A model generated the notes under the pieces. It was not told the origin of the DNA and ran no database searches. It saw only the letters and a list, made by a program, of their open reading frames with translations. From a virus, in IMG/VR virus record IMGVR_UViG_3300047557_002442, positions 1 to 64,000 of that record: a DNA stretch of 64,000 nucleotides. The stretch is one strand, 5' to 3'. The translations under genes were made by a program, and so were the position numbers. This document shows, piece after piece, positions 1 through 64,000 of this stretch; positions within the stretch are counted from its first letter, which is position 1; the number at the start of each line of letters is the position of its first letter.

Positions 1-2053
1 CAATCTTTAGTGCAAAATTGTTGTATCCTGTAAACAATGCTCCGCTCGCATTATAATATGACAATATACCATCCTCAAGATAATTTTTGAATGCAGCTGT
101 TGCAACACTTACAACTTCAACTTTCAATGGACTACCAATCAATCCAGAGAATTTCACATCTAGGGGATCAAAAGTTACATTGACTTGTATAACATTATCA
201 TTAACCCCAAGTACTCTTGCAACAATTGAATTTTCTGGGAATATGGCGTCATATATTCTTACCAGACTTCCTTCCCTAACGAAAGAACTAATTTGTTCTG
301 TGGTATCACCATATAATCTGTTCTCAGCCAATCCAGCAGCAAAGTTTGTATTCAGTAATGTTCCGCTTGTTGTGTTATCTTGCAGTGATAGTGGAAATGT
401 TGCTAATGAATACTCAAGCTCAACCAAATCAGTCTCGTTATCAACCGAACTTATTAAATCAGCTGGCGATGTTTTAAGCAATCTTGTCCAGGACGTGTTT
501 TCAAAAGTATTGGAGTCTTCGGCATTATAAAATTTAACAAAGACCTCAATATCTGTTCCAGTAGGTCTATACGCTGTTAAGTATACTTTAATGTCTTCGG
601 ATATTTGATTGTTTGCAAGATTGATCTTTTTGGTTATAATTTTTGATGCTGCTTGACCATTTGATTTATCTTCCCCTGCAAGCGTTCCATTCAAGTAAAC
701 AGATGTTGTGTGAAATATAAGATCTTCTTCATCTATTAATGGACTCACAAATTCATTATCTGACGATAAAGCAATATCAAAATTCATTGACTTACCATTT
801 GTAAATGATGCAGTATTGCTTGTTACCTCTATTGATCTTGAGTAACAATATGCTTTGAACTGTCTAAACGTATTTTGATCAAACATTTTAACAGTTGTTG
901 GAGTTGATATGGTTACTTGTGATGAGTTAGCCAATTTGACTGATACGTTTGAACTTGTACTTGTAGGTGTCAGTATCTTGAACTCAGGTGTGAAATAATT
1001 GACTGGGAAGTCTGAAAGACTTAGAACCTTTGCATATGCCCCTGTCGTTTCTCCAACAATTGTATCAAATGTTGCATTGGCTAGAAAGTTATGAGTAGTA
1101 TTTGCTGTCGATCCTGTTAATATACAAAAACTTTTCATGTAGTTGAAGTCATATACTGTAGCCACCGGTGCAACAAGATAGTTACTAGTTGCATTGGTTA
1201 TTGCAGGTGGTGTGGATAGAGTCATCACGGTATTATTTGTAATAGCTGTAATTCTTCTTATACTATTTGTATTTCCAGAATTAAATACTATTGAATCCCC
1301 AACAGTGAACGTATTTGTAAACTGGGTGTTAGTTCCGGTCACTCTTGTTGATGTTGATGTTATACTAACAGTCTGGGCTGATACATACCCTGTATTTCCA
1401 AACACCGCTTCCCCACCATAAAATACACCATCCGAACTTGATTTGTCGATTACCACAAATTCCAAGTTTCTATTCACAGCATTATATGTTCTTTCTTGAC
1501 TTACATCAAACTTTTGACCCTTTAGAACAAATTTCAAATCCGTATCTACCAATGGAGTAGGAACCGTTCCATTTGTTATTAAAAAGAACTGGCCGTCTAA
1601 AGCCCCTTTTGTTATTGTAGGGTTCTGTATACCATTATATGTTTCACCAGCTTTGTTACGCCAGAGTGAGTATTGTGAGTCGTTCCCATCACATCGTATA
1701 ACGATCGCATATGACTTATTGGTTTCGATTGGTACCGGACATGGAAACTCAAATGTTGTTGCGGTCATCCCATTTGTGGATGTTAGAACATTGTTATAGC
1801 CAACACGTGCGCGTCCATATTTGACGTAAGATGTCAGATCTGGAGTTGGGACCCCATTCACAACTGTTGTTTCACACAAATAAACAACAACGCCTGGATC
1901 AGGAAGTAATATCCCACTGGCTGTCAATAACCCTGCACGTGTTGGTTTATTTCTAAAAAATAATTGCACACTGTTTACAAATGCATAACTAGCACCCTTG
2001 ACAGCTTCGCCATCAATATAAAAGGTTTGTGCAAAATCTGCTGATATACTCAT
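1..2053 (-). CDS. Virion structural protein (C-terminal DUF4815/VrlC-like moiety), runs off the left edge
   Basis: Not in the ORF track because it is open at the window edge. ATG at 2053 reads MSISADFAQTFYIDGEAVKG...FEFPCPVPIETNKSYAIVI. The AQTF motif and later ASKIITKKINL..SEDIKVYLTAYRPTGTDIEV match the C-terminal part of large T4-like structural proteins. Confidence 0.7.
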   Translation of the reverse strand, partial: MSISADFAQTFYIDGEAVKGASYAFVNSVQLFFRNKPTRAGLLTASGILLPDPGVVVYLCETTVVNGVPTPDLTSYVKYGRARVGYNNVLTSTNGMTATTFEFPCPVPIETNKSYAIVIRCDGNDSQYSLWRNKAGETYNGIQNPTITKGALDGQFFLITNGTVPTPLVDTDLKFVLKGQKFDVSQERTYNAVNRNLEFVVIDKSSSDGVFYGGEAVFGNTGYVSAQTVSITSTSTRVTGTNTQFTNTFTVGDSIVFNSGNTNSIRRITAITNNTVMTLSTPPAITNATSNYLVAPVATVYDFNYMKSFCILTGSTANTTHNFLANATFDTIVGETTGAYAKVLSLSDFPVNYFTPEFKILTPTSTSSNVSVKLANSSQVTISTPTTVKMFDQNTFRQFKAYCYSRSIEVTSNTASFTNGKSMNFDIALSSDNEFVSPLIDEEDLIFHTTSVYLNGTLAGEDKSNGQAASKIITKKINLANNQISEDIKVYLTAYRPTGTDIEVFVKFYNAEDSNTFENTSWTRLLKTSPADLISSVDNETDLVELEYSLATFPLSLQDNTTSGTLLNTNFAAGLAENRLYGDTTEQISSFVREGSLVRIYDAIFPENSIVARVLGVNDNVIQVNVTFDPLDVKFSGLIGSPLKVEVVSVATAAFKNYLEDGILSYYNASGALFTGYNNFALKI

Positions 2054-2563
2054 TTATCTCGCCCTATTGGTAGTACTTGTTTGTGGAATTTCATTAATAA
2101 TAATATCATGTACAGCATCTAGTGTAGGAGCATATGATCTTTGAACATATGTTTCAGCATAACATCGAGCTATATCTTTATAGTTAGCTGGAAGTTCGGC
2201 ACTATCAATACTGGCCTTATCTACAACAACCAGTAAAACATTACCTGTGTTTTTTGCCAAAAATTCGTTATACTTAGCCTCTGGTACGTTATTAAGCTGA
2301 GTAAAATCTTCTTGATAATAAAAAACAAAAGACGCACTACCATTAGCATTTGTACTAAATGTTTGTCCTGGTCTATCTAGTAACTGAATAACTGACGTAT
2401 TAGCCTTTTTCATGTCAACATATAGGTTAAGATGGGTATTAATATTCAACCCATATAATTCAATGGATATAGACTGATTGCCAACAGCTTCAAGTTTACG
2501 TACAATCTTTGTCGATGTTTGGTTTACTATTCGTGATGGATCAAGTATATTTGTTATTGACAT
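2054..2563 (-). CDS. Hypothetical structural protein (169 aa), middle piece of split locus
   Basis: ORF abuts both neighbours in the structural operon. Confidence 0.6.
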   Translation of the reverse strand: MSITNILDPSRIVNQTSTKIVRKLEAVGNQSISIELYGLNINTHLNLYVDMKKANTSVIQLLDRPGQTFSTNANGSASFVFYYQEDFTQLNNVPEAKYNEFLAKNTGNVLLVVVDKASIDSAELPANYKDIARCYAETYVQRSYAPTLDAVHDIIINEIPQTSTTNRAR

Positions 2564-2565
2564 TA

Positions 2566-5500
2566 TTAATATCCTATTTTTACGTCAGGTGTTGTTACAA
2601 AGTTTGCAGGAACAACTGTGTTTGATTGTGCTACGATTGCTGTACCATTTCTTACTGTGAGATGAAATACATCTCCAGGTTGTACTCCAAATATTTCACT
2701 TTGTATTGTTGTAGTAAATACTCCTGCTGTAGTAGTAGTGTTCGAATTATATGATCTTGGAGCTGAGGTGAATGAATTAGCTGTTATTGTAGCTTTTTGG
2801 GATGCAGCACTATCAATCTTCTTTGTTCCCCTGAACACATCTACTGTATATGTAAGTACTGTTTTGTTTGGGACATTTACAGTATTTATATCTACGGTAT
2901 AAAGTCTAGTTGTTACAACTTTAGGAACAATACCAAGTATTGTTCCTGTGCCTACCCCCTGCGTACTAGTTTCCTGTGATAATGAAATTCGTCCAGCATA
3001 TGTTGGCATAGTTATAGCTGAAGGAGAAATCATCATTTCAGCCACTGCCGTATTAGGCGTCAATGCACCTGGTACCGCTGATCCAATATTTACAACAATA
3101 TTTTTTGCTGATGATAGACTTGAATTGACGGTAAATGTTTGACTCGATCCAGTACCATCTGAAGCTGTTGTATTACCGGTTACAGTAAATGTATCAATAA
3201 CACCAGTTAAACTAGCACCATTCAAATCATCGCTTGTTACACCAGTAATATTGTAGTTGAATTGAGCTCCACTAAATGATTTATATGTATTAATAGTTAT
3301 TGCAAAAGTGTTACCTGCACCCACGAACGTTGGTACATCAACTTTCCATGTTCCAAGACTTGCGTTTTGTGCAAAAATTACACGTTTTGAATCAGTCCAT
3401 CTTTGACCAGATGCTAGTGCATAACCTGCAGGAAGCATTATACGCATTCTATAGTTTTCTAAATTGTTGTAGTTGTCTCCAACAAATACAATTGTTTTTG
3501 TAGCTACTCCACCTGTAAACGTCAGTGTACCTTCCCTATCAGCATTGGAAACGTTCTTAGCATCCCCCATATTACTTCCTGTCTTACCAATCCCAGTCGA
3601 CTGAACTTCAGCAGATGGAGTGTATCCAGTAGATGTACCTGCCACAGCATCTTTACCATTCAACATAACATAATTAGCCGTTCCGGTGTATCCCGGTATC
3701 AATATTGTAAACGTCACAGTTCGCTGATCAGCAGCTAGTTTCAAGTTGATTAACGTCTTATCCATTTCGATAGTTGGATCTGGTGCTGCTGATGGATTAA
3801 TTGTTACTGTTCTGCTTCTGTTGAACCCATCACCAACTGCAAAGGTAAACTGTTCTGCTGCAAAATCATCAACATTCTTAGCTAATGTTACTGAGACATT
3901 AGCGACAGCCAATGTCGTATTCCCTACAAGTGAAACTCTTCCGCTTCTTGGAGTAGTAAAATCAGATGCTGTAATATTAGTACCACTAATATCGTATTGA
4001 TATGATGCGTTACCAATTCCAGTTGTTTGAAGTGTAAATATTACAGTATTGCCTTCATCTACAAAATCTCGATCAGAGCTAAGTGAGAAGGAATTAACAA
4101 TTGTGTTACCAGTTATAACTACGGCACGTGACAGCGTTCTCGTGTTTGATGCATCTCTAACCGTTAACAACATTGTTTCGTTGTTTTCTGGTGACCCATC
4201 ATTATTAGCCGTAACAACCAAATTGGCGCTGTTAGACACGATAGTTAGGTTTCCTGTCAATGGTGTTGGATCAATATCTCCTGATGAAATCCCAGTAATA
4301 GTGTATGAGAATACATTACCATTCCATCCATTTGCTTCAAGTGTGAACTTAACTGATTGTCCCTCAGCAATTGAGTCAGTATTAGCAGTTAATAATAATT
4401 TTGTTGGCGTTTGATCGATGATAGCAACAGACTGTGTTAAGTTAGCTACATCTTGAGATGTTAAATCAACTTCAAATCTCATTGTTGGACTACCAGCCGT
4501 AACCATCGTACTATTTGTTGTGACGACAAGGTTGGCTGAATTATTGGCATATGTTAACGTTCCACGTAACGGTACATCAATGTCCCCGGATGAGTTTACA
4601 CCAGTAATAACATATGGGAACGTAGTGTTTGCAACATTTGACAATGATGAAAGAGTAAACCTAACAGACTGACCTTCATTAATAATATTTGTGTTTGCCA
4701 CAAGACTGAAGATTGGTTTTGGTAAATCAGTCACGAATATTGTTTTAGTGAGATTCAATGGGTGATGGACTGTAAGACTTAACGTTTCAACCCCATTGGA
4801 TCCCTCTGAAACGAAATCAACATTTGGTGTTACACTCAATGTAGCAAAACCAGTACTGTTAATTGTCAGATTACCTGTTAATGGCACATTCAAATCACTC
4901 GCTGTTATACCAACCCCGCTCAATGTATATGGTATAACTACGCCGGTATTCACATTATCTGTATCAAGTGTGAATAAGGCAGTTTGACCTTCAAGCACAT
5001 TTTCTGTATTACATGTCAGAACCCCTCTCGGATTCAATCCATCATCCAGAATACGTAAGGAAATTGAGTTTACTCCCCCAACATTAACAGAGAATGATAG
5101 TGTTTCTGTACCTTCTGGCGAAGCATCTGAATTAGCTGCAATTGATAGTGTTGCCACAGTTCTTTCTGTATTACCGATAAGCGTCATCGTTCCAGTACTT
5201 GAAACGTTTATGTCACCAGATGATATACCAGTGATAGTATATCCTACTACGGTACCATTTGCAACATTAATTGCTTGCAAAGTGATGTTGGCTGACTGTC
5301 CTTCTACAATTTCAATTTTGTCTGATGAGAGAACATACGCTGGGGATGTGTTTGTTAGAATATTAGCCCATACGTCGCTATTAGCTGATGTTGCATAATC
5401 ATACGTATCAGTTATCTTCAATTCGCCCTTGAACGTTACCTTAAAGGATGATGGTCGAGTAATCATTTCACCAATAAACTTAACATCTCCACCAACACCA

Positions 5501-8500
5501 CTAATTGCTGATGTGAATCTACCTTGATTGACAAGATCATATGTTCCATTTGTTGGCAATGTCAATACAGCCTCACCCCACTTACCAAACCCTGGTTCTA
5601 TAAAGTCTTCCTCAGAATGTAGACTGCTCAATGTAGCTGCATTTGCGTAGTTGAAGCGGGATTGAAGATTCAACGATCTTGATAAAGGTTGCAAGAATGA
5701 ACGAGACTGATCTATCACCGCTGTTGAGTCAGGTGCTGATATCTCAATCTGTAAATAATCTTCAAATTTTTCTACAAAGAATCCATGCTTGAATCTATTC
5801 AATAAAGGGTTCAACGAACTTGGAATCACGAGCTCTGAGGTTTGTTTTTCTAATAAGTTTAACGACGTATAGTACTCAAGATTGTTGATTCGACGTTCTA
5901 ATCTACCAATATCTGCCATAGTGTATCGTCTTGGTAATTCACGGTATTGTGTAGATGTAATAGTATCTGTGACTTGGTAGTCCAACTGCTTGCTTGGGGC
6001 ATTGGTTCCAGTTGCTAGTCTCGTTGTTAAGAAATCGATTTGATTCTTATCCATCACTTGTGGTAATGATGGATACATCGGAACATTAATGATACCAAGT
6101 GTTATTTGATCCACAGTCTCTGGAGGTGGGACTGGTTGTGCTGCAGGTGTACCTCGGATAACTGATATGTTACCCTCCATATCTAAAACAACTCTATCTT
6201 TTCTAGGCAGGTAGTATGTGTAGTCATATTCAAATGCATAATCTGGATATGGGAAATTTTTGGAGTGTGATCCAAACGTCAATGTACTAGAAGGATTGAC
6301 AGTTGCGCCAGCCAATGTTGATGTGATATTAGCAGTTGCTACAGCTCTTGGTCTAAAGTCAATTGAGTTCTCTAATGATAAAACATTCCCATTTGCAGAC
6401 TTGAATACTGGAATCTCAAGAATATTAATGAAGTTATTAGATAAAGAGGTTCTTGGGGTATTGTTTTGTGTTAACTTATATGAGTTAACTGTAAAATACC
6501 CTGTTGCTGTTGGGGATGCCAGAGTAAAACAATCAACATCCACTAGTAGATACTCATCAGGTCCCAACGGTCTACCTGTCTGATGTCTATACAATTGTGC
6601 AAGACCATAATAGTCGTCAGTCTGACCACTATCCACATAGAATGAAGACGTTGCGACAAGGCTTGATGTATTAACGCTTGAATTACCAATATACACCTTA
6701 TTGAGTCTGAACACATCTGGTATACCAAGAGACCATGGACCTCTTATACCTCCTGGATTATCAGCTATACTAATTTTAACAAGTGCATTTCGTTGAACTG
6801 TTTTTTCAATTGCTGTATCGCTCTTCTTTGCATCATATATTATTGTTACTGGTACTAAACTTGATAATGTAACTGTATTTGACGCATTCCCAAAATCAAT
6901 TGTTAGTGTCTGGCCAAGCGAATCAGTATTTGCTCTAACACGATCATCATCCAATGGAATAGGATAGAATGCGCGCAGATGTCTTGCAATTGTTGTATTG
7001 CTTGTTGTTGTAAATGGCCATGGCTTATCAAGAGTCATGTAAGTTGAGTTTGCAACAGATTGTACCTTTGCAAACGTATTTGATGATGCACTTGATCCAT
7101 CCTGTAAATATACAAAATCACCAGCTCTAAAATATGTACTTAAACCTGTACCAGTAATATATGACTGATTGCGTGTTGCTACTGCAGCTGTTACGGTATT
7201 TGTTGATGTTGCGTTAGCTAATGGCGTAACAATCAAGGTACTCTTTTGTGGTGTAGATAAAACAACGCTGTTGCCAAATGGTAAAGTGTCACTTATCGTT
7301 AACGTTAATATACCTAATGTGGAAATGTTAGCTGTTGAATTAGATGTTCTATAAACATATGATCCACCTGCTACGTTACTTACTCCCTTGACTCCAATAT
7401 CGTATACAAGTGTACTTTGACTTGTATCTTTTAAGATAGCAATTTCTTTATCTGTTGTTGGATCAAGTTCTAATATTACATCCGCAATACCATTGTCTGA
7501 TGAGGATGGTCCATCGTAGTATAGTGTTCTCACATCACTAAATGAGGATCCAGCATTCATGTTAATATCAAACAAATATACTCTATATGATGCTGTTGGA
7601 GTCCCTGGTGTGCCTGATTCATGTATAACAGATCTTATTCTTGCTGTACCAATCTTTCTACCAGTTGTCGTGATAGATGTTTGATTTGATGTATAGAATT
7701 TTCTTGCAGTGTTATACAAATCAATGGTATCTGCTGTTTGCGTATTGAAGAATCCAGCATATTCTTGCACTTCTACATATGACCCATAGGACAGTGTTTT
7801 AAATTGCCCTAAATTTGCTTTTGTAGTTCTTGCTCTAGCAATTGGTACAAACGTGTTTTTTTCTGTCTGAAGGCGTTTACCTTTAATATATGCAATACCA
7901 GGATCTACCACAACATTGAAGTTTGTATTGCTCCATGTGGTTTGATCTTTTGTTGCAATATCAAATGGATCTACAACAAAGCTACCATTCGTATCATCTG
8001 TACGACGCTCAAATTCTTTTAATAGAACATTATATGATGTATTTCTATTTTGTTTATATGGTTGACCATCTCTAAAGTCAACTAACGTGAAGAATGAGTT
8101 ATTGGAAACTACGTTAGATTGACTGATTACAGCAAGTGTTGGTGTTAGTTTTAATCTATGAGCACCAGGAGCTGCAAAGTTATAAGACCCAGTTGCATTA
8201 TCAAGCAATGTAGAATCTACATTGGTATTAACAATAGTTTCTGTGGTTGTAAATCCAACAGACACACTGTCAACGTTACTAGAGTATGCATTTACAATTA
8301 TCGTTTGTGGGTCTACCTTTAAGAAATAACCTTTTTGATAGATTGTACCTTCTGTTACACCAAACGCATATGCATTACCAACAGGATTCGCTCCACCACC
8401 TGTATAAGAACTATCTGCAACAGTAACCTGTGCCTTGAATGTTTGTGGTGTTATATCTAGATTTGTTAGTGCTCCACTAGATGTTCTAACTGTTACATAA

Positions 8501-9408
8501 GGAGCAAAATGATATCCAAATCCCCCAGTCACCAATGAAACATCAGCAACAACCCCTGACGAGTCCGTAGTTAATACAGCGGTTGCACCAGCACCAATAA
8601 CGGCTGTAACGTAAGCATTATTGGCACCTTGTGTTACAAATGCCCCAGGTTGTATTGACCATCTGCTTGATGTCAGTGTAGTGTTGGCTAGATCAGCGTT
8701 GTGTGGTTTAATTTTTAATAACGTGTATCCATCAGATCCTGAGTAATCTACACCATCAATAGTTACACTGAATGTAGTATTTGCTTCAATAACCTCAACG
8801 TTTGCCGTATTGGCACCATTAACTTGTACAATATTACCTGTAGATATTACTTGGTTATTAACAAGTAGAGTACTTACAATTTCTACACTGTCACTATTTG
8901 AGAAACCAGTACCACCATTAACAACAACAAAATCAAACAGCTCAAACGTTTTATTGTATATCGTTAACACATCTGCGTTTGAAAAAGCTTTGTCAGTACC
9001 TGACGTACCTGCATTAATGTATTTCAGGTACAAATAATTCATGTTTGGGTCCGTTGCTTGGAACCCTGTTTTATAATTGACAATCTTTGCTTCTAAATTG
9101 TTTGAGTTTTTTGCATACAGGTTTTGATATGCTGCTGGAACAACAGGCTGACCATCAACTTGAGTATCAATGATTTTAACATAGTTATATGCTGGGTAAA
9201 ACTGAAAATTAACCCCGCTTACAATTGTTCCACTTTTGAATACGTGATCGCCAAAGCTCTCTACTTGATTTTGCAGAATATCCTGGATCTGTGTAAGTTC
9301 GCGAGCTTGGACGGAGACACCAGGTCTAAATAAAATCTTGTAGTATTGTTTGTCTTTATCGTAGTCGTTGAAAAACGGCGTCACGTTTAAATTAGTCTCT
9401 ATCGACAT
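2566..9408 (-). CDS. Large virion structural protein, DUF4815/VrlC-like N-terminus plus tandem Ig/Calx-beta-like repeats (2280 aa)
   Basis: N-terminus TNLNVTPFFNDYD..YYKILFRPGVSVQARELTQIQDILQNQ; APGAHRLK; YTMADIGRLERRINNLEYYTSLNLLE; RFKHGFFVE; C-terminal ~100-aa repeats. Confidence 0.8.
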   Translation of the reverse strand: MSIETNLNVTPFFNDYDKDKQYYKILFRPGVSVQARELTQIQDILQNQVESFGDHVFKSGTIVSGVNFQFYPAYNYVKIIDTQVDGQPVVPAAYQNLYAKNSNNLEAKIVNYKTGFQATDPNMNYLYLKYINAGTSGTDKAFSNADVLTIYNKTFELFDFVVVNGGTGFSNSDSVEIVSTLLVNNQVISTGNIVQVNGANTANVEVIEANTTFSVTIDGVDYSGSDGYTLLKIKPHNADLANTTLTSSRWSIQPGAFVTQGANNAYVTAVIGAGATAVLTTDSSGVVADVSLVTGGFGYHFAPYVTVRTSSGALTNLDITPQTFKAQVTVADSSYTGGGANPVGNAYAFGVTEGTIYQKGYFLKVDPQTIIVNAYSSNVDSVSVGFTTTETIVNTNVDSTLLDNATGSYNFAAPGAHRLKLTPTLAVISQSNVVSNNSFFTLVDFRDGQPYKQNRNTSYNVLLKEFERRTDDTNGSFVVDPFDIATKDQTTWSNTNFNVVVDPGIAYIKGKRLQTEKNTFVPIARARTTKANLGQFKTLSYGSYVEVQEYAGFFNTQTADTIDLYNTARKFYTSNQTSITTTGRKIGTARIRSVIHESGTPGTPTASYRVYLFDINMNAGSSFSDVRTLYYDGPSSSDNGIADVILELDPTTDKEIAILKDTSQSTLVYDIGVKGVSNVAGGSYVYRTSNSTANISTLGILTLTISDTLPFGNSVVLSTPQKSTLIVTPLANATSTNTVTAAVATRNQSYITGTGLSTYFRAGDFVYLQDGSSASSNTFAKVQSVANSTYMTLDKPWPFTTTSNTTIARHLRAFYPIPLDDDRVRANTDSLGQTLTIDFGNASNTVTLSSLVPVTIIYDAKKSDTAIEKTVQRNALVKISIADNPGGIRGPWSLGIPDVFRLNKVYIGNSSVNTSSLVATSSFYVDSGQTDDYYGLAQLYRHQTGRPLGPDEYLLVDVDCFTLASPTATGYFTVNSYKLTQNNTPRTSLSNNFINILEIPVFKSANGNVLSLENSIDFRPRAVATANITSTLAGATVNPSSTLTFGSHSKNFPYPDYAFEYDYTYYLPRKDRVVLDMEGNISVIRGTPAAQPVPPPETVDQITLGIINVPMYPSLPQVMDKNQIDFLTTRLATGTNAPSKQLDYQVTDTITSTQYRELPRRYTMADIGRLERRINNLEYYTSLNLLEKQTSELVIPSSLNPLLNRFKHGFFVEKFEDYLQIEISAPDSTAVIDQSRSFLQPLSRSLNLQSRFNYANAATLSSLHSEEDFIEPGFGKWGEAVLTLPTNGTYDLVNQGRFTSAISGVGGDVKFIGEMITRPSSFKVTFKGELKITDTYDYATSANSDVWANILTNTSPAYVLSSDKIEIVEGQSANITLQAINVANGTVVGYTITGISSGDINVSSTGTMTLIGNTERTVATLSIAANSDASPEGTETLSFSVNVGGVNSISLRILDDGLNPRGVLTCNTENVLEGQTALFTLDTDNVNTGVVIPYTLSGVGITASDLNVPLTGNLTINSTGFATLSVTPNVDFVSEGSNGVETLSLTVHHPLNLTKTIFVTDLPKPIFSLVANTNIINEGQSVRFTLSSLSNVANTTFPYVITGVNSSGDIDVPLRGTLTYANNSANLVVTTNSTMVTAGSPTMRFEVDLTSQDVANLTQSVAIIDQTPTKLLLTANTDSIAEGQSVKFTLEANGWNGNVFSYTITGISSGDIDPTPLTGNLTIVSNSANLVVTANNDGSPENNETMLLTVRDASNTRTLSRAVVITGNTIVNSFSLSSDRDFVDEGNTVIFTLQTTGIGNASYQYDISGTNITASDFTTPRSGRVSLVGNTTLAVANVSVTLAKNVDDFAAEQFTFAVGDGFNRSRTVTINPSAAPDPTIEMDKTLINLKLAADQRTVTFTILIPGYTGTANYVMLNGKDAVAGTSTGYTPSAEVQSTGIGKTGSNMGDAKNVSNADREGTLTFTGGVATKTIVFVGDNYNNLENYRMRIMLPAGYALASGQRWTDSKRVIFAQNASLGTWKVDVPTFVGAGNTFAITINTYKSFSGAQFNYNITGVTSDDLNGASLTGVIDTFTVTGNTTASDGTGSSQTFTVNSSLSSAKNIVVNIGSAVPGALTPNTAVAEMMISPSAITMPTYAGRISLSQETSTQGVGTGTILGIVPKVVTTRLYTVDINTVNVPNKTVLTYTVDVFRGTKKIDSAASQKATITANSFTSAPRSYNSNTTTTAGVFTTTIQSEIFGVQPGDVFHLTVRNGTAIVAQSNTVVPANFVTTPDVKIGY
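3800..5343 (-). repeat. Five tandem ~100-aa Ig/Calx-beta-like protein repeats (more degenerate copies toward the C-terminus)
   Basis: Recurring L..(S/N)....EGQ(S/T)..FTL.......Y(T/V)I(T/S)G..S.D....(L/T)G.LT pattern in the translation. Confidence 0.75.
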
Positions 9409-9417
9409 GGTGTCCTC

Positions 9418-11433
9418 TTAAAAACTCAAAATATGTCTTATTGTTTCGGATTGGCTATTACTTCTTGAGATTGGATCTAAGTGTTCTATATACATTACAT
9501 CACCAGATCCTTTGACTAAATCTGGGGTATATTTTACTGAACCAAGATCAACTGTATCTCCAGTATTTAGTACGACTAATGGATCGGTTGGATCAGCATT
9601 TATTATACCTTTAACACCGGTTAAGAAAAGATATGTGGCGTTGGATGAATGATAGTAGGCGTTCGACAATGACATACTTCCTTGATATACAACTGTATCT
9701 TCTGTCATAGTGTGGGCAGCACTATATGCAATACGCAATCTATTATCAAATGTTGTCCAATTATTGTAAGATTTTTCATTTACGGCTACGTTAGCAATTT
9801 TACCCCAAGCTCCTGTTGTTGCTCCTATCACATACTTACCAACTTCAAACTTTGGCTCTGTATTTGACATTGTTATATATGGAAGGGTATTACCTTTTCT
9901 GATACCTGTTGCACTGATACTTGCTTTTTGAACCTTACCTATTGTACTTGTAAATGACGGTACACTATTTACTACAAATGCTGTTGAGTTTGTTACTGCT
10001 GTTACTCTTCTTAATGCACGTTGATTATTAACACTGTCAAACAATACAATAATATCATTTGCAGCCAGGGAATTGTTGAATTCTGTTGACGTGCCCGTAA
10101 CTGTTGTACACGAAGAAGATATACTTGCGTTCCCTGTTAATGTTACGAAGTACTGTAATTGGTGAATTTTTTCAGTTCCAATGAATGTCCCACTTACCTC
10201 ATTCACCCCAAGTGTTACGTTGTCTAATAATGGATCCTTAATAACACTTATTGTTCTATAATCGTTTTCAGTAGTAACAAAACCGCCCTCACTTGTATTA
10301 TACGTTACACTGATTCCATAATTGATTGCACCAAGCTCTTGCTCACTATCTGAACCATGTCCTCCAATTGGTGGAATGATTGGATTCAATACAGCTGCAT
10401 TTGCAACACCACCAGTGTTACCAGATATAGTTGCCGTTGCATATGTAAAATTTTCACCACGGGTAATTACATTTACTTTGCTTATGAAGTTGTTAACAGT
10501 AGCGTTTGATGAAACTGTTGCATATCCTCTTGCATTAGTTGTTCCATCTCCACTTACTTCAATGTATGGTGCGATCAAGTATTCTGATCCTGACTCCGGT
10601 GGTGACGCAAATGCTGTATCCACTTCGATAATTTTGTTACCGCTCGATATATAATAGTTTGTAATTTTCTTGAGTTCCCCACTTCCGGCGCCGCTTGTTA
10701 TATACAACGCACTTCCTACGTAGAACCCAGTGTTTGATGATGCACTATTTGATAATCTATATGTCAAACTATTTCCAACGATTCCAGGAATATTTTGACG
10801 TAAATCGTCTGGAATAAACTCCCCAGTAATATTTGCAACATAATTTGAACCGCGTGTAACTATATCCACAACATCTATTGCCCCAGCGACAGTATTGCCT
10901 GCGACATTAGCACTTGTTACAACCGGCATAAAATCAGTAGTAGCAAACTTCTCAAAGTCTGTATCTGACATCTTATACATCAACTTCCAAATATAACCAT
11001 CCGCCGTAACAAAGTTACATGCACTTTCAACCGTATCAGATGGTTCAACTGTTGAACGAGCACCGCCGGCATTGGATAAGCATTTGTATACAAAGTAATT
11101 GGACGCATCGCTAGTAACCACATAATATTGTTTACCAGTCAAATCAACGCCATCATCATACATTGTGTACGCTGTATTTGTTGTCCAATCGTATCTGGGT
11201 GCCATTGGCATGATGTCGTTAGATGTAATTTTCTTGGCAAAAATTCCTTTTTCATATGGATCTACATCAACACTATTTGTCGTATCGATAGGAGCTGGAA
11301 CAGCATCATCTCCTTCATCATACTCCATTGATCTACCGGCCATCACGTAATAGGTATGGTCACCACTTACCACATCATTTTTCAGTGTGGTTACAACGCT
11401 ATGTTTGAATTTTTTTGTTGATATGCTTGACAT
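9418..11433 (-). CDS. gp8: Baseplate wedge protein gp8-like
   Basis: PRYDWT..YTMYDD, YYVV..YFVYKCLSN, TADGYIWKLMY, GGHGSD..ELGA, NDYR.I..IKDP, SGDVMYIEH..PISR...QSE.I..IL.F. Confidence 0.85.
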   Translation of the reverse strand: MSSISTKKFKHSVVTTLKNDVVSGDHTYYVMAGRSMEYDEGDDAVPAPIDTTNSVDVDPYEKGIFAKKITSNDIMPMAPRYDWTTNTAYTMYDDGVDLTGKQYYVVTSDASNYFVYKCLSNAGGARSTVEPSDTVESACNFVTADGYIWKLMYKMSDTDFEKFATTDFMPVVTSANVAGNTVAGAIDVVDIVTRGSNYVANITGEFIPDDLRQNIPGIVGNSLTYRLSNSASSNTGFYVGSALYITSGAGSGELKKITNYYISSGNKIIEVDTAFASPPESGSEYLIAPYIEVSGDGTTNARGYATVSSNATVNNFISKVNVITRGENFTYATATISGNTGGVANAAVLNPIIPPIGGHGSDSEQELGAINYGISVTYNTSEGGFVTTENDYRTISVIKDPLLDNVTLGVNEVSGTFIGTEKIHQLQYFVTLTGNASISSSCTTVTGTSTEFNNSLAANDIIVLFDSVNNQRALRRVTAVTNSTAFVVNSVPSFTSTIGKVQKASISATGIRKGNTLPYITMSNTEPKFEVGKYVIGATTGAWGKIANVAVNEKSYNNWTTFDNRLRIAYSAAHTMTEDTVVYQGSMSLSNAYYHSSNATYLFLTGVKGIINADPTDPLVVLNTGDTVDLGSVKYTPDLVKGSGDVMYIEHLDPISRSNSQSETIRHILSF

Positions 11434-11444
11434 ATTTTATTCTA

Positions 11445-14400
11445 CTAAGAAATTTCAACATCGGAGCTTACTACTGCGATGCTATTATTAACGGCAGTTG
11501 ATGTCACAACTTTACCAAAGAACACGGTTCCTGCAACATGCAACACTTCTTTAAGCATTACATTGTATTTATCGAGTGGAATAGGGCTGTCTACCTGATA
11601 TGAATACTCTTGGTAGTAATATCCATCTTGAATTTTTTTAGCATCACTCAAGAATCCATCACGTGTAGCATAGTATCCTGTACCGGTACCATTGGTATCA
11701 ATGTTTGCTTTTGCGGTTGCTGATTTGGCAAAGTCTTCTGAATAAATTGTAATTGTTTCATCATTTTCATACCCAAACCCTGAATCAAGAATTTGTACTT
11801 GAGATATCGCACCTTCGTTGAAGGACACATTGGCATCGATAATAGCATTGATGCCAGAAGCATTGGATGATGCATCCTCCGTTACAGATACTATAGATGC
11901 ATTTGACCCGGAGAATGCTCCAATCAAATTATTAGCAACTGTTGGTGTAAATTCAGCAAAAAGAGATGTTCTCTTCACCTTTACTTGAGTAGTGTTTGCT
12001 GTTCTTACATATCCCTTAGCAACTGCGGATGATGTATCTGCTGCCGTATTAGCAACTATAAATCTTGTGTTACTGAAATCCCCAACCACAAAATATGATT
12101 TAAAGTTATTGTTTGCTGATGTGATGGATGTCGTTCCGCCACCATTACTTGAGGCATTTGTTGAATTGGCAGCAAATGTTCCATTAACACTCTTCAATAC
12201 CATATGAGTTGTATTTGTATTGAGTACTATACCATTAGCAGTGCCTTGTGTAACAGCATCGCCGATATTGAAATCATTGGTATTATTAACAACTAATATG
12301 GATGTGTTGATAGTGTTGCTGAATGTGCCAGACTGATTCTTAATCACTATCTGGTAATTGTTGCTCGCAATAAGATTATACGAGTAAACTTCCCCAAAGG
12401 CAACAGTTTCAATACCATCAGTACTAAAAACAAATTCATCCACCTTCAAAGCTGTGTTACCTGAATATAAATTGGCAAACAGTTTCACGGCAACTGAGTT
12501 TGTAGTCTGTGTAACAGTCTCACCAATAGTAAACGTTGGGCCATTCATGTTTGTTATATCAAGAATGATATCACGTCTATCCAATTCAGCCACAGCTGGC
12601 TCGTAGGCAGTGATAAATGGTTTCACATTATAGTTTTCACCCGGATTAATTTTCCACAAGGAGCTGATTGTTCCTATTGTTTTGGTACTAAACCTTAATA
12701 AATCTAATATTGGTGTTAATATAGTACCACCAGCTAGTTTAGGGAAGCCTAGAGAAAATACTGGCACAACACTACCACCCGTGCCAATCCCTGATGAGCC
12801 ACCTGTTGAGTTTGCTATCGTTGTTGTGGGATTAGTTGAATACCCGTTTCCAGTATTTGCTGTTAAAATAATGTTCGTTATCGTACCAGACGCGTTAGTT
12901 ATGATTGAAGCATTTGCTGATCCAAAGGAGCCTGCTCCTGTATTACCACCAGAAAAGGTAACAATATTAGTGTTGTCATATCCAGTTCCTCCACTGATAA
13001 TTGCTACATCAGCAATTTTTCCATATGATGAATTAGCACCTGTGAGTAACATGTTGAGGAATGGAACGTTATTACTATTATTATCTTTTAAGAAGTCAAG
13101 TGTTAATCTAACTGTCTCTGTATCTGTCAGCTGACTAATTTCTGCATTTGCACCCTGTCCTAAGGAAGTTGTCAGTACTGTTGCTGTGGTGTTGGACACT
13201 CGTCCAACAATACGACTTCCAGGTACTCCATAGAACACATTTGTTATGTCAATGACCCCAACACTATTTGTGTTTGATCCGCAAACATTACCAATAGCAG
13301 TAACATTGCTCGAGGATTGGATTACGCCCCCAATATCTGCGACCACGATTGGGGAGTTGATTTCACCACTTATAGAACCATATATTGTGTTACCTTCATA
13401 CCACCTATCTCCAGAAACATTTGATAGTTTTAGTAGCTCCCCATTTGCTGCATTTAGTGGTGTAGCGCTAGTTATTACTGTAGCATTTGATGATGACAAA
13501 CGGAATTGAATTGTGTGAGTATTGCTAAATGTTCCGTCAACGTTACCAAGAACAACAAAAGGAACAGATGAGTAATTTGTATAAGATGTCCATGGTAATG
13601 CAAGAACTGTTGCAGATGCTGCTGTGTGCGGTTGATATGCATACATTCCAACGTGAATACCATTTGCAGATATTGATGTTGAGTTAATAGTAGCTATGGT
13701 GATATTTGCTATACTATCAACTGTTCCAACTGTAACATTGCTAGATCCATTTGACTGATAAACAAGCTCACCGACAACAAAAGTATTTGATGAGGTGTTA
13801 TTTGATTGCACACCAAGCCATTGCTGGTTACTAATTCTGTAAACTAAGTTTGATGTTAAATTACCTGATAATCCATTGACCTTGATAGTGGCTACATTGG
13901 AACCAGCCGTTTGCGTCACGGTAACAATTACACCAGATGCCCCATCAGGATTTGTAACATAATTGCCAACTTGTAGCGCACCTGTTACGTTATTTGAAAC
14001 TAATTGAGTTATTGGTTGCTCAACTATCTCAAAAAGGTTAAATTGAGTTATTAATGTGTTAGAATTTGTGACATTACTTACGCCGAGAACCTTATCAGAT
14101 ACAATAATCTCAGATGTATTTGCATATCCCCAGCCACCATCAACTATCAATCTAAATCTAACAAGCCCAGTTTCTGTTACGATTTCGGTTACCAGCGCTC
14201 GAGCTCCAATGCCTCTTTCGGAATATAATAATACTTCCTCACCAACTTCAAACAACTCTCCACTGGACGTTATATCTATTGATGAGAGTGACCCTACAAC
14301 CTTGGGTGCATCAGCAACTAATCCAGTATCATCAACTATCAAATCACCAGTTTCAAAAACACCCTGTACATTAGATAGATAAAGAACATCAATTATTTTA

Positions 14401-15125
14401 CCTTTGATATTACGTTTAATGAGCTTTTCACAAAATGCAGTTGCCCCTGATATGGATCCAGTGACTTGCTTACCAATCAATAACACACCTTTTGGTGTAA
14501 CTGTGACTTCAAGATATTTTGGAATGACCCATTGACCATGGGATGGTTTTAATATATCATCGCCAGGATAATAAACACTAGCGCCCTCACCAAAAACAAG
14601 CCTGAATAATAGGTCAATTGATCTCTCACTACCTTTTGAACTATATAAATCTTGAGATGCTTTGATTAGCGTTCGCTTTGCTGAGAAGGTGTCAAATTGT
14701 ACACCTTTGAGATATTTTTCTTTGAAGTATACAAGAAAATTATCCGTAGTAAAGTCTAAATCTTTTATTTTAGTTAAGTTGCGTGAGAAATACAGAGCGT
14801 TTGTTGATTCACTTGACTCAATCAGCGACGTTGCCCCACCTGATGTTGTTACAGGTGTGTTATCAACAACAAAATACCCAGTGACTATTTTAACAAGTAA
14901 TGCATTTCCATTCTTGTATTCAACAACCCCTCTTGAGGTTCCCTGTGTCACCACATCATTCACAGCAAAGTTTGTTGCATTAGCAAGAGTAAGTTGTGTG
15001 TAGTTCTCTTCCAACCACTTATAGTATTCTTTGACAAAAAGAATGAATAAAGGTCCCTCTTCCTTATAAAATTCAGGAAACTGAGACTCAACAAGCGTAG
15101 ATATTGACTTTTCAATGTCGATCAT
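11445..15125 (-). CDS. gp7: Baseplate wedge protein gp7-like
   Basis: ISTLVESQFPEF..EEGPLFILFVKEYYKWLE; LYSSKGSERSIDLLFR; C-terminal KIQDGYYYQEYSY..LHVAGTVFFG; lies between gp6 and gp8. Confidence 0.8.
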   Translation of the reverse strand: MIDIEKSISTLVESQFPEFYKEEGPLFILFVKEYYKWLEENYTQLTLANATNFAVNDVVTQGTSRGVVEYKNGNALLVKIVTGYFVVDNTPVTTSGGATSLIESSESTNALYFSRNLTKIKDLDFTTDNFLVYFKEKYLKGVQFDTFSAKRTLIKASQDLYSSKGSERSIDLLFRLVFGEGASVYYPGDDILKPSHGQWVIPKYLEVTVTPKGVLLIGKQVTGSISGATAFCEKLIKRNIKGKIIDVLYLSNVQGVFETGDLIVDDTGLVADAPKVVGSLSSIDITSSGELFEVGEEVLLYSERGIGARALVTEIVTETGLVRFRLIVDGGWGYANTSEIIVSDKVLGVSNVTNSNTLITQFNLFEIVEQPITQLVSNNVTGALQVGNYVTNPDGASGVIVTVTQTAGSNVATIKVNGLSGNLTSNLVYRISNQQWLGVQSNNTSSNTFVVGELVYQSNGSSNVTVGTVDSIANITIATINSTSISANGIHVGMYAYQPHTAASATVLALPWTSYTNYSSVPFVVLGNVDGTFSNTHTIQFRLSSSNATVITSATPLNAANGELLKLSNVSGDRWYEGNTIYGSISGEINSPIVVADIGGVIQSSSNVTAIGNVCGSNTNSVGVIDITNVFYGVPGSRIVGRVSNTTATVLTTSLGQGANAEISQLTDTETVRLTLDFLKDNNSNNVPFLNMLLTGANSSYGKIADVAIISGGTGYDNTNIVTFSGGNTGAGSFGSANASIITNASGTITNIILTANTGNGYSTNPTTTIANSTGGSSGIGTGGSVVPVFSLGFPKLAGGTILTPILDLLRFSTKTIGTISSLWKINPGENYNVKPFITAYEPAVAELDRRDIILDITNMNGPTFTIGETVTQTTNSVAVKLFANLYSGNTALKVDEFVFSTDGIETVAFGEVYSYNLIASNNYQIVIKNQSGTFSNTINTSILVVNNTNDFNIGDAVTQGTANGIVLNTNTTHMVLKSVNGTFAANSTNASSNGGGTTSITSANNNFKSYFVVGDFSNTRFIVANTAADTSSAVAKGYVRTANTTQVKVKRTSLFAEFTPTVANNLIGAFSGSNASIVSVTEDASSNASGINAIIDANVSFNEGAISQVQILDSGFGYENDETITIYSEDFAKSATAKANIDTNGTGTGYYATRDGFLSDAKKIQDGYYYQEYSYQVDSPIPLDKYNVMLKEVLHVAGTVFFGKVVTSTAVNNSIAVVSSDVEIS

Positions 15126-15126
15126 A

Positions 15127-16929
15127 TTATTCTCTTATTTGAGTCGTTACAACGATTATGTCACTATCACGAATTGAAAGAATCACATTCTTTTCTGATG
15201 TGATATCAAAGGAAACCGGACGAGCATACAATTTAATTTGAGAACCTTCGAAGCTACTAACTACCAAGTTACTAATAGAGACAAGCCCCGATTGATAATC
15301 AACAGTGCCAATTTTAGACAATCTAGTATGAACACCTTGGTTTGTTGATATGAGCCACAGATTACCAATTCCATCATCCTCGATATATGCAGTGACTCCA
15401 TCATACATGAAGGATGATGTATTTACATTATGAACGACGTCAGCTGTTGGTGTAGTACTCTCTTGTTCTGGAATTGCGTTTTGAATTATCTCGTATCCAA
15501 AATCAAAAGATGCTGTATAGGATTCACCAAATATAGGAACTAAACTCTTATATGGAGTTAGAACAGTTTGATTACTCAATATACTTGGGTGTGTATCATC
15601 AATTGCTTTTACAAACTTACTGTATCTCAAAGTGCTCTTGAAGTCTGATAGTGACTGTATATTAAAGGTGCTAATTGTGTTGAGTACAAGAGATTTAATA
15701 TCGTTTTCTTTGAGTGTAGTGGTGTTTATATTATATTTAATGTTGGTGTCTACTTCAACAAATAAGAACTCTGGATCCACAATAACAGGATCAATTGAAA
15801 GTGGTGATCTTGGTTTGATGAAATTGTAGAACTTACGTTTTGTCAACTCAGGAATACCATCAGCATTCTTTACGTCAACAGCTATAAAAACTTTACCGTA
15901 TTGTGGAGGGTTTGCTTCTTCTCCACCATAAGCAGAGATAGCCTGTATTTCTGGAAAATTTTGTGAGAGTAAGTTTTCATAATCAGATGCTGTAACTGCA
16001 CGTTCTTGATTCTGATATGATCGGGGAGCATTATACTTTATAGATTCATTTGTTTCGGCAACAGCACCACCAACAGCTACACTATCGGTTAATATAGCAC
16101 TTATATTGGCTTGACCCTGAATTGGCCCATCAATATCAAATGTTGATGCACCGTTTGGTAACTCGCCATTACATACTCTATACTCAGCTATAATTACAGA
16201 CCCACTCTTTGGTTTTCTTCCAATAACATTATCACCAAACAATATTTCATACTGAGAATTTTCTGCAGCTTGTAGGAAGTATACCTGTGAGTTAGCATTG
16301 ACACCCAAGAACGATAATGCTCTTGTATATGGTAATGATGATGCGCCATTATCTTCAACAACCACTACTGATAAACTTCTTGTATCAATTGTTGGATTTG
16401 ATATAACAAAGCGTTGTTGGGTATTCGATGAATCAAAAACAAACGAATCAACAATATATGAGCCTTCATATATTCCAAGATTTTCTACAACAATAGTACC
16501 ATTTGAACTAGCGTTAAATATTAAATTGTCTTCTGTAGAAAAGGTGTAGTTATTACTACCAATTTTTGTAGTGAATGTTGTTCCTTTTGGAATTAATAAA
16601 CTATCAATGGCTGTAGATGGGGTAACATTGAATGAAATTTCTGCAAATGCAGAGTTGAAGGATCTTGGAACATAATTTAACTCTTTCGCGTGGGATACGA
16701 TAGTGTCTCTTAATTGAGCCGTATCAAGAAACATTTCACTACCAACCATGTTGAGATAGAAGCTATTCAAATAGGTGTTATATGAAAGTAGATCAATTAA
16801 TTGTGATATGTTCGAACCCTCAAAGTTAATATCTTTGAATGGGGAATCTGATCTTCTTAAATACTGAACGAGGTTAGTCTTGATGTTATCAAAATCTAAC
16901 CCAACTAAATTTATACTTGTGTTGGCCAT
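15127..16929 (-). CDS. gp6: Baseplate wedge protein gp6
   Basis: LDFDNIKTNL..F.D.NFEGS.IS.LIDLLSYNT; EMFLDTAQLR..IVSHAKELNYVPRS; RAVTASDYE; PPQYGKVFI. Confidence 0.92.
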   Translation of the reverse strand: MANTSINLVGLDFDNIKTNLVQYLRRSDSPFKDINFEGSNISQLIDLLSYNTYLNSFYLNMVGSEMFLDTAQLRDTIVSHAKELNYVPRSFNSAFAEISFNVTPSTAIDSLLIPKGTTFTTKIGSNNYTFSTEDNLIFNASSNGTIVVENLGIYEGSYIVDSFVFDSSNTQQRFVISNPTIDTRSLSVVVVEDNGASSLPYTRALSFLGVNANSQVYFLQAAENSQYEILFGDNVIGRKPKSGSVIIAEYRVCNGELPNGASTFDIDGPIQGQANISAILTDSVAVGGAVAETNESIKYNAPRSYQNQERAVTASDYENLLSQNFPEIQAISAYGGEEANPPQYGKVFIAVDVKNADGIPELTKRKFYNFIKPRSPLSIDPVIVDPEFLFVEVDTNIKYNINTTTLKENDIKSLVLNTISTFNIQSLSDFKSTLRYSKFVKAIDDTHPSILSNQTVLTPYKSLVPIFGESYTASFDFGYEIIQNAIPEQESTTPTADVVHNVNTSSFMYDGVTAYIEDDGIGNLWLISTNQGVHTRLSKIGTVDYQSGLVSISNLVVSSFEGSQIKLYARPVSFDITSEKNVILSIRDSDIIVVTTQIRE

Positions 16930-17354
16930 TATCGTATCCTACTGATAAGCATTTCCATTGTTATAGGTTCTCTCGTATTTATTGTGCTGAAAACAATAGT
17001 AACTCCGTACGCATTCAAGTCGTATGATGGAGAGATAATAACGTTCTCTAATCTCGCTCTTGGCTCATAATTTTTTATAGCATCAATAATATACTGCTTT
17101 AGTGCTTCTTCTGTTGCAGGTGCCATGTTTTCGAATAAAATAGCATTGATATCACTACCAAATAACGGATTCATTACACGCTCACCACGATTGGTCAAGA
17201 TAATATTTCTTACCGATCTCTTTATTGCATCCTCATTAACAGTAGCCACAACATCTTTTTTGTTTGGATGAATGTTGAAATTTGTTAAGAAGTCTGAATA
17301 ATAAATTTCTTGTTTTTCTGTTTCTTTCAATACTCTTTGTTTGATTGAAGCCAT
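16929..17354 (-). CDS. gp25: Baseplate protein gp25
   Basis: AIKRSVRNIILTNRGER..NPLFGSDI..LFE; I.NYEPRA. Start moved to ATG 17354 (MASIKQ). Confidence 0.9.
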   Translation of the reverse strand: MASIKQRVLKETEKQEIYYSDFLTNFNIHPNKKDVVATVNEDAIKRSVRNIILTNRGERVMNPLFGSDINAILFENMAPATEEALKQYIIDAIKNYEPRARLENVIISPSYDLNAYGVTIVFSTINTREPITMEMLISRIR

Positions 17355-17355
17355 C

Positions 17356-17646
17356 TTAACCTCCTGCAAACACATTTGGAGAGCCTTCTGCAACTCTTGT
17401 ACAACCGGATATTGCATCATTCACTCGCCCACACCCTCTACTGTTCACAAACACAGTTGTACTTCCAGTGGTTATTGGAGCTTGGTGAGAGGGACATGGT
17501 GCACCTGGCAGCAAGTGAGATGTGTTGAGGTCTCCCTGTCTCGAAACATATCTGTCATTACATAGTACGTTAGGTGAGTGCTCAAGCCTGAATGGTGTAC
17601 TGCAATGTGTTATATCTGCATCGTCTTTTCTAGTTACTGCTGGCAT
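17356..17646 (-). CDS. PAAR spike-tip protein (gp5.4-like)
   Basis: MPAVTRKDD..THCS; CPSHQAPI..GS.TVFVN..GRVNDAISGC..VAEGSPNVFAG. Confidence 0.9.
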   Translation of the reverse strand: MPAVTRKDDADITHCSTPFRLEHSPNVLCNDRYVSRQGDLNTSHLLPGAPCPSHQAPITTGSTTVFVNSRGCGRVNDAISGCTRVAEGSPNVFAGG

Positions 17647-17842
17647 TTGTTTCTCTTTTCATCAACTCGTCTAATAGTTGGGTGTAAATACTCATTCCAT
17701 GATGTTCTTCTTCAGTATGTGGTCCATCGGGAAACTCTGGACGAAATGATATAAGATTATCAAAAAATAATGGTATGTCCTCATAGTTGTTATATGTAAC
17801 AACCTCATTGCCAATTCTTACAACAAACTTACCAGTAATCAC
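17630..17842 (-). CDS. Small hypothetical protein between gp5 and PAAR
   Basis: Probable GTG start at 17842 after a GAGGGAG RBS; tightly packed with neighbours. Confidence 0.6.
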   Translation of the reverse strand: MITGKFVVRIGNEVVTYNNYEDIPLFFDNLISFRPEFPDGPHTEEEHHGMSIYTQLLDELMKRETNASSN

Positions 17843-17843
17843 A

Positions 17844-18590
17844 TTACTCCCTCTCAGGATTAAGATCAATACGTGGTGCTTTGAATGTCATTCTTCCTTT
17901 GGATTCGACTCTGTATGTCCCCTCCACCATCATATCAACATTGCCTAAAACATGTACCTTCACATTACCACCAATCCATACATTTTCATTTTTCACTATA
18001 ATCTCAAAGTGATCATCTACAACCTTATCTACTTTGCGACCTACATTATTTGTTTCAGAATAAGTTCCTGATTTATGGTAGATATGGATTCTTTCCTTAT
18101 CAGGAGTATCATCCACTTCAATTACATGGCCACGTTCTGTTCTAATAACTTTGTTATAAGGATATTTAGCGCCATATGCAGAATCAGGTTCCATGACTCG
18201 ACCCGATCCACGTTTTGTTTTTTCAACTGCGTTTGTACCACGTGCTTCCAATGCAACATCGTGTAGAGTTTGATTGTTTTGTGGTATACCAACTAGTGTA
18301 CCCATCACGATAGGATTGTTACCATCATTACCATCCATGAAAAACCCAACAACCGTCGACCCCACTTGTATGCCTGTAGGGGACAATCCTATCTTGTTGA
18401 GACTTGAACTATTAATTACATTCAGTACGTTTGCCCATGGTAACTCTTCTGTCTTTACAAGAGACTTCTTCTCTGAGTGAACATTGTAAATACGTACTCT
18501 GATACGGCCAAGCTTCAATGGATCTTCACGATCCTCGACCACACCCAGAAACCAACGGAACCCTTCATTACCTATCACACCTGTTGTCAT
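17844..18590 (-). CDS. gp5: Baseplate spike gp5 (OB fold plus beta-helix, no lysozyme domain)
   Basis: WFLGVVEDREDPLKLGRIRVR; LPWA; GS.VVGFFMDG..PIVMG; YPYNKV..TERGHVIEVDDTP.KERI..YHKSGT. Confidence 0.9.
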   Translation of the reverse strand: MTTGVIGNEGFRWFLGVVEDREDPLKLGRIRVRIYNVHSEKKSLVKTEELPWANVLNVINSSSLNKIGLSPTGIQVGSTVVGFFMDGNDGNNPIVMGTLVGIPQNNQTLHDVALEARGTNAVEKTKRGSGRVMEPDSAYGAKYPYNKVIRTERGHVIEVDDTPDKERIHIYHKSGTYSETNNVGRKVDKVVDDHFEIIVKNENVWIGGNVKVHVLGNVDMMVEGTYRVESKGRMTFKAPRIDLNPERE

Positions 18591-19834
18591 GCTAAAAATC
18601 CTATCTTATTACAATCAAACGACACTCTATGCTTGAACCTACCCTGTTCAAGATAAATCATATGTCTCAATTTTGTTATCATATAATTACCACTCGTTAC
18701 TGGACTTTGCTTCTCTGTTGTCTTGATACCTGATGTCTCTGGCAACTGTAGTGTTATCATATCCCCTATCATCAGATAATTATCACCATGAACAAATCCT
18801 CTGACAATATTCTGGTTGAATAGTGTTGCAAATGCTTGTTTATAGCCCAAATAATCTGATATAAAATCAGTTCCCTTACTTGTATCTTTCGGTACAAAAA
18901 ACTTATATTGGTCAAGTTTGGAAAACTGATCAACAAACTGCCCACTGTTTGGCAGCGATGCCTTTTTCTGACCAGTTGGTATGTTGTGAAATTGTTCACC
19001 CAACTTAAACGTTGTTTGTCCAAAATCCTTTGTTAGCATATCATATGACTTAGTTATATTGTTAAACATTCCACCTGATAATTTTGCAACAGTATCCGTC
19101 TTCTTCATATACTCATAATTTAACATGTTCCTAAAATTATGAGTCTGTCTTATAGGATCTTCTTTTGTTGCTGGTTGGAACTTGAACACTCTACTGTCAA
19201 TTGTTTTCATTCCTTCTGTAATCAACGATTCAATTGATTTAAAATGAAACCCAAGTTGATCTTCGTAGAAAACAAACACCCCACCGGTTGGCATCATACC
19301 TATTGCTCTCTGACGTAAAAGGTCGATTGCTTCAAATGGATTCATTCTTGGTATAGCGTACGGGATCAGTCCTTTTGTTTTTTCTATATTAAGAGGCTTT
19401 TGGGTTTTAATATTATTAACAAGAATATCGGTAACGATATTACTCACTATATCTTTATAAGCCTTTTCCAAATTCAATACACTGGCTGGAAAATGTTCTT
19501 CAGATACACATTGCAGTTTATAAAAACTACCCTTGTTACCCTGTTGAACTACTTCTGAGCTAACATTATAGACTCGTAAATTATATGTTGTAATAGTTTC
19601 ACGGAAAGGTGATTTGAAAGATATGGCAATCTTTTCCTCACCAACTATTGGTAGCTTTTTAACTAAATCAATTTGATCTTCAATAAGAACTTCTGCATAT
19701 ATTGTAGGAGCTTCTATATCTTCGTAGACAGATAGAGTCATCAACTGTCCTCTGATATCTTTTGTATCAGACTGGTTAGCATTAGTTATTTTAATGTCAT
19801 AAATTTTGACATCACTATTTTCTATAAATTGCAT
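18587..19834 (-). CDS. Baseplate hub protein (gp27-like)
   Basis: SVYEDI..PTI...LPIVGEE; FVFYEDQLGFHFKSIESL; GD...IGD.I; SGNYMITKLRH; lies between gp5 and gp53. Confidence 0.7.
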   Translation of the reverse strand: MQFIENSDVKIYDIKITNANQSDTKDIRGQLMTLSVYEDIEAPTIYAEVLIEDQIDLVKKLPIVGEEKIAISFKSPFRETITTYNLRVYNVSSEVVQQGNKGSFYKLQCVSEEHFPASVLNLEKAYKDIVSNIVTDILVNNIKTQKPLNIEKTKGLIPYAIPRMNPFEAIDLLRQRAIGMMPTGGVFVFYEDQLGFHFKSIESLITEGMKTIDSRVFKFQPATKEDPIRQTHNFRNMLNYEYMKKTDTVAKLSGGMFNNITKSYDMLTKDFGQTTFKLGEQFHNIPTGQKKASLPNSGQFVDQFSKLDQYKFFVPKDTSKGTDFISDYLGYKQAFATLFNQNIVRGFVHGDNYLMIGDMITLQLPETSGIKTTEKQSPVTSGNYMITKLRHMIYLEQGRFKHRVSFDCNKIGFLA

Positions 19835-20697
19835 TACAATAGATCCTGTATTTCTTTTTCTATCGTATCTACGTATCCAGAATCAATGAGTTTGATAAAT
19901 GTTCTACTCGTATTCAATTCCGTTTCATATGTGTAGTAACTTACTGGTTCCCAATAAATAAATTCTGATGCATCAAGTGCTGTGTATAATGTAGTTACAT
20001 TGGATGCAGCTGCATTTACTGAAGACTCCGATCCCACAACATTACCAATTACACCGGTCGTGTTAGCAAATGTTCCTTCAACATGTTTAACTATAAGTCT
20101 ATCAGACTCAACATTTTTGATAATCGCTTTACCCAATAATCCACCACTTGTATTGCTCTGTTTCACAATCTCACCAACAGTAAATGACGTAGCATTGTTA
20201 ACATAAAATTGAACAATTTTATTAGTGTCGACTACTAACTCTTGTTGCTTTCTAGTATAATATAATGTAGTGTTGTTATTGTCGGTTACTGGGTTCCAGT
20301 ATTTTTTCAGTCTGGCTGGCAATGCTTGATATAACGACTGATCTAGGATTCTATCATCATTATCATATGTAACTCTATAAAATGCCGTTTTCTCAACAGC
20401 ATTCTCAAAGCTTCCATACTTGTTAATTATGTGTTGATCAAACGAGGTTGGATCAAGTGGCCATTCATAGTATGGATCGACAAGTTTGTTACATAAAAAA
20501 ACTACCCATACATAACGAGCGTCCCCATAATAGTTCAGTGCAACGTGTTCTGGCCTCTCGCCATCCTTTATGGTATAAGGATAATATAATGACGAGTTCT
20601 TTAGTACAGTATCAGATAGTTTTACCTTAGCAAAGAGGTTGATGGCAACACTGTCACCATATGTTATGACTGGAAATTTTTCAAATAAATTATTCAT
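19834..20697 (-). CDS. gp53: Baseplate wedge protein gp53
   Basis: FEKFP.I.Y; YTIKDGERPEHVA..YYGD...WVVFLCN...DPYYEWP; YTYETELN...IKLI. Confidence 0.88.
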   Translation of the reverse strand: MNNLFEKFPVITYGDSVAINLFAKVKLSDTVLKNSSLYYPYTIKDGERPEHVALNYYGDARYVWVVFLCNKLVDPYYEWPLDPTSFDQHIINKYGSFENAVEKTAFYRVTYDNDDRILDQSLYQALPARLKKYWNPVTDNNNTTLYYTRKQQELVVDTNKIVQFYVNNATSFTVGEIVKQSNTSGGLLGKAIIKNVESDRLIVKHVEGTFANTTGVIGNVVGSESSVNAAASNVTTLYTALDASEFIYWEPVSYYTYETELNTSRTFIKLIDSGYVDTIEKEIQDLL

Positions 20698-20709
20698 AAA
20701 TTGTTACTC

Positions 20710-21801
20710 TTAAACACCTTCGAAGAAGTCGCGTGTTATTGGTTTTACCTCGCCAAATGTTAGGTCTAGTCTGATTTCCGTCGGATGTAGACCTCCTTTT
20801 GTAAATGCAGGAGCGCCAGATGGAGCATAATTAACGACCATTGATTTTAGATAACAATCCTGAAATGTGTAATATGCTTTGTCGTTGAGACCTTGCGATA
20901 CTGTTATACTACATCTATCTGGAAAGTTCATTAATAAACCATTGAGAGATGGATGCATTCTAACCTTCATTTCTCTTATGATTCGTTTCAGTGTCTCTGC
21001 TTCTTCCAATGAGTTTGGTGAAAATGTATAGCTGAAAGTATGATCTCTCAAACTTACACCCTCAAATTGAAGTTCTTGATATGGGTTCAAAATTGTACCT
21101 GTAACACGATCAAAAGCGTTACCAATATCTTCCATGCCTAGGTTTTTAACCATATACCTACCCATTGTATACAATCCTTGTCCACTCGTGGCTTGCTTGA
21201 GAGCCTCCCCAGCCTTTCTACCCAATCCCTCTGCAGCAGCTGTTGCCGATTTTGTATCTCCACCTAGTTTACTCAATGTATCATCCTTCGTAAGCATATC
21301 TGTTAATGCCCCAGTTGCCAATCCTAACTCCTTTGGATTGTAATTCATGCTGAAAGTTTCTTGAAGATTTTCTGGTATTGGCAAGTTCACGGTGAATGTG
21401 GGTCTCGATTGACGTTGCACAATTGGATTAGCTTGGTATTCGTCCTTGAATGTAATCTGTATAAAATACTTACCCAGGTCTAATGGATATGTTTCAACTG
21501 GCGGTGGTGAGGTTTTACTCGCCATGGCCTGCGGAAGCTTGCCTCCAATGGGTGGTGCCACTCCCAGGTTGTCTTTTAATTCACCAACAATATTTGTGGA
21601 TCCAAGAGTATTGAAGGCTCCTGAAATAGAGCCACCTCCTGATAGTCCAGATATCCCAAGTTTTGAACTTAAAGTGTTTAACGCTCCACTTACCCCACTC
21701 GATACTGAGGACGCTAAATTCTTAACAGTGGAAGAAAACGATTGCGCAGTTTGTCCGGACACTGTATTATTGTTTTGAAATGAGTTGAAGTCGATTGTCA
21801 T
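20710..21801 (-). CDS. gp48: Baseplate tail-tube cap gp48-like
   Basis: ILNPYQELQFEGVSLRDHTFSYTFSP.S.EEA..L..II; CYLKSMVVNYAPSG; DLTFGE...ITR. Confidence 0.82.
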   Translation of the reverse strand: MTIDFNSFQNNNTVSGQTAQSFSSTVKNLASSVSSGVSGALNTLSSKLGISGLSGGGSISGAFNTLGSTNIVGELKDNLGVAPPIGGKLPQAMASKTSPPPVETYPLDLGKYFIQITFKDEYQANPIVQRQSRPTFTVNLPIPENLQETFSMNYNPKELGLATGALTDMLTKDDTLSKLGGDTKSATAAAEGLGRKAGEALKQATSGQGLYTMGRYMVKNLGMEDIGNAFDRVTGTILNPYQELQFEGVSLRDHTFSYTFSPNSLEEAETLKRIIREMKVRMHPSLNGLLMNFPDRCSITVSQGLNDKAYYTFQDCYLKSMVVNYAPSGAPAFTKGGLHPTEIRLDLTFGEVKPITRDFFEGV

Positions 21802-21806
21802 AAATA
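21799..21806 (+). promoter_or_regulatory. T4-type late promoter-like CATAAATA for the plus-strand block
   Basis: One mismatch to TATAAATA, 5 nt before the gp4 ATG, at the divergence point between gp48 and gp4. Confidence 0.6.
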
Positions 21807-21811
21807 CCACT

Positions 21812-22246
21812 ATGAGTTATAAAGGGTTTTTTAAGCCTAGAAATCCTAATAAGTATTTAGGCGATCCCACTAACATAGTTTATAGAAGTTTGTGGGAATT
21901 AAAGTTAATGAATCATCTGGATTCTCACCCGGAAATTATAAAATGGGGGAGTGAGGAGCTTATTATCTATTATCGCTCACCAGTAGATAACAAATTGCAC
22001 AGATATTTTCCTGACTTTATAGTTAAAAAGAAAGTTAATGATGTGATTGAAACTTTAGTTATCGAAGTGAAGCCATCGAGTCAAATGGTTGAGCCAAAAA
22101 GACAAAGTAAACCTACACGAAGATATATCAAAGAAGTTATGACATATGGTATCAACCAAGCAAAGTGGAAAGCTGCCCAACGATTCTGTGAAGATCGTCA
22201 GTGGAAGTTTGTTGTTATGAATGAAAAGCACCTGGGAATAGAATAA
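21812..22246 (+). CDS. gp4: Head completion protein gp4 (TnsA-like nuclease fold)
   Basis: YKGFFKPRNPNKYLGDPTNIVYRSLWE; W.SEE..I.Y.SPVD...HRYFPDF; EVKP; NQAKWKAA. Confidence 0.92.
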   Translation: MSYKGFFKPRNPNKYLGDPTNIVYRSLWELKLMNHLDSHPEIIKWGSEELIIYYRSPVDNKLHRYFPDFIVKKKVNDVIETLVIEVKPSSQMVEPKRQSKPTRRYIKEVMTYGINQAKWKAAQRFCEDRQWKFVVMNEKHLGIE

Positions 22247-22857
22247 TGGCACAAATGATTGATGAAAATATATTTTCGAAGTTGCTCCAGCAAGCAGCAG
22301 ATAAAGGTATAGCCACTAAGAATGTGGTTGATGCTAGAAATTGGTTACAGACAAAAGCGTCCTCCAACATCAATACAAAAACCGAATTAGCAAAATTAAA
22401 CGATCGCTACAGAAATCAAATCTTGATTGGTAGAATGTATCTGTTTCACTATGATGCTAAGACTAAAGACAAGCTACCATATTATGATATGTTTCCCCTG
22501 GTCTTTCCATTCCAAAAAGCACCTGGTGGGTTTTATGGAATAAATCTTCACTACCTTCCATATAATTATAGAGCTTTATTGATGGATGGTTTATATACTC
22601 TGATTGTTGATCAGAAAAAAAATGATGAGATGACAAGGCTAAGGTTGTCATATGAAATACTCAACTCAGTAGCTAAGTTGAGATACTATAAACCTTGTGT
22701 CAAACGCTATCTAAATAGTCACGTTAGATCCAAGTTTGTATACATTACACCACAGGAATGGAACATAGCTTTGTTCTTACCATTACAGAAATTCAATAAA
22801 GGAACGGTCCAACAAGTCTATAAAGATAGTGTGGATCAAATTAAAGGTAAAAAATAA
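22246..22857 (+). CDS. gp2: DNA end protector protein gp2
   Basis: GRMYLFHYDAKTKDKLPYYDMFPLV; GFYGINLHYLP; CVKRYL.SHV.S. Confidence 0.9.
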   Translation: MAQMIDENIFSKLLQQAADKGIATKNVVDARNWLQTKASSNINTKTELAKLNDRYRNQILIGRMYLFHYDAKTKDKLPYYDMFPLVFPFQKAPGGFYGINLHYLPYNYRALLMDGLYTLIVDQKKNDEMTRLRLSYEILNSVAKLRYYKPCVKRYLNSHVRSKFVYITPQEWNIALFLPLQKFNKGTVQQVYKDSVDQIKGKK

Positions 22858-23780
22858 TGGCCATATCAGATCAAATTAACGGTATTATATCCAAAGGTAG
22901 AGATACCCTTGGTGCTGTTAATGTTGTTAAAGACTTTTTACCAGAGCCTTTACAAAAGGCATTGGGCGAGTTTATCAATGGCAGAGGAAGTACTGGTCAG
23001 TCAAATCGTAATATAAACGATTTCAAAGCGTTACTCAATAAGTTTCATGGTGTTGCACGTACTAATATGTTTGATGTGCAAATACCAGTTCCACCAATGA
23101 TGCGTGGACAAACCAATATAAACAATAATGAGGTTACGGCTACACAAATCTCATTATTATGTGAGCAGGCAACATTACCTGGCGTATCATTAAATACTGT
23201 GGATATACGTAGATACGGAACTGGTGCTACAGAGAAGAAACCATATTTACCAACATTTGCCGATCAGACATTTATGTTTATAGGTGATAATGTTGGAGCG
23301 GTTCATGGATTCTTTTATAAGTGGATGAATGGTATTATCAAGTATGATGTGAATCCTGGAAACTTGACGCGTACTGGATACAATGGTTCAAGTGCATTCG
23401 AGGTGGAATACAAAAACTCATATGCTGTAGATATTGTTATCACTTGTTATGATGAAGCTGATAATAGTATCATTGTATGTAGGCTGTATAATGCTTTTCC
23501 CATATTCTTAGGTGACGTACAACTTAGTTGGGCTGATAATGACCAGTATATGAGAATACCAGTTACATTCACATACTACAACTGGGATCTAGAGATAGTA
23601 AATATTAATTCTGTACTAGCTAATCCAACAAGTAATTTATCCGCTTTACAGAAGATTATTAAAGCTGGTACAGCAATACAGACAATAGCATCATTGAGAA
23701 GACCAACAGGCGTTGCTGATATGATTAATGTAGTGAACAATGCAAAGATTGCAATAGGTGGTCTTGGCGGTATTTTATAA
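22857..23780 (+). CDS. Tail-tube-fold baseplate protein (gp54-like tube initiator)
   Basis: GVARTNMF.V; LLCEQATLPG; F..WM..I; Y...Y; L.NAFP..LG.V.L.W...D.....VTFTY. Confidence 0.72.
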   Translation: MAISDQINGIISKGRDTLGAVNVVKDFLPEPLQKALGEFINGRGSTGQSNRNINDFKALLNKFHGVARTNMFDVQIPVPPMMRGQTNINNNEVTATQISLLCEQATLPGVSLNTVDIRRYGTGATEKKPYLPTFADQTFMFIGDNVGAVHGFFYKWMNGIIKYDVNPGNLTRTGYNGSSAFEVEYKNSYAVDIVITCYDEADNSIIVCRLYNAFPIFLGDVQLSWADNDQYMRIPVTFTYYNWDLEIVNINSVLANPTSNLSALQKIIKAGTAIQTIASLRRPTGVADMINVVNNAKIAIGGLGGIL

Positions 23781-23796
23781 TTAAGGAGTTTAAATA

Positions 23797-24507
23797 ATGG
23801 CTTTACCAAAGTTATCCCATCCAATTTATGAATTGACTCTTCCATCAACAAAAAAGGTTATTAAGTACAGACCTTTTCTTGTTAAAGAAGAAAAATTGTT
23901 ATTGATGGCACAATCGGGAAACGATTCAAATGAGGTGATCAATTCAATCAAGCAGGTTATCAACAATTGTATTATAAGTGAAGATGTTTCTGTAGATGAT
24001 ATGACATCATTTGATATTGAATATTTCTTTATTAAATTAAGATCTAAGTCGGTTGGTAATGAGATTGAATTAGTATACAGAGATCTTGAGGATGACAAAA
24101 AATATAACGTTGTTGTTGACCTTGATGATGTTGAGATCAAATATAATGAAGCACACAATCCAAAAATTGAAATAACAAAAACAATGGGTATGATAATGAA
24201 ATATCCTTCAGTTGATGCATCAGCATCATTAATTAATGCTGAGTCTGATAATGAGGTTATCTTTGATATTATAGCCGAAAGTATACAAGAAATCTATGAT
24301 GAGAATGGTGTATATGATCCAAAAGATTCAACAAAAGAGGAACTAGGTGAATTTGTTTCCAATCTGAGTATTGAAGTATTTCAAAAAGTACAAGAATTCT
24401 TCACTACGATGCCTAAGTTACACTATGAAGTAAAATATACGAATAGCTTAGATAAAGAAAAGACAGTTACATTAACTACCTTAAATGATTTTTTTACGTT
24501 GGGCTGA
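23797..24507 (+). CDS. gp26: Baseplate hub assembly protein gp26
   Basis: MALPKL..PIYELTLPST.K.IKYRPFLVKEEKLLL; FDIEYFFIKLRSKSVG; FFTTMPKL; ends L.DFF. Confidence 0.9.
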   Translation: MALPKLSHPIYELTLPSTKKVIKYRPFLVKEEKLLLMAQSGNDSNEVINSIKQVINNCIISEDVSVDDMTSFDIEYFFIKLRSKSVGNEIELVYRDLEDDKKYNVVVDLDDVEIKYNEAHNPKIEITKTMGMIMKYPSVDASASLINAESDNEVIFDIIAESIQEIYDENGVYDPKDSTKEELGEFVSNLSIEVFQKVQEFFTTMPKLHYEVKYTNSLDKEKTVTLTTLNDFFTLG

Positions 24508-24674
24508 GTCACTCATCTATAGTTAATTACTATACGATTAACTTCAGCCTGGCTCAGCATCACAAGTGGTCAATAACAGAGATAGAAGATATGTTGCCGT
24601 TTGAGAGAGATCTTTATGTTGATATGCTAAGAGATTACCTCGAAAAAGAACAAGAAAGATTAAGAAATGGCTAA
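24489..24674 (+). CDS. gp51: gp51-like baseplate assembly catalyst, probably expressed by -1 frameshift from gp26
   Basis: Not in the ORF track. Frame reads FFYVGLSHSSIVNYYTINFSLAQHHKWSITEIEDMLPFERDLYVDMLRDYLEKEQERLRNG*. No ATG precedes the conserved part. Confidence 0.8.
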   Translation, partial: FFYVGLSHSSIVNYYTINFSLAQHHKWSITEIEDMLPFERDLYVDMLRDYLEKEQERLRNG

Positions 24675-26337
24675 TTTACCTTTCCTACCTGAACAAGGGG
24701 AAAGTTTAGATCTAAAGTCTGGAAGATTTAGATCCCAAAAAACTGGACGATATACTCGACGTGTAGACCTCGAGGTTATCGTTGCGGCTATCAAAGACAC
24801 ACTCAAGAGTGTTGTGTCTATTGACCAAAAGATGACTGAGCTTGTTAAGTCAGCTGAACTCATCAACACCAATATTGTATCACTCGGTGATTTAGTTAAT
24901 CCTCGGTCAAAAAGACAAAAGCCTCCTGTTGACGCTGCTCAAGAAAAGCGCGAAGCCATTTCATCAGTAAAAGAAAAAACCAAAAAAGCTGGTTTTTCTA
25001 TTATGGGATTGGTTGCGTTAATAGCTCTCTTGAAAAATGATAAACTGATGGCAATCGTAAAGGGTTTCTTTACTGGTTTTTTAGAGGGATTGGGGTTTGG
25101 TAAAGAGGCAATAGAAAAAATTAAATTTTGGGTAGGCTTTGCTGTTAATGCCTTCAAGGTTTATCTGGGATTCAAAGTATTCAAGCAGGTCTATGACGCC
25201 TTCATGGCTATGAAGCGTCTTGGGGAGCTGATGGGTATCCTTGGACAAAAGACCCAAACCGAAAGTGGATTAGTTGCTCAGCGAGAGGTAGTTGCAAGAA
25301 CAAAAGAAACTCTTGCACAAAGAGCCACAAAAATGAAGGACGCTTTCAAAGCTGCTGCAGAAAAGGCACAGGCTAGAGTAAAATCGATTACGAAAGTACT
25401 AACAAACAAGAACGAGTTAATTAAACTTAAAAACAAAGCTATAGCTTCAACAAAAGCCACTCTTACAAAGTCTATTAACACAATTAAACAAAAGTTTTCC
25501 AATTTTAAAAAGTTGATAATGAATGGTATTAAGCTGATTAGGAGTGCTGTAAAAATAACTACTCTTGCTGCATCATTACCATCATTTGGTCTCTCCCTGT
25601 TGATTGGTGCTGCTGTAGATGCTGTATTAATGACGGCACTCGATTATTTCATGGCAGATGAGGGAGCAAAGCCGGATGGTGCAGGGATGCTTGGAAACCT
25701 TGCCAAGAATTTCGTGGAGTCAATAACGTTTGGATTTGTAAAGGGCGATAAACTTAAGGAGATGGTTATTGCTGGAGCTAAGAAGTTATTCAGTTGGTTC
25801 CAGAAAGCATGGGATTGGTTTGGTAGTAGTGACAAAAAAACAGAATCAACAAAATCTATGGGTGCAAAGGTAGAAGCCAAAACTTCTCCAGCAGTCGGAC
25901 AAGCTACACTATCTTCAAAAGAAGTTGGGGTTTCTGGTTTACCAGGAGTACAGCAAGCTGGAAAACCAAATGCTGTTCCTGGTGCTGCTAGTTCGTCTAG
26001 TATGTCTTCAGCCACTTCTACAGGATCGTCTGCTGGTGCTGCTGCTGGCTCATCTGGTATGTCTTCAGCTACTTCTACAGGATCATCTAGTAGATCTTCT
26101 TCGTCTGGGAATGTGTCAAGTGCGCAGCTAGAACCATCAACATCTCTTTCAGAAGTCGGTATTAGCTCATTATCTGAGCGCGTAACAATGGATAAGAAAC
26201 TAGCTATGCAATCAGCAGCTATGAATAATCAAGTTATTGTGAATAACAGTAATGTTACGAATGTTATGGGGAATGCCCAGACACCAAATGCTAAAACACC
26301 TTCAATGGTTATCTATTCAGATACAGTAGGATTCTAA
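24667..26337 (+). CDS. Tape-measure-region protein (helical, hydrophobic segments, Ser-rich tail)
   Basis: Position after gp26/gp51; Lys/Ala-rich helical composition; C-terminal VIVNNSNVTNV. Confidence 0.5.
   Translation: MANLPFLPEQGESLDLKSGRFRSQKTGRYTRRVDLEVIVAAIKDTLKSVVSIDQKMTELVKSAELINTNIVSLGDLVNPRSKRQKPPVDAAQEKREAISSVKEKTKKAGFSIMGLVALIALLKNDKLMAIVKGFFTGFLEGLGFGKEAIEKIKFWVGFAVNAFKVYLGFKVFKQVYDAFMAMKRLGELMGILGQKTQTESGLVAQREVVARTKETLAQRATKMKDAFKAAAEKAQARVKSITKVLTNKNELIKLKNKAIASTKATLTKSINTIKQKFSNFKKLIMNGIKLIRSAVKITTLAASLPSFGLSLLIGAAVDAVLMTALDYFMADEGAKPDGAGMLGNLAKNFVESITFGFVKGDKLKEMVIAGAKKLFSWFQKAWDWFGSSDKKTESTKSMGAKVEAKTSPAVGQATLSSKEVGVSGLPGVQQAGKPNAVPGAASSSSMSSATSTGSSAGAAAGSSGMSSATSTGSSSRSSSSGNVSSAQLEPSTSLSEVGISSLSERVTMDKKLAMQSAAMNNQVIVNNSNVTNVMGNAQTPNAKTPSMVIYSDTVGF
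25993..26088 (+). repeat. 39-nt in-frame direct repeat (25993-26031 and 26050-26088) encoding SS(S/G)MSSATSTGSS
   Basis: tcgtctagtatgtcttcagccacttctacaggatcgtct versus tcatctggtatgtcttcagctacttctacaggatcatct (4 mismatches). Confidence 0.85.
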
Positions 26338-26338
26338 T

Positions 26339-28297
26339 ATGGATGAAAAGAAATCAATTTTTGACTCGATAAAAAGTATGTTTACATCAAGAAAAACTCT
26401 TGGTATGTCTGACGAGTCCTCTCAAGAACCTGCTCAACAAGAAGCTGCAGCAGAATCTAAGGATAACATCCAAAACATTGACTTTGATGTAGTGAAACAA
26501 TCCTTTACAAATATCGAAACTTCTCTTGATAAACTCTCGGAAATTTTTGAAGGCATCAATAAAACTTTAGAATCTTTAGTGGTTCAACAAGACAGGGAAA
26601 AGTATACCGAAGAAGAGGCTGCTTTGGAGAATAGAGAAATGGCTCCTCCAGGTGAGGAACCTGTAGCTGAAAGAGAAGAAGCGCCATCCTTTTTTGATAG
26701 TCTCAAGAGTCTGTTTATGAACCCAGCAGTTATTGCCGCACTTGCTGGGATTGTTTATACTGTTTTACCTAAAGAAGTACAGGAAAAAATTAAAGGAGTG
26801 TTGGGTGGCTTTGCTAATGGTCTTAATGAGTCGACTGATGGGTTTTCGGAATTGTCAGCAACAACGAAATTGGTTGGTGTTGGTCTTCTAACTTATTTTG
26901 GAGCCAAGTTTTTAAGTAGTATAGCTAATGCTGCATCTACAGTTCTGAGTATGATTCGTGGCTTTGGCCGCATGGGTAAATTTGGTAAATTAGCTGTTGT
27001 TGGTACTGCTGCCGTTGTTGGTGGTAAGATGTTGTTTGGTGATGATTCTTCAAAAGAGGAACAACCAGAGATAGAAAAGGAAGAAGAGACTAAGGACCTT
27101 GAAAGTAAGACGGTTGAAAAGACAGAGACCGAAAAGGAAACCACAGAATCCACCTCAACAGCACAAGCTTCCACCACAGCCACTACTTCTTCTACTACCT
27201 CATCCACAACAAGCGAGACTGCTACTGAAACTACTAAAGTAGAAGAAAAACCAGCACCTACGTCAACCGATATGAAACAGGCTGAACCAGCTAAGCCGCC
27301 ATCCCGTCAAGAACGTATTCAAATGGCTACAGCAGCTCCATCAGCTACACCGGCAGCAAGTTCTGGAACATCTACACCATCAGCTCCACCAGCTACCGAA
27401 TCAAAACCTACCGTAGCCGCAGCTCCTGCATCTGCACAGTTACCTGGTAAATCTGCTACAGGTGATAAAAAAGCTGCCCCTGTAAAGGCAGAGTCGCCGA
27501 AGAGAGGTCCCGGTTTCCAAGCCGGTGTTTCTGCAATGAAGCAGGCTATCCAAAAAGAAGGTATAACGAATCCAGAAGCTGTTGCCCAGATTCTTGCTCA
27601 GACAGCTCATGAGTCAGGTGGGTTTAAGTACACAGAAGAACTAGCTAGTGGTCAGAACTATGAAGGTAGAAAAGATCTTGGCAACAATGAGCCAGGGGAT
27701 GGTGTGAGATATAAGGGTAGGGGGTTTCTGCAGGTTACAGGTAAATCTAACTATGCTGCGATATCCAAGGATCTTGGTGTTGATTTTGTCAAGAATCCTT
27801 CTATGCTTGCCGATCCAAAATATGCTGCTGAATCTGCACTTTGGTTCTTCAAGAGACCTTACAATGCCCGAAGAATTAAGGATTGGGGTGACACAAAGGC
27901 CGTCACAAAGGTAGTTAATGGAGGTTACAATGGTCTGGCTGAACGTGAGCAATACTTTGCTCAGTTTTCGTCCGATCCATCCATTACACAAGCCTCAGCA
28001 GCCGAGCTAACACCTCAGCAACAAGCACAAAAAGTACTTGCACCAAGTCAAACTCCAATGCCCGAATCTACCCCAAGAGCCAGTGCAGGGGCTCAAGTTG
28101 CTTCATTGAGCACAAAAAATGAGGCGCTAGCAACGCCAGCGCCTCAGGCTCCACAGGTATTCAATAACAGCAAAGTTAATAATACCTCAGGTAAGATGCA
28201 ACCTACAGAAAGTAATGATGCACCACAGATTCCAATCCCAATCGCCTCAAGAGGCTCATTGACAGCGGATGTACATCACGCTACTCACTATGCTTAA
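26339..28297 (+). CDS. Tape-measure-region protein with GH19 (chitinase/lysozyme-like) domain
   Basis: LAQTAHESGGFKYTEE..YEGRKDLGN.EPGDG.RYKGRGFLQVTGKSNY..SALWFF..TKVVNGGYNGLAER, flanked by Pro/Ala/Thr linkers. Confidence 0.85.
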   Translation: MDEKKSIFDSIKSMFTSRKTLGMSDESSQEPAQQEAAAESKDNIQNIDFDVVKQSFTNIETSLDKLSEIFEGINKTLESLVVQQDREKYTEEEAALENREMAPPGEEPVAEREEAPSFFDSLKSLFMNPAVIAALAGIVYTVLPKEVQEKIKGVLGGFANGLNESTDGFSELSATTKLVGVGLLTYFGAKFLSSIANAASTVLSMIRGFGRMGKFGKLAVVGTAAVVGGKMLFGDDSSKEEQPEIEKEEETKDLESKTVEKTETEKETTESTSTAQASTTATTSSTTSSTTSETATETTKVEEKPAPTSTDMKQAEPAKPPSRQERIQMATAAPSATPAASSGTSTPSAPPATESKPTVAAAPASAQLPGKSATGDKKAAPVKAESPKRGPGFQAGVSAMKQAIQKEGITNPEAVAQILAQTAHESGGFKYTEELASGQNYEGRKDLGNNEPGDGVRYKGRGFLQVTGKSNYAAISKDLGVDFVKNPSMLADPKYAAESALWFFKRPYNARRIKDWGDTKAVTKVVNGGYNGLAEREQYFAQFSSDPSITQASAAELTPQQQAQKVLAPSQTPMPESTPRASAGAQVASLSTKNEALATPAPQAPQVFNNSKVNNTSGKMQPTESNDAPQIPIPIASRGSLTADVHHATHYA

Positions 28298-29220
28298 TCT
28301 TCCTCAGCTAATCGCTTAAAGAAGTCAGCATCATCATCGTCCTCAGTCACAGCTGGAATTGATGGTGCTGGTTTAGTCTTAGCTACTGGTGGAGGTGTAA
28401 ACTCTTCAGCATCATCCCATGGTGGGGAACTTTCAGCTGTTGTAACAGGTCTTGACACTACTGCTCCATCTAAACCTAACACACGGTACAACTTAGCTTT
28501 CAATTCATCATATGACTTAAAGTTCTTTGGATCAACAAACTCTTGTAAAGAGTGTTCTTGCTTCCAGATTGATTCCAACTGACCATCATCATCAGACAGT
28601 GGTGCTGGTGCATCAAATGAGGATTGATCATAGTTACGATATCCTTCTACATTACGAATCTTCAACTTGAAGTTAGCACCTTCCCATAGATCAAATGGGT
28701 TGATTGGTGCTTCATCAGGAAACTGAGGATTCATTGCATCGTTAAGTTTATCAAAGATCTTCTTACCATACTTGAACAAGAATACTTTACCCTCATTCTG
28801 TGGGTTAGCAGTATCTTTAACAACATAGATGTTAGAGATGAATGTTAAACGACGTTTCTGATCCCGTACTTGTTTGCGCTGAGGGGAATTGTCATCTGTT
28901 GTGGAATTCCATAACTGAGTATTGTACTCAGAAACTGGATCTTGCTGACCTAGCGTTGTCAAAGACTTCTCGATATACCATTGTCCATTTAGACCCTTGA
29001 AGCCATGGTCCCAAACACGAACAAACGGAACATCTTCGTTGGTTGGTGCTGGTAAGAAACGGATAACAGCAAAGCCATTGCCTGCTTTATCTACTTCTGG
29101 TTTCCAAAATTTATCGTCGTCTCGGGAATCTGGTGCTACGGAACTTAGCTTTGATACTTCGCTAGTTAGTTTGGTTAGTTGTTCACTACGGTTACGTTTT
29201 AACTGATTAAAATCAGACAT
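28294..29220 (-). CDS. gp32: Single-stranded DNA binding protein gp32
   Basis: FWKPEVDKAGNGFAVIRFLPAP; HGFKG..GQWYIEKSLTTLG..DPV; NEGKVFLFKYGKKIFDK; acidic tail. Confidence 0.96.
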   Translation of the reverse strand: MSDFNQLKRNRSEQLTKLTSEVSKLSSVAPDSRDDDKFWKPEVDKAGNGFAVIRFLPAPTNEDVPFVRVWDHGFKGLNGQWYIEKSLTTLGQQDPVSEYNTQLWNSTTDDNSPQRKQVRDQKRRLTFISNIYVVKDTANPQNEGKVFLFKYGKKIFDKLNDAMNPQFPDEAPINPFDLWEGANFKLKIRNVEGYRNYDQSSFDAPAPLSDDDGQLESIWKQEHSLQEFVDPKNFKSYDELKAKLYRVLGLDGAVVSRPVTTAESSPPWDDAEEFTPPPVAKTKPAPSIPAVTEDDDDADFFKRLAEED

Positions 29221-29307
29221 TGTATGCTCCTTATATGCGTTGTATAGTTTGTATATGCTTTGTATTAATCACGTACTACTCATGATATAATAGTATTTAT
29301 CATACAC

Positions 29308-29886
29308 TCAATCTGAGAATTTGTCAACAACAATTTGTTTCAGTCTTGTCTTGTCAAACTCAATGAATGGCCGATATTTCTTACATTTCAGATAAAGTTC
29401 AGGCCAAACTACTTTATCCTCAATCTTTCTATTCCACATTGGCATAAACCCAATCAAATCATTGAGTATAATCATGGTCTCAATGTTAATTTGACCTCTC
29501 ATATACTTCTTCAACAACTCAGGGTGCTGTCCATCCACTACCTTAAAGTTATCGTTAAATGATGAGTTGAGTTTATCCAAATCCTCGGAAAATTGGTAGG
29601 TTATTGACTCTTTATATTTCAGATACTTACGGTAATGTGCTTCACACGTTTCATTCTGAATAATGTCTCCTACCCAGACATCACTATTGGAAACAAAGTT
29701 CGCTACTAGGTATCCAAGGACATCTTTACGTTTTGACAGCTTGTGAAAAAAGTATCTGTCATGTCTCTTTTCAAAAGACTCCTTGGATGCCTTAATGCTA
29801 CCATTGTATTTGAAAAAGTCATAAGTCTTGGTCGTGAAGTGATTCTTCAGACTTACATATAACTTGTATGCATCAAATGCGTCCAT
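29308..29886 (-). CDS. gp59: Helicase loader gp59
   Basis: AYKLYVSLKNHF...YDFFKYNG..KA..SFEKR.DRYFF.KL; I.IET..IL. Confidence 0.92.
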   Translation of the reverse strand: MDAFDAYKLYVSLKNHFTTKTYDFFKYNGSIKASKESFEKRHDRYFFHKLSKRKDVLGYLVANFVSNSDVWVGDIIQNETCEAHYRKYLKYKESITYQFSEDLDKLNSSFNDNFKVVDGQHPELLKKYMRGQINIETMIILNDLIGFMPMWNRKIEDKVVWPELYLKCKKYRPFIEFDKTRLKQIVVDKFSD

Positions 29887-30430
29887 TTTTAAAGAAAAGG
29901 CTCTGCTCACGAATATAACGCTCTCTCATAGTTGAAACTGCTCTAACTTGATTCAATGTAAATGGCATGGGTGTAAACCCGTTCTTTTCCATAACATTCA
30001 ACCAATATGGAGCATGTTGACAATTCACATGATGATGTCCTGGCTGACCAGGTAATGCATGTGTCATAATAACATACTTACATTGTTTCATTACATCAAT
30101 AAAGTTCTGCATGTATTTTGCATCTACGTGCTCAACAAACTCTACTGTCCAAGCAAGATCATATATCTTACCTAAATCATATGGTCCTTTGGTAAAGTCA
30201 TGAATAACAATATGGTCCTTCAACGACTCCGGACGATCCACTTCAAAGTCCCCATCGATCCCTAATACGTCAAGACCTTTTTTCAACATAAGCTCAACCA
30301 TACCACCTGGACCACAGCCTATATCCACAACAGACTTGATACCAAGGTTATTAATCAGGTATGTTAAAGCACCATCATCTAAGTGGGTTTCATTTTCATG
30401 ACCACCCAAGTGTCCTGGTAAATCACTCAT
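29873..30430 (-). CDS. Class I SAM-dependent methyltransferase
   Basis: VVDIGCGPG motif I; GIDG; WTVEFVEHV; HALPGQPGHHHVNCQ..YW. Confidence 0.85.
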   Translation of the reverse strand: MSDLPGHLGGHENETHLDDGALTYLINNLGIKSVVDIGCGPGGMVELMLKKGLDVLGIDGDFEVDRPESLKDHIVIHDFTKGPYDLGKIYDLAWTVEFVEHVDAKYMQNFIDVMKQCKYVIMTHALPGQPGHHHVNCQHAPYWLNVMEKNGFTPMPFTLNQVRAVSTMRERYIREQSLFFKNGRI

Positions 30431-30674
30431 ACATCAATTTCCTCGTCTTTGGTAAATAATTTAATTGTTCAGCATCTTGCTGAATCTTCGCCTTCAATTT
30501 GATACTAGACTTAATGATAGATGCAGCAGACTCAATCTCAAGACCAGTAGTCTCACAGAAATAAATTACTGCATCCATATAAGTAAGTTGTTTTGTTTCA
30601 ACCAACTTTTCAATTTCAATCATGAATTCACTTGCTGACATAACCGCCAGCTGTTCAATTAGTTGCTCGTTCAT
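30423..30674 (-). CDS. gp33: Late transcription coactivator gp33
   Basis: F..EIEKLV.....YMDAVIYFCE...LEIES....I...LK.KI..DA..LNYLPK; adjacent to gp59/gp32. Confidence 0.88.
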   Translation of the reverse strand: MNEQLIEQLAVMSASEFMIEIEKLVETKQLTYMDAVIYFCETTGLEIESAASIIKSSIKLKAKIQQDAEQLNYLPKTRKLMYE

Positions 30675-30976
30675 TTGAACACTATCAATGTGAATAAGCA
30701 TACTTGCGCAAACAATCCTATAGAGTTAATCAAAACATTTATATAATCACGTTGTATGATTGAACGAATCATTAAGATCATCAATCCTACCCAAATGAAT
30801 AATACAACATCTGACGTAGGTACACGATCATTTATACCTGATACTACTGACATTAATGTTGGAATAGTAGATAGATGAAACGCTACTGTTGCAACCCAAC
30901 CCATTGTATCTGTTGATATTTTCTTAACATACTCTTTAATACCAACCCAACTATCTGTAAAAAATATGGTGCCCAA
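30671..30976 (-). CDS. Small multi-TM membrane protein
   Basis: Three hydrophobic segments. Likely TTG start at 30976 after AAAGGA; the track start overlaps the upstream gene by ~170 nt. Confidence 0.6.
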   Translation of the reverse strand: MGTIFFTDSWVGIKEYVKKISTDTMGWVATVAFHLSTIPTLMSVVSGINDRVPTSDVVLFIWVGLMILMIRSIIQRDYINVLINSIGLFAQVCLFTLIVFK

Positions 30977-31508
30977 TTTTTGTAATCCTTTCTCTTTTCC
31001 AGCCTGGTTTGACATAGTCTGCGTGATAGTAAATTGCTTGCTCCAGGCTTCTGATTCTGTAGTTTTCGAATAATACTTTTTTAGCAACATCTTCAGACTC
31101 ATTGTATAGATTCCTATTAACATGTTTCAGTCTCGATGGACTCTCACAATACCACGAAAATTGACAAACAATCTTTTCATAAAACTTATTCTTCTGGTAA
31201 ACTACTCCACAAATAGAACTTGGGAAGTGACCAGATTTTACCCTATTAAGCGTCACCTGGGCAACAGCAACCTTACCTTCAAAAGGTTCATTACCAGCCT
31301 CATAGTATATGTTTTTGGTTAGACACTCTAATTCACTTAGTCTTCCTCTCATCGTATACTTGTATGGTACAGTAGAGTAGAAGTCACTTCTTTCAAGATA
31401 CTTGTTATAAGCATTATCAGCTATCTTGAAGAAGAGGAAGCCAAATGCAATAACGACACTTAACACGCTTGCCAAGAGCAAGCTCTTTAAAATGTTTTCT
31501 TGTTTCAT
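30951..31508 (-). CDS. SleB-like cell wall hydrolase with N-terminal TM anchor
   Basis: CLTKNIYYEAGNEPFEGKVAVAQVTLNRV....FP.SICGVVYQ..CQFSW; YYHADYVKPGW; IGHHIFY. Confidence 0.92.
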   Translation of the reverse strand: MKQENILKSLLLASVLSVVIAFGFLFFKIADNAYNKYLERSDFYSTVPYKYTMRGRLSELECLTKNIYYEAGNEPFEGKVAVAQVTLNRVKSGHFPSSICGVVYQKNKFYEKIVCQFSWYCESPSRLKHVNRNLYNESEDVAKKVLFENYRIRSLEQAIYYHADYVKPGWKRERITKIGHHIFYR

Positions 31509-31518
31509 ATTAGTCTCT

Positions 31519-31547
31519 ATTATAGATTAAAATAGAAAAAAGGTCAA
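31519..31547 (-). promoter_or_regulatory. Sigma70-type promoter for the SleB-gp33-gp59 block
   Basis: TTGACC-N17-TATAAT, 10 nt before the ATG at 31508. Confidence 0.8.
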
Positions 31548-31566
31548 GAAGTTTTTTCTTGATATG

Positions 31567-31589
31567 AAAAAGGGACCGAAGTCCCTTTT
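31567..31589 (-). terminator. Intrinsic terminator with CUUCGG tetraloop
   Basis: AAAAGGGAC-TTCG-GTCCC-TTTTT just after the endolysin stop. Confidence 0.85.
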
Positions 31590-31594
31590 ATTGA

Positions 31595-32059
31595 TTAGGC
31601 AACTAGCCCTGGTTTGTAAACAGTTTTACCGCCTTCTTTCATAGCAGTCAATACTTGTTTACGTTGTGGACCATTGCGTTTCAAAGAAACGTGTACCCAT
31701 CCAGAATCTGGTACACCAGGTGTGTAAAATTCTAGGATAAGTTGATCGAATTCAAGATTGTCCTTGATCCATGCTGCTAATGTAGCATTTGGAACTCCAG
31801 GAACTTCGATATCGCAAGCTTCTCCGAAGCAATGCTGTGATGTTCTTGAGCCTCTAACAGCTTCATTTAGATCCGGACTGCGATAACCCGAGTTTATTTT
31901 TGTTACACCAAACTTATCGCGTACTGGTTGAACAATCTTCTCAACAACATTTTTTAAATTGTCCAGATGTTCACCTTTTGGTGTGTTGTCTATTTTCAAT
32001 TTCGTTGCTGTATCACTTTTTGTAAATTCAACAAGATTGAAGTTTTTAGATAATTGCAT
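31595..32059 (-). CDS. Peptidase M15A endolysin
   Basis: LSKNFNL.EFTKS.TA; INSGYRS..LN..V.GS..SQH..GEACD; FDQLILEF; WVHVS. Confidence 0.9.
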   Translation of the reverse strand: MQLSKNFNLVEFTKSDTATKLKIDNTPKGEHLDNLKNVVEKIVQPVRDKFGVTKINSGYRSPDLNEAVRGSRTSQHCFGEACDIEVPGVPNATLAAWIKDNLEFDQLILEFYTPGVPDSGWVHVSLKRNGPQRKQVLTAMKEGGKTVYKPGLVA

Positions 32060-32108
32060 TTACTTTCTCCTTATGCAGGGGTGGGTTATTAGGAAACCCA
32101 CTAAAACC

Positions 32109-32231
32109 TTAGCCCCATAGACCTTTAACTTTACCTACTACAGCATCTACGACGCCTTTAACCTTACCAACACCTGGTACATACCAAGCTACTACTACAC
32201 CTACTGCTACCCAAAAAAGAACTGATAACAT
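32109..32231 (-). CDS. 40-aa single-TM protein directly upstream of endolysin
   Basis: Not in the ORF track. MLSVLFWVAVGVVVAWYVPGVGKVKGVVDAVVGKVKGLWG* with an AAGGAG RBS. Confidence 0.7.
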   Translation of the reverse strand: MLSVLFWVAVGVVVAWYVPGVGKVKGVVDAVVGKVKGLWG

Positions 32232-32256
32232 GGTTGTCTCCTTAAAAAGAAAATTA

Positions 32257-32578
32257 GCGGGTTATTCTGTTACGAGGAAACCCACCGAAACCCTAAGCGG
32301 CAATTAAGCTGCTAATGCGTATTCGCTATCATTTGCGTTTACTTTATTTATGCGATTTGCGGTCGTCATCTACCGGACGCTCTTATTCTATCTACCCCAA
32401 TCGAAACCTAGTCAGGCCCATCAGAGATACACTGCTGTTACCAACACTTCTCACTGTGTGCTTTCGGGCTGCAGTCCCTAGATAACCCCGTGGTGTTAAT
32501 GGTGCAATGCATCTTTGGTGGACCTGGGCGGAATCGAACCGCCGTCTTGAAGTCCTTACCTTAGAGTTTACGTCGTTA
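32257..32578 (-). ncRNA. ssrA: Circularly permuted (two-piece) tmRNA
   Basis: Acceptor piece ends GGCGGTTCGATTCCGCC-CAGGTCC-A-CCA (32516). After a 96-nt intervening hairpin, the coding piece starts GGGCCTG (32419) and pairs with a G3-U70 wobble. Tag ORF 32336-32304 encodes ANDSEYALAA*. Outer ends are approximate. Confidence 0.93.
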
Positions 32579-32627
32579 TTTTATATACCAAGGTCTATAT
32601 CCAATATAATCCTTGGTTTTAAATATC

Positions 32628-32873
32628 TTAGTCAGTATTCTTTTCAACATATGGACGACGTCCTAAATTGTGTAGTTGAATTGTTTTTTGTTTTTGTTCA
32701 AGAACTAACTCTTCTTTACTAACCACATCGCCCTCAATTGACTCAGCCTTTGGTGCTGGTGCTTGGGCATATGGTCGTCTTGATAGTTGCTGCTGATTGA
32801 TATGGTTTCTATCGTTATCTTCTGCATACACATTCAAAGCAAACAATATAGCAACTAAACTAACTGCTTTCAT
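32628..32873 (-). CDS. Small exported protein with duplicated L(S/G)RRPY motif
   Basis: Signal peptide MKAVSLVAILFALNVYA; QQQLSRRPY and LHNLGRRPY; AGGAG RBS. Confidence 0.75.
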   Translation of the reverse strand: MKAVSLVAILFALNVYAEDNDRNHINQQQLSRRPYAQAPAPKAESIEGDVVSKEELVLEQKQKTIQLHNLGRRPYVEKNTD

Positions 32874-32985
32874 TTCTTTCTCCTATACAAAAAAGCCAAA
32901 CGGCTATAATTATATATTGAGAAATATGTAAAAAAGCATATGCCGGAAAGCATATGTCAATATATGCCTCCGGTATTTATGCGGC

Positions 32986-33561
32986 TTAGATCTTACCAAT
33001 CAAATCTAAACTTGGTGTTAGTGTTTCAGCACCATCTGCCCATTTAGCTGGACATGCCTCATTGGGATGTTCTCTTGTATAGATTGCTGCCTTGATCTTA
33101 CGAACAAGCTCGGCTGCATTACGACCAACACCATCTGCTGTTTGTTCGCTAATAACAACCTTACCATCCGGATCGACAACAAATGTTGAACGGTGTGCTA
33201 ATCCAGTTTCACAATTCAACACATTGAATATTTGTGAAAGAATATGTGCTGGATCGCCAATCAGTGGATATTTGACTTTCTTAATTGTATCTGATGCGTC
33301 TGCCCATGCCTTATGGACAAAATGAGTATCAGTAGATACTCCATATACATTGACTCCTAATGTCTTCAATTCATCATAATGATCCTGTAGATCACCTAAC
33401 TCTGTCGGACAAACAAAAGTAAAATCAGCTGGATAGAAAAAGAATACATTCCAGCCAGTAGTTAAATCTTCGGATGATAGTTTATTAAACTTACCATCAC
33501 AGTATACATCAACATAATAATTAACAACATACTCATTTGCAGCTTGGCCTACATTTATCAT
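32986..33561 (-). CDS. ahpC: Alkyl hydroperoxide reductase C (2-Cys peroxiredoxin)
   Basis: [14 protein letters not shown]; STDTHF.HKAW; R.TFVVDPDG; GRNA.EL.R; CPAKW; TL.PSLDL.GKI. Confidence 0.96.
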
Positions 33562-33581
33562 AACAATTCCTCATTTTATTA

Positions 33582-33725
33582 TTAAACACAATCAGCAATG
33601 GCAGCTAACCACCTTGCTTGACATTCTTTATCATTCACATCACACACGACTGGATCTTGTGGTTGGTATATTTCTTTATTGGTTTCTTTTGGGAGCTCTT
33701 TTTGTAGCTCTTCTGGCGTAGCCAT
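33582..33725 (-). CDS. 47-aa Cys-containing peptide upstream of ahpC
   Basis: Not in the ORF track. MATPEELQKELPKETNKEIYQPQDPVVCDVNDKECQARWLAAIADCV* with an AAGGAGAGG RBS. Confidence 0.7.
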   Translation of the reverse strand: MATPEELQKELPKETNKEIYQPQDPVVCDVNDKECQARWLAAIADCV

Positions 33726-33756
33726 GTTACCTCTCCTTTTGGGATCATTAACTGGA

Positions 33757-33783
33757 AAAAAAGGGCTATACAGCCCTTTTTTT
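33757..33783 (-). terminator. Intrinsic terminator after pqqA
   Basis: AAAAAAAGGGCT-GTAT-AGCCC-TTTTTTT. Confidence 0.8.
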
Positions 33784-33805
33784 GTAGTGCCGTATAGTAT
33801 GAATA

Positions 33806-33877
33806 TTATTTATTCATTACGTACATTGTTACTTCGAAGCCGAAGCGCATTTCTTGTGCAGTTGGTTTTGTCCACAT
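33806..33877 (-). CDS. pqqA: Pyrroloquinoline quinone precursor peptide PqqA (23 aa)
   Basis: Not in the ORF track. MWTKPTAQEMRFGFEVTMYVMNK* has the W..P..R.GFEVTMY signature with the E-x-x-x-Y pair. AAGGAG RBS and its own terminator. Confidence 0.95.
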   Translation of the reverse strand: MWTKPTAQEMRFGFEVTMYVMNK

Positions 33878-33949
33878 AATATTTCTCCTTAATTAAGTTT
33901 AAACACATTTGAGGCAATTGCCTACCTGTCTATTTAACCATATTTGAGG

Positions 33950-33987
33950 AAAAAACACCATGCTCGAGTACGCAATTGAGCATGGTG
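33950..33987 (-). terminator. Terminator hairpin after the DUF932 gene
   Basis: CACCATGCTC-N12-GAGCATGGTG-TTTTTT. Confidence 0.7.
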
Positions 33988-34000
33988 AAATTCATTAACT

Positions 34001-34969
34001 TTATGCTGCCTCTGCAAACTCAATAGCAGTCTCTAACGCCTTGAGTTTTAAGTTCTTATTTGGACCAAACCATGCAGATGTAAGACGTGTATCTGCATCA
34101 CGACCAATAACATGATCTGTCATATAGGTCACAGTGTTGAATGCTTGCCACCAAGATCCTTCAGCATACTCTGCACCAGGTTGTTGCATCACTAATTCTA
34201 AGGCGCGTGATGCTGACTTAGATAGATCCTTACGCTGTGGACCTTTCTCTTTGTTGTATGCAATTACTGGGAATACACGATTGAAGTACTCTTTCAATGT
34301 TTCTTCTTTGTACTTACGAGAGCCCAAGAACTGTGCCATTTCTTTATACTTAGCTAGCTTGTCAGATGCAATACCTAACATAGTCTTAACATTATCACCA
34401 TCAAACTCACGACGGTGATTGACCTTCACTACACTACTAGCACTCTGATTCAAAGCTAATGTTAATGTATTATTACACACAACACGTATTGGTGTAAAAC
34501 GTACGTCAATAGACTGACCAAACTTGTGTGGGTTAGTGAATAGCAAGTAACTATCTACCTGATCGCCACCAAACACATCAAAAGACTCCTTAACTTTTGC
34601 TAATGCAAATACGATCTGACCACCCTTAAGCGAACCAGCTGTATGCATCTCCATATCACCAGCTAGTACAAAATCATTAAAGAATTCAAAGGCTTCCTGG
34701 TTCTGTACAGGGTTCCAATCAGCTGAGACAATATCTAAGATCTTGTTGTCTGTAGAACGAACAAGTGGCGATACATTAAGTGGTGTCTTCATACCACCAA
34801 TAATAGAATATGCTTCTACTTTTTGTACAGTCCAATCTAAGCCAGCAAGTTGCAGCATCTGTTCAGGACTAACATCTGCGGGTACTTCCGTACCAAGTCC
34901 GTGCCACGGTTTCTCACCAACATAAGCCATCTGTGCTACACCATTAATCATTTCAATTTCATGTGCCAT
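34001..34969 (-). CDS. DUF932 family phage/plasmid protein
   Basis: MAYVGEKPWHGLG; AGLDW.V; PVQN.EAF.FF; TAGSL.GG; TPIRVVCNNTL; W.AFN.VT...DH. Confidence 0.88.
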   Translation of the reverse strand: MAHEIEMINGVAQMAYVGEKPWHGLGTEVPADVSPEQMLQLAGLDWTVQKVEAYSIIGGMKTPLNVSPLVRSTDNKILDIVSADWNPVQNQEAFEFFNDFVLAGDMEMHTAGSLKGGQIVFALAKVKESFDVFGGDQVDSYLLFTNPHKFGQSIDVRFTPIRVVCNNTLTLALNQSASSVVKVNHRREFDGDNVKTMLGIASDKLAKYKEMAQFLGSRKYKEETLKEYFNRVFPVIAYNKEKGPQRKDLSKSASRALELVMQQPGAEYAEGSWWQAFNTVTYMTDHVIGRDADTRLTSAWFGPNKNLKLKALETAIEFAEAA

Positions 34970-35009
34970 AATATATTTCTCCTAACGTGTTTATCAAAAT
35001 AACAATATC

Positions 35010-35038
35010 ATAATAACGTTTTTATGAAATTAAGTCAA
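35010..35038 (-). promoter_or_regulatory. Sigma70-type early promoter for DUF932
   Basis: TTGACT-N17-TATTAT upstream of an AGGAG RBS. Confidence 0.75.
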
Positions 35039-35051
35039 CACTTTTTGAAAT

Positions 35052-35079
35052 AAAAAAAGCCGACTTTGTCGGCTTTTTT
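35052..35079. terminator. Bidirectional-type intrinsic terminator
   Basis: AAAAAAAGCCGAC-TTT-GTCGGCTTTTTT. Confidence 0.85.
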
Positions 35080-35093
35080 GTTAGGAGTATAGA

Positions 35094-35651
35094 TTAGAAT
35101 CTAACATTGTATCCAAAGTTATATGACCAAAAATCATCGTCTCCTGTTGCTCGGTCAACACCGGCTACAAGCGATGAATTTTTTGTGATCGCATAGTCTG
35201 CAGCTGCACGCCATGTACGTGTTGAGTCGTTGTCATCTTTATGAAATGCGTTACGGAAACGTAGTCCCCCTCTAACATTCAGCTTATCAGTAACAGCATA
35301 CTGCAACCCAGGCTCAGTACTCCAGTATTGGAAATTGTCAGTACCGTTCATTTTGGTACCATATGCACTACGATTATAAACGGTGAATCCTGCGCCAATA
35401 GGTAATCTACCAATCAATGCACCCTCTAAACGAGTATTATTACTGTCATTATCACTAGTCTTTAAACGTGTATTAATTTCAGCATCCAAATACTTGTTAA
35501 TGCTTTGACCAAGCGTTACTTGGTATACATTTGCGTCTTGATAACCTTCCAACCCGTTACGAAGTTGGAACTGGATACCACCGTAATTGCCTTCTGCAGC
35601 TGCAAAAGAACTTGCTAACATCATCGTCAGCATTAATACATACTTTTTCAT
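35094..35651 (-). CDS. Outer-membrane beta-barrel protein
   Basis: Signal peptide ending AAA-E; alternating beta-strand pattern; C-terminal YNFGYNVRF BAM signal. Confidence 0.82.
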   Translation of the reverse strand: MKKYVLMLTMMLASSFAAAEGNYGGIQFQLRNGLEGYQDANVYQVTLGQSINKYLDAEINTRLKTSDNDSNNTRLEGALIGRLPIGAGFTVYNRSAYGTKMNGTDNFQYWSTEPGLQYAVTDKLNVRGGLRFRNAFHKDDNDSTRTWRAAADYAITKNSSLVAGVDRATGDDDFWSYNFGYNVRF

Positions 35652-35676
35652 TACATCTCCCTTTTTGTTATACATG

Positions 35677-35835
35677 CTAATCATTCCAATGCCTTAAAAC
35701 GCCTGCAACAATCACCATGTTTGTTATAAGGTAACAGAGAACAATAATTGTTCTTATCAGTGCTACTCTATCAGCCTCTTTATCACAATTGCCAGACTTT
35801 TCGCCCAGTGCTTTAGCCCACAATCTCCACATCAT
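35677..35835 (-). CDS. 52-aa phage membrane protein
   Basis: Not in the ORF track. MMWRLWAKALGEKSGNCDKEADRVALIRTIIVLCYLITNMVIVAGVLRHWND*. Confidence 0.7.
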   Translation of the reverse strand: MMWRLWAKALGEKSGNCDKEADRVALIRTIIVLCYLITNMVIVAGVLRHWND

Positions 35836-35851
35836 AATTCCAAAAAATTAT

Positions 35852-36097
35852 TTATTCAAATACAAATACGATCTCTTTTACTGATATTAAATAAGAATCC
35901 TCTAGTGCCTTTATCGATTTGTTCCAGTTTGCAAGCACAACATCACCAACGTTTACCTCTGTGACTTGAGGTCCAATCGCAAGTACCTTTGCCTTATCAG
36001 CATCATCGTTTCTTGTTAGTATGATGCCTGTAGATGTCTCCATATTCTTCTCTAATCGAGTAATAAGAACGTTATCTCTCAATGGTTTAGCGCTCAT
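35852..36097 (-). CDS. groES: GroES/Cpn10 co-chaperonin
   Basis: KPLRDNVLI; TSTGIIL mobile loop; VLAIGP.V..V.VGDVV. Confidence 0.88.
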   Translation of the reverse strand: MSAKPLRDNVLITRLEKNMETSTGIILTRNDDADKAKVLAIGPQVTEVNVGDVVLANWNKSIKALEDSYLISVKEIVFVFE

Positions 36098-36240
36098 CGA
36101 CCTTGTCCTCTATATGCCTTGAAGTTTCTTTTTTGACATTTATTCATACCACTGCGTCTCAAATGTCTACCACCCTGTGACGTGGTTTTGACTGTTGATT
36201 CGTGTCTTACTTTTGATCCCATTCCTTGCTTAACTGCCAT
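36094..36240 (-). CDS. 48-aa basic protein ending YRGQGR
   Basis: Not in the ORF track. MAVKQGMGSKVRHESTVKTTSQGGRHLRRSGMNKCQKRNFKAYRGQGR* with an AGGAG RBS. Confidence 0.7.
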   Translation of the reverse strand: MAVKQGMGSKVRHESTVKTTSQGGRHLRRSGMNKCQKRNFKAYRGQGR

Positions 36241-36248
36241 AATATCTC

Positions 36249-36806
36249 CTATACAACCATTGTTTTTCTAGCAGAGTGCAGTAACGAATATGCTGACTGC
36301 TTCTCTACACCAACTTTCTCAACTATCAATTTAATTAACTCTGCTGTTGGTTTATCTTTATTTTTCACATAGATATCCACAACTTTATCCTTTTTAGACT
36401 TAGGCTTTGGAGTCTCGTTATCTTGTACAATAGTCTCAGCATCCCTACCCATCATCTGTTGAATCTTACTCAGTCGCTTTTCTGCTATCGGTGATACTGT
36501 TGAAGGATCAAATCCTTCACCATTCTTTATTGATTCCTCAATTGCAGTAAATGCATATACCCTTGCTCGACGTGGCTCATCTGTAAATTGTTTGTGTACA
36601 CCTAACTTGAATAAAATAGCATTGCATGCTCTTATTGGATTGGTTTGTTTTTCAAGATACTCGCGAGCCTTCATAATGATCCTGGAAGGGGACATATCAG
36701 CAGTTATGTGTAACTTCTTCATCAAGTCAGCCATTTCAGGCTTGAATGTTTCTGCATGCCCATACCCAGCCCATTCACTCTCATACACAGTTTTCTTACG
36801 TGCCAT
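36249..36806 (-). CDS. Hypothetical protein, possible C-terminal HTH
   Basis: ORF with GAGG RBS; helical basic C-terminus. Confidence 0.55.
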   Translation of the reverse strand: MARKKTVYESEWAGYGHAETFKPEMADLMKKLHITADMSPSRIIMKAREYLEKQTNPIRACNAILFKLGVHKQFTDEPRRARVYAFTAIEESIKNGEGFDPSTVSPIAEKRLSKIQQMMGRDAETIVQDNETPKPKSKKDKVVDIYVKNKDKPTAELIKLIVEKVGVEKQSAYSLLHSARKTMVV

Positions 36807-36843
36807 ATTAGTTATCCTCAATCAAAACTATATTGTACATTGT

Positions 36844-37506
36844 TTAGGATATATTTTCAACATGGTAAGTATCAAATACTTCAAATACTTTTTTGGTGTA
36901 TTCATTAGGACTTTTGATAAACACTTGTAATTGCTGATGTTCTACCGCAATGAGGGTAATGATATGATCAATTTGTATATTATACATTTCTTCCATCATA
37001 ATTGAATATGCAGTTTCCTGATAGAAGTAGTTTGTGATCCAGTGCTCTTCTTTTGGCTTACCTGACGTCTTATAGTCTATAATACATGTACCATATCCTT
37101 TAACCTTTGCAATTAAATCGCATCTACCTGCGGATCTTAACCTCTTGGAATATAAGGGAATTTCTATGTTATAGACAGACTCAATGTTTTCGTCCAGCCA
37201 AGGTTGAATTTGTCTAAAGAGTGGTATTGTGTCAGGCATTCTACCCTTGAGAATATCGGGTTTATTAGCTACATAATCTTCACACATTAAGTGTACTTTA
37301 GTACCTCTTGATGCTGCTTGATTTTTAACCTTATTGGCTTCTTCTGTACCAACTCTCTTAACCCATTCATCGATACCCTCTTTACTGAGTGAAGACAAAA
37401 CGGATGTGACAGAGGGATATAGATCGTTGTCTACTTTGTAGAAACGTTTGCCATCTATCATCTGAGCATCCAACTCAGTGACTTCTAGCGGATGATGTAT
37501 AAACAT
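36844..37506 (-). CDS. PD-(D/E)XK exonuclease
   Basis: YPSVTSVL; RGTKVH..CE; E..LYS; AGRCDLIA; IIDYKTS; YF.Q..AY. Confidence 0.88.
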   Translation of the reverse strand: MFIHHPLEVTELDAQMIDGKRFYKVDNDLYPSVTSVLSSLSKEGIDEWVKRVGTEEANKVKNQAASRGTKVHLMCEDYVANKPDILKGRMPDTIPLFRQIQPWLDENIESVYNIEIPLYSKRLRSAGRCDLIAKVKGYGTCIIDYKTSGKPKEEHWITNYFYQETAYSIMMEEMYNIQIDHIITLIAVEHQQLQVFIKSPNEYTKKVFEVFDTYHVENIS

Positions 37507-37509
37507 AAT

Positions 37510-37749
37510 TTAGTAATCTTTGATGGTATTGTTACCGCCAACCTTTTTCTTCATGTGCTTAAGTAGATCTTTGAATCCGGATGATGGTGTTCTTACACCT
37601 GCTGTAATTGGATCTACGCATCCTGGTACAGTTAGCATAACACGTTCAAGGTGGGGATTGTCGAGTTTGAATTGATCAAGCTCAGCAATCTTCATTATGT
37701 GTTCCTCTATCTCGCCAGTGCTTGTATTACGAAATTCATATGTAGGCAT
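37510..37749 (-). CDS. FmdB-like small phage protein (no Cys pairs)
   Basis: MPTYEFRNT.TGEI.E..M.I.ELD.F...NPHLE; GFKDLL. Confidence 0.65.
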   Translation of the reverse strand: MPTYEFRNTSTGEIEEHIMKIAELDQFKLDNPHLERVMLTVPGCVDPITAGVRTPSSGFKDLLKHMKKKVGGNNTIKDY

Positions 37750-37880
37750 TATCTATTCTTCTTTATTTTGTCAACAACCTGTCGCTCATAATGCCTACGT
37801 CTGCTCCAAACAAAGTTAGTCATATTGACCAAGCCTGTCTCAATTAAATCCATAATAATGTTATGCCAAAAGTAGTACAT
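37749..37880 (-). CDS. 43-aa hypothetical protein
   Basis: MYYFWHNIIMDLIETGLVNMTNFVWSRRRHYERQVVDKIKKNR* fills the gap with TGATG/TAATG coupling. Confidence 0.55.
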   Translation of the reverse strand: MYYFWHNIIMDLIETGLVNMTNFVWSRRRHYERQVVDKIKKNR

Positions 37881-38053
37881 CAAATAAGGTCCTCGTAGGT
37901 TAGTAGTTTCGTTGGGTTTTTAGATCTTAAAATGTTAATTAGCGGTTTTATTTTTTTGTTCTCATAAAGCATCTTGGTTTTTCTTGATACATGTGTTGAA
38001 TATTCTACTTCTTGGTATTTTGGATCAGAATGCTTTTTAAGTGATTTGCTCAT
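37880..38053 (-). CDS. Hypothetical protein
   Basis: Start moved to MSKSLKKH at 38053. Confidence 0.5.
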   Translation of the reverse strand: MSKSLKKHSDPKYQEVEYSTHVSRKTKMLYENKKIKPLINILRSKNPTKLLTYEDLI

Positions 38054-38054
38054 T

Positions 38055-38480
38055 TCAAGTCTCTTGCTCCTCTGGGTAGTCATCGGGAAAGGCCTTTTTA
38101 GCAATTTTGGCCGATATCTTCTTAAAGGGTAGCTTTTTATCTTTGATATGACATAAGAGTACAGCATCGTTCTTATCAATAGACTCAAGCAATTGTATAA
38201 ACAACATCTCACGTTTTACTTTGCTAAGGTTAGGATTACCACCTTCAACAAAAAGATACAACTTCCTCATTTCGGATAACAATCTTCCTTCAAGATCGAG
38301 GAATTCACATGGTTTGTATGGAGGGGTACCACTAGGTAGCATGAATTTAATGCCTGGGTGGAAAGCATATTGTAATAGTTGTCGAACAACAGGATTGCTC
38401 TTACGTAGTCCGTCAATTATTGCGTCTTCAGTTTCAAGTTCAGATATTTGTTTCAGTATTGTGTACAGCGTTATTTTCAT
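38055..38480 (-). CDS. Conserved T4-like hypothetical protein (DUF6433-like)
   Basis: F.P.IKFMLP.G.PPYKP; L..E.RKLYLF; KRE.LFIQLLE.I...DA.LL..IKDKKL. Confidence 0.75.
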   Translation of the reverse strand: MKITLYTILKQISELETEDAIIDGLRKSNPVVRQLLQYAFHPGIKFMLPSGTPPYKPCEFLDLEGRLLSEMRKLYLFVEGGNPNLSKVKREMLFIQLLESIDKNDAVLLCHIKDKKLPFKKISAKIAKKAFPDDYPEEQET

Positions 38481-39331
38481 TAAAATTCACCAATATGTTC
38501 CATAAGCATTTTAAGTTTGTGTTTTACAAAGAAATTGAACAATTTGTCTCTTGTCTTACCTTGCTGGGATTCGTACTGTTCAAGTACTTTGTCTTGGATA
38601 TCTTCAGGTATGAAGGTTAGATCAATCAACTGCTCATTTCTGTTCCAGTTCCGTAATAACTCACCTGTAAAGAATTCTTTTGGTTTTTGTATGTTAGCAT
38701 ACTTCTCAGGCTTAACCGGTCGTTGGCGTTCACCACTAACAAACACATCATCCTTTGATAGAATATTTGGAATTCCATCACCACGATCGCCCTTCAATAT
38801 CAACTCTCTTGTAAATTTGATAGGGTCTTCGTGTTTGATAAACTTCTTTCTAACAGGATCAAACTGCTGTACATTACCAAACACATGGAGCTGTACAAAG
38901 TCTTTATCACCTGATAGAATAACTATCTTCTCACCAGTATTTAGCATTTGCCCATACTTTATTGTCAATGTACCAATCACGTCATCTGCTTCGGCACCCT
39001 CAACTTGAATTACTCTATATGGAAAGTTATCTCTAAGATCATCGCGAATAGTATTCAAACAATTGAATATTTCAACCCAGTTTAATTCTGATTGTTCCCT
39101 GGATTTTTTACGGTTTGCTTTGTAGTATGGGAAAACTTGTTTGCGCCAGACATGTTTATCATCACAGCATATTACAAGTTCACCATAATCTTTGAATTTG
39201 GTTTTGAGGGATCGAATGGTATTGAGTACCATGTGACGAAGAATATCTTCGTTTATGTCGACATCAGTGTGGTTGCCAAGTTGTGCCATCAAGTTTGATA
39301 TGCACACCTGGTTAAAGTCAAGGAGTATCAT
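38480..39331 (-). CDS. rnh: T4-type RNase H (5'-3' exonuclease)
   Basis: ILLDFNQ; WRK..FPYYKANR; EADDVI; ILSGDKDF.QL; GD.GDGIPN.LS. Confidence 0.95.
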   Translation of the reverse strand: MILLDFNQVCISNLMAQLGNHTDVDINEDILRHMVLNTIRSLKTKFKDYGELVICCDDKHVWRKQVFPYYKANRKKSREQSELNWVEIFNCLNTIRDDLRDNFPYRVIQVEGAEADDVIGTLTIKYGQMLNTGEKIVILSGDKDFVQLHVFGNVQQFDPVRKKFIKHEDPIKFTRELILKGDRGDGIPNILSKDDVFVSGERQRPVKPEKYANIQKPKEFFTGELLRNWNRNEQLIDLTFIPEDIQDKVLEQYESQQGKTRDKLFNFFVKHKLKMLMEHIGEF

Positions 39332-39340
39332 TTTAAAGTA

Positions 39341-39943
39341 TTATAAAGTAATCTTATCTTTATTTAGTTGTGTTATTCGAACGTGTTGTGCAAGTATATG
39401 CATCAGAGCTTGATGACAATCTTCAACAACCCCATAATTATTCACGTCTACATGTAATGTAACATCAGCAAGACTTGAAGCTTTACCGCCATCAAACCCA
39501 ACAAATGCAATACTACGCATACTACTAATCTTTGCATACTCTAATGCTTTGATAATGTTTGCTGAATTGCCACTTGATGATATAACAATTAATACGTCAT
39601 TAGGATCAGCAAACATTTCTAATTGGTAAGAGAATATACTGTCGTAATTAATGTCATTAGCAATTGCTGTTATTGTTGCGGTACTTGATGGTAATGACAC
39701 AATCTTAGGACGTTTGTCTGTATCACAGTATATACATTTGGAATGGTCACAAAGGAAGTGATCACTTATAGCAGCTGATCCTCCATTACCACAAACATAT
39801 ATGGTATCTCTATATTTCAAAGCATCTTGTATTAATTCAACTGCCTTCTCTAGTTGTAGTCTATCAACAGATTCTAAACCACGAGCAATTGCAGTACTAT
39901 ACCAATCAATGTACTCTCCAATATCTTTTTTATCTGTTGTCAT
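39341..39943 (-). CDS. gmhA: SIS-domain phosphoheptose isomerase
   Basis: CGNGGSAA..DH; TAIAND..YD.IFS.QL; ISSSGNS.NI; GFDGG; YGVVEDCH. Confidence 0.9.
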   Translation of the reverse strand: MTTDKKDIGEYIDWYSTAIARGLESVDRLQLEKAVELIQDALKYRDTIYVCGNGGSAAISDHFLCDHSKCIYCDTDKRPKIVSLPSSTATITAIANDINYDSIFSYQLEMFADPNDVLIVISSSGNSANIIKALEYAKISSMRSIAFVGFDGGKASSLADVTLHVDVNNYGVVEDCHQALMHILAQHVRITQLNKDKITL

Positions 39944-40916
39944 ATACTACTTCACTTCCGCTATCGGTAAAATTAAATTTGAAGTGCTTGAGACCCATTT
40001 GCTCCATTCTCTGTATAACCTTATACTGTTTAGACAAAGGTACATAAAGAAGTAGAAAGCCTCCACCACCTGCTCCAGCTATTTTACCACCCAACGCTCC
40101 ATAAGTCAACGCCTCCCAATACCATTCGTCAATGCTACTATTAGTAATATTTGATGAGAGCCCTTTCTTCAATGCCCATGCCTGACCAAGCAAATATCCA
40201 AAGTCGTCTACCTTTCCTGCATAAAGGGATTTTAGAGCTTGTCGACCATAGGAGATCATTCTTTGTACTTTATCCACCATATAGGAATCTGACTTCATAT
40301 TATCGCTCTGCTCAGATAAAATATCAGATGCATTACGTTTTACACCAGTATAGAATAAAAGTAGGTTGTTATTCAGCTGATGTAATACATCACCCGAAAT
40401 CGTAACTGGACTTACGTCAACATGCTCGGGAGTGAATGTATAAGAGTTGAATCCTCCAAACGCTGCTGCATATTGATCTTGTTTACCAATTGGCTCATTA
40501 CATTTGCTTATTTCAATATCACATGCCGCCTCAGCCAAATCATATTTTGTTATTGGTACATCTTTTAATCTAGCCAATGCATTCAATAAACCGACAGTGT
40601 ATGTTGAAGAGGATCCTAGACCTGTTCCTTTTGTTGGAATCTGTGCATACGACGAAATCTCTATATTGGACTTTACACCCATCATCTTCAATGCTTCACG
40701 TACACGGTCATGCTTCAAGTCCCCAACCTTATCAACATGTTCAATTTCACTGTATACAAGTCTTATTCCAGGATATGATGTTTCACATACAGCTGTATGC
40801 ATATATTGATCAATTGTTGTGGATAGGCAAAAACCTGGCTGCTGGTTATAGTATGCAGCCAGGTCACTACCACCTCCAAAGAAGCTTAATCTTAGTGGTG
40901 TCTTAACAAGAATCAT
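39930..40916 (-). CDS. hddA: GHMP kinase, D-glycero-D-manno-heptose-7-phosphate kinase-like
   Basis: TPLRLSFFGGGSDL; P.GTGLGSSS; IGKQDQYAAAFGG; GALGGKIAGAGGGGF. Confidence 0.88.
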   Translation of the reverse strand: MILVKTPLRLSFFGGGSDLAAYYNQQPGFCLSTTIDQYMHTAVCETSYPGIRLVYSEIEHVDKVGDLKHDRVREALKMMGVKSNIEISSYAQIPTKGTGLGSSSTYTVGLLNALARLKDVPITKYDLAEAACDIEISKCNEPIGKQDQYAAAFGGFNSYTFTPEHVDVSPVTISGDVLHQLNNNLLLFYTGVKRNASDILSEQSDNMKSDSYMVDKVQRMISYGRQALKSLYAGKVDDFGYLLGQAWALKKGLSSNITNSSIDEWYWEALTYGALGGKIAGAGGGGFLLLYVPLSKQYKVIQRMEQMGLKHFKFNFTDSGSEVVYDNR

Positions 40917-41911
40917 TATATTGTCTTATATGTGAATACTGGACCACTAACTATCTTGCGAGACTTTTCATCCGGATACTGAACTTTCAATGTACTTAAC
41001 AAGTCAGTCCATTGTTGAGTAATCTTAGTCCAGTTATATCTTGAATCAGCATATGCTTTAACAAACTTCAAATAATCTTGAACCGGCTCTTGATGTACAA
41101 CACTTATAGCATTATCAAGTGCTTGGTAGAATATATTAGCATGTTCTTGAGGATTATCAGATCCTTGATACTGGAATGTTAATCCACCGGATGTATCAGA
41201 CAATCCTGCACGATTCGGGTGAACACATAACAATCCTGCTGACATAGCTTCAATCAGGCTACGACTATTACATTCTTGCCATATAGATGGGTATGCAAAG
41301 ATGTGTGCATCTTGTAAAGCTTCTCGTACCTTATCATTTGTAGCAAAGCCATGATAGTTAATCTTAGGATGATTACGGCAACGTTCATATAATTCTTCAA
41401 ACTGTGCATCAGCATCGTCCCAACCATAAATCTTATAGCTTGAGAATACATCTAAAACTATATTGTCATATTTCTCACACAATTTTTCAAACACAGGAAT
41501 AAGCAATGCTAGTCCTCGTTGAGGTGTTGATGTGTATATGAGACGGATTTCATCTTTTGATTTCTCTTTGGCAGGGATTGGGTCAATAGCTGTTTCAATA
41601 ACCGCTACATTTGGATCATATGGTACTCCTAAGAAGTTCTGGTATTGCTGATACTGCCATTGACCACAGAATACAATCTTCTGGAATCTACTACGACTAT
41701 TAGGATCTTTTAGATGATTGGTTTCAGGATCGTGTGGTAAGTCATGGACCCAATAAACACGAATCTTCTCAGGATCTAAATCACGTACACGTGAGCAAAT
41801 GATTTGAAATTCATCAGCCACTCCTTCAGGCAGTCTTTCAGCAAGACCACGTTTCATCAACTCAGTACCACCTTGCGAGTTTTTAGATATTTCATTTTCT
41901 TCGAATGCCAT
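40916..41911 (-). CDS. GT-B glycosyltransferase (GT4-like)
   Basis: GGTE; IYTSTP.RGL; IFAYPS...E......IEAMSAG. Confidence 0.88.
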   Translation of the reverse strand: MAFEENEISKNSQGGTELMKRGLAERLPEGVADEFQIICSRVRDLDPEKIRVYWVHDLPHDPETNHLKDPNSRSRFQKIVFCGQWQYQQYQNFLGVPYDPNVAVIETAIDPIPAKEKSKDEIRLIYTSTPQRGLALLIPVFEKLCEKYDNIVLDVFSSYKIYGWDDADAQFEELYERCRNHPKINYHGFATNDKVREALQDAHIFAYPSIWQECNSRSLIEAMSAGLLCVHPNRAGLSDTSGGLTFQYQGSDNPQEHANIFYQALDNAISVVHQEPVQDYLKFVKAYADSRYNWTKITQQWTDLLSTLKVQYPDEKSRKIVSGPVFTYKTI

Positions 41912-42888
41912 TATTTTGTTTCCTCTTTTTTATAAACATACCAATCCCATGCAGCTTTAATCATATCCTCTAAGATTTCATCATACTCGAATCCTGTTTC
42001 TTCAATAAACTTAGATGGATTACATAATAAAATAGCTGGATCGCCTGGTCTTGGATTACCAATATCATATGGGACGTCAATCCCAATCACGTCTTCAAAA
42101 GTCTTTATTAACTCTAATACCGATGTACCTCTCATTGTTCCCATGTTGAATGTATGATGACCTTTATTTGTCTTCATATAATCAACTGCGTGGAAGTGAG
42201 CTTTACAAATATCATTTACACTAATATAGTCACGGACTGCTGTACCGTCTGGGGTATCCCATTCCATACCATACACGGTAAGTGGGTTGCCCGTATAAGC
42301 AGCTTCCATGATTCGTGGAATAATATGTGGGTAGTTCAATGGTTGGCCAACATCACCATAAGATCCAGCTACACAGAAATATCTGAATACCGTTGATGTG
42401 ATACCTTTCTCATACAGCTCACCAAGAACAATTTCTGCCAAGAATTTACTACGGCCATATGGATTTGGTGAAGCCTTTGGTGATGATTCAGTAAGATAGC
42501 TTGTCGATGGATCATATACAGCTGCTGTGCTTGAGAATACAATATGACCATCACGTTCAGCCCAGCCATGCTTCAATAAGTTACGTAACATGGCAGATGT
42601 GTTACCAACATTATTTTGATAAAACTCAAAGGGATCTTCTACGCTAAGGGGAACAGATGCTGACCCACCTAGATGAAACACAGTCCTAATATTATATCGT
42701 TCACATATAACAGCAAAATGTGGATCCTCATATCCACATGCAAGCGGTAAATCAACATATTGCTGTTTATCACCTGGCTTATACGCTCTATCACAACCTA
42801 ATACGTTATATCCACGATCCTTACAGTGCTTAGCTAACACCGATCCGATGTATCCTGCTGACCCTGTTATAGCTATCCAATCAGCCAT
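41911..42888 (-). CDS. galE: NDP-sugar 4-epimerase (GalE-like)
   Basis: ITGSAGYIGS; FSSTAAVY; PYGRSK (YxxxK); RYF.VAG; TPDGTAVRDYI.V; RPGDP. Confidence 0.9.
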   Translation of the reverse strand: MADWIAITGSAGYIGSVLAKHCKDRGYNVLGCDRAYKPGDKQQYVDLPLACGYEDPHFAVICERYNIRTVFHLGGSASVPLSVEDPFEFYQNNVGNTSAMLRNLLKHGWAERDGHIVFSSTAAVYDPSTSYLTESSPKASPNPYGRSKFLAEIVLGELYEKGITSTVFRYFCVAGSYGDVGQPLNYPHIIPRIMEAAYTGNPLTVYGMEWDTPDGTAVRDYISVNDICKAHFHAVDYMKTNKGHHTFNMGTMRGTSVLELIKTFEDVIGIDVPYDIGNPRPGDPAILLCNPSKFIEETGFEYDEILEDMIKAAWDWYVYKKEETK

Positions 42889-43327
42889 TATTTGCCTTCT
42901 CCAACTCTGCATCAAAAATACGTTTTCTCAACTCCGTTGAACTAAAGCTATGATCTCGTTTGTTATACCAAACTTTGATACCACGATCCTCACAAATGTT
43001 CTTACCGGTGAACGGTTGATCCCGGTACTCCTCACCTATAACTCTAACATCAATGGGTAATAGCTTCAACAAATCTTCAAGATCAGCCTCTGTCTCATAA
43101 ATATAAATCTCATCTATCAATGAACATGCTTTGAGTTGAAGTTGTCTTTCAACAATGGTTTGAATTGGTTTATTTTTAAATGAACGATCCCTGGACGGAT
43201 CAACTTGTAGACCTACAATAAGATAGTCACACACTTGCTTCGCTTGTGTAAGCATGTCAATGTGACCTGCATGGAACAAATCAAATGTTGAGCAAGTGAA
43301 CCCTACTCGTTTTTCATTATCAATCAT
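42881..43327 (-). CDS. Cytidylyltransferase (TagD/RfaE-like HIGH family)
   Basis: FDLFHAGH; LIVGLQ.DP; KNKP.Q...ER; RDHSFSSTELR. Confidence 0.9.
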   Translation of the reverse strand: MIDNEKRVGFTCSTFDLFHAGHIDMLTQAKQVCDYLIVGLQVDPSRDRSFKNKPIQTIVERQLQLKACSLIDEIYIYETEADLEDLLKLLPIDVRVIGEEYRDQPFTGKNICEDRGIKVWYNKRDHSFSSTELRKRIFDAELEKANNG

Positions 43328-43596
43328 ACCAACAATCCCTCAATTCTTTTGATACTATCCCAACGGAACGATCTCCACTGTTGCTTCTCAAGATCGAAAA
43401 CCGGAAGAATGTTTTCATTGACAGTACGTTGTTTATCAGTCTTTCTTTCGTACTGCTCAATCAAATCGCTCTTCAGTGAGCACTTCATCACTCGCTCTGT
43501 TCCATCTGTTTTAGTGAAGGTAATATTGAATGGTCCTGTTTGCAAAAGACCAATCAACCATGCACGCGATTCTTTATCATTAAATTCTACTGCCAT
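43324..43596 (-). CDS. SH3/WYL-like beta-barrel protein
   Basis: FTKTDGTERVM.C.L; VFDLEK..WRSFR.D.I. Confidence 0.8.
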   Translation of the reverse strand: MAVEFNDKESRAWLIGLLQTGPFNITFTKTDGTERVMKCSLKSDLIEQYERKTDKQRTVNENILPVFDLEKQQWRSFRWDSIKRIEGLLV

Positions 43597-43614
43597 AATA
43601 TATATACTCCTCAA

Positions 43615-43818
43615 TTATCGTTTAACGATTGTGTAAAATTCCTTAGCTAGTTTAAGTGTACGGTTGTTCACCTTGACGATATAGAATCGTTTACCTTCGA
43701 TATCTTCCTCATTAACTAAATCTCCAGTATAGGAGTTATCATTTACTTTGTTTTTAAAGTAAAGATTTCTTCTCACCTCATATGAGGGTCTTCTGCTATT
43801 TCTTGTTAGTACTTTCAT
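43615..43818 (-). CDS. Hypothetical protein
   Basis: Tightly packed ORF. Confidence 0.6.
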   Translation of the reverse strand: MKVLTRNSRRPSYEVRRNLYFKNKVNDNSYTGDLVNEEDIEGKRFYIVKVNNRTLKLAKEFYTIVKR

Positions 43819-44108
43819 GTGAACTCTTTTTCCGACTTAATAACTATTTTGTCATCTGGTATTTTCCATCTTTTACAGATATCAGTCAACAGGTTATCGA
43901 AATTATTTGACTGTCCTAAGAATACTTCATCTATATCCCAAGCATAGTATGTTTTCTTATCAGATGTGTATTCAATATGTATTGGGAATACCCAATCCTG
44001 ATCCATTTTCTGCATTTTTCTTATGTTAATGTATGCTTCAGTAAAGTTAAATACAAATGTGACGACCCACCAAACCACAAAAGCAACTATAGCCCATACA
44101 AATATCAT
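43815..44108 (-). CDS. Hypothetical protein with N-terminal TM
   Basis: Hydrophobic N-terminus; FLGQ motif. Confidence 0.6.
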   Translation of the reverse strand: MIFVWAIVAFVVWWVVTFVFNFTEAYINIRKMQKMDQDWVFPIHIEYTSDKKTYYAWDIDEVFLGQSNNFDNLLTDICKRWKIPDDKIVIKSEKEFT

Positions 44109-44665
44109 GGTTGTTCCTTTTCGTATCCTAATGCACCATACTTACAGACATAATAACTATCTATAATGTCAGATGATGGGTTCCACTGCTTTTCACTCAA
44201 AGAAAACAAACTTTTTATATCCAGGTTATTTTCTTGGATGAATGCAGTCTGCATTAACTCCTTGTTTGCATTACCCTTTCCAGTTGCAATCTTCTTAATT
44301 ACAGTTGGTGGTATTGTTTCGTACTGATAGTGATACTTGAATAAAAGATATTTTAAGATACCAGTATTTTCCGCTATATGAAAAACCCGGCCCGTTGAAC
44401 CATAACTATAATCCTCAATGAATACCTTTTCGATACGATATTCCATTAAGCATTTTATAAGCCACATCGAGATATTTTCATAACGCTCAACTTGGCTATT
44501 ATAAGTGGGGTACATAACTCCACGAAACTGATCATTGTTGATCAATCTCTTAGCATTATCTGCCATATAGTGAAAAGTACAATGTTGTATACTGTATTCT
44601 TCACTACCATTAAAAACGCACAGTGCTGGAGACGTTAATGATAAGTCAATTCCAGCAATAGCCAT
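44105..44665 (-). CDS. RuvC-like Holliday junction resolvase
   Basis: GIDLSLTSPA; FIEDYSYG; P..IKK.ATGKGNA.K; DIIDS. Confidence 0.85.
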   Translation of the reverse strand: MAIAGIDLSLTSPALCVFNGSEEYSIQHCTFHYMADNAKRLINNDQFRGVMYPTYNSQVERYENISMWLIKCLMEYRIEKVFIEDYSYGSTGRVFHIAENTGILKYLLFKYHYQYETIPPTVIKKIATGKGNANKELMQTAFIQENNLDIKSLFSLSEKQWNPSSDIIDSYYVCKYGALGYEKEQP

Positions 44666-44667
44666 TC

Positions 44668-44865
44668 TTAATCTTCATCCTCATCATCTTCATCAATGAT
44701 ATCATCATAATCTTCCTCAGCGAATCCTTCATCTATATTGTAGCCACAAAACGGACAAAATACAATTTCTTGTTCAGGATAGTCCGTTGATGTTACTACA
44801 AATTCAGTATCACACCCTTCACAATATATTGGATCACCAGACAAATATTCTTCTAGTTGCACCAT
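44668..44865 (-). CDS. Small Zn-ribbon protein with acidic tail
   Basis: CEGC...FCPFCG followed by an Asp/Glu-rich tail. Confidence 0.7.
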   Translation of the reverse strand: MVQLEEYLSGDPIYCEGCDTEFVVTSTDYPEQEIVFCPFCGYNIDEGFAEEDYDDIIDEDDEDED

Positions 44866-45272
44866 GACTGCTTTGCCTCCCCGTGATATGGACGTGCCAA
44901 GTTATTTTGAATAAGAAGTGCTGATAGTTTTTGACCATCAATAATTACGTCACCAAGTACTCTACCACCAAATTTGTCCCACTCCTTCAATTCGACTTGA
45001 ACCCTTTTAGCATTGGCTATTGCTTTCTTTGTAAAGTCTGTAGCCGCTTGACCTTTTTGAGCTTCCTTCTCACATTTAGCTCTTGGAGCTTTTTCTGGTG
45101 TATCTACACCTAACACTCTAATTTTCAGGGTCTTTCCAAGTTCTGGTGGTAAGAAACTAGCTTCGAATTCAACCGTGTCTCCATCAACTGCTCTTGTAAT
45201 TTTCCAATCATGAGATTGTGCTTGTGTATTGATGCTCGTGACTAGCAAGAGCGTTGCTAAAAAATATTTCAT
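44853..45272 (-). CDS. Thermonuclease (SNase) family with signal peptide
   Basis: VDGDTV; IRVLGVDTPE; DKFGGRVLG; LARPY.G. N-terminus MKYFLATLLLVTSINTQA. Confidence 0.9.
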   Translation of the reverse strand: MKYFLATLLLVTSINTQAQSHDWKITRAVDGDTVEFEASFLPPELGKTLKIRVLGVDTPEKAPRAKCEKEAQKGQAATDFTKKAIANAKRVQVELKEWDKFGGRVLGDVIIDGQKLSALLIQNNLARPYHGEAKQSWCN

Positions 45273-45289
45273 GGTTACCTTTCTTATTG

Positions 45290-46282
45290 TTATGCCGCTT
45301 GACCCCAAACATCTGACCAATCTCCAGATAGTGCACCTTTTGCATAATCAGTAGCACGGTTCTCAAAGAAGTTGGTATGTGTCGGAGCGTTAATCATCTC
45401 TTCGACCCAAGGCAATGGATTCTTTTTGACTTTGAATATTCCCTTAAGACCTAGTGAGATCAATCTTCTATCTGCAATATATCGAATGTATTGTTTTACT
45501 TGTTCTGGTGTCAAATCTATCATACTACTCATACCAAACGATAGATCAATAAACTTATCTTCAAGTTCAACCATTCTTTCTGCAATGGTATATATTTGTG
45601 ATTTTAAATCGTCATTCCATAGTTCGCGATTTTCTTCAATGTATGTTCTAAACAGCTTGATCATATTCTCAGCATGCATCGTTTCATCAACAATAGACCA
45701 AGTAACGATTTGACCCATACCCTTCATCATTCCGTTACGTGGGAAGTTTAATAACATAATGAATGAGCTGAATAGTTGCATACCCTCAGTAAATGCAGAG
45801 AAGGCTGCAATGTTAGTGGCTACTGATTGTGGGGTACCATTCTTACTTGACAAATCCATGAAGTATTCATGCTTTGCCTTCATTGACTCATAATCTAGGA
45901 ACTCACTATATGTTGTTTCAGGCATACCTAAGGTTTCAATAAGATGTGAGTATGCAGCAATGTGTAATGCTTCTCTCGCTGCAAATCCTAACAACATCAT
46001 ACGGACTTCAGGTTGTTGGAAGTATGGTAGATAGTTCGTAACATATCCACCGGCAACGTCAATATCGCCTTGTGTAAAGAACCTAAAGATATGTGTTAGA
46101 AATTGTTTCTGGGATGGTGTAATCTTATTTTTCCAATCTTTAACATCTTCCAGCATTGGTACTTCTGTATGCAACCAATGTGCTTGCTCATGTTGTAGCC
46201 AAGCTTCATATGCCCATGGATAATTAAATGGCTTGAAAAAACTTCTATCTTCTGTTAACTTATACTTTACTTTCTTTATCAT
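45290..46282 (-). CDS. nrdB: Ribonucleotide reductase class Ia beta subunit
   Basis: FFTQGD; EALHIAAY; EGMQLFSSF; DETMH; NFFE.R.T.Y. Confidence 0.96.
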   Translation of the reverse strand: MIKKVKYKLTEDRSFFKPFNYPWAYEAWLQHEQAHWLHTEVPMLEDVKDWKNKITPSQKQFLTHIFRFFTQGDIDVAGGYVTNYLPYFQQPEVRMMLLGFAAREALHIAAYSHLIETLGMPETTYSEFLDYESMKAKHEYFMDLSSKNGTPQSVATNIAAFSAFTEGMQLFSSFIMLLNFPRNGMMKGMGQIVTWSIVDETMHAENMIKLFRTYIEENRELWNDDLKSQIYTIAERMVELEDKFIDLSFGMSSMIDLTPEQVKQYIRYIADRRLISLGLKGIFKVKKNPLPWVEEMINAPTHTNFFENRATDYAKGALSGDWSDVWGQAA

Positions 46283-46284
46283 TC

Positions 46285-46467
46285 TTAATATTTCCCGTCT
46301 GTTTTCATCCAACCTTTACCTTTGTACTCAACACTTGGTGCAGCTAGAAATGTTCTTTCTAAACCATGTTTCTTACAAGTAGGACATTCAGTTGGATGAG
46401 GATCTTTGATAGATTTGTTTATTTCACAAAACTCACCACACATATTACATTTATAATCATATAGCAT
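46285..46467 (-). CDS. FmdB family zinc ribbon protein
   Basis: YDYKCNMCG...CPTC...YKGKGW..TD. Confidence 0.85.
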   Translation of the reverse strand: MLYDYKCNMCGEFCEINKSIKDPHPTECPTCKKHGLERTFLAAPSVEYKGKGWMKTDGKY

Positions 46468-46469
46468 TA

Positions 46470-48272
46470 CTAACCCTCACAGGCAATACAGGTATCCCCT
46501 TCAGCAATTTGCTTAAGATCGATCTCTTCAATAACTTGACGCTCTATCTTCTTAGCAACTTTGTCGGCTTTACCAATTTTTTCTGAACGGCAATAGTACA
46601 ACGTTTTCAGACCCATCTTCCACGCCATAAAGTGTATAGCATGTAGATACTTAATATTGACGTTTGGTCTGAAGAAAAGATTTAGCGATTGTGCTTGATC
46701 AATGAACGCTTGACGATCGGCAGCATGCTGAATGATCCATCGTTGGTCGATCTCCATGGAAGTCTTGAAAACATCTTTTGTCCAGTCATCCATCCAATCC
46801 AGGTGTTGAACCGATCCATCGTTTGCAATAATGGAACTCCATGTCTCATCATACCAACCTTCTTTCTCGTTCTCTGCTTGTTTACGAACAATCCTATCTA
46901 ACCACTTGTTTTTGTTGAGGTATGAGCCAGATAATGTATCTTGTCTATAGGCATTTGCTCTATATGGTTCTATTGAAGGTGATGTATTACCCATAATAAT
47001 AGAGCTAGAGGCATTAGGGGCAATAGCCATAAGATGAGAAAAACGATTACCAGTACCAACGGCATCTGGTGCTTCACCTCGCTCTGCACCAAGTTGTTTG
47101 TTTGCTTCATCCAGCTTCTCTCTCATATGTTTAAATATTTTAATATTTGTACTAGCTGCTAATGATGTTTCCCATGGAATGTTGTGCTTTTGTAAGTATG
47201 CATGATATCCTAAAGCACCAACACCAATTGACCTCTCTCTATTAGCACTGTGTATTGCACGACTTATTTCATTCGGTGCATTACTAATAAAGTGTGAAAG
47301 TACATTATCTAACATCTCAGCAACATCACGTAAGAACAATGGATCATCTTTCCATTCATCAAAGTATTCTAAGTTCACTGAAGACAAACAACATACTGCC
47401 GTACGATCTTTATCTGTTGGTAGAATAATTTCAGAACATAAGTTTGATTGTCTGATCTTCAACCCAAAACGCTTTTGCCATTCTGGCATCAATCTATTAG
47501 ATGTATCAATATAATGGATATATGGTTCACCAGTCTGCATTCTCATTTCCAGAATACGCTGCCACAACTCTCTTGCAGGTACTTTATCGCGAACTTCACC
47601 ATTGTGTGGATCTTTTAGTTCCCATGTATCATCAGCATCCTTATCAATCATACAACGCTCAATCAACTCCATGAAGTCGTCTGTAATATTGATACCATGA
47701 TGAAGATTCAAACATCGCATGTTTTGATCCCCAGTCGGTTTTCTCATCTCTAAGAAAATAAGGATGTCTGGGTGACTAATGTCCAAATAAGCAGCATAAC
47801 TGCCGCGACGAGTCCTACCTTGACGATAAGCCAAACTACTTGCATCATAAGTTCTAAGATGAGGCATAACACCCACAGACTTATCATCAGCACTACGAAT
47901 CCCAACGCCAATTCCAACACCGCCTCCTAACATCGACAACCAATTGACTTCCGACAAACAATCAACCAACCCTTGTGCACTATCATGTAAGTAAGGCAGA
48001 AAACAAGAGATAGGAAGAGACCTAGCACTACGCCCTGTAGACAAAATAGGAGTACTGTAAGATAACCAATGCTTGCTAGAATACTCATAAAGACGCTGAG
48101 CATGTTCTGGGTTAGATCCAAACTTCTTTGATACATATGCAAATCTTTCTTGTGGTGACTGTTCATTATCAAGCATGTACGATTCGCGTAATCTTTTGAG
48201 ACCTAGTTCATCAAACAAACTATCTCTGGTGGGATCTATCTTCACATCCCATTGAACATTTTCAATATCCAT
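46470..48272 (-). CDS. nrdA: Ribonucleotide reductase class Ia alpha subunit (no ATP cone)
   Basis: PISCF; TGEPY; QSNLCSEI; AVCCLSS; AIAPNASS; DQAQSLN; LKTLYY; C-terminal CIACEG. Confidence 0.96.
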   Translation of the reverse strand: MDIENVQWDVKIDPTRDSLFDELGLKRLRESYMLDNEQSPQERFAYVSKKFGSNPEHAQRLYEYSSKHWLSYSTPILSTGRSARSLPISCFLPYLHDSAQGLVDCLSEVNWLSMLGGGVGIGVGIRSADDKSVGVMPHLRTYDASSLAYRQGRTRRGSYAAYLDISHPDILIFLEMRKPTGDQNMRCLNLHHGINITDDFMELIERCMIDKDADDTWELKDPHNGEVRDKVPARELWQRILEMRMQTGEPYIHYIDTSNRLMPEWQKRFGLKIRQSNLCSEIILPTDKDRTAVCCLSSVNLEYFDEWKDDPLFLRDVAEMLDNVLSHFISNAPNEISRAIHSANRERSIGVGALGYHAYLQKHNIPWETSLAASTNIKIFKHMREKLDEANKQLGAERGEAPDAVGTGNRFSHLMAIAPNASSSIIMGNTSPSIEPYRANAYRQDTLSGSYLNKNKWLDRIVRKQAENEKEGWYDETWSSIIANDGSVQHLDWMDDWTKDVFKTSMEIDQRWIIQHAADRQAFIDQAQSLNLFFRPNVNIKYLHAIHFMAWKMGLKTLYYCRSEKIGKADKVAKKIERQVIEEIDLKQIAEGDTCIACEG

Positions 48273-48282
48273 AAAACCTCAG

Positions 48283-48867
48283 TTAATCTTTTTCGTTGTT
48301 GTAAATTTTGTCAAATAATTTCTTTTGTTCCGTATACCACTCTTGCCAAGCCTTTGTCTGTTCTACTACTTCGTGGTAGATTCCGTAGTTTTCTGTGACG
48401 GTTCTTCCGACATCAGAGATTTTAACTTCGGAGGTTCCTTCATAAGATTCGCTGGGGCTGTCGGGAACGACGGCTTTGGCGGCACTGTCATGAAGCAAGA
48501 CGAAAGCATTAGGGACACGGCAATCATTGTCATACTTTGTAACGTATTGATCAACATACTTGACGATCTCATTTGTTTTCTCCTTAATCTGTATTATCTT
48601 TTTGTCATGCTTATCAGCTAACATTTTATTAAGATCTGTTGACTCTTGTTGGTATTGTTGAGCCTTTGCCTCCAATATAGCTATTTGTTCTCTCATATCC
48701 TTTTGACCAAATATGAGGCCTTCCAAGAATACTGAAGCACAAAATATTAAAGCTGCTATTGGATATAATAGTATACTTCTCAATATCGATGCTACTATTA
48801 TACCACCAATTCCTACAAAAAGCAATAGATGAACTACCCAATCTGGGATTAAATTTATCACCCACAT
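48283..48867 (-). CDS. Inner-membrane spanin (Rz-like)
   Basis: N-terminal TM segments, coiled coil, CRVPNAFVLLHDSAA, then TVTENY..YHE...AWQEW. Confidence 0.75.
   Translation of the reverse strand: MWVINLIPDWVVHLLLFVGIGGIIVASILRSILLYPIAALIFCASVFLEGLIFGQKDMREQIAILEAKAQQYQQESTDLNKMLADKHDKKIIQIKEKTNEIVKYVDQYVTKYDNDCRVPNAFVLLHDSAAKAVVPDSPSESYEGTSEVKISDVGRTVTENYGIYHEVVEQTKAWQEWYTEQKKLFDKIYNNEKD
48366..48533 (-). CDS. Outer-membrane spanin lipoprotein (Rz1-like), embedded in +1 frame
   Basis: MTMIAVSLMLSS-C lipobox followed by Pro-rich VPPKPSFPTAPANLMKEPPKLK. Confidence 0.75.
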   Translation of the reverse strand: MTMIAVSLMLSSCFMTVPPKPSFPTAPANLMKEPPKLKSLMSEEPSQKTTESTTK

Positions 48868-48875
48868 ACTAACTC

Positions 48876-49544
48876 CTATTGATTTGTGAACTCGTCTATC
48901 ATTGGAAACACTTCACTGATTACCTTTGCACAAGCAATAGCTATATCAGCATGTTCCTTCTGTGTTCCGTTGGCAGAACGGAGTTCTATGTAATGTACCC
49001 ATGAACGAAGTGTTCCGTTCATATATAAGCGAGAAACGGTGTTTCCTTCTGGTAATACTGCACGTGCTTGCTCTTTTGCAATCCCATTACTGATTGCCCA
49101 TTGGTAGGCACGCTTTGCTTCCATAATAACAGAAAGCTGTCTATTTTCCCACTCTTCCTTCAAATATTCATCATCTGTTTCTACTGAGTTTTGACGATTC
49201 ACTGGATCTTGAAGTCTTGCTTCTCTTACCTCAAAATCAAGGTCTGATGTCGGATCTGCATAGCGCTGACTAAATTCTTGGAATGAAAATGATCTATGAC
49301 GAAGCATTTGTCTAGCTATATCACGGGTTGTAGTAATCTCGAGACATAGAGAGACCATCTCAAGAGGTGACCAATGTTTATGCTTTGTAAGATAGCGAAT
49401 CAGTTTCTCACTTGTTTCTGTATTGTATTGATTTGCTGGATTTGATACTCGTGCACAGAATGCTACTAAATCTTGAGCATCTTCGAGTCCTTGCTGTTTT
49501 ACTTCATCATGTGGTTGGGAGTAACTGATCAGTTTTATTTTCAT
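48876..49544 (-). CDS. thyX: Flavin-dependent thymidylate synthase
   Basis: HWSPLE; RHRSFSFQEFSQRY; IAKEQARAVLP; GTLRSW.HY; TQKEH. Confidence 0.96.
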   Translation of the reverse strand: MKIKLISYSQPHDEVKQQGLEDAQDLVAFCARVSNPANQYNTETSEKLIRYLTKHKHWSPLEMVSLCLEITTTRDIARQMLRHRSFSFQEFSQRYADPTSDLDFEVREARLQDPVNRQNSVETDDEYLKEEWENRQLSVIMEAKRAYQWAISNGIAKEQARAVLPEGNTVSRLYMNGTLRSWVHYIELRSANGTQKEHADIAIACAKVISEVFPMIDEFTNQ

Positions 49545-49545
49545 T

Positions 49546-50541
49546 TCATACCTTTTTCCATGTTGCCATTCTTGCTTTTGCTGCTAAGCCTTGAAAGACG
49601 TTTTCATCTATAATCTTTTTGTAAGTACTAAGACCACTCATAACCATTTCATTTATATCTTTGTAAGGTATATATTCGGGCCATATGGCAACTTTATAAC
49701 CTTGATCGATATATTTTTCTATCCTTCTAACAATCTCTTTATTACGAGGCTCATTATCAAACACAATAACTGCGTTGTCCTTATTGAGATCGGTAGGTAG
49801 ATCTGCCCCTGCCATTGCGATTGCATTAGGCAGAAACATAGAGTCAATTGGACCTTCCGTTACGTAGAAAGTCTTGTTCATATCTACAGAATCAAGACCA
49901 AATAGCTTTGGTTTTGAATCGTCAATAACTATAGTTATATATCTAATTCCATCTTTAGAAAAACTTCTTCCTTGCAGGGCGAATAAAGTCCCTTCTTTAT
50001 CGATAAACGGAATAACCATGCGGGGTTCATCGATGCTGGCATCAAATTTATCTGGAATGAAAGTATTGACCCATGCTTTAAATTTTGGTACATAAAATAA
50101 TTTTGCATGGAATGGAGTTGGAATTAATCTTGAGTCAACATACTGTTTTGCAGGATGATCCGGTCTTAACTGTGATACCTTCTTTAACATCTTGAGAGGA
50201 GACTCTTTGATAAACTTTGGCTTCTCGAAAGATGTTATATCAATAGGCTTTTGCTCTTGTGGAGTATGCTTAGCTACAAATCTTTCTTGAGCATATTCTT
50301 TATAGAGAGTTGGATCTAATGTCTTAATAAAGTTACCGAGTGACATTGATGCGCCACAGTTATGACAATAGAATACTGTTTTATCAGCTTTACTAAGGAT
50401 ATAACCACGGGTTTTTGATTTTTTAGTATGAGAATCCCCACATAGAGGACATCTGAAGTTATAGACGTTGTTTGTCTGTTTTTTGAAGCGTTCTAGTCTA
50501 GGGGAGAGTAAGTTTGCGTATTTGTAATCAATAAAGTCCAA
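49546..50541 (-). CDS. gp61: DNA primase gp61
   Basis: NFRCPLCGDS..K.RGY...CHNCG; QGR; EGPIDS.F; DNEPRN; KDINEM; TTG start with AAAGGA RBS. Confidence 0.95.
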   Translation of the reverse strand: MDFIDYKYANLLSPRLERFKKQTNNVYNFRCPLCGDSHTKKSKTRGYILSKADKTVFYCHNCGASMSLGNFIKTLDPTLYKEYAQERFVAKHTPQEQKPIDITSFEKPKFIKESPLKMLKKVSQLRPDHPAKQYVDSRLIPTPFHAKLFYVPKFKAWVNTFIPDKFDASIDEPRMVIPFIDKEGTLFALQGRSFSKDGIRYITIVIDDSKPKLFGLDSVDMNKTFYVTEGPIDSMFLPNAIAMAGADLPTDLNKDNAVIVFDNEPRNKEIVRRIEKYIDQGYKVAIWPEYIPYKDINEMVMSGLSTYKKIIDENVFQGLAAKARMATWKKV

Positions 50542-50568
50542 TATATAATCCTTTCGCTTAACAGCGTT

Positions 50569-50598
50569 ATTATACTGCTAAACGAAAGGATAAGTCAA
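50569..50598 (-). promoter_or_regulatory. Sigma70-type promoter for primase, nested in a 17-bp inverted repeat
   Basis: TTGACT-N18-TATAAT; repeat arms at 50575-50591 and 50548-50564. Confidence 0.75.
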
Positions 50599-50600
50599 CT

Positions 50601-50828
50601 TTATTTTATTAAATGTGATATGATGTATCCAATAACGATTCCACCACCGATAACCATCCATCTCCATTTTTCGAGATTGGTTAGTCTTTCCTCGATGTTA
50701 ATGAAATGCCTCATCAAAGCATCATGCTGCTCTTTTTGTTCTGCTCTGAGCTCTTTGATGTCTGTTGCTATATTTTTTACTTCATTTTCCAAGACGGCAA
50801 TCCTCGCTACTGAATCATACATTTCCAT
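50601..50828 (-). CDS. Coiled-coil plus C-terminal TM protein (XhlA-like architecture)
   Basis: RIAVLE...RL..LEKWRWMVIGGGIVIG. Confidence 0.65.
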   Translation of the reverse strand: MEMYDSVARIAVLENEVKNIATDIKELRAEQKEQHDALMRHFINIEERLTNLEKWRWMVIGGGIVIGYIISHLIK

Positions 50829-50833
50829 GACAA

Positions 50834-51118
50834 CTATTCTCCAGCTTGATCAGATCCGGACTTGATAGCTTCAACTTTTTCTTGTCCACGTGTCCATGCA
50901 CTGATACCTAAAATAGCACCAAATGCAATATGTATCAATCCACCACCTTGCAATGTTAATGATTGCCACATAGCAATATGTTGACCTGGATTCCAGAATT
51001 GTAACAGGTTAAAAAGTACTGGACCAAGAATAAAATCAAAAATATTGATAGCCATATATGTTACTGCCATCATAGGACGCCATTTCGTGGTCATCCAATC
51101 TTCTTTTTTAGCTGCCAT
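50834..51118 (-). CDS. Holin-like 2-TM membrane protein
   Basis: KWRPMMA..Y; GGGLIHIAFGAILGISAWTRGQEK. Confidence 0.6.
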   Translation of the reverse strand: MAAKKEDWMTTKWRPMMAVTYMAINIFDFILGPVLFNLLQFWNPGQHIAMWQSLTLQGGGLIHIAFGAILGISAWTRGQEKVEAIKSGSDQAGE

Positions 51119-51137
51119 GTTTTTTCCTTTGTTATTA

Positions 51138-51383
51138 TTATACCACACTTGCTGCTGTTATTAGCCCATTTAAGACTTCATTGAGCAATTGTTTTTCCGC
51201 TGCAGCTGCAGCATTATCTGCAATTACTTCTTGGGATTTCAAGTCTTTCAATAGTTCTACATATTCGGGCTGGGACATTAAACCAGCCTCATATAATGTT
51301 TTATACTTATCTGCCTTGTCGGCCAGTCCTTTTACGTATTCACTACTTACATCTGAGAATTCTGATAGAAATTGTTTACTCAT
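51138..51383 (-). CDS. Hypothetical helical protein
   Basis: ATGA overlap with the upstream lipoprotein. Confidence 0.6.
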   Translation of the reverse strand: MSKQFLSEFSDVSSEYVKGLADKADKYKTLYEAGLMSQPEYVELLKDLKSQEVIADNAAAAAEKQLLNEVLNGLITAASVV

Positions 51384-51763
51384 TTTGGTTTCCTTACTAC
51401 ACTATATTGAATAGCTTTGGCGGAATCATGAATGGTTCTGAGCTTAATCTTGCAATACTCCTCACTCACGGGTTCACCACTAGCATATCTACTTTTGAGA
51501 CCTTTTGTTATCTCAACCAAAGACTTTGCCATGTTGACAGTTTCATCATTATATGGTGTTACTGAGTCATAATTATAAAATTCAACAGATTGAATATACA
51601 ATTCACTGGATATAACAATCATTGAGTCTTTTTGTTCACAGTCAGCCAACTCAGCAGTTGTTCTAATTTTATTCACAAGCATGTGCTCAGTATCATTATA
51701 TCTTGCCATGTTTAGTATTGAGCAGCCTGTTAATAACAATGCCATTAAGGTTATTCTAATCAC
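51380..51763 (-). CDS. Lipoprotein
   Basis: LLTG-C lipobox. Confidence 0.75.
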   Translation of the reverse strand: MIRITLMALLLTGCSILNMARYNDTEHMLVNKIRTTAELADCEQKDSMIVISSELYIQSVEFYNYDSVTPYNDETVNMAKSLVEITKGLKSRYASGEPVSEEYCKIKLRTIHDSAKAIQYSVVRKPK

Positions 51764-52287
51764 TTTGGTGGACTCCTTCTCTCAATAGTCTTCATTAAAT
51801 TAAATTTGTTTTTACGTCGCTTGATAATACCAGGAGGTTCACCCTGAGCTCCAACACCAACCCCTGCTATCTTGCCACCACTTACGACGTTAGCAGGACC
51901 CGCAGCTTCACCTTCCTCATTTAGTTGCCTTTGCACCAAATGAATATAGTTTGGTAACATGTTTTCAACAACCAAAAACATCTCATCATCATCAAGATCC
52001 CTTAGGTAGGACTCTTCACGTAGCAACAAAAGAGCAGCAGCATAAGATGCTATTCTTGTCTTACCACCAGGTACTGTTCCTAGTAGTTTCTTTAGATTTG
52101 CAACAAGCCTGTCAAAGTATCTCCACGAATTCTTTTCTTCCATGGTTTTTAATGTTGAAGACTTTCTTAAAACCTTACCATTCTTATCAATGATACCATA
52201 TTTGTAGGCATCCCATTTTTCAAATGGAGTTGCAAGTCTCTTGATAAACTGATACGTAACAAACGTGTCAACTACTGGACCCGACAT
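51760..52287 (-). CDS. Conserved T4-like hypothetical protein
   Basis: FIKRL.TPF..WDAYK.GIID.NG; LV.NLKKLL...PGG.T..ASYAAALLL..E. Confidence 0.75.
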   Translation of the reverse strand: MSGPVVDTFVTYQFIKRLATPFEKWDAYKYGIIDKNGKVLRKSSTLKTMEEKNSWRYFDRLVANLKKLLGTVPGGKTRIASYAAALLLLREESYLRDLDDDEMFLVVENMLPNYIHLVQRQLNEEGEAAGPANVVSGGKIAGVGVGAQGEPPGIIKRRKNKFNLMKTIERRSPPK

Positions 52288-52682
52288 TATATTTTCCTTA
52301 GTGCCTGTACAATTCCTTCATCCAACGGGATGTCTGATACACTTATGTTCTTACCATCTATTCCAATGTTATATACAAAATCTGGACAATAGTTTAGTAA
52401 AACAAGAAATGGAATTAAGTACGAGTAATATTTGTTTAATTTAAAAAATAACATCCGTGTTGTTGCTGGAACACCAAATGTATTATATAAAATTATTATA
52501 TGGTTAAGGATGAGTCTCTCTTTGAGATCACCCTCTTCCTCATATCTACTAAACAACCTTTTTATATACTTGAACCTATTAAGGTCCTCATAAAATTCTA
52601 GCGTACTAAAACATGATGGGTTGTCATAATTCTTAGCCGCATATAATAAAAAGTTTGTTTCATCAAGTTTATCGCTGTGCAT
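52287..52682 (-). CDS. Conserved T4-like hypothetical protein
   Basis: NFLLYAAK.YDNP.C...EF.EDL.RFKYIKRL..RY...G.LKERLILNH.I.L.N.FG. Confidence 0.78.
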   Translation of the reverse strand: MHSDKLDETNFLLYAAKNYDNPSCFSTLEFYEDLNRFKYIKRLFSRYEEEGDLKERLILNHIIILYNTFGVPATTRMLFFKLNKYYSYLIPFLVLLNYCPDFVYNIGIDGKNISVSDIPLDEGIVQALRKI

Positions 52683-52688
52683 TATATA

Positions 52689-53048
52689 CTACCAAGTTTC
52701 GAGCAGAGCCCTCTTCCATGTATTTGTCGACACACAAACATACACATACGTGTTACCAAATCTAACTTCACCTGTTGTACCATTTGCACTGGCACTTGCT
52801 GGTATATTGTTTAGATTAGCAACAGATACTTTTGTTGATATGGTCAACGTGTCAATCGTAGCTGTATTGGATACTGTTACTGCATGTTTCAATCCAACTG
52901 GCGTTGATACATTAGCGAAAAAATTTGATACAGTTACTTTTTTGTTACTCGGGCTAGTGTTGGGGCTATCTACTACCATGAGTAGATCGTCCCCAGACAC
53001 ACTCGTGAGCCCTTGTAAATCAGTAATTTTTTTAGCTTGCGTAGCCAT
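52689..53048 (-). CDS. Small virion/fibre-associated protein
   Basis: KKITDL...DLLMVVD...NKKVT; P..ASA.GT.GE...YVYVC..TNTWKR. Confidence 0.65.
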   Translation of the reverse strand: MATQAKKITDLQGLTSVSGDDLLMVVDSPNTSPSNKKVTVSNFFANVSTPVGLKHAVTVSNTATIDTLTISTKVSVANLNNIPASASANGTTGEVRFGNTYVYVCVSTNTWKRALLETW

Positions 53049-53050
53049 TA

Positions 53051-53887
53051 TTATGCGTCAGGTAATACATCGTCATCGGAGCCATCTGTACTAATAGAAC
53101 CCATAGCAACCAGAGTTTCGTATTGTACACGACCAGCACGGCCACCAGAACCAACAGTACGCAACACCCAACCAGCGTGTGCTACACCTTTGTTCTGAGC
53201 ACCACCTACTACAGCAACACCAGTAGCTGTTTCACCAGTTAATGTATGACCAGTTTCACTGACACTTGCTGTTAAATCTATTACGTCACCAGAAGGTGTA
53301 GCAGCTAGTTTGATAGTTGTTGAGTTGGCAGCAACTACATAATATTTAACACCTGATGTTAGACCTCCAACAACAGTATTACCAGCAGCAACAGTATATG
53401 TTAGTGCATCCCCTACCTGAAACTTAGTATTTGCAGTTGTCAGAGCAATAGTATCATTTGTATTTGAAACGGCACTCAAAGCATTAAATGTGATGCCTGT
53501 TGGTGCTGCAATTGCTACCGTTGGATTTGTTTCATAGCTAGATCCAGCAGCAGTAATATTCAGAAGTGTAATTTTACCTGTAGATAGATTAGCAAACGCA
53601 TTAGCTGTTGCTGATGCACCACCGCCACCACTGATTGTTACAGTAGCATTGCCTGTATATCCAGAGCCAGCTGATGTAATAATCAACTGCGCTACGTTAC
53701 CAGAACCAACGGCATCTTCTGTTGGGTCTACAGCAAACATACCTGTTGTGACATTGGTAATAAATGCATCTGGTGTTGTGTTATCGTATAGGTTATCTCT
53801 ATTTGTTGTATTTGGTGCCAACTTTACACTTGTTGGAGCCCAAAGCACGCTGTTAGAAGCAGCGTCTGATTTTCCCCATTGAGACAT
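53051..53887 (-). CDS. Virion structural protein
   Basis: MSQWGKSD; AGSGYT..PTV.I repeats; HAGWV....G.GGRAGRV.YETLVAM; CTAAATA late-like element upstream. Confidence 0.7.
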   Translation of the reverse strand: MSQWGKSDAASNSVLWAPTSVKLAPNTTNRDNLYDNTTPDAFITNVTTGMFAVDPTEDAVGSGNVAQLIITSAGSGYTGNATVTISGGGGASATANAFANLSTGKITLLNITAAGSSYETNPTVAIAAPTGITFNALSAVSNTNDTIALTTANTKFQVGDALTYTVAAGNTVVGGLTSGVKYYVVAANSTTIKLAATPSGDVIDLTASVSETGHTLTGETATGVAVVGGAQNKGVAHAGWVLRTVGSGGRAGRVQYETLVAMGSISTDGSDDDVLPDA

Positions 53888-53925
53888 TTGTCTTTCTCCT
53901 TAATTTGTACTTTTATATTTAGTTG

Positions 53926-54636
53926 TTATAAAACTTTGTGAACAGACATTAAATGCTCGTGAGACTGCGCAATATGATCATGAACCTTAGCACGATCAGC
54001 TGGTTTCAATTTGTCTGTTGCTGTCATTACTTTATGTGCAACATCATGTGGCACAAAGTGTGTTTTACCATTAGCAAACTTGACATCAGCACCACCTTTT
54101 TCATGTTTCATATCAGTTGCGACTTTTAACTGTACCGCAATGTGCTTGTCAGGTTCTGACTGAAGGTGCGGACTTTCTGGTCTATCTGGACCTTTGTCAT
54201 CCTCTTCTTCGTCATCATCTTCAGACTTCTTAGCTGCTGGAGCTGGAGTCTTTCTTGGACGGCCACGAGCTTCATCAAGAATTCTTTTCAGTAACTCATT
54301 GCCTTCTTTAATGTGTTTAATTTTGCTACCCATTTCAGCAGCGTCATCAAGTTCTGTATCTGTAAGGTGTTCACCAACCTTGATACCATGAGCAAGATTT
54401 TTGCCAACTTGATGTACCTTGTACATTGGCTTACCATCTTTTTTAACTTGGCTAACATGTAATGCATCTGGATGCAATGCTTCATTCATACTCTTCTCTT
54501 TTTTCAAACGATCCACGACTGACTTGAGACCCTGCTTAGCTAGGTGTTTTGCAGAAGAATATCCCTGACCATACTTACCAGCCTTAGCAATTGGGTCTCT
54601 TGGTTTATCTGGTGTAAAAGGTGGTTTCTTATCCAT
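53926..54636 (-). CDS. Charged His-rich protein, probable internal head protein
   Basis: Lys/His/Glu-rich; several (L/I/M)-x-E sites (MNE, IKE, LDE); RGRPRK AT-hook-like motif. Confidence 0.55.
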   Translation of the reverse strand: MDKKPPFTPDKPRDPIAKAGKYGQGYSSAKHLAKQGLKSVVDRLKKEKSMNEALHPDALHVSQVKKDGKPMYKVHQVGKNLAHGIKVGEHLTDTELDDAAEMGSKIKHIKEGNELLKRILDEARGRPRKTPAPAAKKSEDDDEEEDDKGPDRPESPHLQSEPDKHIAVQLKVATDMKHEKGGADVKFANGKTHFVPHDVAHKVMTATDKLKPADRAKVHDHIAQSHEHLMSVHKVL

Positions 54637-54637
54637 A

Positions 54638-55132
54638 TTACATGCCTTTCTTTTTCTTATGATTCATGTGCATTTCAGATACTAAAACTTCAAGTTCTGT
54701 TATTGGAACACGCTTCTCAATACCATGCTCAAACATAACATCATACCATTCAATCAAACCATCTGCATTTGGTGTAGCGTGTTGGCTATGTAAGGTTTTA
54801 CCTTCACCAAGTCTTGAGTGTTTAACGTGAACAGCACAACAATGTTGCCCTGGGGTGTCACGTTCTTCGGCTTTTTTCATATGCATAGCTTCTTTAACAT
54901 CTGACTCTTCTTTTGATACTTTCTTGCCAGCTCGAAGTTTTGCAAAGTCCTCTGCATCAATTTTGTTTGGATCACCTGCCATAGCAGCGATTTTCTTTTG
55001 TTTTGCGGAAAGAACTTTTTCAGCAACCATACGGTCAACTTTTTTCTGTTCTTCTACATAGTCTTGAATGCTGTTACCTACTACACCCTTCACAGCGTCC
55101 ATCAGACCTTTACTTACATTAAATAATGCCAT
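54638..55132 (-). CDS. Probable internal head/core protein
   Basis: LSAKQKKIA...GDPNKIDAEDFAKLR; HCCAVHVKH...G.G...H...DG.IEWYDVMFEHGIE. Confidence 0.55.
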   Translation of the reverse strand: MALFNVSKGLMDAVKGVVGNSIQDYVEEQKKVDRMVAEKVLSAKQKKIAAMAGDPNKIDAEDFAKLRAGKKVSKEESDVKEAMHMKKAEERDTPGQHCCAVHVKHSRLGEGKTLHSQHATPNADGLIEWYDVMFEHGIEKRVPITELEVLVSEMHMNHKKKKGM

Positions 55133-55142
55133 TTTACTTCTC

Positions 55143-55757
55143 CTAGTCGTTGTCAATTATCTTTAATTTTCTTTGTGCTTTTAAATTTCTCGACAACGCG
55201 TAACGGCTGTTGTCTATATCTTTATCATGCTCTGTTGTTTTTGTATATGATGGTACTAAGAATCTCTTCATTGCTTTCTGGAGGTCAAACTTCTGTGCAT
55301 CAAAAATATTTCCTTCAGTATCAAGATGCTTAGTAATTCTACCCAACACCCCATCCAAGAAATCAAACTTCTCTAACATCTTTGCATTAGCAGCATGTAG
55401 TTTGATTCGTTTGATATAATTTTGTGCATCAGTAATGTCAAGAGGCTCAGCTCTTTCTTTTGAATCAACCTTCTCAACAAGAGCAAACAGTTGATCTAAA
55501 ACAATAGCAGCTTTTTCCATCTCATTAACATTTATGTCTTTTGGTAGATCAACAAATAACTTTTGTGCTTGTGGACTTACCTCAAAATGTTTCGTACGGT
55601 ATGTACCAACAGATATTTGATCATTCTCATCTGTCTCAACATCAATACGTTGTTCAATCATTGTCTTAATGATTGCTGTCTTTAGTGATTCGTACTGGCT
55701 TTGAGGTTTCACTCGACCAGTCATTAAGTCTTTAATTATATTTTCTACTGATCTCAT
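55143..55757 (-). CDS. Hypothetical protein
   Basis: TAATG-coupled ORF; YRTKHFEVSP.AQK. Confidence 0.55.
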   Translation of the reverse strand: MRSVENIIKDLMTGRVKPQSQYESLKTAIIKTMIEQRIDVETDENDQISVGTYRTKHFEVSPQAQKLFVDLPKDINVNEMEKAAIVLDQLFALVEKVDSKERAEPLDITDAQNYIKRIKLHAANAKMLEKFDFLDGVLGRITKHLDTEGNIFDAQKFDLQKAMKRFLVPSYTKTTEHDKDIDNSRYALSRNLKAQRKLKIIDND

Positions 55758-56200
55758 TATTGACCTTTCAGAACAGATTTGAGCATCCACTCATGTTTCT
55801 TGTGAGCTTCAATTCTGGCTTGCAAGAAATTTGACAGTCCAATTTGACTATATCTTTCGGCCATATTATAAAGCTCTAACAACTTTGTTTGATAGATGTT
55901 GTTGTTAGCTAACAAATCTCTATACATTGTAATAGGATCAGCTGGCATTGCTGGTGTTTCTGATAAATCAGACAACTCATCAAATCTCTTCAATGTAGAT
56001 GAAGTGTAGGCACCGAGTTGACGCACATGTTCAGCTAATGGATCAACAGAACCATAAACATCTGCATAAAACTCCCCAAAGAATTCATGGTCCTGTGGAA
56101 AATTTCTACCTTCCACATTCCAGTGGTAAACATTCGCCTTAAAATATAATTCAAATGTGGTTGCAAGTAACTTTTGCGTTTGATTAATTAGTTCTTCCAT
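55757..56200 (-). CDS. dps: Dps/ferritin-like protein
   Basis: YHWNVEG..F...HEFF.E.Y......D.LAEH.R.LG; H.KH.WML.S. Confidence 0.9.
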   Translation of the reverse strand: MEELINQTQKLLATTFELYFKANVYHWNVEGRNFPQDHEFFGEFYADVYGSVDPLAEHVRQLGAYTSSTLKRFDELSDLSETPAMPADPITMYRDLLANNNIYQTKLLELYNMAERYSQIGLSNFLQARIEAHKKHEWMLKSVLKGQ

Positions 56201-56619
56201 TATACATCCTTGTTATCTAACGGCCCATTTGTAAGCCATGCATCACAGGTTCTTGAACCTGCACATTTAAAATGAAAGAGTGTGCAGTAACCTAAATTTG
56301 CTAGTTTGACCGTTTCTTCGGCACCACCATCTTCTTTCTCACCCTGCTTTATACCATCTGACATACATTTAATCATTTCATCAGAAACATTAAAGGCAGC
56401 ACAGTTATGACATCTTGCTGTCTTTGCATACTCAACTGGTACATTCCACATCTTCGCTTTTGCCTTCCAAAACTCATTTGATGGTTCCATTGGATTGAGT
56501 GGTCCATATCCATATTCATCTATTGCATGTTGTCTATTTTTAAGATTCACGTGTATATCATATGTTGCTATTGGGCAACTTGTTTTTTTCTCGAAAATGT
56601 ATTGCTTGAATGTCTTCAT
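56200..56619 (-). CDS. Cys-rich protein with capsid-targeting-like N-terminus
   Basis: MKTFKQYIFE; CP.AT; RCHNCAAF; GYC..FHFKCAGSRTCDAW. Confidence 0.7.
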   Translation of the reverse strand: MKTFKQYIFEKKTSCPIATYDIHVNLKNRQHAIDEYGYGPLNPMEPSNEFWKAKAKMWNVPVEYAKTARCHNCAAFNVSDEMIKCMSDGIKQGEKEDGGAEETVKLANLGYCTLFHFKCAGSRTCDAWLTNGPLDNKDV

Positions 56620-58769
56620 TAGCAATTCCACTTTCTTAAGGCTTTATTGATTCTTGAATCTGGATCTTTGGCTGTCTTAGCTGACGTCAATCTTTTCTTC
56701 ATTCCACTCATACGAGCACAGAATGATTTACGGCGCTTAGCTGCTTTACTATCAGGATCTAATTTAGATGGCTTTGTTGTTACAGCCATTGATAGTTTTG
56801 AACCAGGATTCTCTTTACGGTATGAAGCAATTCCTTTACGGTTTAGACCACCTTCTGGATTCTTACCAGCTTTACGCTGCCATGCTGGTGTCTTACCCTC
56901 GTCAAGATCAGCTTCCTCTTTCAAAGCATTGTCGACATAGTCATTAACATGCTTTTGTGCAGCTTCATGACTAATGTTGTGTTGTTTTGCAAGCTTCTTA
57001 GCTACCTGTACTGTTTTATTACCTAGATGTTCGCTACCACCTATCTTTTTATAAGAAGCTACGTGTTTACCTAGATGTTGTTCAATGTCGGCATGCAACT
57101 CTGCCATCTTACCTTCATCTAATAGAAGGTCCTGAATTTGTTCATGCAAGTCAGAATCCATTTCAAAAGCCTTGCCACCAGATACAAACGAATTGACTCT
57201 AGCAAAAGCCCATTGCTGAGCTGTTTGTGTTGTATAATCTATTTTGTTCCAGTCAGCAATGCCTCTTTGGTAGACCTCTGCTAGCACATCATAAGGAACA
57301 CCTGTCTTAAATGACTTGAACTTTAAGGAAGTTTCTGCCGACTCTGAAATAGTTGCATTTTCTACCATTTCAACTATTGCATTGAATTGTTCAAAAGAAA
57401 GGTTTTTATTTTCTTTCTTTTCATCCTTTTTCTTCTCAGGCTCAGGCTTCTTAACTTGTGGTTGGTCAAAGGATACATTCTTCCAGCGCTCAATATTACC
57501 TAACGCTGTTGCTAGGATCTTATGTGAGCGTGATTCCTCAACATCTACCTCTTCTGTCTTTGTACCCCAGTTTTTAGCACCTGCTTTTCTACATTTTACT
57601 AAAGCACCAGAGGCATATGCACTAGGCCAAATCTTGTAACGAGATTTAACTTTATGATAACATGCATCTTTTTCTTCTGTAGCTACGTTGATAGCAGAAC
57701 CGCTTCTTTCTGGATTGGGATCCTGTCTACGTTTACGTTGAGCTGCCGCTGCTCGATCTTCTTTATCCATTGCACGTGCTTTAGCTAAAGGTAAACATTT
57801 TGGTTTACCTTCACCTTCTTCTCTTGCACATTGACCCTTAATGTTACCTTTAGTATCCATTCTTACCCACTTGTCTTGAAACCATTGTCTTATGTTTTCG
57901 TTCAGATCATGGTCCAACTCTTCATGAGCTTTGTCATGTATACCTTTGTGAGTCTTATGAATACTCGTATTCATTTTCTTCAAGTAACTCAAGCGCTTAG
58001 AGCGCTCTGACTCTACCTTTTGTTTATCATATGTTAGCTGTTCTGCAAATACAGCAAACGGCTCATTAACATCTTCCTTGACGGACTTGATGTGGCCTAT
58101 GATCTCATTGGCATGTGGGTGTAATGCTTTTGGTAAACCAGCTTTAAAATGTTCGTGCTCACCAGCTCTTGCATGAGCTCGCATCTTTGTACCAGACATT
58201 CCAGAAACACCTTCAGCATCTGGATCTCTTTCACCTGAGGACACAACCTTGATAGATTTGAAGTTGTAATGGCCTTCTTTGCCGTTATATTGTTTGAGTT
58301 TATCTTCATAATCCTTAGCACGATCACTACCAGCAACCATTACCAAATGTTTGTGTCCAGCATCATGAAGTTTCTTAGCTGCATGTAAGAAGTTGGGCTC
58401 CTCTTTGGAAGATCCGTGAATATTGACCCCATGAGGTTCAGCTACTTTCTTTAAGTAGTTAAGTTTGTGTTTTTGTGGGAGTGGATTACTAGATGTACCT
58501 TCAGAGTGACTTGCAAAAACATGAGCACTACCGTTGTGTTGTTTTGCTGTCTGATGTACTGTATGAATTAGTTTTTCGTGGCCAGTCGTTGGTGGATTGA
58601 ATCTACCAAAAGCCATCACAGCTGTGGATTCTTTTTCTTCTCTAACAAATGCTTTATCTTGGTCATCTTTAGGATTGATAATAATCTCATCCTTATTACC
58701 TGCAGATAGCTTTCTGTTAAGTTTCTTGCCCGCTTGAGGCATCTTTTGTGTCAATTGATCTAATGGCAT
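56619..58769 (-). CDS. HIGH-family nucleotidyltransferase fused to several small phage domains (716 aa)
   Basis: FGRFNPPTTGHEKL; MVAGSDR; RDPDAEGVSGMSGTKMR; later modules QQWAFARVNSF and GKNPEGGLN..RRKSFCARM..W.C. Confidence 0.8.
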   Translation of the reverse strand: MPLDQLTQKMPQAGKKLNRKLSAGNKDEIIINPKDDQDKAFVREEKESTAVMAFGRFNPPTTGHEKLIHTVHQTAKQHNGSAHVFASHSEGTSSNPLPQKHKLNYLKKVAEPHGVNIHGSSKEEPNFLHAAKKLHDAGHKHLVMVAGSDRAKDYEDKLKQYNGKEGHYNFKSIKVVSSGERDPDAEGVSGMSGTKMRAHARAGEHEHFKAGLPKALHPHANEIIGHIKSVKEDVNEPFAVFAEQLTYDKQKVESERSKRLSYLKKMNTSIHKTHKGIHDKAHEELDHDLNENIRQWFQDKWVRMDTKGNIKGQCAREEGEGKPKCLPLAKARAMDKEDRAAAAQRKRRQDPNPERSGSAINVATEEKDACYHKVKSRYKIWPSAYASGALVKCRKAGAKNWGTKTEEVDVEESRSHKILATALGNIERWKNVSFDQPQVKKPEPEKKKDEKKENKNLSFEQFNAIVEMVENATISESAETSLKFKSFKTGVPYDVLAEVYQRGIADWNKIDYTTQTAQQWAFARVNSFVSGGKAFEMDSDLHEQIQDLLLDEGKMAELHADIEQHLGKHVASYKKIGGSEHLGNKTVQVAKKLAKQHNISHEAAQKHVNDYVDNALKEEADLDEGKTPAWQRKAGKNPEGGLNRKGIASYRKENPGSKLSMAVTTKPSKLDPDSKAAKRRKSFCARMSGMKKRLTSAKTAKDPDSRINKALRKWNC

Positions 58770-58823
58770 AGATTTTCCTTTAATTATCAGGTTTGTCGTA
58801 ACCTAACTGATATTATATAAGGT

Positions 58824-58831
58824 TATTTATA
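58824..58831 (-). promoter_or_regulatory. T4 late promoter TATAAATA
   Basis: Exact consensus, intergenic, upstream of the 716-aa gene. Confidence 0.8.
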
Positions 58832-58838
58832 ATATTTA

Positions 58839-59465
58839 TTATTCAGGTTTGTATTTTTTGGTAGATCCGTCAGGCTGCACATGATAGGCATGGAAGTTGA
58901 CGTTTGGGTGTTGTTCTTTCATTTTCAAGAAGTGATGTAAGTTTGTTTTACTATCATCATACATATGAACGGAATGAACATTACCCTTTTTGACATAGTC
59001 TGATATGATTTTTGTTTTTTTGTGTGCAGGTTGTTCATTGCCTGGAATGTTGCCCGCTCTGTGAACATGAATGTTATCTACATCAACACCGTGTTTTTTG
59101 AATGTATCTAAGAATTTGTGTTTGTTGTCAAAGTCAGCACGTGCTGTATTCATGATTACTTTTGAACTCGATCCCACTTTTGATTTGATATTTTGATGAA
59201 TAGCTTTCATCTTGTTCAACATCTTTGGAATAGGTTTTGATTCTTTTGCAAATTTATCAGCTGATCTGAATTCGCTGTAGTCATAACTATGTCCAGATGG
59301 TAGCTTATGGTCATTATACTCTTGATTGGAAAGTTTTTGAACAGTTTGTCCATGTTTATTTTTTACATGGATTTGTGCATTAGTATGAAATAAAGTATCA
59401 TCCACATCAAATACATGTAGACTACCTTTACTTTCTTCTATTAAATAATCTTTGAATGATTTCAT
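58839..59465 (-). CDS. HAD-superfamily phosphatase with capsid-targeting-like N-terminus
   Basis: MKSFKDYLIEE; HVFDVDDTL (motif I); NTAR (II); KK (III); MYDD (IV). Confidence 0.82.
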   Translation of the reverse strand: MKSFKDYLIEESKGSLHVFDVDDTLFHTNAQIHVKNKHGQTVQKLSNQEYNDHKLPSGHSYDYSEFRSADKFAKESKPIPKMLNKMKAIHQNIKSKVGSSSKVIMNTARADFDNKHKFLDTFKKHGVDVDNIHVHRAGNIPGNEQPAHKKTKIISDYVKKGNVHSVHMYDDSKTNLHHFLKMKEQHPNVNFHAYHVQPDGSTKKYKPE

Positions 59466-60772
59466 TAGGTTATCTCTTCCCAAACCATTGCTCCAACAGC
59501 ATCATTACCGTTTGTTGCACCTGTACCTGCAAGGGTAATAATAATGCCATTGTTATTTGCTGCAAATGGATCTCTTTCAAGTTGATATGCAAATAATTGC
59601 TCTCTTGATAGATTAACAGCAGCTCCCCCTGCACCAGCTGATACGTTCACATATCCAACTGTTGCGTCGCGACCTCCTGAAACGGCAGAAGCAGTTATAT
59701 CATATTCAATCGGAGAATCGGTGTCTGCTGAAACCCATGATGCCCCTGTCAATGTTCCGCCTATAATAATTTTGTACCTATAGCTTGTATTATTAGTTAC
59801 ACCAAAGAATTCAACATCTTTTAATATAGCCAATGCATCTTTGAATGAGTCTTTTAATCTAATTGATACTACTGGCGTAAACGTTCCTGCTGTCGGCAAG
59901 TCTTTTGGCGATGTGATTGGTATGCTTATACTTCTTGCTTTACCTTCAAGTTGATATCCACCTTCGGAAACAACTGTGGAACAAATTTGTTTTATCTTAG
60001 AAGTAGATACTGTAGTACCTGTATTTTCTATTTCGTATCGGATAGGAAGGATAGCCGTGGTCATGTAGGTTGTTGTGTTTAAATTATCGTTGTGGAATAT
60101 ATGTGCTGGTATCATCAAACCATCAACAACAAACCCACATCGTACATCTCCTACACCAAGCCACTCAACATCAATCCAAAAAATATTAGATTTGGTAATA
60201 TCTAAATCACCACGATCAGGGTGTGCTGATTGTGAAGCACCGCCTGTACCATCAAACTTATCTACGTTCCAGTCAGCCTGGGCAACTCGTGTCTCTACTA
60301 CCGTTCCTGACGTATATGTTCTAAGTACAAGATAATTTCCTGTACCATCGTTCTCAAAAAATATCCCATTTTGTGTATTAAAATATCCAACACGTTGTCT
60401 CAGGTTAGCTTTTTGAGCAGTCATTACAAATGTGTTCATAATGAGCAATGATTTACCAGGTTGATATGCAAAAACTCTTTTACTTTCACGATAACACCTA
60501 TCGCCAGATGTTGAGCCTACATTCATATCGATTGCAGATTCGTTCGTTTGGTATTGGGTGTTTGCTGTTCCACTCGTGCTTGTTATGAACTTACCATTAT
60601 CTTGGTATCGATGGAAAGAATCAAATAATGTCACTGGATTAGAAACTCTCAGACGACCAAATGCATCAGTGGCTGTGCCAGAAGCAGTAAATCTGCTACT
60701 AAGCATATTCACTTCGTAGATGGTTTTACCATCTGCTAGATATCTTGACTGGTCTGTTCTAAATTGTGCCAT
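59465..60772 (-). CDS. Conserved beta-rich phage protein (likely virion)
   Basis: DAFGRLRVS.P.TLFD; YQPGKS; WNVD.FDG.G; EWLGVG.VR.GF; LPIRYEI; IC.TV.SEGG. Confidence 0.7.
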   Translation of the reverse strand: MAQFRTDQSRYLADGKTIYEVNMLSSRFTASGTATDAFGRLRVSNPVTLFDSFHRYQDNGKFITSTSGTANTQYQTNESAIDMNVGSTSGDRCYRESKRVFAYQPGKSLLIMNTFVMTAQKANLRQRVGYFNTQNGIFFENDGTGNYLVLRTYTSGTVVETRVAQADWNVDKFDGTGGASQSAHPDRGDLDITKSNIFWIDVEWLGVGDVRCGFVVDGLMIPAHIFHNDNLNTTTYMTTAILPIRYEIENTGTTVSTSKIKQICSTVVSEGGYQLEGKARSISIPITSPKDLPTAGTFTPVVSIRLKDSFKDALAILKDVEFFGVTNNTSYRYKIIIGGTLTGASWVSADTDSPIEYDITASAVSGGRDATVGYVNVSAGAGGAAVNLSREQLFAYQLERDPFAANNNGIIITLAGTGATNGNDAVGAMVWEEIT

Positions 60773-61965
60773 TATTCACTTCTTGCTAAAAAGTTTGCTC
60801 TACTGAATTCTTTTCTATCAACTAGTTTAGTTGGTCTATTATTTCTTACAGCGACAAACCCTTCTGGTTTTGCCTTTTGTCCGTTGATATGGTGTTCAAA
60901 CTTCTGACTGTGGGACATTGCTTTGACCAAAACATCTTTTGCATCCGTCAAATGCTTATGCATTTGCAGAACATTATGAAAATGTTCTTTATTTTTATCA
61001 ACGTGTTGTGCATGCTGATCATGCTCACTCTTAACCTTACTTATGCTCTTTTCAGTTTTGAGCTTGCCCATCTGTTTTGTGAAATGATCCTTTAGATGAT
61101 CCTTATATCCTTCCACAGAAGGCTCCTTGCCCGTCTTAACCGTTGAATTAATATAGGTTTTTAGGTGTGTCGTATGTGGTTCAGCAGATTTGAATGTGTC
61201 CGGATGAGCTGTATTAAAGTGATGAACGGCCTTATTAAGGTGATGTTCAAACTTTTGTTGTGCTTCCTTCGGATAATGCGCCTTAGACATATCGTGTTCT
61301 GTCGAAATTACATGTACATCCGGGTGACTATTGAAGTGAGACGTGTTGGCATTGTATTTTGCCTTCATGTTTGACAGGTCATCACCATGATATGATGTGT
61401 GAACAGCGACTCCAATCTTAGAATTTGTGATTTTTTGACCTTCATCGCTATGGGCATGTGTTGAGTAGCTGATGACATTTGGCTTAAAATGGTATTTTCC
61501 ACCTTTATGCTCGACGTCTCCATGTGGATTTGCTTCACTCTTCACACCTGAGTGCATGATATCCCCTTGAAAAACACCAGTTTTTGGTGTTGACTTTGGT
61601 AAATGCTCGAGAGCCGTCTTCAATTTTTGTGCTAGACCAGGTGCATGACCGTGATTTTTGTCAATATCTTCATGTGTATAGTTGATTTTTGGTGTTTTAT
61701 TGAATACTGACTTAGACCCAACAAAGAATTTTCCTGTTTTTGGATGATGACCAAAGACAATTGATGGGGATCCATCATATTTTGTGCTAACAGACGTGCT
61801 ATTTTTCTTGCCTGTTAACTGATGGTGGACATCAGCAAGGTTATGATAGGCATGGCTGAAGCCTTTATCACCAGCATTCAGTACGTGATCTTCTGCATGT
61901 TCGAGATGAGTCAGCTTTGATTCGTCAGAAGTAGCCTCAGTTATAAATGTCGAAAAGGATTTCAT
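60772..61965 (-). CDS. DUF6267-like protein with RNA-ligase (covalent nucleotidyltransferase) motifs and capsid-targeting-like N-terminus
   Basis: MKSFSTFITE; TKYDGSP; VGSKS; VFQGD; PEGFVAV......KLV. Confidence 0.7.
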   Translation of the reverse strand: MKSFSTFITEATSDESKLTHLEHAEDHVLNAGDKGFSHAYHNLADVHHQLTGKKNSTSVSTKYDGSPSIVFGHHPKTGKFFVGSKSVFNKTPKINYTHEDIDKNHGHAPGLAQKLKTALEHLPKSTPKTGVFQGDIMHSGVKSEANPHGDVEHKGGKYHFKPNVISYSTHAHSDEGQKITNSKIGVAVHTSYHGDDLSNMKAKYNANTSHFNSHPDVHVISTEHDMSKAHYPKEAQQKFEHHLNKAVHHFNTAHPDTFKSAEPHTTHLKTYINSTVKTGKEPSVEGYKDHLKDHFTKQMGKLKTEKSISKVKSEHDQHAQHVDKNKEHFHNVLQMHKHLTDAKDVLVKAMSHSQKFEHHINGQKAKPEGFVAVRNNRPTKLVDRKEFSRANFLARSE

Positions 61966-61989
61966 AGGGGTTCTCTTAATTATTCTGCT

Positions 61990-61997
61990 TATTTATG
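61990..61997 (-). promoter_or_regulatory. Late promoter-like CATAAATA
   Basis: Intergenic, ~25 nt upstream of the ATG at 61965. Confidence 0.65.
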
Positions 61998-63419
61998 TTA
62001 ATACAACTTACCAAACGGACCAAACTTATCACCCTTCTTCATAGCCAAGAAAGTCATGTCGGTCATGAAGGACTCCATCTTCTCCTTAGGTAAAGATAAT
62101 ATAGAATTCAAGAACGTAAGTTGCATTAACTTTGCTGTTGCAACGTGACGATCTTTACCATTAAGTACGGCAATCATGTTCTTCACAAATTCATCCACTG
62201 TTGCAACGTTTGTCTTTGTCAAAGTGCTGACACTAATCTTACTAAACATCTGTTTATAGAGATTTTTCTTCTTCTCAAACTCTTCAGCTGTCTTTGGATA
62301 ATTCTTATGATTGTTATCAAATGTGAACCCGTATTCTCTACAAAGTGTCAGTACCATGTCAACAGGAGCTTTACCAATACGAGCTGCAGACGCTTCTTTC
62401 ATTGTTGGTTCGAATTTGAGGTTTGATGCAGCAACAGAATCGTTTCCCTTTATTTGGAAGTTGAATGTTCCTTGATCTCCACCAAACACAACAATCTTAG
62501 TTTCCTGGTTCTGGAATGATGTTGGACTTCTCAATGATAGGTCAATCCTCATTTCTGTTACAGAGAAGTTATAGTTTTTCGTATCGACAAAGTCTCCATC
62601 ATTGACATTGACTTCTTCATACTGTGCTTGTTGTCCTGATACTTTCTTCAAGGACACACCAATCACTCGTCGTTGTTTAAACATAGTACGTAGTGTACTA
62701 TTCAGTTCTGTAAGTGTTTGAGACTTGCCACCTGACGTTACTTTGTCAAGATCTCTCATTACGGATGCAACATCTTTGATCAACCAAATGTCTGCTGGAT
62801 CCCATGTGTCCTTTTGAGATATACCATACTTACTTTTAACAAGATCTGTTATATACTTCATAAACCCACCTTCACGATTGAAAACAGTGAATTGTGGATT
62901 TGAGTATTCTTGTAGCATTCTTTGTTGTTGAAGGAAGTAGATCTTCACCCACTCTTCAGTAATCTCAGGATATATCTCTTGAAGCTCAAAGTACTTTGGA
63001 TCTGTGATAATATCTTGGTACTGTGAGTACTTCATATTATCTTTCATGGCTCGTTTCATGATCCATGCAGATCCAAGTTCTTGTTTCCTTGTTGTAGTAG
63101 CATCAGCCCCAACCCCACCCGCTGTTTTCTTTCGGGATAGTTGGAACTTGATTTTGTAGCCATTCACGACAGCATAGAATGCTTCAGCTGTAGCCTGGCT
63201 GTTAGGAAGATCTTTGTTGATCTTTTTGATATGTTCTAAGTTTGTTTCACTACACTTAATGACCCATTGCTTGCTTTTTGTTCTATCCCAAAAGGCATCT
63301 CCCAAGAATCCTTCATTAGGACTTGGGAGTTTTGTTAGCATTGTTGTCAAAGGACTTCTTAGGTCCGATGGTGCATGACTTAGTGTTGCATCTTTATAAA
63401 GTGAGAAGTTTGTTGCCAT
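61998..63419 (-). CDS. Hypothetical protein, possible restriction-endonuclease-like fold
   Basis: T..QE; D.W.PADIW; IGVSLKK. Confidence 0.55.
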   Translation of the reverse strand: MATNFSLYKDATLSHAPSDLRSPLTTMLTKLPSPNEGFLGDAFWDRTKSKQWVIKCSETNLEHIKKINKDLPNSQATAEAFYAVVNGYKIKFQLSRKKTAGGVGADATTTRKQELGSAWIMKRAMKDNMKYSQYQDIITDPKYFELQEIYPEITEEWVKIYFLQQQRMLQEYSNPQFTVFNREGGFMKYITDLVKSKYGISQKDTWDPADIWLIKDVASVMRDLDKVTSGGKSQTLTELNSTLRTMFKQRRVIGVSLKKVSGQQAQYEEVNVNDGDFVDTKNYNFSVTEMRIDLSLRSPTSFQNQETKIVVFGGDQGTFNFQIKGNDSVAASNLKFEPTMKEASAARIGKAPVDMVLTLCREYGFTFDNNHKNYPKTAEEFEKKKNLYKQMFSKISVSTLTKTNVATVDEFVKNMIAVLNGKDRHVATAKLMQLTFLNSILSLPKEKMESFMTDMTFLAMKKGDKFGPFGKLY

Positions 63420-63442
63420 GATAACCCCATACAGTAATGAGG

Positions 63443-63450
63443 TATTTATA
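63443..63450 (-). promoter_or_regulatory. T4 late promoter TATAAATA
   Basis: Exact consensus 23 nt upstream of the ATG at 63419. Confidence 0.8.
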
Positions 63451-63452
63451 GG

Positions 63453-63599
63453 CTACATCTCTTCTATGATACCTAATATCTCAGCTGCCACAATCAAGAG
63501 GCCTCCAAGTGGTAAGTAACCATACATGATGCTTGCGCCAGCAATGATTCGAATGGCACTCTTCACCATACTAACATAAAAGTGGAAATCTCTTTTCAT
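63453..63599 (-). CDS. 48-aa membrane protein
   Basis: Not in the ORF track. MKRDFHFYVSMVKSAIRIIAGASIMYGYLPLGGLLIVAAEILGIIEEM*. Confidence 0.7.
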   Translation of the reverse strand: MKRDFHFYVSMVKSAIRIIAGASIMYGYLPLGGLLIVAAEILGIIEEM

Positions 63600-63616
63600 A
63601 ATCTATTTTCTTTCTA

Positions 63617-63904
63617 TTAAGCTACGTCGTGATCTTTATCGATCGTTATAGTTATATCACCAACATCAAAATTAATATCTGAGTCAGCATACCCACCACA
63701 TTCATCTACCCAGAGATTATCATAATCAATTCCCCCGATATGATCATCAGACGCAAAATGATCGCTAAGGTCTTCTCTCGTCAACTGGTACGAAGCGCCA
63801 AGAAGAGCGTCATGGAATCTATCCGCTATCTCTCTCCACGTCAATGCTTCACCTTCAATCGTCGTCTTCGACCCTTCTTCTTCAAACTCTATTTTAAACT
63901 TCAT
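63617..63904 (-). CDS. Acidic hypothetical protein
   Basis: ORF in track; overlaps the stop of the upstream partial ORF. Confidence 0.6.
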   Translation of the reverse strand: MKFKIEFEEEGSKTTIEGEALTWREIADRFHDALLGASYQLTREDLSDHFASDDHIGGIDYDNLWVDECGGYADSDINFDVGDITITIDKDHDVA

Positions 63905-64000
63905 CTGGAAACACCCTTCCCGCTACATAAGCACACAGCCATCCCACAGTACCAAACCCCAAGGCCGCCATCACATTCCAGACAGGCTCAGGACCAACTT
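63894..64000 (-). CDS. Partial hydrophobic ORF entering from the right edge
   Basis: ...VGPEPVWNVMAALGFGTVGWLCAYVAGRVFPDEV*. Confidence 0.45.
   Translation of the reverse strand, partial: VGPEPVWNVMAALGFGTVGWLCAYVAGRVFPDEV

What the first reader, a model, noticed from the sequence alone, without database searches (positions are those of the whole stretch)
33757..33936. Phage-encoded PqqA as a stand-alone transcription unit
Seen: a 23-aa ORF MWTKPTAQEMRFGFEVTMYVMNK, too short for the ORF track. It has a strong RBS, an upstream TAAATA late-like element (33931-33936) followed by the palindrome AGGCAATTGCCT (33912-33923), and its own terminator. No pqqB-E are in the window. Known: PqqA is the ribosomal precursor whose Glu and Tyr become PQQ, consumed one peptide per cofactor; PQQ serves methanol and other alcohol/glucose dehydrogenases. 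Inference: the phage supplies only the stoichiometric substrate to the host's existing enzymes after host shut-off. The sequence resembles Methylophilaceae PqqA as I recall it, which predicts the host. Similar cases may already be reported from metagenomes.
Basis: partly seen in the sequence, partly recalled or inferred. Interest (0 to 1): 0.82.

Follow-up and report, generated by a model that had tools for sequence, protein, structure and literature searches.

The report
Phage copy of PQQ precursor gene
A freshwater T4-like phage carries an intact 23-codon copy of pqqA, the peptide that host enzymes use up to make the methanol-dehydrogenase cofactor PQQ. The gene is real and under selection, but phage pqqA has been reported before and is common in phages of methanol-eating bacteria.

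Summary
The 23-aa ORF at 33877..33806 (minus strand) is a genuine PqqA. It passes the Pfam and NCBIfam cut-offs, keeps the Glu-x-x-x-Tyr cross-link pair, and has a canonical Shine-Dalgarno. Strong hairpins sit on both sides of it. The record is a 101-kb, about 62% complete T4-like virus from freshwater metagenomes. No pqqB-E, PQQ dehydrogenase or integrase was found in it.

The same mini-gene is in the cultured Methylophilales phages that the GenBank phage search returned, mostly unannotated, and in at least 134 IMG/VR contigs. None of those has pqqB/C/D beside it. Viral copies are under strong purifying selection (pN/pS about 0.10), and all 117 keep Glu and Tyr.

Host genomes themselves carry a median of 4 dispersed pqqA copies with their own hairpins, so the stand-alone design is inherited from the host.

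orf47 and ahpC follow the hairpin with no room for a promoter, so the hairpin may act as an attenuator.

Phage pqqA was reported from Lake Baikal (Coutinho 2020), and this scan has found it before on other DNA. Verdict: new member of a known kind. Function is inferred, not shown.

The parts
33806..33877 (-). pqqA, 23 codons plus stop: MWTKPTAQEMRFGFEVTMYVMNK. Glu15 and Tyr19 form the E-x-x-x-Y cross-link pair.
   Evidence: ORF. PF08042 scores 39.8 bits against a cut-off of 21.1. TIGR02107 scores 38.1 bits against 20.
33885..33890 (-). Shine-Dalgarno AAGGAG, 7 nt before the ATG
   Evidence: An SD-like motif is present in 120 of 120 viral copies. The last 22 nt before the ATG (AACTTAATTAAGGAGAAATATT) are identical in relative L028.
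33756..33783 (-). Downstream hairpin A7-GGGCU-GUAU-AGCCC-U7, a terminator or attenuator. orf47's SD follows the hairpin after a spacer of about 20 nt.
   Evidence: dG -15.9 kcal/mol, z -3.1. One search shows the same pqqA-hairpin layout in cellular and phage relatives.
33950..33987 (-). Upstream hairpin CACCAUGCUC-N12-GAGCAUGGUG plus U6, the likely terminator of the DUF932 gene. It insulates pqqA from upstream transcription.
   Evidence: dG -17.5, z -3.0.
33988..33997 (-). TAATGAATTT, a copy of the box YMATGRWTTT that recurs upstream of pqqA in phages and hosts. Here no -10 element lies at the usual 27-nt spacing.
   Evidence: 55 of 111 viral and 26 of 119 cellular upstream regions have the box, against 1.35 and 0.9 in shuffles; 27-nt spacing to a -10-like hexamer in 25 of 55 viral copies; the window lacks it.
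33912..33936 (-). Both are present but not supported as functional.
33582..33725 (-). 47-aa ORF of unknown function with its own SD, between pqqA and ahpC
   Evidence: No Pfam or NCBIfam hit. A 50%-identical homologue lies next to ahpC in viral L028.
32986..33561 (-). ahpC (2-Cys peroxiredoxin, alkyl hydroperoxide reductase C). It is a recurrent neighbour of pqqA in phages and methylotrophs.
   Evidence: TIGR03137 scores 275 bits against a cut-off of 272. PF00578. Adjacency data.
34001..34969 (-). DUF932 / TIGR03299 phage-plasmid-like protein, the upstream neighbour
   Evidence: 70.8% nucleotide identity to a gene of the OM43 phage Melnitz.

Best explanation
This is a functional, host-derived pqqA carried as an auxiliary metabolic gene by a lytic T4-like phage of freshwater Methylophilaceae. 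The phage makes only the 23-residue precursor. The host's PqqD/PqqE would bind it and cross-link Glu15 to Tyr19, and host peptidase, PqqB and PqqC would finish PQQ. One peptide is destroyed per cofactor made, so PqqA is the one pathway component that must be resupplied continuously. An extra, strongly translated copy would keep or raise PQQ supply for the host's periplasmic XoxF/Mxa-type methanol dehydrogenase, and hence energy, during infection.

Shown: the identity of the gene, conservation of its reactive residues, purifying selection, recurrence across unrelated methylophages, and absence of pqqB-E from the phage DNA held.

Inferred: expression, processing by host enzymes, and the benefit to the phage.

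The gene layout (own SD, hairpin right after the stop) copies the host's orphan pqqA copies. In this phage the hairpin probably attenuates transcription into orf47-ahpC.
For: Family membership:
- PF08042 scores 39.8 bits against a 21.1 cut-off and covers the full model.
- TIGR02107, an equivalog model, scores 38.1 bits against 20.

Viral setting:
- The record is a virus: an IMG/VR record with T4-type baseplate, tube-cap, RNR and virion proteins.
- An independent assembly bridges the junctions around pqqA.

Recurrence:
- tblastn finds the gene at 82-91% identity in the Methylophilales phages Venkman, MEP301, MEP401/402, P19250A and four Melnitz strains, and in a spring podovirus. It is mostly unannotated or mis-annotated on the opposite strand.
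- At least 134 IMG/VR contigs carry it. Both scans were capped.

Selection:
- A leader-anchored scan leaves the core unconstrained. All 117 viral copies found that way keep E-x-x-x-Y.
- Over the 13 unconstrained codons pN/pS is 0.095 with pS 0.74.
- 51 of 120 viral peptides are identical to a cellular one.

Dependence on the host:
- No pqqB, C, D or E in the record.
- 0 of 127 viral sequences have pqqB/C/D nearby, against 35 of 120 cellular loci; Fisher p = 5e-13.
- A host-type genome does have pqqBCD.

Dosage logic in hosts:
- 61 of 61 host-family genomes carry pqqA, at 265 places, median 4. Even 1.3-Mb genomes have 3.
- In Ca. Methylopumilus the three copies lie more than 100 kb from pqqB.
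- In Hyphomicrobium, orphan pqqA copies are among the most expressed and peak together with the PQQ synthesis rate (PMC9851590).

Prior report: viral PqqA next to viral methanol dehydrogenase in Lake Baikal phages (PMC7678222).
Against: No expression, peptide or PQQ data exist for this or any phage copy. The promoter in this window is not identified. The record is only about 62% complete, so a phage pqqB-E or a PQQ enzyme in the missing part cannot be excluded. It is not shown that PqqA supply limits PQQ synthesis in these hosts, or that new PQQ matters within one latent period. The window's leader variant (..TAQEM..) was not seen in any of 130 cellular copies, so recognition by the host PqqD is assumed from similarity.
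Confidence: 0.75

Rival explanations
1. Oxidative-stress or PQQ-plus-peroxiredoxin module. pqqA and ahpC form one functional cassette taken from a methylotroph chromosome. The peroxiredoxin would remove peroxide made during PQQ maturation or methanol oxidation, or PQQ itself would serve redox protection. The benefit would come from the pair, not from pqqA alone.
For: pqqA-hairpin-ahpC is found in this window and in viral L028 and L119, whose AhpC is 74-77% identical. It is also in 4 of 5 Methylophaga-family ahpC loci and 1 of 4 Methylophilaceae ahpC loci examined. In the phages ahpC or orf47 starts within about 30 nt of the hairpin, with no room for a promoter. From general knowledge of the pathway: PqqC releases H2O2, and PqqE carries oxygen-sensitive Fe-S clusters.
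Against: Only 3 of about 140 viral loci have ahpC beside pqqA, so most phages carry pqqA alone. The phage AhpC is at most 60% identical to any cellular AhpC searched, so a recent joint capture is not shown. Adjacency alone does not show coupling.
Confidence: 0.12
2. Neutral passenger. A small piece of host DNA picked up by recombination persists without benefit, or survives only as a promoter/terminator 'moron'.
For: The gene is tiny. It sits in variable regions of mosaic phages and is antiparallel to both neighbours in 48 of 141 loci. It carries host-type upstream boxes.
Against: pN/pS is 0.095 with synonymous sites near saturation. Glu and Tyr are kept in 117 of 117 copies and an SD in 120 of 120. 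The gene is present in myo-, podo- and siphovirus-type genomes of 35 kb to over 350 kb.
Confidence: 0.06
3. Decoy or inhibitor. The phage peptide ties up host PqqD/PqqE to shut down PQQ synthesis as part of host takeover.
For: The leader variant ..AQEM.. was seen only in phage copies: this window, Melnitz, L017 and L255.
Against: The reactive Glu and Tyr and their spacing are invariant in viral copies. 51 of 120 viral peptides are identical to host peptides. A decoy would be expected to lose the cross-link residues. Related lake phages carry methanol dehydrogenase, which needs PQQ (PMC7678222).
Confidence: 0.03
4. attP or integration remnant. The ORF is the duplicated end of a host pqqA gene used as a prophage attachment site.
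For: Small genes such as tRNA and tmRNA genes are common integration targets. Some pqqA-bearing phages have recombination modules nearby.
Against: No integrase was found in this T4-like record. The ORF is complete with its own SD. Copies differ from each other and from hosts at most synonymous sites, unlike an attP core.
Confidence: 0.02

Closest known systems
Virus-encoded PqqA of Lake Baikal methylotroph phages (population VP_266; Coutinho et al. 2020, Microbiome, PMC7678222)
   Same: A PqqA precursor gene in uncultured freshwater T4-like phages predicted to infect Methylophilaceae, read as an auxiliary metabolic gene that boosts methanol oxidation.
   Different: The Baikal phages were reported with a viral methanol dehydrogenase, and radical-SAM genes in the sister population. 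Neither was found in the 101 kb held here. I could not compare the sequences directly.
Unannotated pqqA copies in cultured Methylophilales/Methylophilaceae phages (Melnitz, Venkman, MEP301, MEP401/402, P19250A)
   Same: Same 23-24 aa peptide at 82-91% identity, with the same EMRFGFEVTMY core and its own SD. Melnitz shares the ..AQEM.. leader variant and a 70.8% nt-identical DUF932 gene.
   Different: The phage backbones are unrelated. This phage's baseplate wedge is nearest Caulobacter Cr30 and Sinorhizobium phiM12 at 39%. The neighbours differ: here DUF932 upstream and orf47-ahpC downstream. The Melnitz paper does not mention pqqA.
Orphan, multi-copy pqqA genes of Methylophilaceae (for example Ca. 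Methylopumilus universalis)
   Same: Near-identical peptide (21 of 23) with the VMNK tail. Each is a stand-alone mini-gene with an SD and a hairpin directly after the stop, far from pqqBCDE. The upstream box is shared.
   Different: This copy is encoded by a virus. Its leader has Thr6-Ala7-Gln8 where cellular copies have mostly Ala-Ala-Thr. In host copies the box-to-(-10) spacing is 50-51 nt with a second half-box. In most phage copies it is 27 nt, and in this window no -10 lies at that spacing.
pqqA of classical pqqABCDE(F) operons (Klebsiella, Methylorubrum extorquens)
   Same: Same family (PF08042/TIGR02107), same Glu/Tyr chemistry, and a hairpin after pqqA. In those operons the hairpin gives an abundant short pqqA transcript and a rarer read-through transcript. 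This last point is from my own recollection of the M. extorquens work, not re-read here.
   Different: No pqqB follows here. The downstream genes are orf47 and ahpC.

Membership tests
PqqA (Pfam PF08042 / NCBIfam TIGR02107) | Profile score above the curated cut-off over the full model | tested here: met
   PF08042 scores 39.8 bits against 21.1, positions 1-19 of 19. TIGR02107 scores 38.1 bits against 20, positions 1-21 of 21.
PqqA (Pfam PF08042 / NCBIfam TIGR02107) | Conserved Glu and Tyr in an E-x-x-x-Y motif, the atoms that become PQQ | tested here: met
   E15-V-T-M-Y19 in the window. Kept in 117 of 117 viral copies found with a leader-only pattern.
PqqA (Pfam PF08042 / NCBIfam TIGR02107) | A very short (about 20-40 aa) ribosomally made peptide with a translatable ORF | tested here: met
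   23 codons, an ATG start, and AAGGAG 7 nt upstream.
PqqA (Pfam PF08042 / NCBIfam TIGR02107) | Genomic association with pqqB-E | tested here: not met
   None in the 101-kb record. This is not disqualifying: only 35 of 120 cellular copies have pqqB/C/D nearby, and Ca. Methylopumilus has three copies more than 100 kb from pqqB.
PqqA (Pfam PF08042 / NCBIfam TIGR02107) | Bound by PqqD, cross-linked by PqqE and converted to PQQ | not testable with these tools
   This needs biochemistry or genetics. The peptide is too short (under 30 aa) for the complex-prediction tool.
Viral auxiliary metabolic gene | Encoded on a bona fide virus genome, not on host contamination | tested here: met
   IMG/VR record. 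T4-type structural genes flank it. An independent assembly bridges the junctions. No integrase found.
Viral auxiliary metabolic gene | Host homologue in a metabolic pathway, kept under purifying selection in viruses | tested here: met
   21 of 23 identical to Methylophilaceae PqqA. pN/pS is 0.095.
Viral auxiliary metabolic gene | Expressed during infection and altering host metabolism | not testable with these tools
   Not measurable with the sequence data at hand. It needs infection experiments or metatranscriptomes.
T4-type late transcription unit | A TATAAATA late promoter about 6-7 nt upstream of the transcript start | tested here: not met
   The sequence is GTTAAATA, 6 of 8. This variant is barely enriched upstream of ORFs in this genome (5 of 40 against 2.2 expected), whereas ATAAATA is 9 of 21 against 1.1. 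It is not conserved in L028 or L119.

The most novel reading that the evidence does not exclude
Phage pqqA copies carry more than the ORF. They also import the host's pqqA control region: a conserved box, YMATGRWTTT, at a fixed 27-nt distance from a -10 element and with no -35. In one lineage they also import the host's pqqA-hairpin-ahpC arrangement. On this reading the phage gene is wired into an unidentified host regulator of PQQ supply, and PQQ biogenesis is functionally coupled to peroxide removal. The hairpin would set a high-pqqA, low-ahpC ratio, as it does between pqqA and pqqB in classical operons.
Probability: 0.2. Interest if true: 0.55.

Novelty: new member of a known kind. Interest (0 to 1): 0.4.

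Why it matters
Most viral auxiliary metabolic genes encode enzymes. This one encodes a consumable substrate, a RiPP precursor that is destroyed once per cofactor made. That points to PqqA supply as the step worth boosting in methylotrophs.

Methylophilaceae (OM43, LD28, Methylotenera) link methanol from primary production to CO2 in oceans and lakes. Phage control of their key cofactor could therefore shift C1 fluxes.

Two practical points follow. The gene falls below ORF-calling thresholds and is missing or mis-annotated in the cultured methylophage genomes checked. Its peptide type is also a cheap host marker for viral contigs.

The idea itself is already published, from Lake Baikal in 2020, and this window adds only one more lineage.

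Tried and rejected
I used degenerate DNA patterns instead.
- The first phage blastn call was one base over the size limit and was re-sent.
- No RNA holder was listed among the public runs that hold this stretch, so expression could not be examined. The runs laid were DNA contigs only.
- The simple terminator scan missed the downstream hairpin because its A/U arms extend the stem. Folding recovered it. My own hairpin counter undercounts for the same reason, so I do not use its terminator frequencies.
- A sigma-70-like match (TTTAAA-16-TATTAT) overlaps the start codon and cannot serve pqqA.
- Host inference from the tmRNA was rejected. RF01850 matches the phage gene, but no match over the cut-off was found in the 3 Methylophilaceae and 2 Methylophaga genomes tested. 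The Melnitz paper also reports that phage two-piece tmRNAs do not track the host.
- Host inference from AhpC was rejected: at most 60% identity in both candidate families.
- Host inference from structural proteins was rejected: the nearest cultured phages infect Caulobacter, Sinorhizobium and cyanobacteria at 39-48% identity.
- No glutamine riboswitch or other cis-regulatory RNA family lies near pqqA.
- Complex prediction was not used because the peptide is under the 30-residue minimum.
- Single-linkage clustering of flanks to count independent acquisitions gave 3 to 31 groups depending on threshold. That is too mosaic for a firm number.

Full report
**1. The observation**

On the minus strand, 33877..33806 encodes MWTKPTAQEMRFGFEVTMYVMNK followed by a stop. 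AAGGAG lies 7 nt before the ATG. After the stop comes the hairpin A7-GGGCU-GUAU-AGCCC-U7 at 33783-33756. It folds at -15.9 kcal/mol, z = -3.1 against dinucleotide shuffles.

I also found a second, stronger hairpin with a U6 tail upstream, at 33987-33950 (-17.5 kcal/mol, z = -3.0). It sits just after the stop of the DUF932 gene, so pqqA is bracketed by terminator-like structures.

- The 12-nt palindrome is one of 21 in the window, and shuffles give 18-29. It occurs once in the genome.
- The TAAATA reads GTTAAATA, 6 of 8 against TATAAATA.
- In this genome ATAAATA is clearly enriched upstream of ORFs (9 of 21 sites against 1.1 expected). TTAAATA is not (5 of 40 against 2.2).
- Neither element is conserved in the two closest syntenic relatives, which share only the last 22 nt before the ATG.

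**2. What the ORF is**

It passes both curated PqqA models over their full length. PF08042 scores 39.8 bits against a cut-off of 21.1. The NCBIfam equivalog TIGR02107 scores 38.1 bits against 20. It has the E-x-x-x-Y pair (Glu15, Tyr19) that becomes PQQ.

**3. The genome**

The window is the first 64 kb of a 101,219-bp IMG/VR virus record that CheckV estimates at 62% complete. PHROGs identifies T4-type baseplate wedge subunits, a tube cap, a tail protein, ribonucleotide reductase and virion proteins. The nearest cultured phages by structural proteins are Caulobacter Cr30, the Sinorhizobium phiM12 group and cyanomyophages at 39-48% identity. This is therefore a distinct T4-like lineage, not a close relative of the OM43 myophage Melnitz.

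GC content is 36-40%. The stretch occurs in freshwater, wastewater and groundwater metagenomes from several studies. In run X8, from a different study, one 1,473-nt contig spans 33065-34537 at 95.5% identity. That bridges ahpC, orf47, pqqA and DUF932, so the arrangement is not an assembly chimera. In the other runs the assemblies break inside pqqA, where the summed contig depth spikes. That is the expected behaviour for a sequence shared by many genomes in the sample.

**4. What is not in the phage**

No PqqE, PqqC, PqqB or PqqD was found in the whole record, and tblastn with a host PqqB/C/D set agrees. There is no PQQ beta-propeller domain and no methanol/ethanol-type PQQ dehydrogenase. No tyrosine integrase was found. 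Because about 38% of the genome is missing, these are absences from the DNA held, not from the virus.

**5. Distribution**

tblastn against GenBank phages finds the same peptide at 82-91% identity in:
- Methylophilales phages Venkman, MEP301, MEP401 and MEP402;
- Methylophilaceae phage P19250A;
- four Melnitz strains;
- a podovirus genome from a freshwater spring.

In most of these the gene is unannotated. In Melnitz and the spring podovirus the annotated 'hypothetical protein' lies on the opposite strand.

A degenerate DNA pattern for MRFGFEVTMY hit 120 IMG/VR contigs, where the scan stopped at its cap. A second pattern, anchored only on the leader, added 14 core variants. That makes at least 134 viral contigs, from 4 kb fragments to contigs of 72 kb and 356 kb.

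The literature search found one prior report, Coutinho et al. 2020. They described PqqA in a Lake Baikal T4-like population predicted to infect Methylophilaceae, beside a viral methanol dehydrogenase. The Melnitz paper does not mention pqqA. No paper in the library links pqqA with OM43 phages. Notes from this scan show the same gene flagged on many other viral genomes, with the same reading.

**6. Is it under selection, and is it a substrate or a decoy?**

The leader-anchored scan does not constrain the core. Of its 122 matches, 5 are chance hits inside long unrelated ORFs. All 117 PqqA-like copies keep Glu-x-x-x-Tyr, and the only core variants are F to Y, V to I and M to L.

Over the 13 unconstrained codons there are 92 distinct nucleotide sequences but only 15 peptides. 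pS is 0.74, pN is 0.07 and the ratio is 0.095. 51 of 120 viral copies encode a peptide identical to a cellular copy.

This argues against both a neutral passenger and a decoy that has lost its reactive residues.

**7. Host**

Among 130 cellular copies that share the core, the '...VMNK' tail of this peptide is Methylophilaceae in 60 of 68 cases. The rest are unclassified or two probable mis-bins.

| Host family | Typical tail | Residues matching the window (of 23) |
|---|---|---|
| Methylophilaceae | VMNK | up to 21 |
| Methylophaga family | ICNR | 15-16 |
| Methylococcaceae | IYNR | 13-14 |

(All.)

Three further points agree with a freshwater Methylophilaceae host:
- the freshwater habitat;
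- a DUF932 gene 70.8% nt-identical to one in the OM43 phage Melnitz;
- an M15 peptidase shared with other pqqA-bearing viral contigs.

Other markers gave no host signal. AhpC reaches at most 60% identity in both candidate families. The phage's permuted beta-type tmRNA has no counterpart over the cut-off in the Methylophilaceae and Methylophaga genomes tested.

I rate the family-level host call as likely but resting mainly on one 23-residue peptide.

**8. 'Stand-alone' is the host's own design**

All 61 sampled genomes of the host family carry pqqA, at 265 places in total. The median is 4, the range 1-12, and 59 of 61 genomes have two or more. In the 1.3-Mb Ca. Methylopumilus universalis genome the three copies lie at 416, 457 and 1186 kb, while pqqBCD is at 576 kb. 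The copy I read has its own SD and a hairpin terminator and is followed by a convergent gene.

Only 35 of 120 cellular copies have pqqB/C/D within the locus. The figure for viral sequences is 0 of 127 (Fisher p = 5e-13).

In Hyphomicrobium, which has five pqqA copies, one orphan copy is among the two most expressed and peaks with the PQQ synthesis rate (PMC9851590). Multi-copy orphan pqqA thus looks like a dosage device in methylotrophs, and a phage copy adds one more.

**9. Transcription**

A box, YMATGRWTTT (TAATGATTTT or TCATGGTTTT), recurs upstream of pqqA. In cells it is often part of a TCATGA-N-TCATGA or TAATGA-ttt-TCATTA palindrome. It is in 55 of 111 distinct viral upstream regions and 26 of 119 cellular ones, against 1.35 and 0.9 in shuffles.

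In viral copies the box lies exactly 27 nt before a -10-like hexamer in 25 of 55 cases. In cells the spacing is 50-51 nt. There a second, proximal half-box restores the same ATGA-31 nt-(-10) geometry. No -35 consensus is evident. Many phages therefore carry a host-type pqqA promoter region.

This window has the box (TAATGAATTT, 33997-33988), but the upstream hairpin occupies the place where the -10 would be. Its promoter stays unidentified.

Downstream, orf47's SD lies about 20 nt after the hairpin, and ahpC follows orf47 closely. In relatives L028 and L119 ahpC starts about 20-30 nt after the hairpin. With no room for a promoter, these genes probably depend on read-through. The 'terminator' is then better read as an attenuator, as between pqqA and pqqB in classical operons. 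That last comparison is from my recollection of the M. extorquens work.

**10. The ahpC neighbour**

pqqA-hairpin-ahpC occurs in:
- this window, with orf47 inserted;
- viral L028 and L119 (AhpC 74-77% identical);
- 4 of 5 Methylophaga-family ahpC loci examined;
- 1 of 4 Methylophilaceae ahpC loci examined.

In cells about 130 nt separate the hairpin from ahpC. This may reflect a functional link between PQQ biogenesis and peroxide removal, or just a captured block. Only about 3 of 140 viral loci have it, so it is not general.

**11. Mechanism and verdict**

Most likely (about 0.75), the phage supplies extra PqqA substrate to the host's PqqBCDE. This would sustain PQQ for methanol dehydrogenase during infection.

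- Shown: gene identity, conserved chemistry, selection, recurrence, and lack of the pathway enzymes in the phage DNA held.
- Inferred: expression, processing, benefit, and the timing relative to host shut-off.

The finding is real but not new in kind. It is another lineage carrying an already reported viral pqqA.
- the stand-alone design is inherited from the host;
- a conserved upstream box and a pqqA-ahpC pairing deserve a look.

Noticed in passing
window 33988-33997 (-); viral loci L009-L060; cellular loci L132-L244: A conserved box, YMATGRWTTT, lies upstream of pqqA in 55 of 111 viral and 26 of 119 cellular copies (shuffles about 1). It sits exactly 27 nt before a -10-like hexamer in 25 of 55 viral copies. 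In cells the spacing is 50-51 nt, with a second TCATGA half-box. No -35 is evident. This looks like a binding site for an unidentified regulator of pqqA that phages have carried along.
   Followed up: partly
window 32986-33877 (-); L028, L119, L273, L274, L282, L283, L284: The arrangement pqqA, then a hairpin, then ahpC recurs in three viral contigs, four Methylophaga-family genomes and one Methylophilaceae genome. In the phages ahpC (or orf47) starts within about 30 nt of the hairpin, which suggests read-through expression.
   Followed up: partly
window 32231-32627 (-): A permuted (two-piece) tmRNA gene: RF01850 scores 119.6 bits and RF04321 115.6 bits. ARAGORN did not call it. No match over the cut-off in 3 Methylophilaceae and 2 Methylophaga genomes. 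Melnitz-group phages also carry two-piece tmRNAs unlike their host's.
   Followed up: partly
L003 (Melnitz MZ577097.1, locus 2995-3069 +); L004 (MW202481.1, locus 2119-2190 +): In Melnitz and the Manatee Spring podovirus the pqqA ORF is covered by a 'hypothetical protein' annotated on the opposite strand. In Venkman, MEP301, MEP401/402 and P19250A the ORF lies in an unannotated gap.
   Followed up: yes
window 33806-33916, runs X2, X4, X5: Summed contig depth over pqqA is far above the flanks (for example 3331 against about 10 in X4), and assemblies break inside the gene. Near-identical pqqA sequences from many genomes evidently co-occur in these freshwater samples, so pqqA acts as an assembly repeat.
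   Followed up: no
window 33854-33865 (leader codons); L003, L017, L255: The leader variant ..(T/V)AQEM.. occurs only in phage copies: this window, Melnitz, L017, and L255 from a 356-kb contig. It is in none of 130 cellular copies. It may mark a phage-to-phage lineage of pqqA.
   Followed up: partly
window 33582-33725 (-): A 47-aa ORF with its own SD lies between pqqA and ahpC. It has two Cys and no family hit. A 50%-identical homologue lies beside ahpC in viral L028, but in a different order.
   Followed up: no
window 34001-34969 (-): The DUF932/TIGR03299 gene next to pqqA is 70.8% nt-identical to a gene of the OM43 phage Melnitz, although the two phages' structural genes are only distantly related. 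It looks like a gene exchanged among methylophages.
   Followed up: no
window 35094-35684 (-) and 32628-32873 (-): A 196-aa protein with a signal-peptide-like start is a borderline outer-membrane beta-barrel match (PF13505, 28.6 bits against a 28.7 cut-off). An 81-aa ORF also has a signal-peptide-like start. Both lie in the same block of host-like genes as pqqA and ahpC.
   Followed up: no

Follow-up and report, generated by a model that had tools for sequence, protein, structure and literature searches.

A previously uncharacterized 397-aa protein, encoded by an uncultured T4-like marine phage, belongs to Pfam DUF6267 (E 8e-105), which is a new family within the lysine-nucleotidylating ligase superfamily, closest in fold and architecture to the ATP-dependent RNA ligases. 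The conserved unit consists of this DUF6267 ligase-like protein and a HIGH nucleotidyltransferase. The window analyzed here is a 64,000-nt stretch of DNA (positions 1 to 64,000 of the IMG/VR record IMGVR_UViG_3300047557_002442), in which both genes are located in one block. The best joint explanation of the data is that a T4-like marine myovirus carries this block as a cargo island, with the two-enzyme module as its conserved core, and we consider the chances that it is right as a whole, packaging and ligase chemistry included, to be about even; any role against host defenses is likewise a prediction. The original prediction of an RNA repair kit was supported as to ligase fold, late expression and head packaging, but not with regard to its Rnl1/Pnkp-like character, and a T4-style tRNA-repair kit made of ligase, phosphatase and kinase is not the conserved entity.

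Organization of the gene block

The block contains the following features:

61990..61997, minus strand: CATAAATA, a T4-late-promoter-like element with one mismatch to TATAAATA, 24 nt upstream of the DUF6267 start
60772..61965, minus strand: 397-aa DUF6267 protein with a covalent-nucleotidyltransferase (ligase) fold, KxDG lysine Lys62, a helical insertion at residues 233-350, and no OB domain
61936..61965, minus strand: leader MKSFSTFITE of the 397-aa protein, like a T4 capsid-targeting sequence, with an I-x-E cleavage-type site
59465..60772, minus strand: 435-aa virion structural protein (phrog_1645, E 4e-119)
58839..59465, minus strand: 208-aa HAD phosphatase-type protein (from ATG) with leader MKSFKDYLIE, an accessory cargo protein (phrog_415, E 6e-5)
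58824..58831, minus strand: exact TATAAATA, 54 nt upstream of the 716-aa gene
56619..58769, minus strand: 716-aa HIGH/ISxTxxR nucleotidyltransferase (phrog_3041, E 1e-61; phrog_395, E 7e-35)
56200..56619, minus strand: 139-aa Cys-containing protein with leader MKTFKQYIFE, a recurrent block member
55757..56200, minus strand: Dps/ferritin-like protein (Pfam Ferritin, E 2e-20), conserved downstream of the nucleotidyltransferase

The open reading frames for the ligase-like, HAD and nucleotidyltransferase proteins were present on the minus strand where they had been predicted. The 435-aa structural gene is translationally coupled by TAATG overlaps to both of its neighbors, the 397-aa and 208-aa genes, and this arrangement in a late-type operon, together with the gene for a virion structural protein, supports the predicted late expression. 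Of the two late promoter elements proposed earlier, the one preceding the 716-aa gene is an exact octamer, while the one at about 61990 is one mismatch off. Another exact octamer is located at 63443-63450, and the octamer is not enriched across the window (3 found versus 6.5 expected).

The DUF6267 protein has a ligase fold

The motifs first noticed in the 397-aa protein were confirmed, namely TKYDGSP (residues 61-67), VGSKS (82-86), VFQGD (131-135) and EGFVAV (368-373), followed by K380 in KLVDRKEF. In an alignment of 79 homologs with 33-64% identity, residues K62, D64, G65, K85, Q133, G134, D135, E368, G369, K380 and R384 were conserved in at least 90% of sequences, which argues that the likeness to ligase motifs is beyond chance. 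The second motif V lysine is absent, in line with the earlier reading, and the invariant-like R384 is located four residues past K380. Three observations count against the ligase assignment: this lysine is missing, motif III has Asp where Glu is expected, and no sequence-level significance was found between the DUF6267 protein and any solved ligase. In hhalign comparisons the EGFVAV..K380 stretch fell on EGYVAV..K240 of T4 Rnl1, and QGD fell on motif III of gp30, with non-significant scores in both cases.

The predicted ligase fold was borne out by an AF2 model built with the 79 homologs (pLDDT 95, pTM 0.92), in which residues 1-12, corresponding to the leader, had pLDDT below 50. The model was compared with 48,161 chains in an exhaustive search using VIA Z scores. 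The nearest solved folds were NgrRnl (Z 9.1), TbREL1 (8.4), Trl1 (7.9), T4 Rnl2 (7.8) and T4 Rnl1 (7.2), although Z values of 7-9 are only moderate, while DNA ligases scored lower (5.6-6.7). The top eleven matches comprised eight ligases, every one of them an RNA or tRNA ligase, and three short helical matches. In BFVD the remote annotated matches (from rank 25 onward, E 0.016 and weaker) were also mostly RNA ligases.

The likeness to the Rnl5/Rnl2-type ligases, which are Naegleria gruberi Rnl (5cot), T. brucei REL1 (1xdn) and T4 Rnl2 (1s68/2hvq), extends over 172-195 aligned residues of the nucleotidyltransferase fold, and includes the KxDG lysine, the EG motif IV, the motif V lysine and the absence of an OB domain, the last of which follows from the chain ending right past motif V. 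The DUF6267 protein differs from them in undetectable sequence homology, in an inserted helical bundle, about 120 residues long, that separates motif IIIa from motif IV, in its QGD motif III and the Arg at +4 in place of the second motif V basic residue, and in having an obligatory HIGH-transferase partner and an N-terminal capsid-targeting-like leader. The more specific designation "Rnl1-like" was not upheld, because Rnl5/Rnl2-type ligases outscored Rnl1, Pfam RNA_lig_T4_1 matched only 1 of the 79 family members (E 0.023), and the helical domain is inserted rather than C-terminal. Eight DUF6267 phages lack both Rnl1 and Rnl2, while T4 has both ligases and no DUF6267 protein.

The nucleotidyltransferase is the constant partner

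The predicted HIGH-type nucleotidyltransferase was identified by FGRFNPPTTGH (residues 54-64) and GMSGTKMR (190-197) in the 716-aa protein, whose nucleotidyltransferase domain spans residues about 44-260 and is followed by the small basic modules DUF5824 and DUF6321 (Pfam). The gene was found downstream of DUF6267 on the same strand in all 41 informative loci, with a median gap of 812 nt, and 37 of 150 family representatives were direct fusions of the two proteins with linkers of 15-25 aa. The pair also occurs in cyanophages, Methylophilales phage Melnitz and Stenotrophomonas phage DLP6. The Dps/ferritin-like gene was present in 26 of the 27 loci having enough flank. When the transferase profile was compared with the PDB, the top match was a TmcAL-like tRNA-acting protein (E 3e-4), and weak matches were seen to NadR, archaeal NMNAT and PPAT (E 0.01-0.2). 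A weak match to TIGR01526 (E 0.008) was also found. All assignments to a subfamily are below significance.

Leader peptides and head packaging

A capsid-targeting-like start had been proposed for the ligase-like and HAD proteins, and T4-like leaders were indeed found in both (MKSFSTFITEA and MKSFKDYLIEE), as well as in the 139-aa protein (MKTFKQYIFEK). These were the only three MK[STAE][FY]..E-type starts on the 101-kb contig in a scan, over all six frames, of ATG starts followed by 60 aa or more. They match MKTYQEFIAEA of T4 ipII/ipIII. The leader was kept in 68 of 80 DUF6267 homologs, with all 94 leader matches on the coding strand, and was absent from cyanophage homologs.

The block resembles the capsid-targeted T4 cargo IPI, IPII, IPIII and Alt in the leader of about ten residues, MK[ST][FY]..[FY][IL].E, with an (I/L)-x-E site at its end, in the late-type promoter and in the presence of a gp21-type protease in the lineage. 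The protease (PF03420) was found in four of five relatives searched, among them all three with a completeness of 90% or more, and was not found on the window's own contig, which is 62% complete. The cargo here differs in consisting of enzymes unrelated to the IPs or Alt, and its packaging in this phage is a prediction.

Published virion proteomes include leader-bearing homologs of the nucleotidyltransferase (PMC9146016, PMC10665884, PMC9602691). These "cytidylyltransferase/NMNAT-like" proteins of cyanomyoviruses, S-SZBM1_140 (MRFRQFIIEA), S-CREM2 gp154 (MKNFSSFLTEA) and S-SCSM1 ORF91, share the homologous HIGH domain and were detected in virions by mass spectrometry. The transferase gene adjoins DUF6267 in S-SZBM1 and S-CAM9, possibly also in S-SCSM1, where ORF90 is its neighbor, and in S-CREM2 it is about 65 kb from DUF6267. 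The window's version differs in its length of 716 aa, the extra basic C-terminal modules, and a basic leader containing DEIIINP; the lack of an IP-type leader in this protein counts against packaging. DUF6267 was absent from the listed virion proteins of S-SZBM1 and S-CREM2, whose DUF6267 homologs have no leader. The proposed head packaging is plausible for the leader-bearing block proteins, and for the 397-aa protein itself it is suggested by its conserved leader and the virion homologs of its partner.

Possible functions of the block

It is improbable that the block works as a T4-style kit for tRNA repair that enters the cell by injection, with the HAD protein healing 3'-phosphate ends and the ligase-like enzyme sealing them, so as to counter anticodon nucleases before phage gene expression. 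Such a role is favored by the closeness in fold to RNA ligases, including the tRNA ligases Trl1 and T4 Rnl1, and by the leader on both proteins. The HAD protein has DVDDT where predicted (residues 20-24), complete HAD motifs II-IV (MNTAR, K150, YDDS), invariant D20, D22, T24, T107, K150, D170 and D171, and a weak match to phrog_415, "polynucleotide kinase". When near DUF6267, its gene is mostly the immediately next one, and one HAD-DUF6267 fusion (P0262) was found; as a lead only, another viral cluster has proteins that join the transferase domain to a Zeta_toxin/AAA_33 P-loop kinase. However, the conserved linkage of three genes expected earlier was not observed: the HAD gene was near DUF6267 in 2 of 41 informative loci, DUF6267 was near the HAD gene in 2 of 15, and in other lineages the HAD gene lies among neck/tail genes, far from DUF6267. 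The claimed likeness to Pnkp also did not hold, since the alignment to T4 PseT covers only the generic motif I DxDxT, and the protein has no kinase domain. In the cargo-island explanation, the HAD protein is cargo of its own with sporadic linkage to the block, rather than a counterpart of Pnkp. As had been noted for the window, a P-loop 5'-kinase is absent, across the whole contig, and none was linked to the block in relatives; neither a kinase nor a cyclic phosphodiesterase is present for healing ends left by anticodon-nuclease-type cuts, so that the heal-and-seal pathway is not reconstituted. T4 Rnl1 and Pnkp are not known to be packaged, while the enzymes here look both late and packaged.

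Equally doubtful is a role of DUF6267 as the missing DNA ligase of marine T4-like phages, in which it would join Okazaki fragments or close nicks in the viral genome. All known ATP-dependent DNA ligases have an OB domain and motif VI, both of which DUF6267 lacks according to the topology of the AF2 model, and DNA ligases scored below RNA ligases. A replicative ligase would not be expected to have such a leader, a late-type promoter or an obligatory HIGH-transferase partner, and DLP6 has a gp30-type DNA ligase in addition to the DUF6267-transferase pair. On the other hand, searches of five relatives found no PF01068 or PF01653 ligase, and PF01068 was likewise missing from two cyanophages. Also in favor of a DNA ligase, the cyanophage DUF6267 gene has no leader and is flanked by helicase and primase genes, and the quasi-core genes that one or more marine cyanophages are reported to lack include gp30 (PMC2993671). 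There is a similarly small chance that the pair works on small-molecule nucleotides, for example by making NAD+ or dinucleoside polyphosphates once injected, a role suggested in the cyanophage literature for the NMNAT-like virion protein. Both enzyme classes form 5'-5' adenylate pyrophosphate linkages, direct fusions suggest one shared pathway, and the weak transferase matches include NadR and NMNAT, but the best of them is tRNA-acting. None of the block genes examined encoded a nicotinamide phosphoribosyltransferase or another partner in NAD salvage, and no ligase-fold enzyme is known to serve as a dedicated small-molecule synthase.

In the cargo-island explanation, the ligase-like, HAD and 139-aa proteins, each with a ten-residue T4-internal-protein-like leader, are co-transcribed with the virion structural gene from late-type promoters. 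Given such leaders and co-transcription, these proteins are probably loaded into the prohead, trimmed by a gp21-type protease after the leader Glu, and delivered along with the DNA at injection. After entry, the ligase-like enzyme would most likely self-adenylylate on Lys62 and then seal or adenylylate a polynucleotide at its 5'-phosphate ends, with RNA a likelier substrate than DNA, and the partner transferase could act on the same substrate or supply a nucleotide cofactor.

Organization of the gene block

The 101-kb IMG/VR contig, which has an estimated completeness of 62% and of which the window is the initial 64 kb, belongs to a T4-like marine myovirus. Among cultured phages, its closest relatives are Methylophilales phage Melnitz and the Kyanoviridae cyanomyoviruses. 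A Megablast search against phage genomes gave no match. The block contains the following genes, three of which encode a leader, that is, an N-terminal peptide resembling the capsid-targeting sequence (CTS) of T4 internal proteins:

61998–63419, minus strand: ORF for a 473-aa protein, no identity assigned
60772–61965, minus strand: 397-aa DUF6267 (ligase-like) protein (Pfam, E 8e-105)
59465–60772, minus strand: 435-aa virion structural protein (phrog_1645, E 4e-119)
58839–59465, minus strand: 208-aa HAD protein (HAD motifs)
56619–58769, minus strand: 716-aa HIGH nucleotidyltransferase with DUF5824 and DUF6321 modules (phrog_3041, phrog_395, Pfam)
56200–56619, minus strand: 139-aa protein with leader MKTFKQYIFE, no identity assigned
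55757–56200, minus strand: 147-aa Dps/ferritin-like protein (Pfam)

The primase, NrdA and NrdB genes are located further downstream, and cyanophage S-SZBM1 has the same neighborhood. The ligase-like, structural and HAD genes are coupled by TAATG stop/start overlaps. An exact TATAAATA precedes both the 716-aa gene, at a distance of 54 nt, and the 473-aa gene, at 23 nt, and the 397-aa gene is preceded by CATAAATA, located 24 nt upstream. The late-promoter octamer was not enriched across the window as a whole, so that the interpretation as late promoters relies on where the elements lie and on the coupling to the structural gene. Scans for sigma-70 promoters and terminators also showed no enrichment. 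The 139-aa protein, which contains several conserved-looking cysteines besides its leader, recurs in many of the related loci, downstream of the genes for the transferase and Dps. The Dps/ferritin-like gene was found just 3′ of the nucleotidyltransferase gene in 26 of the 27 loci with enough flank; it seems to belong to the same conserved block, and its product in the window is without a leader.

The DUF6267 protein has a predicted ligase fold

The original prediction proposed that the 397-aa protein is an Rnl1-like ligase, which together with a Pnkp-like phosphatase and a nucleotidyltransferase would form a late, head-packaged RNA repair kit. All the motifs quoted for this protein were found in place. 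Motif I (KxDG), with the putative nucleotide-accepting lysine K62, is present, and QGD (133–135), EG (368–369) and K380 are conserved in the order of candidate motifs III, IV and V, with non-significant hhalign placements of EGFVAV..K380 on EGYVAV..K240 of T4 Rnl1 and of QGD on motif III of gp30. In 79 homologues with 33–64% identity, conservation is 90% or higher at residues K62, D64, G65, K85, Q133, G134, D135, E368, G369, K380 and R384. Motif III has Asp, and R384 stands in place of the second motif V lysine.

The AlphaFold2 model of this protein, built on a homologue alignment, had a pLDDT of 95 and a pTM of 0.92, with only residues 1–12 below 50, while a single-sequence run, which reached a pLDDT of 43 only, was set aside. 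The model was used in an exhaustive structural comparison (VIA) against 48,161 chains. More than 20 ligases, of RNA or of DNA, were matched with Z scores of 9.1–5.6 over 146–203 aligned residues, and the RNA ligases were in the lead.

Structural comparison of the DUF6267 model with ligases (protein; Z score; aligned residues)
Naegleria Rnl; 9.1; 185
T. brucei REL1; 8.4; 195
Fungal Trl1; 7.9; 203
T4 Rnl2; 7.8 / 7.3; 172 / 185
T4 Rnl1; 7.2; 184
Archaeal Rnl3; 6.9; 192
DNA ligases; 6.7–5.6; 146–196

Foldseek placed ligases at the head of the list against the PDB, at E 0.07 or weaker, and the remote annotated matches outside the DUF6267 family in a viral library were mostly RNA ligases. Neither phmmer nor an hmmsearch with a DUF6267 profile returned a ligase from the PDB sequences, and hhalign against T4 Rnl2 gave no match. 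Because the model is of high quality and RNA ligases topped the comparison, there is strong support for assigning the predicted fold to the covalent nucleotidyltransferase superfamily of ligases and capping enzymes, and the proposed ligase fold is thus borne out.

The Rnl1-like designation, on the other hand, was not upheld. PF09511 matched only one of the 79 members (E 0.023), and not the window protein. The helical domain of T4 Rnl1 (Pfam RNA_lig_T4_1) is C-terminal, whereas DUF6267 has no C-terminal all-helical tRNA-specificity domain after motif V, and in the model a five-helix bundle (233–350) is instead inserted upstream of motif IV. The modeled chain stops one helix past motif V with no domain after it, and so differs also from ATP-dependent DNA ligases, the OB-fold domain and motif VI of which are both absent; DUF6267 gave no match to PF01068. 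In one related locus (L092, 5712–6886) the DUF6267 gene is divided between two ORFs, one of 143 aa with a leader and one of 247 aa, and three more leader-bearing genes follow, for a 371-aa protein with no identity assigned, a HAD protein and a 596-aa transferase.

A HIGH nucleotidyltransferase is the conserved partner of DUF6267

The conserved partner of DUF6267 is the HIGH nucleotidyltransferase and not the HAD protein. With a single protein as the query, 80 related viral loci were gathered, and the 41 with at least 4 kb of downstream sequence were used for linkage. The data showed that a HIGH domain is encoded downstream on the same strand in all 41 DUF6267 loci, with a median gap of 812 nt. 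Of the family representatives (n = 150), 46 have a length of 550 aa or more and 37 are direct ligase–transferase fusions with short linkers; PHROG 455 and a 591-aa protein of S-PM2 are such fusions as well. The pair is also present in Stenotrophomonas phage DLP6.

The 716-aa protein contains TTGH (61–64) and SGTKMR (192–197), which are motifs of the (H/T)xGH and ISxTxxR types, and it matched phrog_3041 and phrog_395 'cytidyltransferase' with E values of 1e-61 and 7e-35. Its score for the Pfam CTP_transf_like clan was below the threshold (17.5 versus 21), while homologues were above the cut-off, and the transferase profile gave weak matches to MJ0951 (TmcAL-like, E 3e-4), PPAT, NadR and archaeal NMNAT. 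The ESM Atlas has a viral cluster of 137 members in which the HIGH domain is joined to a Zeta_toxin/AAA_33 P-loop kinase; this fusion could supply the kinase that is lacking from an RNA-repair pathway or, alternatively, be a NadR-like arrangement. A 1145-aa DUF6267 representative (P0178) is fused to both a HIGH domain and an NTP_transf_2 domain. A Pol-beta-type nucleotidyltransferase (NTP_transf_2), gp156, is also encoded in S-CREM2 two genes 3′ of the cytidylyltransferase (locus L108, 7013–7726), and it is a virion protein by published mass spectrometry (MS).

The HAD protein and the proposed repair kit

The 208-aa protein was confirmed as a HAD with DVDDT at residues 20–24, and motifs I–IV are all present, with D20, D22, T24, T107, K150, D170 and D171 invariant (n = 36). 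The comparison with T4 PseT gave an E value of 32 in BLASTP and an hhalign alignment of 17 columns, limited to motif I, with a probability of 24%; the match to phrog_415 'polynucleotide kinase' (E 6e-5) is the only broader hint of kinship. The HAD profile detected no HAD structure in the PDB at a useful E value, and the Atlas matches were only viral unknowns with a weak DUF2608/Acid_phosphat_B signal. The DxDxT active site of the proposed Pnkp-like phosphatase stands, while homology to PseT does not extend beyond motif I. T4 Pnkp (PseT) also has a P-loop 5′-kinase, whereas none is fused or linked to the HAD protein here. The reported lack of such a kinase in the window holds for the whole 101-kb contig, in which no AAA_33 or Zeta_toxin P-loop kinase was found, and only generic or unlinked P-loops were seen in relatives.

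The HAD gene is present in 2 of the 41 DUF6267 loci, and when the HAD was used as the starting point, DUF6267 was nearby in 2 of 15 loci. Elsewhere it lies among apparent neck, terminase, sheath and portal genes, as read from the ORF order. These counts speak against a conserved linkage of ligase, HAD and transferase. Of the repair-kit interpretation, the ligase fold is retained and late expression and packaging are likely, while a Rnl1/Pnkp-type three-enzyme kit is not supported as a conserved system. A literature search for RNA repair combined with cytidylyltransferase found no paper.

Leader peptides and probable virion packaging

Starts of the MK[ST]F..[FY][IL].E type were found in three proteins on the 101-kb contig, all inside the block. 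These leaders (MKSFSTFITE, MKSFKDYLIE and MKTFKQYIFE) resemble MKTYQEFIAEA of T4 ipII/ipIII in their length of about 10 residues and their (L/I)-x-E end. A relaxed pattern detected 94 of the 2,057 ORFs in the 80 loci, all 94 on the coding strand, and 68 of these were DUF6267 homologues, which means that the leader is kept by 68 of the 80 homologues. In the AlphaFold2 model the leader of the 397-aa protein is disordered. The cyanophage homologues are missing the leader and start at a conserved HLEH motif. A gp21-type prohead protease was found in four of five relatives searched, and the three relatives with a completeness of 90% or more are all among these four, while the window's own contig, only 62% complete, gave no match.

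[quoted passage not shown] The transferases of S-SZBM1 and S-CREM2 start with MRFRQFIIEA and MKNFSSFLTEA, respectively, and the occurrence of these leaders on MS-detected proteins is an empirical link, within this phage group, between the leader and presence in the virion. In the same two phages the DUF6267 proteins, which have no leader, are not among the listed virion proteins, which suggests that packaging is lineage-variable. We infer that late expression and packaging of the block proteins are likely, also in the phage of the window. The virion protein gp160 of S-CREM2 was considered as a short DUF6267 protein and was ruled out, as it has no Pfam match and the real homologue is located at 58914–59762.

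The 716-aa transferase has no internal-protein-type leader in residues 1–45, but a long basic leader with DEIIINP instead. In its relatives the protein starts either with a short leader of the CTS-like type (MDFKQFITEA...) or with a (D/E)-I-x-[IVL]-N-P leader, and S-SZBM1_138 has NVTINP, which is akin to DEIIINP. The DEIIINP-type leader may represent another type of signal for targeting or processing. The C-terminal part of the 716-aa protein (56619–57900, minus strand) contains DUF5824, DUF6321 and a WPSAYASGALVKCRKAG motif, and in relatives these modules are found as small stand-alone proteins that have CTS-like leaders themselves (locus L008, 5590–5884; e.g., MLTFKEFILES). An internal LSFEQFNAIVE is present at residues 457–467. 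Cargo modules may have been fused to give the 716-aa protein, or it may be a chain of such modules that is processed by a protease.

Predicted substrate and distribution of DUF6267

No ATP- or NAD-dependent DNA ligase was found in five relatives searched, and no ATP-dependent DNA ligase in two cyanophages searched, which keeps alive the alternative that DUF6267 has a DNA-ligase role. However, DLP6 encodes a gp30-type ligase alongside the DUF6267–transferase pair, and the DUF6267 architecture is without an OB domain. Additionally, Rnl1 or Rnl2 is present in none of eight DUF6267 phages, while T4 has both and is without DUF6267. In this small sample we lean toward RNA rather than DNA as the predicted substrate.

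At 90% identity, DUF6267 is matched by at least 3,469 clusters, and at 50% identity by at least 2,125 representatives; it is present in 469 phage records, 454 of which are cyanophages. Together with the HIGH transferase it was found in every cyanomyovirus genome checked, and the two occur widely in other T4-like phages from the sea and from soil. DUF6267 is named in no paper of the literature searched.

DUF6267 is best described as a new family of the ligase superfamily, with the HIGH transferase as its obligatory partner, and as probable capsid cargo in many lineages. The tie between the ligase fold and the HIGH transferase makes two conserved "hypothetical" genes of the myoviruses that dominate the ocean accessible to biochemical tests, and it offers an explanation for the "cytidylyltransferase" recurring in cyanophage virion proteomes. 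A more speculative reading, to which we give rather little weight, is that the two proteins form an unrecognized, ocean-wide system for joining or modifying polynucleotide (RNA) ends, which in many lineages would be preloaded in the capsid and injected to act before phage gene expression; such a system could reverse the cutting of RNA by host defenses, or it could modify RNA ends of the host or the phage. Injection of the enzymes, if it occurs, would extend the T4 Alt/IPI* concept of takeover and counter-defense proteins packaged in advance to nucleic-acid ligation.

The block proteins also differ in histidine content. Histidine makes up 11.3% of the ligase-like protein (family median 6.3%, range 1.2–14.2%) and 9.1% of the HAD protein, as compared to 0.8–0.9% of the flanking structural proteins.
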